In this document: in pieces, positions 1 through 34,607 of the stretch | How the letters are laid out: each line of letters starts with the position of its first letter | How positions within the stretch are numbered: the first letter of the stretch is position 1 | NCBI GenBank assembly: GCA_000708835.1 | Contig: DF237719.1 | Span: 1-34,607, forward strand | DNA length: 34,607 nucleotides | From: Klebsormidium nitens | Lineage: Eukaryota > Plantae > Klebsormidiophyceae | Direction of reading: 5' to 3' | Made by a program: the position numbers and the translations under genes | The notes under the pieces: model-generated | Databases searched by the model: none | Told to the model about the DNA's origin: nothing | What the model saw: only the letters and a program-made list of their open reading frames with translations

Positions 1-391
1 TATAAAATAAATTGATTGATTGATTGACATGCAACACCAGTAGCTTGCAAGGCTGCAACTTGCAAGCAGCATGCCACTGGCGCTGGGCAATGAGAAATTT
101 AGGAGGGTGTTTGTCTCCAGTTGTAGCCTAGATAGGACGCCTTCCTTTTGGACCAAACGGTGGCAACATTGAAGGCCCACCGTAAAGATCTTTTCTAAAG
201 TCGTGTTGCTGCAGGTGCTCTCCTGCGGTTGCAGAGAGGCAGAGAGGAGCTTGGCTTTTCGAAGTATTGGTCATTTGATTATCAAAGAGCATCAGTCGAA
301 GCTGGAAAAGCTGCACAAAAAGTGATTTTTGGGCATAGACAGCTGTGACCTGGACACAGCCTGGCCATAAGACTCTACAGGTTTGGGAATC

Positions 392-3300
392 ATGGTACGG
401 CAGCTCGCTTCCCTTTTATTTCAACTGAATGCTGCTGTTGATGTGCTGCCGGGCATAGGCGATGATGAGCCTTCGAGCACTGTGCCCGTCACTTCTGAGG
501 TTCCTTATTGTTGTTTGCAGTGTCCTGAGCCATAAAAGCTTTTGTGCGGTGTATTCTTTATGTGTTGCCAAACAACGATTGCAATTGAATCGGCGTGTTG
601 TGCTTGTGCGAAGGACGAAGCTTGAAGCTTATGTTGTTCTGCAGGCTGCGTTAACTTCATGTTGCAAATTGCTCAGAAGAATTGAGGATTGATTTGCTTG
701 TTTCTCTGCAGGCAACTCTTGCTGATTCCTTCCTGGCGGATCTGGAAGACCTGTCCGACAATGAAGAAGGGTCTGAGGTAAGCACACTTTTTTGGTTTCC
801 GTGAAACATTCTCTTTGAGCCCCAAACACAAGGCTTTGACATTGCTGATTAGCCCATCTGTTCCGCAAGGTTGTGCTCGCCCCTCCAAATCTCGGTAGGA
901 TTGAGCAAAGAAACTTCAAACATGTTCTGTGATGCCTCATCATACTTGGCAAAAGCAGCAAGCATTAAGCACAGGTCTGTAAGTGGTGGTACCACGGTTT
1001 GTGCTCGGGAATGTGCTTGAGAGGTTGAATGCGCTCATCTTGATCTCTGCATTGCTGCCATCAATTGAGGATCATCGTCAATTCGTCAATTCGTTGTGCA
1101 GGAAGAATTGGAGGTCCCAGGGGATGCTATGGAGGAGGACCACGGCGAGGAAGAGAAGGACCTCGAGGCAGTCAATCCTGATGACCTGGACTCAATTGCA
1201 AAGCTGCAGAAGGGGGAAAGATACAACCGGGTCCTGAGGGTAAGCACTGAAGGCCCCCTGTTCATCAGCTGCGGGCGCAGGCTGGAATATTGTTTGAAGC
1301 TCTTCTCTCTTTTTCTAGCCATGCTAGTATGATCAGGAGGTTGGAACACCAGCAACCACCAGCGACTTTTGGTGTCACCTTCATTCCTGCATCACCTGTC
1401 TCAAAACATTGACAAGCAGCATTCTGTGACATGCTGGTTCATGTGCCGCCACCCCGTGCAGAAGACTGCTTCAATCTCGCTTTGCATGGCAACCTTGACA
1501 ATTCCATCCACAGCATCGCATCATCTTTTGCTGAGTGTGCTCTGGTTCTGCAGGAGGTTGAGGCCGGCCTCGAGAAGGACGGGAGCAACATCGTGCGCGG
1601 GGTGGGGGTTGAGGACGACCCTGAGTACAAGCTGATAGTGGAGGGGAACCAGGTGATGGTGCAGATCGACAACGAGATTGGAGCCATTCACAACTTCATC
1701 CGGGACAAGTATCGCACCAAGCTGCCGGAGCTGGAGTCGCTCGTGCTGCACCCCATCGATTATGCCCGGGTGGTCAAAGCGATCGGGAACGAGATGGTGA
1801 GTAAAATTGAGCGTTTGGTTGTCCATGCCCCGATACTAAAAGATAGTGAGGCGGTTGAAGGGCATGAGTGAGGATTACACGATCCAACAGTGGTCTTACA
1901 AGTCTTGGCTGCGGTATCTTGTTTTATTCTGTTGGAAGCAGGATTGACTCGATTCATGTAGATTTGTTGACCAAGACTATACACCGGGGGAAGCTTTGAA
2001 GTCCGGTTGAGGTCTCCACTTGCTCCAGCTGACAATTCGTTCCAAAGGGATGTCGCTAATATTCCTCTTTTTCTGACCTGTGTCAGCCCGCTTCCTTTTG
2101 CAGGATTTGACCCTAGTCGACTTGGAGGGCCTACTCCCGTCTGCCACCATCATGGTGGTGTCAGTTACGGCTTCCACCACCAGCGGCAAACCGTTGACGG
2201 ACGAGGTCTACCAGAAGGTGATGGACGCATGCAACAGGATACTCGACCTGGATGCGGCCAAAAAGAAGGTGAGCAACATCAAGACATTGCGATGCGACCT
2301 TCTCTTGAGAATGAATCCTCTTTCTTCGACCGCCAATCTCGTGGTTGCACTCTTCCGTCCAACGAGCAGGCCATGTCTGATTCAATATTTTTGTGACTTC
2401 GACCACCAACAGGATAGCATGCGAAATTCGGCGCAGAATAGTGCTCAGTCGATCTTACGTATCTTCCGGCCCCAGAATCCAGGCCGAACCCTGAAACTGA
2501 TCGATTTGGACATCAATTACTTCTCTCTCTGTTCTTCTGTTTTCCGGCTCTTCCGAGGAACGCTCAGAGAGTCCTTCGCTCTTTTTGAAGAGTCTCTGAC
2601 CAACTCAAACCTGCTGTCGCAGATCCTCAAGTTCGTGGAGAGCCGCATGCTGTTCATTGCCCCCAACCTGTCCGCGATCGCGGGCAGCTCCATCGCGGCC
2701 CGGCTGATGGGCATGGCCGGGGGCCTCGGCGCGCTCGCCAAGATGCCGGCCTGCAACGTGCAACTCCTGGGGGCCAACCGGAAGAACCTCGCGGGCTTTT
2801 CGACTGCCACGCAGCTGCCGCACACGGGGCTCGTCTTCCACACGGAAATTGTGCAGCAGACGCCGCCCGCGCTGCGCATGAAGGCGGCGCGCCTCATCGC
2901 TGGTGGGTTGACTCGAACATCTCGTTTGTGCCCTTGGACCTCCACTCCGACTGCCGAATTGAGTGCTCTTGCGGGGTGCGGCTTTTGGTTGTTTGCACGA
3001 ACACTAACCTGGGAGGCTCGCAAAAAAAGCTGCCGTCCAATTCAGAAGTCTCCACTCGACCATCGCCGGTTGTATCTCGTATGCTGGATTCCTTCGGTCT
3101 TTCAGGTTCTGGTGGCTCCTGTACTTGTCCGTGTGGTTTGGTCGAGTAAGAGACAGTCTCTGCATGCGTACATCTTAGAGTGTTGGATATCTCTTTGCTG
3201 AATAGATGTACCTCGGGCTCAGGTAGTGTTGCAGCACCATAAAATCAAGTGGTAAGACGTCGGATTCAAGCGGTTGCCGTTTGCAGCTTGGCGTCGCTTT

Positions 3301-4343
3301 TTCAAAACTTGCTATTGGGTTCGGTCGGAAAAGATGATGCCTGAGGGACCTCTTTCCTTTCCATGCTTATCCTTAAGTGAGGAGGCTTTGTACACCTCTA
3401 ACGCTTTTGGCCCTCCTTCCTTGCAGGCAAGTGCACGCTTGCCGCTCGCGTGGATCACACCCTGGGCGACACGACGGGCGGGCACGGGCAGGCGCTGAAA
3501 GACGAGATCATGAAGAAGATAGAAAAGTGGCAGGAGCCGCCCCCGGCCAAGACGGCGAAGCCGCTGCCGGTGCCTGACGCAGAGCCGAAGAAACGGAGAG
3601 GAGGCAGGAGGATGCGGAAGATGAAGGAGAGGTAAGACACTTGTGAAAGCGGCAAAGCTGCTCGTATTTGCTGCTTCCTCCTTAAATTGTCGGGAGAAGG
3701 GGCGGGAATTGCAAGCAAAAGGTGTTCAGCAATGTCAAGTCGTGGGAAAGGGTTTGCCGGACGGTTACAAGGGGCTTACGATGGTCTCGAAACGGGCAAG
3801 GTTTGACTTAGGTCTACACCATGCTGTCATTCTTCGCCGATCTTCCTTGCTTAGTGCAGGACACCCTCTCTTTTGACTTCTGTGGCATTCGTGAAAGCTG
3901 TGTTAGGCAAAGGCGGTCTGGCGGGCGAATCTACGGCCTGGTATCCCTGCTTTTTGAGCTCCCGTTCCGCCCCTTGATGCAGGTACGCCGTCACCGAGAT
4001 GCGGAAGCTGGCCAACAGGATGCAGTTCGGTGTGGCCGAAGAGACAGACCTCGGCGCGGGCATCGGCGAGGGCTTCGGAATGCTGGGGCAAGCAGGGAGC
4101 GGGAGGCTGCGTGTGCAAGCGGCGCAGAGCAACCTCAAGTCGAAAGTCGCAAAGAAGTTTGCTAAGGAAAAGTCGTATGGTGGGGGTGGGGCCACGTCGG
4201 GCCTGTCGTCGAGTCTTGCGTTCACGCCTGTGCAAGGCATTGAGCTCGCGGATCCCTCGCAAGGGCGACGTGAGGCGCAGATCATGTCGGGGACTAGTTC
4301 GTACTTCTCCGAGACGGGAACTTTCTCCAAAGTAAAGAAGTAG
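392..4343 (+). CDS. PRP31: U4/U6 snRNP protein Prp31 (Nop-domain pre-mRNA splicing factor), 8 exons, 486 aa
   Basis: Exons are 392-394 (ATG only), 712-777, 1102-1239, 1554-1796, 2104-2268, 2623-2902, 3427-3631 and 3983-4343. All introns are GT-AG, phases are consistent, and the total is 1461 nt. The translation starts MATLADSFLADLEDLSDNE. It contains EDDPEYKLIV, IAPNLSAIAGSSIAARLMGMAGGLGALAKMPACNVQLLG, KKIEKWQEPPPAK..KPLPVP..EPKKRRGGRRMRKMKERY, MRKLANRMQFG and SGLSSSLAFTPVQGIEL, all hallmark Prp31 segments. Confidence 0.97.
458..531 (+). ncRNA. Candidate intronic box C/D snoRNA in PRP31 intron 1
   Basis: Box C ATGATGA at 462-468, CTGA at 495-498 (D') and 525-528 (D), and a short terminal stem GGC/GCC. 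There is no clear C' box and I could not confirm a target. Confidence 0.2.
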
Positions 4344-5115
4344 TTAGGGTTTCTGCTTGATCTAGACTTCACATCGAAGATGACGGCTTGTCTTGTACAG
4401 TAATCCTTGCAACGGCCCTTAGACGGAACAACGTAGTATTTCAGACGAAGCGAACATCCAGGAGCCATTGACAGAGCCTTGTCGAGTACCTGCGTATGAG
4501 CATCACTGAAAAACATATGAGGAGAAGGCTTCGACTTGCAACGAATCTCATGTGCATACCTTGAATGAATCCGTTGTTATTGCTATCAATCACTTGTGGT
4601 TTTTCATTGCATCTACTAGTTACTGATACATCATCAGATTGAGGCATAATTGTTTGCGTCCGCACAAATGTTATACCATTACGACCATGCAAACTTTGCG
4701 CTGAGTAGATGCGTACTCGTAACAAAGCACATGGCTAATCACAATGCATTGCACTTTTCCACGGCCATGGTCATGATCATAAGTAGGTGTCATTGAAGCA
4801 CATGTTCAAGGTTCTTATCAAATGGTTACGATGCGTGAGAGTTTATAATAACTTTCTGTCCAAATTCCCTGAAGCTACCCGGTGAGCGGCCCTGCAAAGA
4901 AGCCACGTGGTGACAGCAGGTATGAATGCGTCGTTTCCCAAGTTCTGACATTCTGTAACTAGATCGAAATCACGTTAGGACCAAAGTGATCAGCACAGCA
5001 GACTAGGGGAGGCGGCCATGCAGGTCAAGCCTGGCCGGCCACATTCTCGCACACAGTGACAGCTCTACTAGCCTCTAGCACGGCATTCCCGGCAATTGAG
5101 CCGTTCTAGCTGAAA

Positions 5116-8100
5116 ATGGCTGCCCGCTCTGGTATCTCGTTACTCCGCAGCGCACTTGCCTGGCATCAAAGGTTAGCTCCAGATTTGATAGAAGCAGCCT
5201 GCTGTGGTGCACAGCAATCCGTTGATCGCTGCCGTTCTTTCTTTACTTCCAATCCACAATCAGCCGCCACTGAAGGCCCTGAGCCACCATCTATTTCGCC
5301 TTTGAAAGACAGAGGCCCTTACACGTCAAAGCTTACCAACCGCTCCGTGATTCACATTGATGGCCCCGACTGCATACACTTTCTGCAAGGTCTTGTGACC
5401 AACGACCTTGCTCACTTTGAGTCTGAGAAACCCCCCACAAGCTCTCTCCCAACGCCAAACCCCAGCCAGCCAGCAGCACAGCGGCCGCCAGTCTATGCTG
5501 CACTGTTGACACCTCAGGGGAGGTTCCTGTTCGACTTTTTCTTCTACAGGCCAGTAGAAGATCAGGAGAAACTTGACAGGGAAGGCACTGGGCCTGGCAA
5601 GGGGGAGACAGAGGGACTGTTTGCTGATGTCGATGCTGACACCAAGGACGAGCTTCTGCAAACCCTCAACAGGTGATACCGCATTTCGATGATAGGTGCA
5701 TGCAACCCCAGTGGAAAATTGCAATGGTGGCGTTAAGTTTCTCTTGAGAGATTCGTTCTGCAACACCCTCACTATGATACTGTTTTTGATTATGCTCACC
5801 ACAGCACGCATGCAAAGTTTAACGTCACCACTTGTTTCCGATGGGTTGTTACATGTCCTCGTAATATAGTATTTGTTTTGACAATCTGTTCAGACTGTGA
5901 AATCAAAGTTAAGTTAGATTCTTGTGGGACTGTTTGTAGGACTCAACAGTCAGCTTTGTGAGAAGTTTGCATACGTCAGCTGAATCTGGATCAGACCTCA
6001 GTGTGATCCTCACCCAGGGAAGAGACGTGCTATACCTCCACCTGAAGTTTGAATCAGCCTGTAGAGACATCTCCATCTCAGCGTTTTGGCTTGTCTCACA
6101 GGTACAAGCTGAGGGCCAACGTAGGAATCCAAGACGTCTCCAAAGACTTTACTGCTTGGGCGCGGTACGGCGGTGCGGTCTCCGAAAATCCAGAGGAGGG
6201 GTTTGAAGCAGAAGCTGGGGCGATAGGCTATGGGGGTACCACTGATAGGGCGGGGATGGTAGCTGCTGAAGCGGAAGGGGGGGGCTGGAGATGGGCCAAG
6301 GATCCAAGACTGGCTGAGCTGGGGCTGCGGGGGATCTTTGAGAGTACAGGTATACGTAAGCACTAAACTGCAATCTGGATTTCTGTTACCCTAAAGCGAA
6401 GCGCAAAGATTGGTAGATTTCTGGCAGATTCTTATGAAGTTCGTGCTCTTGCTGCAACAGGAATAGTGCTAGGAGCTGTGCTGTTTTGACGCTGTTCCTG
6501 CTTTTGTCCCTAAAAAACTTACTGTGGCTGTTTATGTGTTAAAACAGGGCTGACAGACAGCCACTCCTGAATTATGCCAACGCTATGATGGGGCTTCAGC
6601 CTGAGCGGCCAATAAAGTCAGGGCTGCATGGGGCACTTCGTAATTCCAGCTCGAATGAATGGTGTAGCCAACCTGTTCCACTTTGGCAATGAGAGGTGTA
6701 ACAGTAGGATGGGGAACGTCGAAGCACCCCAGCATTTCTGTATCAACCACGGAGGGCTTCGTCAGTACGTACTGTGTGACCGGTGAATTTGCCTTAGCCT
6801 CCGATTCAGTCTGAACCTGTTCGCTGGACAGAATTCCATGAGTACGCAGGACAGCCTGTTGTTCTTCTGTAATCCCATCTGTATATACAGACCAACCGCA
6901 AACATACTTGCCTCTTCCTGGCCTCGTCCTGTTTTGACTTTCTTTCGTGGATGGCAGCAAAAGTTGGTAACCTTTTGAGGAAATTTCAGGAAATCCACAT
7001 TGGTCGAACAATGTGCCTTCTGCTGTTTCCATCTCAATGAGGCAAGCCAGAACGACAGGTATTGATGTTCATCCTGAATCTGCTTCTGCAGCCCCGCTAG
7101 TAGAAGCTGACGGAGAAGTGGACAGCCGATACTACCGGCTGTGGCGATACGAGCACGGGGTCCCGGAAGGCCCCTTTGAGATCCCGAAAGGTGCGTCACC
7201 ATCAATCCGATCCGCCAGTGTCTATGTCAAGCAGCTTCAAGGATTTGCAGCTTCATCTCGTTGATCCCTTGATAGGGAAAAGACCAAAGTCAAGTCAAAG
7301 TCATTACGTGCCAGCGGTCCTTAGTTCTGCACGAAAATTTAAAGGGTACCAGGCGGACTTGGGAGCTCGCAGAAGAGATAAATCTGCCTACTTCACATGG
7401 GCTCAGGAACATGTCAGGAACATCGGGAATCGCTGTTGGGTCGTATTGCAGGGAACTTTCCTCACACAAGGTCATTGCCGGATGGCAGTGGTAGAAGTTC
7501 TCGGTGCTTTCGTTTGTTGATTGATCGGGTAGAATAAGGTGGGTATGGACAGGATCACTCACATGGCAGAAACTTCGAGAAAAGAGTTTGAAGTGGGCGA
7601 CAGTGGTTGCCGCTCTAATCAGCACGTTTACCTCGTCTGCGCTTTCGAAGCTGGTATGTCAGCGACTCGTTTCGAAGCTGTTATTTCAGTGATTCATTCA
7701 ATGCGGGTGGTTCGACGCCCGACTTCTACGGGCCTCCAGCCTTACAGATGTCGCAAATGATCCCTGCAGGGGAGGCGATCCCTCTGGAATATAACCTGGA
7801 TGGCTTGCACGGCATCAGCTACGAGAAAGGCTGCTATGTCGGACAGGAGCTCATCGCGCGGACGCACCACAAAGGTGTGGTTCGCAAGCGGGTGTTCCCC
7901 GTTGTCTTTGGCGAGGGTACTCAAGAAGGTGAGGGGGTCTCTTAGCTGCTGGTTTGAGGAAAGGTGTTGTTGAATGACTGGCTGGTAATTCGTACGACAA
8001 AAGTTGGCTGACATGACCATTGTGAGCATTGGTGCCTCAGTTGAGCATCGGTCCTCTGGTTAAAACAGGGACGAAGTCTTGTGGACGTGAGCAGCTCAAT

Positions 8101-8684
8101 ACGTTAAGCATCTGGTTCGATACGTTCAGCTCAATACGTTAAGCATCTGGTTCGATACGTTCAGGACGCATACCTGCCGGCCTTTCACCGGGATAGCCTT
8201 GTTCTTGAGTCGACTTACCGTCTTCGACCGGGATAACTTTGATCTCGAGTCGCTTATCGTCTTCGAGTATTCTAGTTGAAGCTTTGTAAGCTTCGGAAAT
8301 GAAGAAGCACGAAGACGACGCTGGTTAGTATACAGGATCACCCGTTTGCCAAACTTATTACTTTGCTACGTCATGAGAGTTCTTTTGAGGACTGGCGCTT
8401 CCTTGCGGTTATTGCCGTAGCTTCCAGAACGAAGATAGACGAAGATCATCTGCCGTTTTGCAGCCGATGATCAGTACGTCCCTCCCGGTTCCGAGATCGT
8501 CGACAAGCAGTCGGGGAAGAAGGTCGGCAAGGTGACAGCGGCACTGGGCTCAAGAGGTCTTGCTCTTCTGAGGCTAGAGGCAGCGCTGAAAGAGGGCGCA
8601 AAGCTAGAAGTCAAGGGTAAGTGTGAGCTTAAAGCGATTCGGCCTTCGTGGTGGCCTCAAGAGTGGGGTCGAGAAGAGGCTTAG
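5116..8684 (+). CDS. IBA57: Mitochondrial Fe-S cluster assembly factor IBA57/CAF17 (YgfZ/COG0354 family), 5 exons, 429 aa
   Basis: Exons are 5116-5672, 6102-6355, 7092-7190, 7770-7928 and 8464-8684 (1290 nt). The N-terminus is Arg/Ser/Ala-rich and presequence-like. Family segments present are [51 protein letters not shown], the signature [15 protein letters not shown], and a C-terminal [11 protein letters not shown]. Confidence 0.96.
6583..7032 (-). CDS. Possible nested antisense gene (149 aa) inside IBA57 intron 2
   Basis: An uninterrupted ATG-to-TAG ORF lies wholly within intron 6356-7091. Its composition looks globular and alpha/beta ([23 protein letters not shown]; [24 protein letters not shown]). 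No homology was confirmed, and an ORF of this length can arise by chance. Confidence 0.3.
8092..8164. repeat. Perfect 35-bp tandem duplication in IBA57 intron 4
   Basis: CAGCTCAATACGTTAAGCATCTGGTTCGATACGTT occurs at 8092-8126 and 8127-8161, followed by a partial CAG. Confidence 0.95.
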
Positions 8685-10033
8685 AAATGCATCCGGCAAG
8701 GATTCTGGGCGAGATCAGTTTGCGGGCTGCTGGAGAAGAGATCATCTCCTATGCACTTCCGGAGCAGCCTCTTTAATAAGGTTACGAAACCATACGGCTA
8801 TAAGCAAGGCCAACGTAGGGAGGTCTCAGAAAGACGATATGGTCAAAGATTGTAAAGAAGATGGCAAGCCTGTCAAACCCGGTCAGCTTCCGTTTAGACC
8901 GCATCTTGGAATATGCAGGGAGCATCTGCAGCCGCCATGTCAGACAAGTCATAAGGCTAGTTGTTGTGGTGTGGCACACAACAGCTGCAATTCATTGTTG
9001 ATCGTTCGCACGACTGTTTGTTGTAAGTTCGCGTTTGATTACGTGCCCTTTTCTTCCTTGACATTCCAGAATCGGGCGCCCCGTATGGCAAACCTTGCTC
9101 GAGCGTGCATTCAGATTATGTGCTGACGTTTTATGTATCATAGCCTATACCCGCGCTTCAAGATCTGGCACATGCGACGGCCGCTCGCCGGCTTCCAACC
9201 TATCCATATGCCCGGCCACCCACCCAGCTAGCTATAGATACGCAGGAGCCGCATGTGCCTATAGGCGATACACCTAGGCCGCGCCCGTCTGCTACTGCGC
9301 GCTGCCATATGCATGCATGGTTTGCAATCCATTTAATCTGCCTGCCGGTGAAAATCATCACCATGCAGTACTTCACATGATCCACTTATACAGACCAGGT
9401 GCATGAAAACCTTTAGTATAATGCATGTGCGATGTTTCCAATACTAACGAGTGGCAGATCGTTGGATCAGCACGATCTCACTATACTTGCGCGGTTTCCA
9501 AGATAGCGAGAATTATGTTTCCGTCCGAAGAATGCAACCGATCAGACGCTTGTTCCGTCTTCCAAGCTTAACATTAACCCTTTTCTTATCATATCTCAAG
9601 GCTCTTTGGCCGGGGCATCAGTGATCATATTCGCTGAAATTGCAAATCAGTGAACAATCATCATGCCATGAAGCAGACTGGACGCATATCGAATGGTCTG
9701 TACGTATTGCATTATGCATGACAGCAAGAATGATCGACTTCGCATGCGGTCTCTCACTGAAAGATATCATAGATTACTACAATAGTCCAGTTCAATGCGT
9801 TGTCGCCCTCGTCGTCCCTATGCAACATGCAGAGCAAAACTGTGTGTCAAGTAAGTACATGCAGTCCGGTCATATTTGCGCAGCTGGATGAGTGGCCCGC
9901 ACGTAACGGACCTTGTTGAAAGCCTCAGCATGCATGGGGCATACGATCCTCGCCAATGCAAAGACGCGTGCCATCGCGTCCTGAATAACGATCATGCATG
10001 CCAGTGAATGTCAGACCAACATATACGTCTACC

Positions 10034-12844
10034 CTAGGCGTTTGACATCCTTTGCTTGGCCTGCAGAAGCTTCTGGCAGGCCTTCTGCCACTTCCAAAGA
10101 GCCAGCCTCTGCCGCTCCTCTATCCGCCCCTCAACCGCGGCCTGCCTCCACGCTGCAAAGTACCCTGCCGCCGACCTCAGACTCCAGACCCGCATCGCAC
10201 GCTTCGCAAGGACGACGCGGCTCGTGCCAAGACCGTCCCGGCAGAACTCGTGCCACGATCGCCAAGCCCGGCTCTGCTCCGAGCTTCTCCACTGAGCAAC
10301 CGTCTGCCGCATCAGACGCCGGCTTTTCCCGTACTCATTACCTACCCGCAAAGCGAATCGGTATGCAGCCTCGACCTCTTCCAGCCGAACTAGAGTTGCG
10401 GCTTGTGAATTCCCCGCGCCCATGGGGCCTTCAACAGCAGACTTCCGGCACTGCCCAATCAACTCTTCTAGCGTGTTGATGCCAAGAGCGCCCAAGCATA
10501 CGTGCTCTTCCAACAGCGCTCGAGCGGGTGCTAATCTCGACTTTGGATGAAGACTCCACCACCGGTGCAGAATGACGAGAACCCCCACATCCACCGCACC
10601 GTCCGGGTCTACCGCCACTAGTCTATCTAACTCCGTCCGTTCCCTAACTAAACCCCGCAGATGGTCCAGCCGTTCCAGTAGCATCCCCAGAACGTTGCTC
10701 GCTAACCGCAGGTCTAGCTGCAAGAGAGTTAACAACACGCTTTCTAAGGAGGGGCAGGCGCTCTCGAGAAAACTCGAAACGGCGCCTTCCTCTCCGCAAC
10801 TCGACAACACTGTCAACCCTTCAACGACGAAGTCCGCCGTTTCCTTTGCTAGCCCCGAGCTTTTCTTTACGGAGGCCCAATCAGTACCACGGCTTGTAGC
10901 GTTCTTCAAAACTCGATCTTCTACGTGTCCTTCTCCGGCCTGCCCCGGCGTGGACAACAACGCACCATCTTCTCCGACTCTGAGCCGCTCGTCCAATGCT
11001 GGAAGTAGTGGGCCGACTTCATCGTTAGGGAAATTTCGACTGGAAACAAGCGCGCCTGCCACTGATCGCCAGAGCTCCCGAGCCGCCGGACTCTGACCCC
11101 CTCTTTCAAGCTCTTTCCCAACTGCAGCTGCGAGGCGTAACAGCGCTTCCTGTGACAGCTGGACCACTTCTAGGGCTCCCAGGTACGACCCAGCCTGAAG
11201 CGCCTCCGCGAGTTGCCGCCAATCCCACGCAGTGAAAGAGCCCGTGTAAGCCCACTCGAGCACGGCCCGAACCCCCGCTGCACTGCACTCCTCTCTTGAG
11301 ACGCACAGCTTAGTGGAGGGCCCCGAATGTACTCTACCATCCTCTACAAGGGGAATGGTCCGCTCGTCATCTTTCTGTGAGGCAAAGCGCACAGCGGCCG
11401 CGAAGTAGGGAACCCGTTGGCACACTATGCAGGCGTTTGCATATACCACTGCACTGCTGGCTCGATCAGAGCTCTGACTCCAACTTTTATGCTCTTCGCA
11501 ACCAGGGAGTTGCCGACTGCTTCCCAGGACTTCGATCACTATGTCACCGCCCTGCCTTCCTTGCAGATCCTCAAAGAGAGCGCCCAAGGACGTGGCGAGG
11601 AGCCCAAGGCCTGCCTGGCCTGAGGCGCTTCCTAGCGGGCCAATGGTTTGGGGGAAACTGTGGTTGATGGAGAATCTAGGCGAGGCTTGAAGGGGCGGGG
11701 CCTTGAGATCTTCAAGGGCTCGCTTCTCCTTCCATTGGCGAAGTAGGTTAGCTGCGGCTTCTCTCTGCTGCCTGCAGTTTCCAAACGGCCAGTCAGGGAC
11801 GAGGACTTCATACGTTATGCCCAATGACATGGCTATCGATGCAATCTGTTTGATACTCTTCCAGCGCCAAGGTCCTGAGTCAATGTAGCTCCTGCCTTGA
11901 GTTTCGTATTCTTCCCAAACTACATTGCAAGATGCTCATAGGCTGGTCTGGCCAAGACATCTCAGAGTCGTTTGAACCAGCCGGTTGGTATCAAGTGAGC
12001 AATCAAACTCTTAAGTCAGGAAGAGTCTGCACTGTACCTATGCTACAGAACAAATGCAATGCTGACCATCTCTGAGGGAAAGGGGGATCTTCCTGCCATA
12101 CCTGTAAACGGTCCAGCCACTAAGCGTTCTGCTGAGGATTCGGGCCCGCCACTGCCTCTGCGCCTGCAGCTCTGCTTGGCACTTTGCAAGCTGATGGTCT
12201 AGAAATGACCGCCTGGGAAGAAGAAAGTATAGAAATAATGCTGTGGCGCTTATAAGTGATGTGGGCGAAGTGGAGGTTTCTCTCTCTTGTAGAGCAAGCG
12301 CATCGGTCAGTTGGTCCCCAAAGAGGGGTCAGTCAAGGTTTGGCAGCCCCCCGGTTCAGTTAACATCGCCCCCAAACATGCTCTATAGCATTGTGAACTG
12401 GTCATCAAAGACGCTTGAAGGTGAGATGCTTGGGGCTTAAGAAAGTGCTCTTTTGGGGGTTTCAGTTCTTCTATCTTTCATAGAACGCGGCATGTGCGCG
12501 AAGTTGCTCAACAGTCTGCAAGAGCTAGCTAGCCTGGTGCAGTCCTTTCTTGGAAGTAAGATACTTTCTTTTACATTTTCAACGTTCCAGAAGTCCCTCT
12601 TTGAGATTGGAAGTAAAATACTTCTTTCACTTTTTCAAGGTTCCAGAAGTTCCTCTTTGACATTGTAAGTTCTCTTTGCTGTTTCCGCCCTTGGTTTGGA
12701 TGGTCTGCATACTTGATGGTTTGTGATGGCTTTTGACTTTCTTACTCACCATTGAATCCAGAAGACGGAGAGGGGGTTGCCGTGCATTCTCCATGCCCGC
12801 CATGCTTGTCGTACTGCTTCTTCAGAAGGAGGCTCCTCGTCCAT
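10034..12844 (-). CDS. BTB/POZ-domain protein with N- and C-terminal Sfi1-like Trp repeats, 3 exons, ~647 aa
   Basis: Exons are 12844-12750, 12212-12102 and 11771-10034, with GT-AG introns, both phase 2, for 1944 nt. The BTB core reads GDIVIEV...VVYANACIVCQRVPYFAAAVRF...AAGVRAVLEWAYTG...LAEALQAGSYLGALEVVQLSQEAL. The first ATG is uncertain, because an acceptor-like TTCCAG lies just upstream and a further 5' exon is possible. Confidence 0.8.
12550..12670. repeat. Imperfect ~57-bp tandem duplication in intron 1 of the BTB gene
   Basis: TTGGAAGTAAGATACTTTC...GTTCCAGAAGTCCCTCTTTGAGA (12550-12606) is followed by TTGGAAGTAAAATACTTC...GTTCCAGAAGTTCCTCTTTGACA (12607-12662) and a partial third copy, TTGTAAGT. 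Confidence 0.85.
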
Positions 12845-13057
12845 TCTGGAACATATGTCAAGCTAATACGCCAAGCGACCGCTCCCAGAACGTTTGGACA
12901 CACATACGGCGAATACTTCAGGATCAAGCAATGGGGGCTCTGCGGGCCTGTCCTTGGAGATTCACAGGTTTCCTAGATACCTAGGTACTCCGCTTCTGTC
13001 ATCGAGGAACCTGAACGCAATGCGGCCGGGCGCCAAAGCCAGGTTGCGGCAGGCTCA

Positions 13058-13119
13058 GGCCCAGCTGGAAGAAAGAGTCGGACAGCCCAGTGCGTTTGCA
13101 GACCAAGAAATTAGGGTTT
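13058..13119. promoter_or_regulatory. Telo-box plus two site II motifs in a putative bidirectional promoter
   Basis: TTAGGGTTT (AAACCCTAA on the - strand) at 13111-13119, GGCCCA at 13058-13063 and AGCCCA at 13084-13089 (TGGGCY on the - strand). These lie between the divergent start codons at 12844 and 13418. Confidence 0.4.
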
Positions 13120-13417
13120 AGAAAGACATGGGACAAGGTCAGGTTGCATCTCATCCGTCCATTGGAGAACGACTGGTTTCCGACGTACGCTTCGCATCCA
13201 CCTTGTGGGGCGATGGGCGTCCTCCGTTGACCAGCCCTAAAGCATTGCCCCAGCGCCATATGGGGCCTGAGAGAAACCATGGCTGCGGCAGCATTGTAAT
13301 TTGAGCTACACGAGTACATATCAGAGTTCCTCGCTTGATTTTGCTTGCTGAGGCGCTCTTTGCAGTAGTGATCCATTGCAGGCTACTGCATGGAACATTA
13401 TTGCTGGAGTCTACTCC

Positions 13418-16400
13418 ATGGCGGCTGCTTTGCACTTGGAGAGAGGCTGCTTGAAAGCCTGGGCTCATGCAGGGGCTCGAGAGGCTAGGATGAGTAGCAC
13501 GTTGTATGCTCGTCCTGCTGCATCAATCTGCAACAGGGCGTCAACGTCAGTCCTTGTGGAAAGATCTCCAGCAGCTTGCATGTCAACTGCCTCATTGGGA
13601 ATGATGCCCAGTACCCAAATACCAAGCGGAGAACGTAGTGATCCAAGAAGTATTGCAGCAGCTTGTGGGACATTGTTTTCTAGACTGACGCAGCCAAAGC
13701 TTTCTGCATTGAAGAGGGGTGAATTTGCACCACCACCTAGAAAACACCTCATAGGTCCTCCAGGAGCAGCATCAGTTGATACTCCTGTAGTCCTGCAAGA
13801 CTTTGCGAGCCAGCAGCTGCACAAAGGCATTCAAAGGAGATCTCTGACAGTCTGTGGTTCTGCACCAAACAATCAGGCAAGTGTGCCAGCTACCCGTCAG
13901 TTGTTTTTGATCACTGTGTTTGACTTTTCTTTTCTGCTTCAAACCTTTGATAAGTTTACTACATTGTACCAACTCAATGTTCACAGTCTCTCAGCATGTA
14001 AACCAAGGTTATTCAACTTCAAACTTCTAATGCAAAATTCATTCAACAGATAGCGGATGGATTCTTGACACCAGGGCCTGCACCAACTGAGAAAGGGTCA
14101 GATCTTATATTCATTGGCACGGGGACAAGTGAAGGCGTCCCACGAGTCAGCTGCCTGACGGACCCAGAGCGTCAATGCCAGGCAAGTCCCTCTTCGCGCT
14201 GCCGAGACTCTTAGTTGTTCAGTTGAGTCAGCTTCTCTGACCAACAGCAGCAACTCAGCTACACACTTGCCAGATGCGCAAGCTTACATTGCTTACATTA
14301 GAGATTATCCTCTGTTCGTAGTGTACTTGGAAAGCTGACGATGCAGACAGCGTCTCTGCAGATCTGTTCAGATGCGGCTCGGCCTGGGAGCAGAAACAGG
14401 AGGAGGAACACGAGCCTGATGATTCGTTATGAGCATCCCGATGGTCGGAGGAGGAACATTCTGATTGATGCGGGCAAGTATGAGCCAACACCCTGGAACA
14501 TTCTACCTATCCGACGCAGAGGGGAAATTGACAGAGACACAGCTTACTTTTGACTAGCAAGTCTGTGCTTCGAAGTTGGGGATCAGGTTTGTACTTGCAT
14601 AAGTGTTCCTGCTCAGACACCAAGTTTGGGAACTACAGCATAGAGCCTCTGCTTCAAAGGAGCACACTCAAAGGAGCAGGTTGTCTGCCCCTTCTTCTAG
14701 ATGGCAACATGAGAAAGTGTTTCTCTGATGTGAATGCTTTTGCATACTCTTACAAATTGCTTCTGCTTCTGGCCCAGGTTCTTCTACCATAGTGCCCTGC
14801 AATGGTTCCCGCAACTCGGGTAAGTGGAAGCCACCGAACCAGCAATGCCTAGCTTTTTGTGGGACATGTATAGTAGTACGTTAACGGGAGTACCAATGAA
14901 GGTTCCTTTAGACTAGTGAATAGCTGTTTCAGATTTTTGTCTATCCTGGATCGTTTAAAATCATCTCTGGCCTCAATTCTAAGCACATTTTAACACAAAA
15001 CTCCTCTTTGTCTCACAATCAACTGCCAAGATCCCTTTGTTCCCGTGACTACTTATCCAGAGGCACATTGTTGAAAGTTTGGCTTTGTCATCACATGAAA
15101 CATCGTTCCTGCTCCTATCGTACAGGATCAGACAACTAGACGCCCTTGTAATTACGCACAGCCACGCTGATGCAATAGGAGGTGAGCCGCACGCCCACAG
15201 AATCATCTCTGACCAGTCGTTCAGGAACTCAAAGATGGAGCGGTTCCCTCTTCTCGAATACCGACTGGGTTTCACATCATAGCAGGTGTAGATTGGACTT
15301 GAAAGTATTTGGTACCGCTTTTGTTTCAATGGAGGTCGATATGAACGGAAGCTTAAGTTTTGATGCCGACTGTTCAAAGAAGTGATTTGGTTACCACAGG
15401 CTCCCTCTGGCATGCTTGGAGGTTCGGACGCTAAGTTGTATTTAATCAGAGTTTCTTGCGAGCAGGGATCCAACTCGTCATGCTGTTGAGCAAAACCTTT
15501 CTTCTCCTTCTCCTAATGTTAACAAAGGTCCTCATCGATCTTTTCAGGACTCGACGACCTGCGAGACTGGACGAACAACATCCAAGACAAGGTTCCTATC
15601 TATGTAGCACCACGCGACCTCGAGGTGGGTCTCGAGGCATGGTGCTTGGAGCTGCTGACGCTCGTTACAACGAGCATATGCCTGTCTCCCTCACCAGTTC
15701 TCACTAACATATTTGGTTGGTTTTGACAGTCTGCTTATGGACGCAAGAGTGCAAACATCTGTTTTGAAAGGCTCGTGCTTTCTGGTCCTCCGAACATGCC
15801 GCTGCGATCTGTTGGCTCTGCCTTGAACCCAGGTGCGTCTGTAATCGCAGGCTTTCACCAAAACAAAATGCCCTCTAAGGTCTCACGGAGTCACCGGAGG
15901 ATGCTCGTCCACTCACTGCAAATCTGCTAAGCTTTTGCTCGTCAGCATCCTGAACAGTTTCGCAAGTTTCACCTTGACGCAGGTGATGGGCAGGACGCAC
16001 TACTATCTTGTGGACCCGAGCGTCATCACCAAGGGCACCGCCGTGTCTACGCTGGACTTCAAAATCATGCCTGAGACGCCCTTTTCGGTTCAAGGCCTAC
16101 AAGTAAGCGGGCAATTCTTACAGAGAGTACTCGACTGTTCATCCGGCTTCCGGACGGTCTCAAACCCAGCCTTTGTTAGACGATCATATTCCCTGTCTCG
16201 GCCTCAAGTTCTTTCGAACATTCTTCTCCGTGCAATACGAAGTCCGTGGTAAATCTGCTTCGCCTCTTGCAGGACAAGAAGATGCTCAACATTGTAAAGC
16301 CGAACCATGTTTCGCTTCCTCGCAGATAACTCCGCTACCCGTCTGGCATGGGAAAGGATACAAATCGCTTGGGTTTCGCTTTGGAAACATCTGCTACATA

Positions 16401-17742
16401 AGGTATGATCTTTGGGCTTGGCTTCGTGAAGTGTTGCTCGGCTGATTCACAGCTTGGATGTCTCTTGGAAGAGGGTCCAGGGGCGTATTGAGACGTTTCG
16501 ATGCTATTGTGCCCAACTGATACAAAACATTCTTGCCATAACCTAGCACAGCCCACTCGAGAGCCTTGCTTTCGAACCAGGCCTGCATGAAGAATTACAA
16601 AGCCTCCCTCACCAGTTTTGAGTGCAGATGCTCCGGGATCCGGAATCGTCTCCGGAACCGGAACTCTCTTCCAAGACTGATGAGAAAAGCTCCGTTCTCC
16701 TTTCAGTGACGTCAGCAAGATACCCGAGGAAACGTACCCGCTTCTCCAAAATTGCGATCTGCTCATTCTTGTGAGCTCCCCAACCTCTCTCTAGCTTGCT
16801 TCCACTCCTTTCTGAAATCCGCTGGGGTAAATCGTTGGCATTCTGCACTTTACGAGAAGTTGGTTCGTCTGACTGGATGAGAAAGAAGGTGTCAAGTCAA
16901 CCATCCTTGTCTTATTCTGCAATGGGCCGCGCGACTCGTGAGGACGCAACTGTGCGAGGTAGGTAGAATCATCGGCGAAATGACTGTTGGTGCGTTTTAG
17001 CACTCTTCTCAGGTTGCTAGTTGGGTCTCCTTGACCCAATCCATTCGCGGGCACCACCTTTAGTCCAATGCCAGGTGACTTGAAACAAGAAAGGGCAGGT
17101 ACTAGAGGGATCCTGACGTCAGCTGCTGCCCTCACCCGGTCTGCAGGATGCTCTGCGGCCTGATGGCGGCAGCAGTACGCACTTCACTCTCCCGGAGTCA
17201 CTTGACGAGGTGCGGAAGATCAGGCCGCGACGGACTTTGTTTACAGGTGAGGCTTCTTGCTCGCAGCAAACGTTTTGCATGATGAATCGAGCCGCATTCA
17301 ACAGAATCATGCTATCCTATTCTCGTGTCGAGCGCATACGACCTCAAATCGACGAAACGTCGAGACGCGAGAGTCGCTGTTCCTACTTATGCGGCTCTTT
17401 ATTTTCAGCATCAATCCTTTGCCTCTGAAGCGTTTCGGTTGTTAAGTGTCTCGTAATCAGATTGAGAGTACAGCAGTTACTAACGGCACGGCTCAGCCAC
17501 TTGAGCTTGGGTTTCGGACCTTGGTACGCTTCATCTTCCTCTTTCAGGTCCCCTCGATTCTGTGCCCTATGCGAATCATTTGTCTTTGCATATTGTGAGG
17601 CTGACAATCGTGTCTGGCTGCAGGCATGATGCACAATATGGACCATGACGAAATCAACAAACAATTGGCGTTGCTGCGAGAGAGCGAAGGTATTGTAGCA
17701 GAGCTGAGTTACGACGGCATGAGGATACCTATCTCCTTGTAA
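13418..17742 (+). CDS. Metallo-beta-lactamase-fold hydrolase (PhnP-like, plant 'putative hydrolase C777.06c' type) with N-terminal organellar transit-like extension, 11 exons, ~453 aa
   Basis: Exons are 13418-13876, 14050-14181, 14362-14477, 14778-14819, 15126-15181, 15548-15624, 15983-16102, 16326-16402, 16707-16770, 17147-17246 and 17624-17742 (1362 nt). Motifs present are LIFIGTGTSEGVPRVSCL, NRRRNTSL, NILIDAGKFFY, THSHADAIGGLDDLRDW, PLPVWHG, YISDVS, DALRP..STHF and GMMHNMDH..LSYDG. Introns 1 and 2 use GC donors. The start could alternatively be the ATG at 13490. Confidence 0.93.
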
Positions 17743-18486
17743 CGTCGTCAATAATGGTCCTTCCCTTAGCCCAAGTTGTAAAGAGAGCTTCATTAAGATT
17801 CTTTGTCTGGGACACACTATCCAGTCGGACTCCGTGGTTTTATGAGGTATAACAAACATCATGATCTGGAGTTGGGTGCTTTTCTTCGAAAAGCACAACT
17901 GCTGAGCAGGAAGAGGAGAATGCTTCTCCAACGACTGGGCCTTATATCTGGTGCTACGGTCTTGCATTTTTGTTGATATCCAAGCTTCATAAATCTTAGG
18001 CTTACAAATTACACTGCTCTCCATGTCTTTTCTTAGAATCGGCTCCTTTACAAATACCGCTGGCTTCGTGTGCGGGTTGATACTGCCTGACTCGTCCTGT
18101 ACGACGCTATCGCGCGCTACCAGCCGCAGGCCTTACGTGACCTGGGTGGGCCATGGAGCATAACCTGAAGTGTGCTGGTGCATGATCGCGATGGGCGCGG
18201 GCCGCGTCCACTGTCCGACCCAACGGTAGCGCCCGGGGTTCAGGGGTTTAAGGCAGGATCGGACGGTCAAAGGTGACCGTACGAGATCCGTCCGGACTCC
18301 GACGGTTATTGGTACCAGTTGGATCGACCGCTCGAAATGATTGTCCCCGTCTTGAAATCGACGTCAAGAGAGGTCCTCTTGACCTTCTGTGCGCGTACAG
18401 TTCATAGGTTGTATGGCGTTGAATGCAGCTAGGTTCTGCGACGGAGAACTTAAGCCTACCATTACCTATCTAATAAAGTAAGGTAG

Positions 18487-18575
18487 GTACCTACTACCAT
18501 GGGTACGGTAGTACGGTATGTACGACTACCGCCGCCGGTGTACCAGTGCCTATGTACATCCTAACAGTACCGTAC
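18487..18575. promoter_or_regulatory. Dense GTAC cluster (candidate SBP-box/SPL-CRR1 binding sites)
   Basis: Eight GTAC cores at 18487, 18503, 18511, 18520, 18540, 18554, 18567 and 18572, including GTACGG twice and CCGTAC once. The cluster lies ~400 bp upstream of the ATG at 18982. Confidence 0.4.
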
Positions 18576-18981
18576 GTGTGGCTACAGCTGTGACATGCAA
18601 GACTTTGCTCAAAGTCTCGTGCAGGACACTTGTAGGTACCTTGGCCGGGTGGCAGTTAACTCACACTACATGGTTTGTAAGTGCTGCATTCCTGAAGTGC
18701 GCCCGTGATCAATCTTTGTTTGTGCCCGTACCAACCAGATAGGCCGATACCGCCTACCTACCTAGATATGGTGGCGGCGTGCTTCTGAGTAGGAGTGTCT
18801 GAGAAGGAGTTCAAGCTCAGGATTGAAGAACAGGAGAAGGCTCGTTGCACCACCTTTGAGCTGTGAGGTTTTGTTGGAGCTGGTCGCTCTTTTCTTTACC
18901 CTTTTTGCCAAAATCCTGTCGCTCAAACCGGCCAAGGTCCTTCCCAGGCTGCTGCATGGCAATTCGCCAGCTGACGTAGCC

Positions 18982-21900
18982 ATGGCATTACTTCCACCCC
19001 CACCGCAGAGAGGGCAGCGCCTCAGCTTCCTGGGCACGTCATTGTGGACGCTGGACAGCGTGGACTCACTGATCCTTCCAAACGAGAGAAGAAAGTACGA
19101 GCAGCATTTTCACCAGCTAGACGCAGACCGAGATGGGTTTGTGCAAGGTGGGTCATTTGCAACCAAAGCTTCTACTTGTCTGTCTCTTGTCAGATTGCCC
19201 CCTAGACAAGCTAGATGCTCCACAGACTCTGTGTCATATTCTAGCTCTTGTGTGATCTCCCTTCTTGAAAAAGTATGATATGTGACAAAGCTGGCCAGTT
19301 AGGCAAGGATATCAGCTGACATTGAGCAATGTCGACCAGATTGGACCTGGTGAAAGATATGCTCTTTTGTTGGTCGTTGCCGAATATGGAGCTCAGACTG
19401 AGTTGGCATTTGGACTCAGACGCAACGCGTTGTGTTTGAAGCACCTTGTGGAAGGGTTTTAAAGCGTGCTCTTTACCGTGGCTAAACATCTACGCAGTCT
19501 TTTACCAAAGAAAATGGGCACTATAGTTACCCCATGCTGAGACCTGCATTTTGCCCGCCAGCTGACCACTTAGTAGAGTTCCATTTGTTTTGCCCGTCAC
19601 GTTCTGTGCTCCGCTTTCCTGGCCTGCCTTCACTTCCATTCAGGAGCCTGAGAAGTCGACTGTAACTGTTTTCTATCTTGTTGCAATTCTAGCCTGCTGA
19701 TGGCGCGATCTGGCCAAGCTCTTCAGGGATATCAATAAACCATCCGGCCCTCACAAATACTCCCCTCGCCACGCAGCTCCTGAGGGCAAGCACCTGCTCG
19801 CCCGCTCCAAAATCCCCGCGCGCATCATCGACGAGATCTGGGCCTTTTGCAACACGCCGCGCTCCTCGGGTCTCTCCTGCCGGGAGTTCACATGCGCCAT
19901 GCACCTCACCTTCCAGGCCATGCATGTGACGAGCTCCGCTTTGGGGGGCCAGCCCCAGCAGGCAAATGCGACCCCCCAAAGTGGAGAAACGAAGACGCCG
20001 GTCGTGCCTCCCCCTTGGTTGTTGGCGGCTCAGCAGGAATATAAGAGCAGTCAGATGGTGTCCCCTGTTACCACCCCCCCACCAAGAAAACCCAGTGTAA
20101 ATACCGCCCCTGGAGTGATCCAGCCCGCTAGTGACAAGCCAGAGAACTGGGAGAGGTTCTCCCCAACAGGGCCGGGAAGTGGGTTTTCAAATGTGGGCCA
20201 GGGTTTTGTGCCTGCAAACCAAGGTGTTAGCTTCGTCGGTAGCGGGTTAATAAGCCCGGAGGTCCTCCCGACACCCTGGGTTACGTTCGACTCCGGCGAT
20301 AACCACCGGCGCCTGAACCGGCACACGTCCATGCCAGAAAGCCAGCTTAACCCCGTCTGGTCAACAATGACCCAAAACCGGGGCTTCCGGGAACGACAGC
20401 CCTCGGGTCCGTTTGCACCGCAGCCTGCAATTTTCCAGGGGGGGCAAGAGCAAGCCTTTGAGAGGACCCTTTCCCCAGAGCCCAAGGACCCCCTGATAGG
20501 CACTCAGCCGGATATGATAAGCCAGCGGAGCGCTCGGTTGAGGCGGCGGCCAATGACGTACGAGATCGGGAAGCGCCAGCAGAAGCGGCGCACCCGTTCG
20601 TTGTACGGTACCCTAAGTGAGGACCTTACTTTGTATTCCGTGGAGAACAGCGATAGTGTGCAGATCAAAGGAGGGGCGCTCAGCCCAGTTCCCGAAATGG
20701 TCGATTCACTGCCCCCAGTCGCCGTAGAGGACACAAGCTCTGAGAATGTTACGGAATTTCAATCGCTCCAAGCGCAAACGAGCGCTGAGGCTGAGATCAA
20801 TAACCAAACTCCTCGGGCGCGAACAAGCAGCTTGACGGAGGCGAAGCCTTCCGGGCAGTCTCTGGAAAGCCAAGAGCATTTGAAGCAGAGCACCGAAATA
20901 CTAGAGGTCGTTGGGTTGACAAACAAGCTTCGGGAAGAAGAAGAGGTGCTGCAAAAGGAAATTGTAGAGGCAAGAGGCGAGGAGTCGGGGCTCCAGAAGC
21001 GGTTGGAAGAAGTGACGGCGGAGAAGAAGGAAGTGGAGGAAACAATTGGAAGGGGAAAGAACGAGCTGCAACAGCTGCGGTCGAATGTGGACGATCGACG
21101 AGCGGAGCTGACGCGACTGGAAGACGAGGTGGGTTTCTGGAGCTCTTAAGTTTTATGCTTCGTTTTGGGCTCTTCCCTTCTGTAATGGTTGTCTTTGTTT
21201 CTGTATTAGTTCCGGGGGCTCTTTGTTTCTTCTCTTAACTGTGGCCTGCAAAGTTCTTTCATGTTCGATTATGAGACAGGATCCGGCTCATGCGAATCGC
21301 AGAAGTCTGCGGGTTCCGTACTTCCAGCCTTTTGCATTGCCACGGGTTATTGTGTTCAGTCGCTTGGGTGCCATTCTGCAAGTCGACTTCTGAGCGCAAC
21401 TTGAGCTCGCGTCGAACGATGAAAAACTGACATACATCAAAATGGCAACTGCCGGATGATGAAGCGGGTCAAACATGTGCACTTTTGCCACAAGATTCAA
21501 GTGTCACGTATTTGCGAGAAAGCTACAACCAATAAAGCGCGAAACCCTGGTGCGCCAGGTCTGCTGCTTCGATCGCAAGCGGTTCGCGGACTGATAGTGC
21601 AGACCCAAAGAGATTGCAGGTTTGGATACTGTGATTGTTTTCAGAAGCGACTCCGGGCCACGTTGAGCTTACTTGCTCGCCAAGTGTACATCGAGTGAGC
21701 ACTAATATCGAAGCATCTTGTGTGAATCTGACACACATCATAAGAGCGAAATACAGATGGCGCATACGTTGACAGCCCACTCAATGTTGAAGGAACGTCC
21801 ATCAAGTGAAGGACCAATAGCTTGCTTACTCCCAGTACTTAATTCGCAGATGCACGATCTCAAGCGGAAGCGCAGTCAGCTTGATTCCGAGAAAGACAGC

Positions 21901-24900
21901 CTACAACTAGAGCTGGTGAACGCGGAAACGCTTCTGCGGGAGAAGCGCGAGCGGCTGGAAGCAGAACGGGCGAGGACTACGCAGGCGGAGGAGACGGTGG
22001 CAGCTCTCAAGACAAAGGTAGGTGCAAGTTGGGGCTGTAGTTTTAGATGCCAAACAAGGGACGTCCTTCTCATACAAGAAGTGACCGGAGATTGGCAGTT
22101 TGACCTTTGGTTTGTCCTTACAGAAGCATGCACTTGAGAGCCAGATTGCGGAGCAGAAGAACCAGAAGCGGCTCGAGAGGCAGGAGAGCAGGTCTCACTA
22201 TCGGGAGTGGTGTGGCGCCGATTGTGATCAGAACTTAGATCTGAGTCTTATAGTCGTTTTATGCTCGCAGAATACCTCTCAGCAATTGCCGTCCCCTTTT
22301 TTCCCTCAGTTGAGGTCTCATTCTAATCATGCCTTGCACCATTTTGCAGTACCTCGCGCAGTATCTGCGCAATGCTTAGGCACAACTCCCTATTCTTCGC
22401 GAGGTCAGCAGTTCGTTCTGGTCTCCCCTCCGTGCAGATGCAAGCGAGCACATCCGCCCTGAATGAGGTTAAGCCGACGGTTTACCCCCGACCGTTGAGC
22501 AAACCCGAATCAAAAACCGAGCCCCAACCGGCACCCGTTCCTTGGGCCCCTCTCGCCGTCCAAGTCCCCACCCTCTCTCCAACTTCCCCCTCCCCTGCCG
22601 ACGCGTCAACCAACCAGGCCGCGCCACGTGGCCCTATGAGCGGCACTCCGTTCTCCGCATTTGACGGGGAAGACCTCTTCAAACTAGAGGCGGAACTAGG
22701 GGAGGGCAGCTGCCGCCAGATGCTGGCGGAGGACCAGAGCCCCGGTTCGATGGGGTTCGTTTGGCCCGCGATCTCCCCCCCCGTCACGAGACTGCCTACC
22801 CTGGCCGTGAAGAAAGGTGCGCAGCCAGATGGAGGACACGTGGCGCCGATCCCAGCGCAGGCGCCTAATGAGGGAGAAGAAAATGAGCGCGAGGTGATAG
22901 TCGAGGTGAAGGCGCCTGCGAACAGCACGCCCAAGCAGACGGGGACACCGAAGGGGGGCATTTTGTCGCCCAAACGGCCCCCCCCGCCGCCGCCGACGAA
23001 GGTCCCCACTGCAGCCCCGGCCGACGCGGTCCCCGCAGCCGCGGCCGCAGCCCCCGCCCTCCAAAACCCTCAAACCTCCCCCAGCAAGATGCGAAACAAG
23101 GCCGAGAGCGTGACGCTGGATTGGGCGAACGGCGAAGACTCGTGGCTGCACTTCGACGATTCGCCGCCGCTCGCTGGCCTTCCCGGCGGAAGCCCGCTCT
23201 TGCCCGACGTCGTCGTTGCTGAGGTCAGCATCCCGTCCGCTGACGTCAACCCGGTTCCGCTCAGCGCCGCGTACCTTTCCGCGAAGGTCCACCCGGAGCC
23301 GGAAGGCGGACCGCTTTCCCCTGACAGCCTCGCGGCGCCTTCCCCGAGCGTCAGATCGTTCCTTGGGGAACTCGCCAGTAGCGAGCGGGGACTGGTCACC
23401 GGGCAGAGCTTCTCGGCGACTGAGGGCCCTCAAAAACCCGCCTTTGCGTCGCTCGCAACATCATTATCCCCCTCAGTCCAGTCCTTCCTCAACGTCTCCA
23501 CTTTCCCCGCCGGCCCGCCGACCAGTCTACCGTCCGCCATTCCAGCAGCACTTGGCGGCCAGAACTTCCCCGTTGTGGGGGGGCAAAACTCGCCGTCTGC
23601 TCCGGGCTCCCCCGCGCAGTTCAAGACCCCCCTGCGGAAACCGCCGCCTCCTCCGTCCGGCCTGAAAAAGACGGGGGGGGCCGAAACCCCAAACCCCGCG
23701 ACCCCAAACCCCGCGACCCCGAATACCGCGGTGCAAGATGCGCCTCCGGGGCAACTAGTCTGGGCGGAGTTTGGCGACGCGGAACAGCAGAAAGCCCCCG
23801 CTTCTGCTGCCCCGACCGCAATATCTTCCGACGGCACACCGTCAACGGGGTTCGCAAAGTTAGGGGAGCCGTTAAGCCCGTCTTCGGACCTTTTCATGAA
23901 AGTGGGGGGCTTGGGCGCACCCGCAAAGCTCCCCTCCGAATGGACAGCCCTGCGTCCGAATCCGGTGTACGAGCCGAACGGGGGCGTCCGAAGGCGGCGC
24001 TCCTCGGACGGCGACCTCGTCCAGGAAAAGAAACCGCCCCTGGTCGCCGAGCCCGAGCCGAAACTGCCCGCTTCAGAACCAACAGCCGCCCCAGCGCTTG
24101 CACACGCTCCCGCCGCTGCATCACAGACTGTGACGTCACAAAGCGTGACGTCACCAGGTGTGACGTCGCAGCCGACGTCACCCGACTCGAGCCGCATGAA
24201 CTTGCTGGAGGACGACTGGTTTCTGGCGAGTGGCCAAACGCCCACCAGTCCCTCCGCGGTTGCTCAAAATGCGGTCGGGGATGCCAACCGGGGTTCCGCT
24301 TCCGCTGGGCTCCGGCCACTCACTGAAGCGGACCGGAAGAAGTGCACGGCGGCTTTCGAGAAGATTGCGCGTCCGGGCAGGGAATTTGTCTCCCGGACGG
24401 AGGCTGAGGGGATATGCAGCCGGGCAAACATTCCGGGGCAGCCCTTTGAGAGACTCTGGTGAGTCAGCAGTGCGAACTGTGACAGACCGACTGTGAAGAA
24501 TATGTTTCTTTCGTATTGCTGAGGTGACTTCGGTTTTAGACTTTGCAAGGGTCTTACGAGTAAGTTGTGATCATGAATGCATGAACAATCGCGTAGAAAA
24601 TACAAGCCTGAAGCCTGCACATGCGTCAACGTATTGAAAGTTTTGATGCATATGTCGTGATAAGCTACGTCATTCCTCCATTCCGGATATTTCAATGTCG
24701 TCGGATGCAAATGCGCACTTGCCCCAAGCAAGCAGTACAGTTCCCGCACAAGTGCTTCCAACGTCTTACCAAAGCTATCTGCCGGACCTGAAAATTGACA
24801 AGGGTGACTTCAAACAAGTCTTTTGAATTCGATTGCAGGGCTCTGAGCGACCGGGCCGAGGACGGGGTCCTCGGCAAGGATGAGTTTTGCATCTTCCTCC

Positions 24901-27900
24901 TCCTCATGAAAGCGGCCGCCGCTCGGGAGCAGCTGCCCGGGGGGCTGTCCACCGGCGACGTCTCCCGCCTGCTCGGGCACGAGTTCGTCGCCGAGAAGAT
25001 CACCCGGAGCTTCATTCCGACCCCGGCAAAATCTTCACACGGGAGAACGCCGACCGCGGAAAGGGGGGGGTCTCCTGGCACAGATTCGGGCCCCCGGAAC
25101 GTCGTTCTGGGCGCCGATTTGGAAGTCCCCCCTGCGCTTTACAGCTCGCCCCCCCAGTTGGATTCTCCCACCGCTAGGGGTGATCTAAGCCCGGGGAAAA
25201 CGCCAGGACCCGGGGGAGAGGCCTGGGAGGATTACCTGGCGAAGCGGGTCGGTTCTGCGGAAGACAAACCCTCTCTAGCTAACGCTAACCCGACAGAGGG
25301 TTCGTTCGGCGACCAGTCCCCAAGCGTGTCCCGCATCCCGTCGCCCTCAAAGCGGAGCAGCCTTCCCGAGACTGGGGGGATCACCCCTGTTCAAGGCGGA
25401 AGCCCTCTGGTCCAAACCGTGCGCCCGCCGAGCGTCGTCGCCCGCCCGCTTTCCTCCCAGTCGTTCCGCTCCGCTTCCTTACGGATACGAGTTGGACCGG
25501 AAGACGAAGACCGCGAATCCGGTCGTTTTGTAGGGGAGCGCGTGCGCCGATTTAGCAGCCAGGAGGGGGGGATAGCGTATCTGGTGGGCATGGGTTTCGG
25601 CCCGAAGGCGGCCGCGGCCGCGACCGCGAGGTTTGGGAGCGATCTCCAAGCCGCCGTCGCGTGGCTGCTCGAGCAACCGGGCCGGGGGGTCGACCCGGCC
25701 GACGTGCTCGCGAGCGCGGACCGCGATCTGTTTCCGCTCACACCCCCTCCGGCGGAAAAGACAACCGCCCGGAACCTGTTGAACACCGAGCCGATCGCGA
25801 GCGACAGCCCGCCCGCGGGCCGCGGACTTGACAGTGCGCGCGCGAGGCGCCACGTGGCGGGCGGGGAGAGCAAGATCCCGAGCCCCCCCCGGAGAGACGG
25901 CAACAGTCCGAACGGTTCGCCGGTGAAAAAACCTACGGTTGTCAGTCCGAGCATGTTAAAACCGCCCGTAGAAAGCATGACGCCTCCATCCGAATCCAGT
26001 CTTAGAACGCCGGAAAGCCCCGAGAAGAAGTTCGAGCGGAATCCGTCGATCCTGGACCGGATCGGGGCGGCGGAATCGGACGGTTCGGACGAGGAAGAAG
26101 AGGTGGTGGTTGGGACGGAAGTCGAACGTCCGCAGAGCGCCCGGCCGCCCGGGTCGCCGCTGAGCCAGATGATTGGCAGTCTGTGGGGGGCAGGCAAGAC
26201 CGCGCCCGGGACCCCCACGGGGCAGACAAAGATCGAAAAGGGCCTCGTCGCACACAACGTGGAAAAGTGAGCGGGCGAACATCTTTTTCTTCTTCTGAAT
26301 CCTGTTTTTCCCTTGTTGTAGGTCAAGAAACGATGAGCACCAGCAACCTATTGAAAGGTATTCCGCCACGTTTCTGGAGGGAACGGCAAGGCGCCTGACG
26401 CGATCCTTGCCTGCTAATTAGCGGCGACTTCTTTCCATTAAAATTCGAATGCACGACTCCATTAAGAATCTAGCCAATTGGCTCCTTCCATACTGACAAG
26501 TTTTGTTCAGATGCCGGACACCGATTATCAGCAAATTACGCAGGAAGTGGTCAGGCGCAAAACCTAATCCTTTTGGAGATGACATTGAACTCTCTAGTGA
26601 GTTGTTACGGAGGGTCTCCCACCTCCTTGCTGCGGCCGGGGTTGAACGGAAAGAAGAAAGATCAACATCTTTCTCCAACATCTTTGTCATCACTCTCCGC
26701 CCTCGTCCCGCAGGTTCGAGAAGGGGGCCGCGGCCAACTGCGGTCCGCGCTTCGTAACGCAGCTGCCGGTACAGCTGCTGATTGAAGAAGTGGCGCTTGA
26801 GGACGCCGACGACCTCCGGGACCCCTTTATCACCGTTGCCGTCTATGGTGAGCCGTCCGCAACCGTCCGATTTGCCTTAAGGACGTCCGCAACCGTCCAG
26901 TTGCCCGCAACCGGCTGCCCATCCAATATAGCCGTCGGCTAGCTTTCCACATGAAAACAAGGCGCCCACACCCCTGAATCAGACTTCAAAATCATTGCAA
27001 CCATCCAGTTTTGATTCCAGGTGTAGTTGAAAACTTAAAAGGCCTTTTTCAGAGGGTATTTTCGTCCCCAGGCATTCCGTATCTTTCCGGGTCTTGCAGA
27101 CAGTGTTCCTTTCTTCCAGCTTTTCTTTAGCTCAAAACAGGAACACGCGTGTCTGCATGAGAAGCTCAAGCCTCCATATAACGGTTTGCGTCTGGGGTGG
27201 CAACCAGCTTCAGCGCACCTCATGCTGACGTCCCTGCCGTGCAGACGAGTCGGGCGCCTTGATAGAGCCCGCGCAGAATACCAGCATCGTGTCAAACGCC
27301 GATGAGCGGGGCATCGTCTTTGGGACGCGTGTTGACATCCTGGGGAAAATCCCGGCAGTGCCGCCGTCAGGTGAAAATAGCCCCCCGAACATTTTTCATG
27401 CAACGTAGAACATCTTCAGAGTCTGGTGAAGGTTGGAACTTGCTGAATTTTTTCTTTCTCCTATCTCATGTTCAAGGATATTGCACTTCTCCCTAGCTCT
27501 GCTTGCTGATCCACGTTGTTTGGAGGGAGCCTTTCCACTATTAGGAGGTTTGCAGATGAGTTCTCAAGCTTGATGACAGACCTGAAACGGAAGCAGAAAC
27601 GACTGAAATCAGTATCCGACAATCCGACCATAGAAGACGAACCGAATCCGGTGAAATCGACCGTTGATCATGCCTTACCTTCCAATTTGGAAGAACTTTC
27701 CTACGCTCTTTGGGTGGTATTTTGCCTTCGGTCGGCTTCTCAAAAATATATCAGGTCGTCTGTATTCATTGGGAACTATTACGGTACGCAGGAACGAAAG
27801 TGTGCTTCGAGGTGCGGCACTTCAAGCGGGGCGAGACGAGCAAAGCCAGCACCAAGTGCTGGACCGCCATTAACCTGGAGGAGATGGCGACCGGGCCCCA

Positions 27901-28245
27901 CACGCTCGTGCTGTAAGCGTCGCCTGACTGACTTCCCGGTTCAAGCCGGAAGTTCGGGCTTTTCTGCAATCTGCTGTTGTGAGATGATTAGGAACGTTAC
28001 GTGCAATATTATTGCTGGTTCGCGAGGAGGGATGGAGTCAGTGCAACTCATGAAGAAAACGGCGAGAGGTGAAAAACTGTAAAGGGAGAAGGTTCTAAAG
28101 CCCCAAGTGCCATGTCGCACCGGTTTCTGATCTTCTGTGCTTTTCGTGCAGGTTCAAGAAGCCCGTCGACCTCAAGGCAAAGCGGGCAAAGCTCCTGAAC
28201 GGCAAGCGGGACGTCCTCAAAATCAACGTAGACTTCCAAGAATGA
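18982..28245 (+). CDS. Eps15-homology (EH) scaffold with coiled coil, second EH domain, UBA and C-terminal AIDA-type C2 domain, 11 exons, ~1933 aa
   Basis: Exons are 18982-19147, 19777-21128, 21850-22017, 22124-22191, 22350-24458, 24839-26266, 26322-26357, 26714-26847, 27245-27370, 27792-27912 and 28152-28245 (5802 nt, phases consistent). EH1 is ERRKYEQHFHQLDADRDGFVQAPEGKHLLARSKIPARIIDEIWAFC..REFTCAMHL. EH2 is DRKKCTAAFEKI..FERLWALSDRAEDGVLGKDEFCIFLLLM. The UBA is IAYLVGMGFGPKAAAAATARFGSDLQAAVAWLLE. The C2-Aida is LLIEEVALEDADDLRDPFITVAVY..FEVRHFK..STKCW..LFKKPVDLK. The exon 4 donor (GTCTCA) is weak. Confidence 0.85.
23686..23730 (+). repeat. Exonic 15-bp tandem repeat x3 encoding TPNPA
   Basis: ACCCCAAACCCCGCG twice, then ACCCCGAATACCGCG. 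Confidence 0.85.
24130..24180 (+). repeat. Exonic 15-bp-period repeat encoding VTS(Q/P), each unit containing GACGTC
   Basis: GTGACGTCAC at 24130 and 24145, GTGACGTC at 24160, and GACGTCA at 24174. Confidence 0.8.
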
Positions 28246-28700
28246 GTCACGTCCGATTTCGTCATCGTGGTCCGTCATCATTTAAATCAGAACACATGCT
28301 TCTTTCTGATCGGCGGTTGGATAGGCTTGTTCTTCACTGGAACAACCCCAGGTGTTGTAGCAGAGGACTGTTATGAACATATCTGAATAATGTGGCACCT
28401 GTGAGGTGTTGGCTGGATCGCACTCGTGAACCCCACATTTTAATCACTTCTGCAGAAAGCACATCCACTGCCCAGCATGCTTAACTTGGACCTGGTACGA
28501 ACGTCCCGATCCCTTGATTGCCCAAGAGCAAGAAATTTTGCCATGTCCGTGCCTGGGCGTACGGTCGGATGCAGCGACAACAATTTTGGCATGCAAAAGA
28601 ATCGTGTGTAAAGTATAGCGGATCGATTAGATTGTGAGCCGGCTCGAAGCCCTTGGAAGTCGACAATACCCAATTAAGATGGTTGTTCAAAGCTTTGCAC

Positions 28701-28740
28701 GAATCTCATGGAAAAGCTATATATAGCTTTTCCAAGATTC
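28701..28740. repeat. Inverted repeat with a perfect 26-bp palindromic core
   Basis: TGGAAAAGCTATATATAGCTTTTCCA at 28709-28734, extended by GAATCT/AGATTC arms across a 2-nt bulge. Confidence 0.9.
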
Positions 28741-29649
28741 CTATAGGTAGCCATCCGCAGCTGCGCGCGCGGTGCAGCATATAACCACTAAGCTACATGT
28801 GGCGGACGACCTTGGCTCGCGTACAAACACTGGGTGTACAGCTAGGCTTACGTTGCATATGCAACAGGGAGAATCAAGCTTGATACTGCAAGGCAACCAG
28901 CACTCCAATAGTTGCATTATATGTGATTGTATCGTGTTTAACTGCACATGCACTGATTTGCAGAATTGATCTATAATCTATTTGATGCTAGCTAGCACGT
29001 AGCCGACGGCCCCCCTAATTTGTCGATTGCTCCAGCAAATGTACGTCTACATAAGCAACCATGCTCCAATTGGGTAAAGAGACATTGTTTCAATTGTATG
29101 CAGTGGTCGTGCGGAAATTGTTGTGCAACACTGCTATCTCGACAAGCAGCCGCGCCTATATATGAAATGATAAGTGAGCTGATAGGCGCGTAAAATTGCT
29201 ATGCACTAAGTGACTTGTATAGGAACGGCACGGTTGGCCTCAAAACAGAGCTCTCAAACGCTTGTGGAGGACAACAAGAAACGTCCCCATTGCATTCCGA
29301 GATTGTGAAGTCCATTGACATGAATCTGCTTGTATCTCACACTGTCGAAGAATAAGTATCTACAGCTGGCACTGCACCTACAATTTTGCCAAATGTATGG
29401 CTCTTGCCCTCCCTTGGGCTCAAATGGCAGGCAACTTGACCGTCGGTGTCTCGCACACACTGCTGCTACCTGGCAACACAGTCTGCGCGCTAGAGCTTTC
29501 GAAAGACGAGCTTGAGTATGCACAAAGACCTCTCACCTAAGCTTCATATCACTCTGCCTAACTGATGGCGGTCCTCAGATAGACAACTAACTTCCGTGAT
29601 CTCAGTCAGACACATATGGACAATCTAAGACTACGCACTCAGCCCGGTG

Positions 29650-30712
29650 TCAGCTCAGCTTTAACCGCTTTGGCTCCGGCTTGTTGGCTTCCGTTAGTAC
29701 AGTAACCAGGTTTGTGACTGTCTCCTTCAAGCGAAGGTTCTCTTCTTCGATCTCCGTTAACCTTGCGTTTGTGGCAAGCAACCTAACAGCCTCAGACTCC
29801 AGCCTCGCAATCTTCCGCTTCAGAGCCGTCTCTTCTTCCTGCACCCATCCAGATAATGGTTAATCCAATGTCCAATACGCACATGGTAGAGGAGACATAC
29901 AGTATTTCGGCTTCAGCGAAATTACTATCCCCTAATCGGTGATATCCGGGACAAACAACAGACCTAGATTGCTGCCAACTGGTTCTTTCGAGCCTCATGA
30001 GGGTGCAGATTGACAGGTGTCTCCACAATTTCTGGACTGATACCGCACCGTTCAAAGAGCAGCGCACCTCGACCAGGAATGTGTACCACAATTCAGTGAA
30101 GCAGGCACTGCCTGGATATGCAACAGTCCTCTATCGTTGAACAAAGATGAAAGCAGCACCAATGAGAATGCACTTTTGCGAAGCTTGCTCGAGCAACCCG
30201 ATCATAACAATTTCTCATCGACCCTGACCGGTGGCGATGGAAACCTTTGCCTTGCTGCTCCCGAGTGTGACTGATCAGTGCACAGATGCTCGAATACTCT
30301 TCGGAGATGAACCCAAAAATGGCCGTCAACTCCTGGCACTCACCTTCATGCGCACTTTCATCACAAGCATCCGTTCCCGAAAGCTCCGCTTGACATTGAC
30401 CAGCTCGTTCTTATAGTACAGGTCCTGCGCCCAGGCTTCTGAGCGGTGACATTCTTTGCGTGTCCCCTCGCATCCGTTGTCAGGAAACCCAACCCTCGCT
30501 TCCACCGGCAAAGGCTCAGGAGAGACGCTCTCCCGTGCTGCTCCAGACATGATAAAGGTGTTTCCGCTGCTGGTGCTGGTCCCGCCCGACAAAAGGCTGC
30601 CTGATGACTCGGTGGACTCGACCGGAGACCCTTCCCTGGAGCAGAAACGGAGAGAGTCGGCGCCAATTGCGGCTGGCTCAGTGCCTGGAAAAGAAAGGCC
30701 TTCTGCTGCCAT
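29650..30712 (-). CDS. Hypothetical coiled-coil protein, 2 exons, ~185 aa
   Basis: Exons are 30712-30344 (donor AAG|GTGAGT) and 29838-29650 (acceptor TGCAG), phase 0. The joined product ends DLYYKNELVNVKRSFRERMLVMKVRMK|EEETALKRKIARLESEAVRLLATNARLTEIEEENLRLKETVTNLVTVLTEANKPEPKRLKLS*, which is heptad-like with a basic NLS-like tail. The N-terminus is Ser-rich and of uncertain extent. Confidence 0.6.
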
Positions 30713-33039
30713 GGCTAAGGAGCGTCCAGCATAACATTAGAGACCGTACATCGAGCGCTGTTTGGAGATGTGGGCGGCTACGGAAGTCGGATCAAGTGGG
30801 GTTAAAGGTATGTACAGGAAGATGGGAGCACTTGATTGATCCTCAGCTCCTCCTCAGCGTATAAATAGCAGCCTTCTACCTAAAGCTAGAGCTACCTTTG
30901 GACCGCCTTGAAGGTGGCGCCTCCTACCCTAAAACTCCTCGTTCCTACTCTGCATTTCGCGACTCACGAGTTCGTTCCCGTGCTGATCTGCATGCTGTGG
31001 TGCACGAACTGGGTAAATCCAAGGATTCATGCCGGTCCCGGTCACGGTCCGGGTCAGTGCAGCGGAAGGAGACGGTTCCGATCCGTTGCGGTGACGGGGT
31101 TCACCATCTGATCAATGGCATTATTTTTACGGCCCAGATTGCGCGCGCGTGCCGAACGGCATATCAACGGCGTCAATAGCAACCGGCACGTCTCTCCGGA
31201 GGCAAGAACCGTCAATGTGCCGGTAAGTTGGACCATGTACCGCAGAGGAATTCTGGGCCGAGACCCCCTGCTGGATGTCGAGCGCGGCGGAAGTGAATCG
31301 GTCCGGGTGCCGAGAGTGTCGATTTAGGGCCCGGGGCGGTCGAGGGGGTTAACAATCCGACCCAACTCACGACCAGAACCCACCGGACGGGACCGTAAAC
31401 CTAGTGTCCGGGGATATTTCACGAGTAGACTGGGAAAAGGGCCCGGAATGACCAAAGCGTCTATTTAAGGAGAAGTCGCCCGGCCGCTGTGAAATAACCT
31501 CCACTAACTAGCAAGTAGCCCGGCCATCCATCTGGATCCTTGACATCTTGAAGAAGAGATGCAACCAACCCCGGGTTTCAGTGTGGCCCGACCAAACATT
31601 TCGACTCATAGCTTGCACCCGGCCAGTCAAAGGGAGATCAACTGTGGCAACATTATTGTGGATCCACGAGTCTACGGGACCATTCCCGCTAACTCACTGG
31701 CTACCAAGTGCCCGCTTTGCAAACAAACACTTCTGACGAAAGATTACCAACTCACATTCCGGAAAAGCCAAGCACTGAAGGGCTTTGCAATCAACTCACC
31801 CGAATCAGTTGTGGCAAGGGTCAGAGAAAGCGCCAGCCTCTATGTTTGGAGTGCGTAAAGCGGCATTTCGGTCCTGTCACCCAGTGTGGTGACAAACTGA
31901 CAATCAGCGTAGCAAGGACCAACCGGGGCTCGGCGGGTTCAGATGAGGTCTGGTTTCAGCGCAAGTCACTAGGGGAGGAATGGCGCCAACTGAAGGAGTT
32001 GTCGGGCGAAGAGATTGGCAACCTGCGAGAGAAGGCGGAGGAAGAACGGCCGGGCGGGCGCCGCAAGACAATTGCAGCGCAAGCAGCGGTGAACAGGGGG
32101 CGAAAAGTGGGGGAGACAGCAAGATCCAGCACGCAAGAAGAGGTAAACAGGAATGCAGAATTTCAAACCCTAATAGCCTCTGCATCTGTTTGTGAATATT
32201 TGATTGAGCACTCTGCATATGCTTTTTTTCAGCCTAGAAATTGTTGCATGTTTGATCCAAGTGTGCACAACAAGAAAACACATACGGTAACAGAAGAAGA
32301 GTCAAAGATCTTATCTTGATGGATAATACCGCAGCTAGGAGCATTTTGGAGCGTTTGCCTCCCACCATTTGCGGCATATCTGACTATGTTCCTATTGTGG
32401 ACGCAGGGACAACTTCACACATGGAACGGCAAAGCGTCTGGCGCAGATGATCGCCGAACCGTCGTCGACCAAGCTGTGATGTATCTCGATGGCCTTCGAA
32501 GAGGAGAGAGCGCTTTTTACAGCGTCGGCAAGCAGGGATCCACTAGTACGGTCTATCTAGCTAGTACTTGGAATCACAACGCCGCCAGACCCAAACCTCT
32601 CGGGCGCCCAAGCAAAGTGCGCGCGTTGCTTGAGAAGGTGCACCGGGACACCATGGGAAACCTGAGTTGCACCTGCGACCGGGGCCGGTTGTACTCGCAG
32701 GCGCCCTGCGTGCACAAACTTACGCTACAGGCGTTGGAGTCGCCGAGGCTAGCTAGCGCCATATTGCTGCAAAAGGGGCCACGGGTGGTAGAAATTCCAT
32801 GCGACATGGTCAGGGAGCGGGTTTTCGGGGTGTACTGGAATGCTGGTTCGCCCTCACCTCAGAGGACGATGGTCCACTATGGAGAGGAGGCGCAGATGGG
32901 CTGGTATTGCGAGGGGCGGAAGAGCGGCGGATGCAGCAAGACGGCTGACTGTTCGCACATTCAGGGGGTGAAGCGAGCTTTGAGCGGACCAAGCGGTGTG
33001 GAAAAGCTCAGCACGAGTTCGTTTTCGGAGGAGCAGCTC

Positions 33040-33100
33040 NNNNNNNNNNNNNNNNNNNNNNNNNNNNNNNNNNNNNNNNNNNNNNNNNNNNNNNNNNNNA
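33040..33100. other. Assembly gap (61 N)
   Basis: Run of N. Confidence 1.
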
Positions 33101-33276
33101 ATCATCCTGAACGATGGCAAAGGCTTTGTAAGAGCCGATCCATCCGGGACATTAAATCGACTGGTTAGACAGCCCACAGAGCGTCGTTTAAGACGTAACC
33201 CCTGTCGTTTCGTTAACCTGACCGTTAACGAGAACCTGACGAGAACTAGACCGGGATCGGTCAGCTGTAATCGTCA

Positions 33277-33641
33277 CACGGGTGGTGGAGATTCCATGCG
33301 ACAGGGTCGGGGAGCGGTTTTTTGGGGTGTACTGGAATGCTGGTTCGCCCTCACCTCAGAGGACGATGGTCCACTATGGAGAGGGGGCGCAGATGGGCTG
33401 GTATTGCGAGGGGCAGAAGAGCGGCGGATGCAGCAAGACGGCTGACTGTTCGCACATTCAAGGGGTGAAGCGAGCTTTGAGCGGACCGAGCGGAGTGGAA
33501 AAGCTGAGCAGGACTTCGTTTTCGGAGGAGCAGCTCGAGCTCGCAAAAAGGTCTTTGAAGGACAGTCTAGAGGATAGCCGGGGCGGTGACGGCGTGGCGC
33601 ATAGCGGGCAGTGTGCGCCAGACGCTGACGTGGACGGCCAT
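33277..33641 (+). repeat. Diverged paralogous copy of the SWIM-region segment
   Basis: It aligns without indels to 32780-33039, where I counted 14 substitutions by eye, and continues parallel to 33808 onward. Confidence 0.9.
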
Positions 33642-33661
33642 NNNNNNNNNNNNNNNNNNNN
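33642..33661. other. Assembly gap (20 N)
   Basis: Run of N. Confidence 1.
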
Positions 33662-34607
33662 AGATGGGCTGGTATTGCGAGGGGCGGAAGAGCGGCGGAT
33701 GCAGCAAGACGGCTGACTGTTCGCACATTCAGGGGGTGAAGCGAGCTTTGAGCGGACCAAGCGGTGTGGAAAAGCTCAGCACGAGTTCGTTTTCGGAGGA
33801 GCAGCTCGAGCTTGCAAAAACGTCTTTAAAGGACGGTCTAGGGGATAGCCGGGGCAGTGACGGCGTGGCGCATAGCGGGCAGTGTGCGCCAGACGCCGAC
33901 GTGGACGGGTACCTGGCGGAGCTGGTCGTCGGCAGTCACGAGAGGGCCGCATGCGAAGGGCCAAGTTGCTTCTGCAAGCAGCATCCGAGGGTGTTTGGCG
34001 GCGCTGATGTGGACGAGGAGCCCTGCGCAGCGAGGTGCTGCGAGTCTGCTCAAACGAACGGAAAGCGAGCTCGATCGGAGCAAGCAGAAAGCTCCGGTGG
34101 CGTTGGGGAGGCGAGCGCGAGATCGGGCAAACGGAGAACAAAATCGTATTGGGCGGCAAAAGGCATAGAGACGGAGGCGTCGAACGCTGCAACGGGCAAC
34201 GCGGGGGAGGCTGAATCGGAATCAGCCGAGGAGAGGGGGCGGGGAGCGGATAGCCCTCCCAAGGTCGATGATCGGAACGCGTTCTCGATTCCGGTGTGTA
34301 ACATCTGCGTGTGCCCCTCGAACGTGTGCACGCATGGTGCCTCCCACGGTGTTGCGACGGTGTTGCCCATGGAAGCTGAGGGCGTGCAGTTGGAGGTGCC
34401 AAAGCTCGTTCGACCGACGGACTCCTGGCAGGTCCACGACCCCGAGGTGTCGCTACTGCGAAGGCCCGTTCGGGTCAGCGAGCTCACGGCCCGCGATTTC
34501 GAAGAGCTTAGCGCTGCGGAGAGTCTCTCCGCCCCGTGCCCCCGAGGGCCACCCCCTTGCCGGACCCGATGGTTGGGGCTGTGGCAGAGTGCCCACGTAT
34601 ACGACTT

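What the first reader, a model, noticed from the sequence alone, without database searches (positions are those of the whole stretch)
10034..12844. BTB/POZ protein sandwiched between Sfi1-like (centrin-binding-type) repeats
Seen: splicing two upstream exons that the ORF track misses gives the N-terminus AVRQAWRAWR..FWIQWRSFLDHQLAKCQAELQAQRQWRARILSRTLSGWTVYRQQREAAANLLRQWKE. AQRQWRARILSRTLSGW fits A-x7-LL-x3-[FL]-x2-W almost exactly (IL for LL), with 33 residues between the W of IQW and the W of SGW. The C-terminus has TVAQWRSSEQSRAWRSW and AMRVWSLRSAAGYFAAWR, 35 residues apart. A BTB domain and a helical BACK-like region lie between them. Known: that consensus defines Sfi1 repeats that bind centrin at centrioles and spindle pole bodies, and BTB proteins are Cullin-3 substrate adaptors. 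Inference: this may be a CUL3 adaptor tethered to centrin fibres or basal bodies of a flagellated alga. I do not know of this combination being described.
Basis: partly seen in the sequence, partly recalled or inferred. Interest (0 to 1): 0.75.

Follow-up and report, generated by a model that had tools for sequence, protein, structure and literature searches.

The report
BTB-BACK protein with twin tryptophan-rich ends
This is a real, expressed gene of the green alga Klebsormidium nitens for a BTB-BACK (ubiquitin-ligase-adaptor type) protein with two related, tryptophan-rich, basic helical modules at its ends; they look like centrin- or calmodulin-binding helices in motif only and fail the tests for true Sfi1 repeats.

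Summary
The gene is KFL_007700030 of Klebsormidium nitens (647 aa). The middle of the protein (residues 117-556) is a BTB-BACK fold (KLHL11, Z 11.0). The two ends are paralogous copies of one module of about 90 residues. Six conserved tryptophans align between the copies. The modules carry net charges of +8 and +16, against -14 for the core.

The Sfi1 reading is not established. Pfam Sfi1 and the PDB sequences give no match. The strict consensus occurs 0 times, and Kilmartin's scan criteria are not met. Each module holds at most about 2.5 periods, with conserved helix breakers. Only the core motif [FWL]xxW[KRH] is enriched: 3 per module against 0.25 expected.

Relatives are four unnamed proteins of 44-66% identity. 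An exhaustive profile search of 1.84 billion proteins found nothing else, so the gene does not track flagellated lineages.

I could not test centrin, calmodulin or CUL3 binding. My best reading is a lineage-restricted BTB-BACK adaptor whose partner-binding modules are new, and whose partner is perhaps an EF-hand protein.

The parts
9936..13074 (-). Transcript of KFL_007700030, approximate ends. The 5'UTR is about 230 nt and the 3'UTR about 40-100 nt.
   Evidence: Transcript contigs of runs X1, X3, X6 and X7.
12750..12844 (-). Coding exon 1 (residues 1-31 and two bases of W32). Start codon at 12844-12842.
   Evidence: Conserved with the ATG in L001-L003.
12213..12749 (-). Intron 1 (537 nt, GT..AG). 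Low-depth contigs at 12322-12636 suggest some unspliced RNA.
   Evidence: The joint 12211->12749 is present in all four runs.
12102..12212 (-). Coding exon 2 (111 nt, residues 32-69).
11772..12101 (-). Intron 2 (330 nt, GT..AG).
   Evidence: The joint 11770->12101 is present in all four runs.
10034..11771 (-). Coding exon 3 (residues 69-647 plus the stop at 10036-10034).
11702..12823 (-). N-terminal W module, residues 8-92; the coordinates include both introns. Predicted helices are 8-20 and 24-92. Conserved W at 15, 18, 29, 32, 53, 65 and 82. Net charge +8.
11129..11629 (-). BTB/POZ domain, residues about 117-283, with two poorly conserved, low-confidence loop insertions (about 150-178 and 206-222).
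   Evidence: Pfam BTB scores 15-19 bits in P0001 and 22.7 bits (above the cut-off) in orthologue P0005. BTB-only structures align at Z 6.2-6.8 over 117-283.
10343..11128 (-). Helical 3-box/BACK-like region, residues about 284-545, with a disordered insertion at about 310-374.
   Evidence: KLHL11 BTB-BACK 3i3n_A: Z 11.0, rmsd 4.0, 227 residues, model range 117-556.
10037..10333 (-). C-terminal W module, residues 549-647. Predicted helices are 549-580 and 585-646, separated by the conserved DGLG. Conserved W at 563, 572, 575, 598, 610, 628 and 630. Net charge +16. It is a paralogue of the N module.

Best explanation
KFL_007700030 encodes a BTB-BACK protein found only in Klebsormidium and a few unnamed relatives.

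Shown:
- It is a spliced, expressed, three-exon gene.
- It has an acidic BTB-BACK core of the kind that forms CUL3 substrate adaptors.
- It has no Kelch, MATH or other known substrate-binding domain.
- Two paralogous, strongly basic, Trp-rich helical modules of about 90 residues flank the core, each with six aligned conserved tryptophans.

Inferred:
- The BTB domain dimerises and probably recruits CUL3 (about 55% likely).
- The W modules are the partner-binding parts.
- The partner is most likely an acidic EF-hand protein (calmodulin, a calmodulin-like protein or centrin) that wraps around basic helices anchored by tryptophans. That would make the adaptor calcium-responsive or tether it. I put any EF-hand partner at about 35-40%. 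Sfi1-type centrin binding is the special case within that, at about 15%.

The modules are not members of the Sfi1 family by any test available here. The confidence given below is for the architecture together with the partner-binding role of the W modules; the EF-hand partner is the weaker part, at the odds stated above.
For: Gene and expression.

Core fold: the top fold matches are all BTB or BTB-BACK CUL3 adaptors. KLHL11 scores Z 11.0 over 117-556, NPR1 9.3, KBTBD2 8.9 and SPOP 8.8. An orthologue passes the Pfam BTB cut-off.

Module duplication: the N and C modules align at 25-27% identity with six Trp columns in register, and with the same spacings (14, 21, 12, 17 against 12, 23, 12, 18).

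Conservation: all module tryptophans are kept across relatives of 44-66% identity, except W598, which is G in one relative.

Features typical of EF-hand targets (established knowledge of calmodulin-binding helices):
- net charge +8 and +16 against -14 for the core;
- Trp pairs 12-14 residues apart, recurring every 33-35 residues;
- 9 of the 14 module tryptophans are followed by K or R;
- invariant residues lie all round the helix, not on one stripe (resultant 0.03-0.12);
- the modules are predicted as long helices, and the C-module model gives no sign of a compact domain (pTM 0.32); contacts could not be inspected.

Against: No binding was tested.

The BTB loop that carries the CUL3-contacting phi-x-E motif in known adaptors is here a variable insertion with no conserved motif.

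Several stretches of the modules are almost invariant residue by residue, for example RQQRxAAANxLRQWKxKRALE and LALWKWQKACQKLL. That is more than usual for calmodulin sites and would also fit a specific protein partner or self-packing.

No IQ, Sfi1 or other EF-hand-target family matched.

The structure models rest on only 5-11 sequences and are of low confidence in the modules (pLDDT 31-81).
Confidence: 0.45

Rival explanations
1. The modules are true Sfi1-type centrin-binding repeats: one centrin binds per 33-35 residues (W32 and W65; W575 and W610). They tether a CUL3 adaptor to centrin fibres, centrioles or basal bodies.
For: The core motif [FWL]xxW[KRH] occurs 6 times, 3 per module against 0.25 expected. 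Residues 49-65 fit A-x7-IL-x3-L-x2-W. The reverse hydrophobic triad (positions -7, -3, 0) is complete at W18, W32, W65 and W563 (read from the sequence). Alternate tryptophans are 33-35 residues apart, the repeat length favoured outside fungi (PMC2063913). Klebsormidium has centriole proteins that are expressed (bioRxiv 10.1101/2021.07.25.453666).
Against: Pfam Sfi1 gives no match at E up to 10 for any of six modules, and no Sfi1 chain in the PDB matches. The strict consensus occurs 0 times. Kilmartin's two scan patterns give 1 hit each where 3 and 2 are required (PMC2173958). There are at most about 2.5 periods per module, against 20-24 continuous repeats. Conserved P24 and DGLG break the helices. 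Neighbouring tryptophans 12-14 residues apart leave no room for the 25-33 residues that one centrin covers. The Atlas link to an Sfi1-bearing cluster scores 0.75, below chance level. The gene is expressed in vegetative cultures and has no orthologues in other flagellate lineages.
Confidence: 0.15
2. The modules bind no EF-hand protein. They are self-associating or substrate-binding helical hairpins: the N and C copies pack on each other, on the second protomer of the BTB dimer, or on a specific protein substrate, with the tryptophans buried in the interface.
For: The C-module model looks like a generic helical hairpin or spectrin-like arrangement (Z up to 8.3). Near-invariant stretches that include many polar residues suggest a specific interface. 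Invariant hydrophobic residues all round the helix also fit a multi-helix bundle. The duplication of one module at both ends invites pairing.
Against: The structure models give no sign of a compact module: the C-module model has pTM 0.32, and module pLDDT is 31-81. The N x C complex test gave no verdict, which is not evidence either way. Charges of +8 and +16 on the two modules would repel each other unless an acidic partner neutralises them.
Confidence: 0.3
3. The basic Trp/Arg-rich amphipathic helices bind nucleic acid or membranes, so the protein is a BTB scaffold on chromatin, RNA or an organelle surface.
For: The positive charge is very high (22 K+R against 6 D+E in the C module). Trp and Arg together are typical of interfacial membrane binding and of arginine-rich RNA-binding helices (general knowledge).
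Against: No known nucleic-acid-binding or lipid-binding family matched. Conserved residues are not confined to one amphipathic face. No direct evidence.
Confidence: 0.1

Closest known systems
Sfi1 and Sfi1-repeat proteins (yeast Sfi1p, human SFI1, ciliate Sfi1 family): centrin-binding repeats A-x7-LL-x3-F/L-x2-W-K/R
   Same: Helical, proline-poor, basic segments with the recurring motif [F/W/L]-x-x-W-[K/R]. Alternate tryptophans lie 33-35 residues apart. One segment (49-65) fits a relaxed consensus.
   Different: No profile match and no strict consensus. Two short modules of at most about 2.5 periods, not 20 or more continuous repeats. Two tryptophans per period, 12-14 residues apart. Conserved helix breakers. 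The modules are attached to a BTB-BACK core. Centrin binding is untested.
KLHL/KBTBD-type BTB-BACK CUL3 substrate adaptors (closest solved: human KLHL11 BTB-BACK, 3i3n / 4ap2)
   Same: BTB fold followed by a helical 3-box/BACK region: Z 11.0, rmsd 4.0 A, 227 of 262 residues aligned.
   Different: Sequence identity is only about 11%, and Pfam BACK does not match. Long disordered insertions lie in the BTB and BACK regions. There is no Kelch propeller; a W-rich helical module takes its place and a second copy sits in front of the BTB domain. The phi-x-E loop is not conserved.
Plant BT proteins (BTB - TAZ zinc finger - C-terminal calmodulin-binding domain), CUL3 adaptors regulated by calmodulin-like proteins
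   Same: A streptophyte BTB protein with a basic helical C-terminal tail that could bind an EF-hand protein. This gives a precedent for calcium-sensor input into a BTB adaptor (PMC8774732, PMC11101318).
   Different: No TAZ domain. There are two long duplicated modules, not one short calmodulin-binding site. No detectable sequence relationship. Calmodulin binding is untested here.
Canonical calmodulin-binding helices (1-14 / 1-10 class, e.g. the smooth-muscle MLCK peptide)
   Same: Basic amphipathic helix with bulky Trp anchors about 12-14 residues apart.
   Different: The anchors here recur in a conserved array of six per module, and the surrounding residues are unusually conserved. The resemblance is by motif only and rests on general knowledge, not on a test.

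Membership tests
Sfi1 / Sfi1-repeat centrin-binding proteins | Match to the family profile (Pfam PF08457 Sfi1) | tested here: not met
   No hit at E up to 10 for P0001, its N or C segment, or any of six modules. HMMER's filters drop most matches above E of about 0.1.
Sfi1 / Sfi1-repeat centrin-binding proteins | Repeat consensus A-x7-LL-x3-[F/L]-x2-W-[K/R] (PMC2173958) | tested here: not met
   The strict pattern occurs 0 times. The relaxed pattern (any of LIVM at the LL positions, no K/R required) occurs once, at residues 49-65.
Sfi1 / Sfi1-repeat centrin-binding proteins | Kilmartin's operational scans: at least 3 hits of A-x12-[FL]-x2-W-[KRH], or 2 hits of [FWL]xxW[KRH]-x21-34-[FWL]xxW[KRH] | tested here: not met
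   1 hit (594-611) and 1 hit (572-611) respectively.
Sfi1 / Sfi1-repeat centrin-binding proteins | Long array (20-24 or more) of continuous 23-36-residue repeats on one uninterrupted helix (PMC2063913) | tested here: not met
   There are two modules of about 85-100 residues. Trp spacings are 12-23 residues. Conserved P24 and DGLG 581-584 break the predicted helices.
Sfi1 / Sfi1-repeat centrin-binding proteins | Core motif [F/W/L]-x-x-W-[K/R/H] recurring in a helical, proline-poor region | tested here: met
   6 hits, 3 per module, against 0.25 per module in shuffles (p about 0.001). One Pro in the N module and none in the C module.
Sfi1 / Sfi1-repeat centrin-binding proteins | Binds centrin 1:1 per repeat | not testable with these tools
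   No centrin sequence was available by reference for a complex prediction. This needs pull-down, ITC or AF-Multimer with K. nitens centrin.
BTB/POZ domain proteins | Pfam PF00651 at or above the gathering score, and the BTB fold | tested here: met
   P0001 scores 15-19 bits, below the 20.5 cut-off. Orthologue P0005 scores 22.7 bits over profile positions 20-106. BTB structures align at Z 6.2-8.8 over residues 117-283 and beyond.
BTB-BACK CUL3 substrate adaptors (KLHL/KBTBD/SPOP type) | BTB followed by a 3-box/BACK helical domain | tested here: met
   KLHL11 BTB-BACK: Z 11.0, rmsd 4.0, 227 residues over 117-556. KBTBD2 8.9, SPOP 8.8, NPR1 9.3. By fold only; Pfam BACK does not match.
BTB-BACK CUL3 substrate adaptors (KLHL/KBTBD/SPOP type) | Conserved phi-x-E CUL3-contact motif in the loop after the third BTB helix | tested here: inconclusive
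   That loop is a 24-residue insertion that varies among the five relatives. An LVE occurs in K. nitens only. No residue-level structural alignment was available.
BTB-BACK CUL3 substrate adaptors (KLHL/KBTBD/SPOP type) | Binds the N-terminal domain of CUL3 | not testable with these tools
   No CUL3 sequence was available by reference.
Plant BT (BTB-TAZ-CaMBD) proteins | TAZ zinc finger between the BTB domain and the C-terminal calmodulin-binding domain | tested here: not met
   No TAZ hit in Pfam for P0001, P0003 or P0005 at E up to 10.

The most novel reading that the evidence does not exclude
The twin W modules are a new kind of short array of EF-hand-protein docking sites, with two Trp anchors per 33-35-residue period, related in principle to Sfi1 repeats. 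They load centrin onto both ends of a dimeric BTB-BACK CUL3 adaptor. That would link calcium and centrin structures at the centrioles of a streptophyte alga directly to ubiquitylation.
Probability: 0.15. Interest if true: 0.7.

Novelty: new variant of a known kind. Interest (0 to 1): 0.4.

Why it matters
BTB-BACK adaptors usually recognise substrates through Kelch, MATH or similar domains. This one has a duplicated, Trp-rich, basic helical module that matches no described family and sits on both sides of the core.

If the modules bind calmodulin-like proteins or centrin, this would be a second, independent way, beside the plant BT proteins, of wiring calcium sensors into a CUL3-type ligase. 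It would occur in a lineage close to the origin of land plants.

If they do not, the gene is still a clean example of a lineage-restricted new domain, with a simple test set of six conserved tryptophans per module.

It is not evidence for a conserved basal-body component. The gene is confined to Klebsormidium and a few close, unnamed relatives.

Tried and rejected
- Complex prediction of the N module (1-95) with the C module (548-647): no verdict, score 0.00, controls not run. This is not evidence for or against binding.
- Foldseek of the whole model against the PDB: nothing at E <= 0.001. Only the VIA-align second look resolved the BTB-BACK fold.
- Fold search of the C module alone: only generic hairpins and coiled coils, Z <= 8.3, which is within noise for helical models.
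- ESM Atlas for the C and N modules: best scores 0.78 and 0.86, to an eIF3m helix. A cluster in which 12% of members carry Pfam Sfi1 scored 0.75, below the level that shuffled proteins reach.
- Profile of the six modules against the PDB sequences: only chance-level hits to ASXL1 and TBP, E 0.35-0.85.
- Exhaustive profile search: only the family itself. The profile began at residue 69, so exons 1-2 were not covered. The N module was searched separately by word search and found the family only.
- Findings search for Sfi1 or centrin in this genome: no note.
- A one-faced coiled-coil reading of the N helix: the tryptophans cluster weakly on one face (resultant 0.65, p 0.10), but the invariant residues do not (0.12).
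No partner sequence existed by reference, and I did not type any from memory.
The window's own three exons were joined only inside a local script, to compare them with P0001.
Full report
**What is there.** The window is a whole 34,607-base scaffold of Klebsormidium nitens. The 598-codon minus-strand ORF at 10034-11830 is the last exon of the annotated gene KFL_007700030. Its public product, P0001, has 647 residues and is named only 'hypothetical protein / BTB domain-containing protein'. The minus-strand CDS is 12844-12750, 12212-12102 and 11771-10034. Translated locally, it equals P0001 exactly.

**Is the splicing real?** Eighteen public runs from at least six studies hold 60-77% of the sampled words of the stretch, about the exonic share. 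I laid transcript contigs of four runs from four studies on 9300-14800.
- All four carry both joints: 11770->12101 (skips 330) and 12211->12749 (skips 537). Both read CT..AC on the plus strand, which is GT..AG on the gene's strand.
- No letters differ from the window, and the transcript spans about 9936-13074.
- The runs are only guessed to be RNA, but contigs that lack both introns cannot come from this genomic DNA.
- Weak contigs inside intron 1 (depth 2-4 against 36-57) suggest a little unspliced RNA.
- The frame upstream of the ATG at 12844 has stops.

**Relatives.** A word-indexed search of 5.8 billion proteins found four relatives of 44-66% identity. All are unnamed and come from a Logan run, a JGI metagenome and an ENA assembly.
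- An exhaustive profile search of 1.84 billion cluster representatives found only this family. That profile began at residue 69.
- The N-terminal 95 residues, searched separately, also found only the family.
- The public gene calls of the relatives lack the N-terminus, or read through the intron, as in P0003. In their DNA, exon 1, exon 2 and the start of exon 3 are all present.
- The ATG, both intron positions and both intron phases are the same in those loci. The head-to-head neighbour gene is conserved in L002.
- The gene is therefore single-copy and lineage-restricted. It is not shared with Chlamydomonas, Chara, bryophytes or other flagellate lineages at detectable similarity.

**The core.**
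- Pfam reports only BTB. P0001 scores below the cut-off (15-19 bits against 20.5), and orthologue P0005 scores above it (22.7 bits, profile positions 20-106).
- An AlphaFold2 model built from an 11-row alignment has mean pLDDT 58. It is confident at about residues 230-300 and 375-515.
- Foldseek found nothing significant. VIA-align on its candidates gave these matches:

| Structure | Z | Detail |
|---|---|---|
| KLHL11 BTB-BACK | 11.0 | rmsd 4.0 A, 227 of 262 residues, model 117-556 |
| NPR1 | 9.3 | |
| KBTBD2 | 8.9 | |
| SPOP | 8.8 | |
| BTB-only domains | 6.2-6.8 | over 117-283 |

- Unrelated helical designs appear only from Z 7.5 downward.
- The core is thus a BTB domain followed by a 3-box/BACK-like helical domain, with long, poorly conserved, low-confidence insertions (142-225, 310-374).
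- The loop that carries the CUL3-contacting phi-x-E motif in known adaptors is a variable insertion here. CUL3 binding is therefore inferred from the architecture and is not shown.

**The ends.** The two termini are 7-8% tryptophan against 1.7% in the core.
- They are copies of one module. tblastn aligned the N module to a relative's C module at 27% identity over 89 residues (E 0.015).
- MAFFT puts six Trp columns in register: W18/563, W29/572, W32/575, W53/598, W65/610 and W82/628.
- The spacings match: 14, 21, 12, 17 in the N module and 12, 23, 12, 18 in the C module.
- All these tryptophans are conserved in the relatives, except one W598-to-G change.
- The modules carry +8 and +16 net charge, against -14 for the core.
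- AlphaFold predicts helix 8-20, a break at the conserved HGNP, then one helix 24-92 (pLDDT 63-81). It predicts the C module as helix 549-580, a break at the conserved DGLG, then helix 585-646.
- Invariant residues lie all round these helices (resultant 0.03-0.12), not on one stripe.

**Are they Sfi1 repeats?**

In favour:
- [FWL]xxW[KRH] occurs six times, three per module, against 0.25 per module in shuffles (p about 0.001).
- Residues 49-65 fit the consensus with IL for LL and T for K/R.
- Alternate tryptophans are 33-35 residues apart, the length favoured outside fungi (PMC2063913).

Against:
- Pfam Sfi1 gives no match for any of six modules at E up to 10.
- A profile of the modules finds no Sfi1 chain among the PDB sequences.
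- The strict consensus occurs 0 times. Kilmartin's two scan patterns give one hit each where three and two are required (PMC2173958).
- Sfi1 proteins have 20-24 continuous repeats on one helix, and one centrin covers 25-33 residues (PMC2063913). Here a module holds at most about 2.5 periods, neighbouring tryptophans are 12-14 residues apart, and conserved breakers interrupt the helices.
- The ESM Atlas gave only sub-chance leads. The C-module model resembles only generic hairpins and coiled coils.

Family membership is therefore not met. A motif-level resemblance remains.

**Mechanism.** The shown facts are the architecture, the expression and the conservation. I infer that the protein is a dimeric BTB-BACK scaffold, probably a CUL3 adaptor, in which the W modules take the place of a substrate- or partner-binding domain.

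The modules have four properties typical of targets that EF-hand proteins wrap around (general knowledge of calmodulin-binding helices):
- basic charge;
- Trp anchor pairs 12-14 residues apart;
- conservation all round the helix;
- prediction as long helices with no sign of a compact domain (C-module model pTM 0.32; contacts could not be inspected).

Plant BT proteins give a precedent for a BTB adaptor with a calmodulin-binding tail (PMC8774732, PMC11101318). I put an EF-hand partner of any kind at about 35-40%, Sfi1-like centrin binding at about 15%, self-packing or a specific non-EF-hand protein partner at about 30%, and nucleic acid or membrane binding at about 10%.

A complex prediction of the N module with the C module gave no verdict. 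Docking with centrin, calmodulin or CUL3 was impossible because no partner sequence was available by reference.

**Context for the basal-body idea.** The sequenced strain is reported not to form flagellated cells in the laboratory, although centriole genes such as BLD10 are expressed (bioRxiv 10.1101/2021.07.25.453666). This gene is present in ordinary culture transcriptomes. That fits a vegetative role at least as well as a role in zoospores.

**Novelty.** The gene model and its 'BTB domain-containing' label are already public. The duplicated W module and its placement on both sides of a BTB-BACK core are not described in the literature I could search: no paper links BTB with Sfi1 in this sense, and the modules match no Pfam family. 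I rate it a new variant of a known kind, of moderate interest.

- The orthologues' exons were used as separate rows by reference.
- The window's exons were joined only in a local script, to check identity with P0001.

Noticed in passing
window 13282-14800 (+ strand): A spliced neighbour gene lies head to head with the BTB gene. Its exons are about 13311-13873, 14047-14178, 14359-14477 and 14778 onward. The two 5' ends are only about 210-240 bases apart, so the promoter region is probably shared. One run's contig (X3) merges both transcripts. The first exon has no Pfam match. It is conserved in the same position in L002 (66% identity).
   Followed up: partly
window 2080-3198 (+ strand): An ORF with a strong Nop domain (PF01798, E 3.8e-43), most likely an exon of a NOP56/NOP58-type snoRNP protein gene.
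   Followed up: no
window 12322-12636 (inside intron 1 of the BTB gene): Short, low-depth contigs (depth 2-4 against 36-57 for the mRNA) occur in all four runs. They may be unspliced pre-mRNA, retained intron or a small separate transcript. The strand is unknown.
   Followed up: no
L001 4001-4081 (protein P0003, residues 1-27): The public gene calls of the relatives (P0002-P0005) miss exons 1 and 2. P0003 starts inside the intron and reads through the acceptor site. Database proteins of this family therefore lack the N-terminal W module, which hides the two-ended architecture.
   Followed up: yes
I did not examine it.
   Followed up: no

Follow-up and report, generated by a model that had tools for sequence, protein, structure and literature searches.

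Gene structure at the locus

The window analysed here is the whole 34,607-nt stretch of Klebsormidium nitens contig DF237719.1 (assembly GCA_000708835.1). It contains a multi-exon gene on the + strand that extends from an ATG at 18982 to a stop codon at 28243-28245, with all introns GT-AG and in phase. The best gene model consists of 9 exons (5,610 nt) encoding a protein of 1,869 aa, in which the domain order is EH, coiled coil (~150 aa), disordered region, EH-like, UBA and C2. Loci from related algae (L001, L002 and L003) have the same exon order and junction phases as the window. The features of the gene, together with two small exons that were considered and set aside, are listed below.

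Exon 1, 18982..19147, + strand: start codon and N-terminal half of EH1, with the EF-hand loop DADRDGFVQ
Exon 2, 19777..21128, + strand: C-terminal half of EH1 and a disordered stretch, with the coiled coil beginning at about 20859
Exon 3, 21850..22017, + strand: coiled coil; identity 59-79% in relatives
Exon 4 of the best model, 22438..24458, + strand: Pro/Ala/Ser-rich region (~625 aa) followed by EH-like domain 2, N-terminal half (about 24319-24458)
Exon 5 of the best model, 24839..26266, + strand: remaining, C-terminal half of EH-like domain 2 (24839-~24955), linker, UBA (25575-25679) and, before the C2, a second linker that is conserved; exon end AA/GTGAG
First C2 exon, 26714..26847, + strand: AIDA-C2 strands 1-2, with the DPFITV motif; identity 77-93% in L001 and L002
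Second C2 exon, 27245..27370, + strand: match to Aida_C2, with RNA joints on both sides; identity 78-90% in relatives
Third C2 exon, 27792..27912, + strand: most conserved part of the gene; amino acid identity 100% in L001 and L002
Last C2 exon, 28152..28245, + strand: basic tail KKPVDLKAKRAK; stop codon 28243-28245
Small exon of the first-pass annotation, 22124..22191, + strand: probably unused, as judged by conservation
36-nt mini-exon of the first-pass annotation, 26322..26357, + strand: unused, as judged by RNA joints and conservation

Exon 1 begins at the first in-frame ATG past a stop at 18790 and is followed by a GT donor. The position of this ATG is the same in L002 and L001, where the protein encoded by the exon is 92-94% identical. 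Identity was lower in exon 2 (53-74% in the relatives), and the equivalent of the acceptor at 22438 was kept exactly in all three relatives. Exon 24839-26266 is 64-84% identical in the three relatives, all of which retain its phase-2 donor. Conservation is highest in the C2 exons (77-100% amino acid identity; pN of 0.079 vs pS of 0.63), and exon 27792-27912 contains 12 synonymous differences relative to L001 with 100% amino acid identity. No synteny was found between the flanks of the window and those of L001. We conclude that the gene is under purifying selection.

An earlier reading of this DNA had described eleven in-phase exons encoding ~1933 aa. A multi-exon gene with in-phase junctions was recovered in our analysis, but two of the exons failed, leaving 9 exons and 1,869 aa; retention of exon 22124-22191 would give 1,921 aa, and addition of mini-exon 26322-26357 as well would give ~1,933 aa. 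Exon 22124-22191, which was proposed to be joined to an acceptor at 22350, lacks an equivalent in both L001 and L002, the surrounding DNA being unalignable, and its phase clashes with the conserved acceptor at 22438. Conservation was absent upstream of 22438, and in-frame stops are present there in L002 and L003. Thus, the proposed 22191->22350 joint gives way to the acceptor at 22438 that is conserved in three relatives. Alternative small exons were also enumerated for this region, none of which was convincing. The 26266->26322 and 26357->26714 joints were likewise replaced, since RNA contigs link 26266 straight to 26714. This joint bypasses the mini-exon in four of four runs from four studies, and no match to the mini-exon was found in L001. 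As the mini-exon is 36 nt long, its removal does not affect the reading frame.

Expression and the in-frame junction with the C2 exons

RNA-derived contigs contained GT..AG joints at 24458>24839, 26266>26714, 26847>27245, 27370>27792 and 27912>28152, the last of which was seen in four runs. A 6,407-nt RNA contig extends from upstream of 22450 to 28365, taking in everything from the EH2/UBA exons to the C2 exons, and includes 653 nt upstream of the ATG. The interval 22450-24457 is covered by an RNA contig that continues at 24838/9. Contig ends were found at 28365, next to adaptor sequence, and at 28436, and the 3' UTR extends to at least 28436. The share of sequence words of the stretch that was present in the RNA runs was 0.53-0.66, in agreement with the exon fraction. 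The locus thus holds a genuine spliced gene, both expressed and conserved.

The 26266>26714 joint is in frame and fuses the EH/UBA body to the first C2 exon. Retention of this intron would place a stop codon (AAG TGA) directly after the exon end at 26266, and low-depth intronic contigs are present (e.g. 26385-26652). These observations would suit a locus containing two genes, an EH-UBA gene ending at the TGA at 26268 and a separate C2 gene, joined only by read-through or chimeric assembly. However, the identical in-frame joint was recovered in four runs from four different studies and had the highest contig depth, the relatives retain both the phase-2 donor and the acceptor, and the residues on either side of the junction are strongly conserved. 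Moreover, a standalone C2 gene is impossible because the reading frame offers no ATG until the middle of the C2 has been reached. We therefore regard the two-gene arrangement as very improbable. A separate transcript of the C2 exons (26714-28245) had been set beforehand as the outcome that would count against a fusion; both the RNA joint and the missing ATG contradict it, and a standalone C2 gene is ruled out by the RNA joints and the absent start codon together.

Domain composition of the encoded protein

An intron splits EH1. The exon 2 half matched positions 31-79 of the Pfam EH profile (E of 0.0023), and the exon 1 half gave weak EF-hand matches. The best solved relative of EH1 is the third EH domain of Eps15 (1c07, E of 0.009), with intersectin and REPS1 EH structures also matched, and the Trp of the NPF pocket is retained (DEIWAF). 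EH-like domain 2 was less clear. Only the half at the head of exon 5 matched the EH profile (positions 48-73), with an E of 0.033 in the window and 0.2 in L001; the first half gave no EH profile match and no useful match in a PDB sequence search. As its pattern fits an EH domain by eye (ERLW, DG-L-KDEF), the sequence weakly suggests that the second EH is a divergent, low-scoring EH-like EF-hand pair. In the coiled coil, hydrophobic residues occupy 0.50 of heptad a/d positions in exon 2, vs 0.27 overall, and 0.69 in exon 3, vs 0.32 overall. Exon 3 is devoid of Pro and Gly, and it matched Pfam Filament (E of 4.7e-5) as well as ATG16-type coiled coils.

The disordered region of exon 22438-24458 is 55-77% identical outside its short motifs. 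The motifs common to all four taxa are FSAFDGEDLF, SDLF, WLHF-acidic, R/K-x-PPPPP (two copies) and DDWF, with DLF present in two copies conserved in the four taxa; W-x-x-F-G-D/E and RRRRSSDGD were found in three of the four, L003 giving no match. The disordered region contains no NPF motif. The conserved motif kinds are predicted to be of the clathrin-, AP-2 appendage- and SH3-binding types, although such motifs are degenerate and other partners are possible.

The UBA scored 28.0 bits against UBA_7, for which the cutoff is 27, and contains a GMGFG loop. In an AF2 model the domain forms three helices (16-25, 30-40 and 44-52) with a core pLDDT of about 85. The top Foldseek matches of this model were all UBA domains (1wiv, 2g3q, 1wgn, 2dak and 1z96), every one with an E above 0.1. 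The second-best PDB match was the UBA of Ede1 (2g3q), with a TM of 0.75 on the target and an rmsd of 1.7.

Each of the last four exons matched Aida_C2 (PF14186), for which the curated cutoff is 25 bits. Only exon 27792-27912 passed this cutoff alone (positions 83-118, 28.1 bits, or 31.4 bits in ORF context); exons 26714-26847, 27245-27370 and 28152-28245 matched positions 13-38 (12.2 bits), 42-75 (13.4 bits) and 121-145 (17.5 bits, E of 0.0033), respectively. Coverage is colinear over the four exons and spans positions 13-145 of 146, and no other C2 family was matched. The C2 corresponds to roughly residues 1713-1869 of the protein. In a PDB sequence search, exon 26714-26847 matched only the AIDA C2 chains 2qzq/2qz5 (residues 16-40) and exon 27792-27912 matched only AIDA C2 (residues 86-118), while exons 27245-27370 and 28152-28245 had no match. 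The nearest named Atlas clusters to the C2 are Aida_C2. None of the exons matched the Aida_N family, even with E allowed to reach 10. Judged by sequence, the C2 is a complete AIDA-type domain in one reading frame with the EH, coiled coil and UBA.

These results bear out the architecture put forward in the first-pass annotation. The last four exons do encode the C2 peptide that it quoted, the domain scores as Aida_C2 in exon 27792-27912, and the animal AIDA C2 segments that it used for comparison agree with the solved chains. The fusion of EH, coiled coil, EH, UBA and AIDA-C2 in one frame also holds, with the second EH weakly matched over half a domain. As had been proposed, the C2 occurs without the N-terminal helical domain of AIDA, with the EH, coiled coil and UBA lying upstream instead.

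A phmmer search of 1.84 billion representatives with the EH2-UBA exon (24839-26266) returned nothing beyond a Klebsormidium-like ORF and an unrelated UBA protein; no sequence orthology to Eps15, Ede1, Pan1 or AtEH was detected with this query. Scans of metagenome contigs with alignments of exon 24839-26266 and of the exon 27792-27912 ORF gave pattern matches only and no relative. A word search with the latter ORF gave no candidate, a result that says little because only proteins of 45-143 aa are visible to this search. Within the searches made, the gene appears to be confined to Klebsormidium-like algae, which limits its general importance.

Proposed role and comparison with known systems

The most likely role of this single gene, to which we give about an even chance, is to encode a largely disordered early endocytic or sorting scaffold of ~1,869 aa resembling Ede1 and Eps15. 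EH + coiled-coil proteins characterized to date function in clathrin-mediated endocytosis (PMC4824007), and Eps15 both binds membranes and bends them (PMC5007088). We infer each of the binding activities that follow, and the cellular site, from the domains and motifs. The EH domain would bind NPF motifs and possibly lipid, the coiled coil would mediate self-association, and the Pro-rich disordered region would contact clathrin, SH3 domains and the AP-2 appendage through its motifs. Ubiquitinated cargo would be gathered by the UBA. The AIDA-type C2 would hold the protein at membranes, probably independently of calcium, using a basic surface that would favor acidic or phosphoinositide membranes. 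The EH domains, motifs and coiled coil could together build a multivalent coat-nucleating network. As the first-pass annotation proposed, the protein may plausibly couple ubiquitinated cargo and adaptors to membrane.

The protein may act away from the plasma membrane, given the ciliary/centriolar proposal for AIDA-C2 and the association of animal AIDA with HRD1 at the ER. In animals, AIDA mediates the ERAD of ER-membrane enzymes that depends on HRD1 (PMC10339828), plant AtEH/Pan1 proteins act at ER-PM contact sites to drive the formation of autophagosomes (PMC6853982), and in the algal protein the UBA lies directly upstream of the AIDA-C2. On a rival reading, the same protein would serve the ER, ER-plasma-membrane contact sites or selective autophagy, and coat nucleation would not be its task. 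Its C2 would bring it to membranes of the ER type, as in animal AIDA, ubiquitinated clients would be recognized by the UBA, and receptor condensates would be built from the EH and coiled-coil parts. We consider this unlikely. Of LIR-type motifs, one candidate is present in exon 2 and one in the exon starting at 22438 of the window, but neither is conserved in L001, which has none. In addition, the motifs that are conserved are of the clathrin/AP-2/SH3 type, and the AIDA N-terminal domain is absent.

The AIDA-C2 phyletic pattern raises the prospect of a scaffold of cilia, basal bodies or centrioles that serves in forming zoospores. Zhang and Aravind argued that the architectures and phyletic pattern of AIDA-C2 suit a ciliary or centriolar role, while stating that there was no direct evidence (PMC3495828), and Aida_C2 is also carried by the tails of myosin XXXI in heterokonts. 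In Arabidopsis, EH domains number only six, all in EHD1, EHD2, AtEH1 and AtEH2 (PMC8144573), so a plant that has no cilia lacks the architecture. However, RNA contigs of the gene came from many cultures and studies, and the EH, UBA and conserved motifs have no specific ciliary link. We judge a ciliary function to be improbable and retain the endocytic or sorting scaffold as the preferred reading.

A survey of EH-EH-coiled-coil proteins found those outside animals and fungi to be without further globular domains, and concluded that ubiquitin recognition by Eps15-type scaffolds arose in opisthokonts only, twice, the UBA or UIM modules having been gained independently by fungal and animal Eps15 homologues (PMC4824007). 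An algal EH/coiled-coil scaffold with a UBA and a predicted membrane-binding C2 would be a counter-example. We tentatively suggest, as a possibility that we rate below even, that the scaffold, restricted to one lineage of streptophyte algae, marks the third time that an EH/coiled-coil endocytic protein independently gained a ubiquitin-binding module, the earlier two being the fungal UBA and the animal UIM, and the first wiring of such a protein to membrane by an AIDA-type C2. If true, the plant lineage would have in it a natural 'all-in-one' protein for initiating ubiquitin-dependent endocytosis and a convergent solution for coupling ubiquitinated cargo, coat machinery and membrane. The poorly understood AIDA-C2 would also gain a context beside a ubiquitin reader, echoing the link between animal AIDA and the ubiquitin ligase HRD1.

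The 2010 paper by Zhang and Aravind reportedly defines AIDA-C2 and its architectures; our literature search, which did not take in that paper, found no description of a combination of EH and AIDA-C2. The C2 of intersectin is not known to belong to the AIDA family, and intersectin carries SH3 and DH-PH domains in place of a UBA. Its long isoform nevertheless resembles the algal protein in having a C-terminal C2 on an EH scaffold (EH-EH-CC-SH3-DH-PH-C2; PMC4824007). Heterokont myosin XXXI shares the use of Aida_C2 as a C-terminal tail module of a large multidomain protein (PMC3942036), but it has a motor and neither an EH nor a UBA. Animal AIDA (axin interactor, dorsalization-associated; 2qz5, 2qzq) has a C-terminal C2 of the same family, PF14186, with the shared motifs DP[FY]ITV, F-E-x-[KR]-H-[FY]-K and STKC. 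However, it is a small protein composed of an N-terminal helical domain and the C2, whereas the algal C2 ends a 1,869-aa EH/UBA scaffold.

Within the green lineage, the land-plant TPLATE subunits AtEH1/Pan1 and AtEH2/Pan1 are likewise highly disordered and combine EH domains with a coiled coil. Each has a pair of N-terminal EH domains plus a coiled coil and an acidic motif, and no further globular domain (PMC8144573); the lack of UBA and C2 agrees with the first-pass annotation. The algal protein has both modules and a different order. The plan common to Eps15, Ede1 and AtEH/Pan1 is EH-EH-CC, with two or more EH domains before the coiled coil, whereas the algal order is EH-CC-EH. Relative to Ede1 and Eps15 in particular, the algal protein has one clear N-terminal EH instead of three, with EH-like domain 2 after the coiled coil, lacks NPF motifs and DPF arrays, and adds an AIDA-type C2 after the UBA. 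It shares with budding yeast Ede1 and animal Eps15/Eps15R the EH, the coiled coil, the long disordered motif-bearing region and a ubiquitin-binding module toward the C-terminus.

Transcripts and gene model

On the + strand, the reading-frame pieces of 18982-28245 join in one frame via canonical GT-AG introns. The stretch was represented in 19 public runs from seven studies, the best of which contained 0.53-0.66 of its words, in agreement with the exon share of the stretch. For four of these runs, each from a different study and labelled only as guessed RNA, contigs were aligned to 22450-28449. As these contigs lack introns, their source can only be spliced RNA. GT..AG joints were found at 24458>24839, 26266>26714, 26847>27245, 27370>27792 and 27912>28152, and a single 6,407-nt contig extended from upstream of 22450 to 28365, followed by adaptor sequence. 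The joint leading into the AIDA-type C2 exons, 26266>26714, was present in all four runs; it maintains the reading frame, forming an AAG codon across the junction, whereas the unspliced frame stops at once (AAG TGA). These results contradict the possibility, raised in the first-pass annotation, that the C2 is a separate gene. Moreover, no in-frame ATG was found in the C2 exons before the middle of the domain, so no separate C2 protein can be made. From the RNA joints, the frame and the conservation in related algae, we conclude that the C2 belongs to the same gene as the EH/UBA body, and that this gene is real, expressed and conserved.

In our best gene model, 9 exons totalling 5,610 nt encode 1,869 aa. 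Its exons are compared below with those of three contigs from related algae: L001, an 84-kb JGI metagenome contig, and L002 and L003, both Logan assemblies.

Exons of the gene (all + strand), Pfam matches of separately scanned exon pieces (Aida_C2 cutoff, 25 bits), and amino-acid identity to the window (%) in L002, L003 and L001; a dash means that the contig ends before the exon
18982-19147; EH1 first half; 92, -, 94
19777-21128; EH1 half at its head (EH profile positions 31-79, E 0.0023), coiled coil from 20859 to 21128 (coiled-coil family matches); 74, -, 53
21850-22017; coiled coil (coiled-coil family matches); 79, -, 59
22438-24458; disordered region; 77, 65, 55
24839-26266; EH2-UBA exon (UBA_7, 28.0 bits on a 75-aa piece, cutoff 27; 23.9 bits across the whole exon); 84, 70, 64
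26714-26847; C2 (Aida_C2 positions 13-38, 12.2 bits); 93, -, 77
27245-27370; C2 (Aida_C2 positions 42-75, 13.4 bits); 90, -, 78
27792-27912; C2 (Aida_C2 positions 83-118, 28.1 bits, the sole C2 exon above cutoff); 100, -, 100
28152-28245; C2 (Aida_C2 positions 121-145, 17.5 bits); -, -, 83

The eleven in-phase exons proposed previously were borne out as to GT-AG joining in one frame, but two of them were not retained. The 36-nt mini-exon 26322-26357 has no counterpart in L001 and is bypassed by every RNA joint seen, all four runs going from 26266 to 26714 rather than through 26266>26322 and 26357>26714. The second is exon 22124-22191, joined to an acceptor at 22350. This arrangement is in frame, as is the direct joint 22017>22438. 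However, all three relatives place the acceptor exactly at the equivalent of 22438, where conservation begins; the small exon has no match in L001 or L002, and the DNA upstream of this point is unalignable, L002 and L003 having stops in frame there. The RNA contigs were placed on 22450-28449 only, and the choice of 22017>22438 rests on conservation. A 1,921-aa form keeping exon 22124-22191 is a possible alternative to the 1,869-aa model.

Of the 6,407-nt contig, 2,351 nt precede 22450, which in the 1,869-aa model leaves ~653 nt ahead of the ATG at 18982 (~18330-18981; 497 nt with the extra exon). This RNA is either an extended 5' UTR or derives from upstream exons that went unrecognised; in contiguous DNA, an N-terminal extension is disfavoured by the in-frame stop codon at 18790. 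Low-depth intronic contigs were also seen (e.g. 26385-26652, depth 3.7 vs 18.4), which may be pre-mRNA or a C2-less isoform. An AA/GTGAG donor precedes the C2 in all four taxa (window 26264-26272; L001 ~11290-11300; L002 ~7898-7908; L003 ~4128-4138), such that a retained intron would stop the protein one residue on (AAG TGA), giving an EH-coiled coil-EH-UBA isoform.

Several long ORFs (137-311 aa) lie on the - strand at 22482-26369, antisense to proline-rich exons of high GC content (58-67% G+C), and resemble the usual by-product of such coding sequence rather than genes. Elsewhere in the window, the + strand ORF 2080-3198 contains a Nop domain (PF01798, E 3.8e-43) and so is part of a NOP56/NOP58/PRP31-type snoRNP gene. 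The 598-aa - strand ORF 10034-11830 gave no Pfam match up to E 0.01.

Domain composition

The EF-hand loop of EH1 is canonical and the NPF-pocket Trp is present; the closest solved relatives of this domain in a PDB sequence search were Eps15 EH3 and intersectin. The coiled coil (~aa 417-562) has a heptad a/d hydrophobic fraction of 0.50-0.69 compared to 0.27-0.32 overall. EH-like domain 2, split by the intron at 24458/24839, gave a weak Pfam EH match on one half only (E 0.033) and agrees with the EH pattern by eye. The predicted UBA structure consists of three helices with a core pLDDT of about 85 and matches UBA structures, the Ede1 UBA ranking second; the Foldseek E-values were all >0.1, as expected for 40 residues.

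The exon from 22438 (~673 aa) is rich in Pro (16%), Ala (13.5%) and Ser (11%). Its islands FSAFDGEDLF, SDLF, SWLHF-acidic, two R/K-x-PPPPP and DDWF are conserved in all four taxa, and W-x-x-F-G-D/E and RRRRSSDGD in three (no match in L003). A motif scan of this exon found no NPF. DLF/DLL and L-phi-x-phi-[DE] are clathrin-binding motifs, the AP-2 alpha appendage is bound by WxxF-acidic, and SH3 domains by R/KxxPxxP; we infer from these resemblances that the islands are putative ligands of the three partners. RRRRSSDGD (~23991-24017) and RRFSSQE (25545-25565, directly before the UBA and identical in L001) resemble basophilic phosphorylation sites and may be regulatory.

The identification of the last four exons as an AIDA-type C2 was confirmed. 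The four matches to Aida_C2 (PF14186) are colinear with exon order. Among 177,635 distinct PDB sequences, exons 26714-26847 and 27792-27912 matched only the AIDA C2 chains 2qzq and 2qz5, at residues 16-40 and 86-118, respectively, reproducing the AIDA segments given in the first-pass annotation. In the ESM Atlas, the named clusters nearest to 27792-27912 were Aida_C2, chlorophyte members included.

Conservation in related algae

An exhaustive phmmer search of 1.84 billion representative proteins with the EH2-UBA exon (475 aa) returned two matches only, P0001 (an ORF call covering the corresponding exon in a related alga, 67% identity) and an unrelated UBA protein. A word-indexed search added two further ORFs of this kind, P0003 (84%) and P0004 (69%). 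The contigs that bear these three ORFs are L001, L002 and L003. Judged by searches with this exon, Klebsormidium-like algae seem to be the only carriers of the gene.

L001, L002 and L003 carry the gene exon for exon as far as the contigs extend, with all junction phases kept, including the donor before the C2. The intron following this donor is ~1,150 nt in L002 (7906-9052) compared to 447 nt in the window and ~508 nt in L001, with unchanged phase. No flanking genes are shared with L001. For the C2 exons, comparison with L001 gave pS of 0.63 and pN of 0.079; together with the conservation in relatives, this shows the fusion to be old and under purifying selection. By these sequence comparisons, constraint is strongest on the C2.

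Comparison with known scaffolds

In AtEH/Pan1 proteins, two EH domains lie at the N terminus and are accompanied by a coiled coil and an acidic motif; Arabidopsis has only six EH domains in total (PMC8144573). Dergai et al. described EH/coiled-coil proteins outside opisthokonts as being without an additional globular domain, and ubiquitin binding as gained independently in fungi and animals (PMC4824007). Aida_C2 is carried by animal AIDA, a partner of HRD1 at the ER (PMC10339828), and by heterokont myosin XXXI tails (PMC3942036); from its phyletic pattern, Zhang and Aravind suggested a ciliary or centriolar role (PMC3495828). Consistent with the earlier suggestion of a candidate undescribed scaffold, none of the papers searched connects EH or Eps15 with AIDA-C2. 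It is possible that the architecture has been catalogued automatically. EH, coiled coil, UBA and AIDA-C2 are joined here in one gene, a domain combination for which we found no description. Yeast Ede1 shares the plan of EH, coiled coil and C-terminal UBA, whereas Eps15 has UIMs where Ede1 and the window gene have a UBA. The gene is best read as a variant of an Eps15/Ede1-type endocytic scaffold, a function we infer, with a putative membrane-binding AIDA-C2 in addition.
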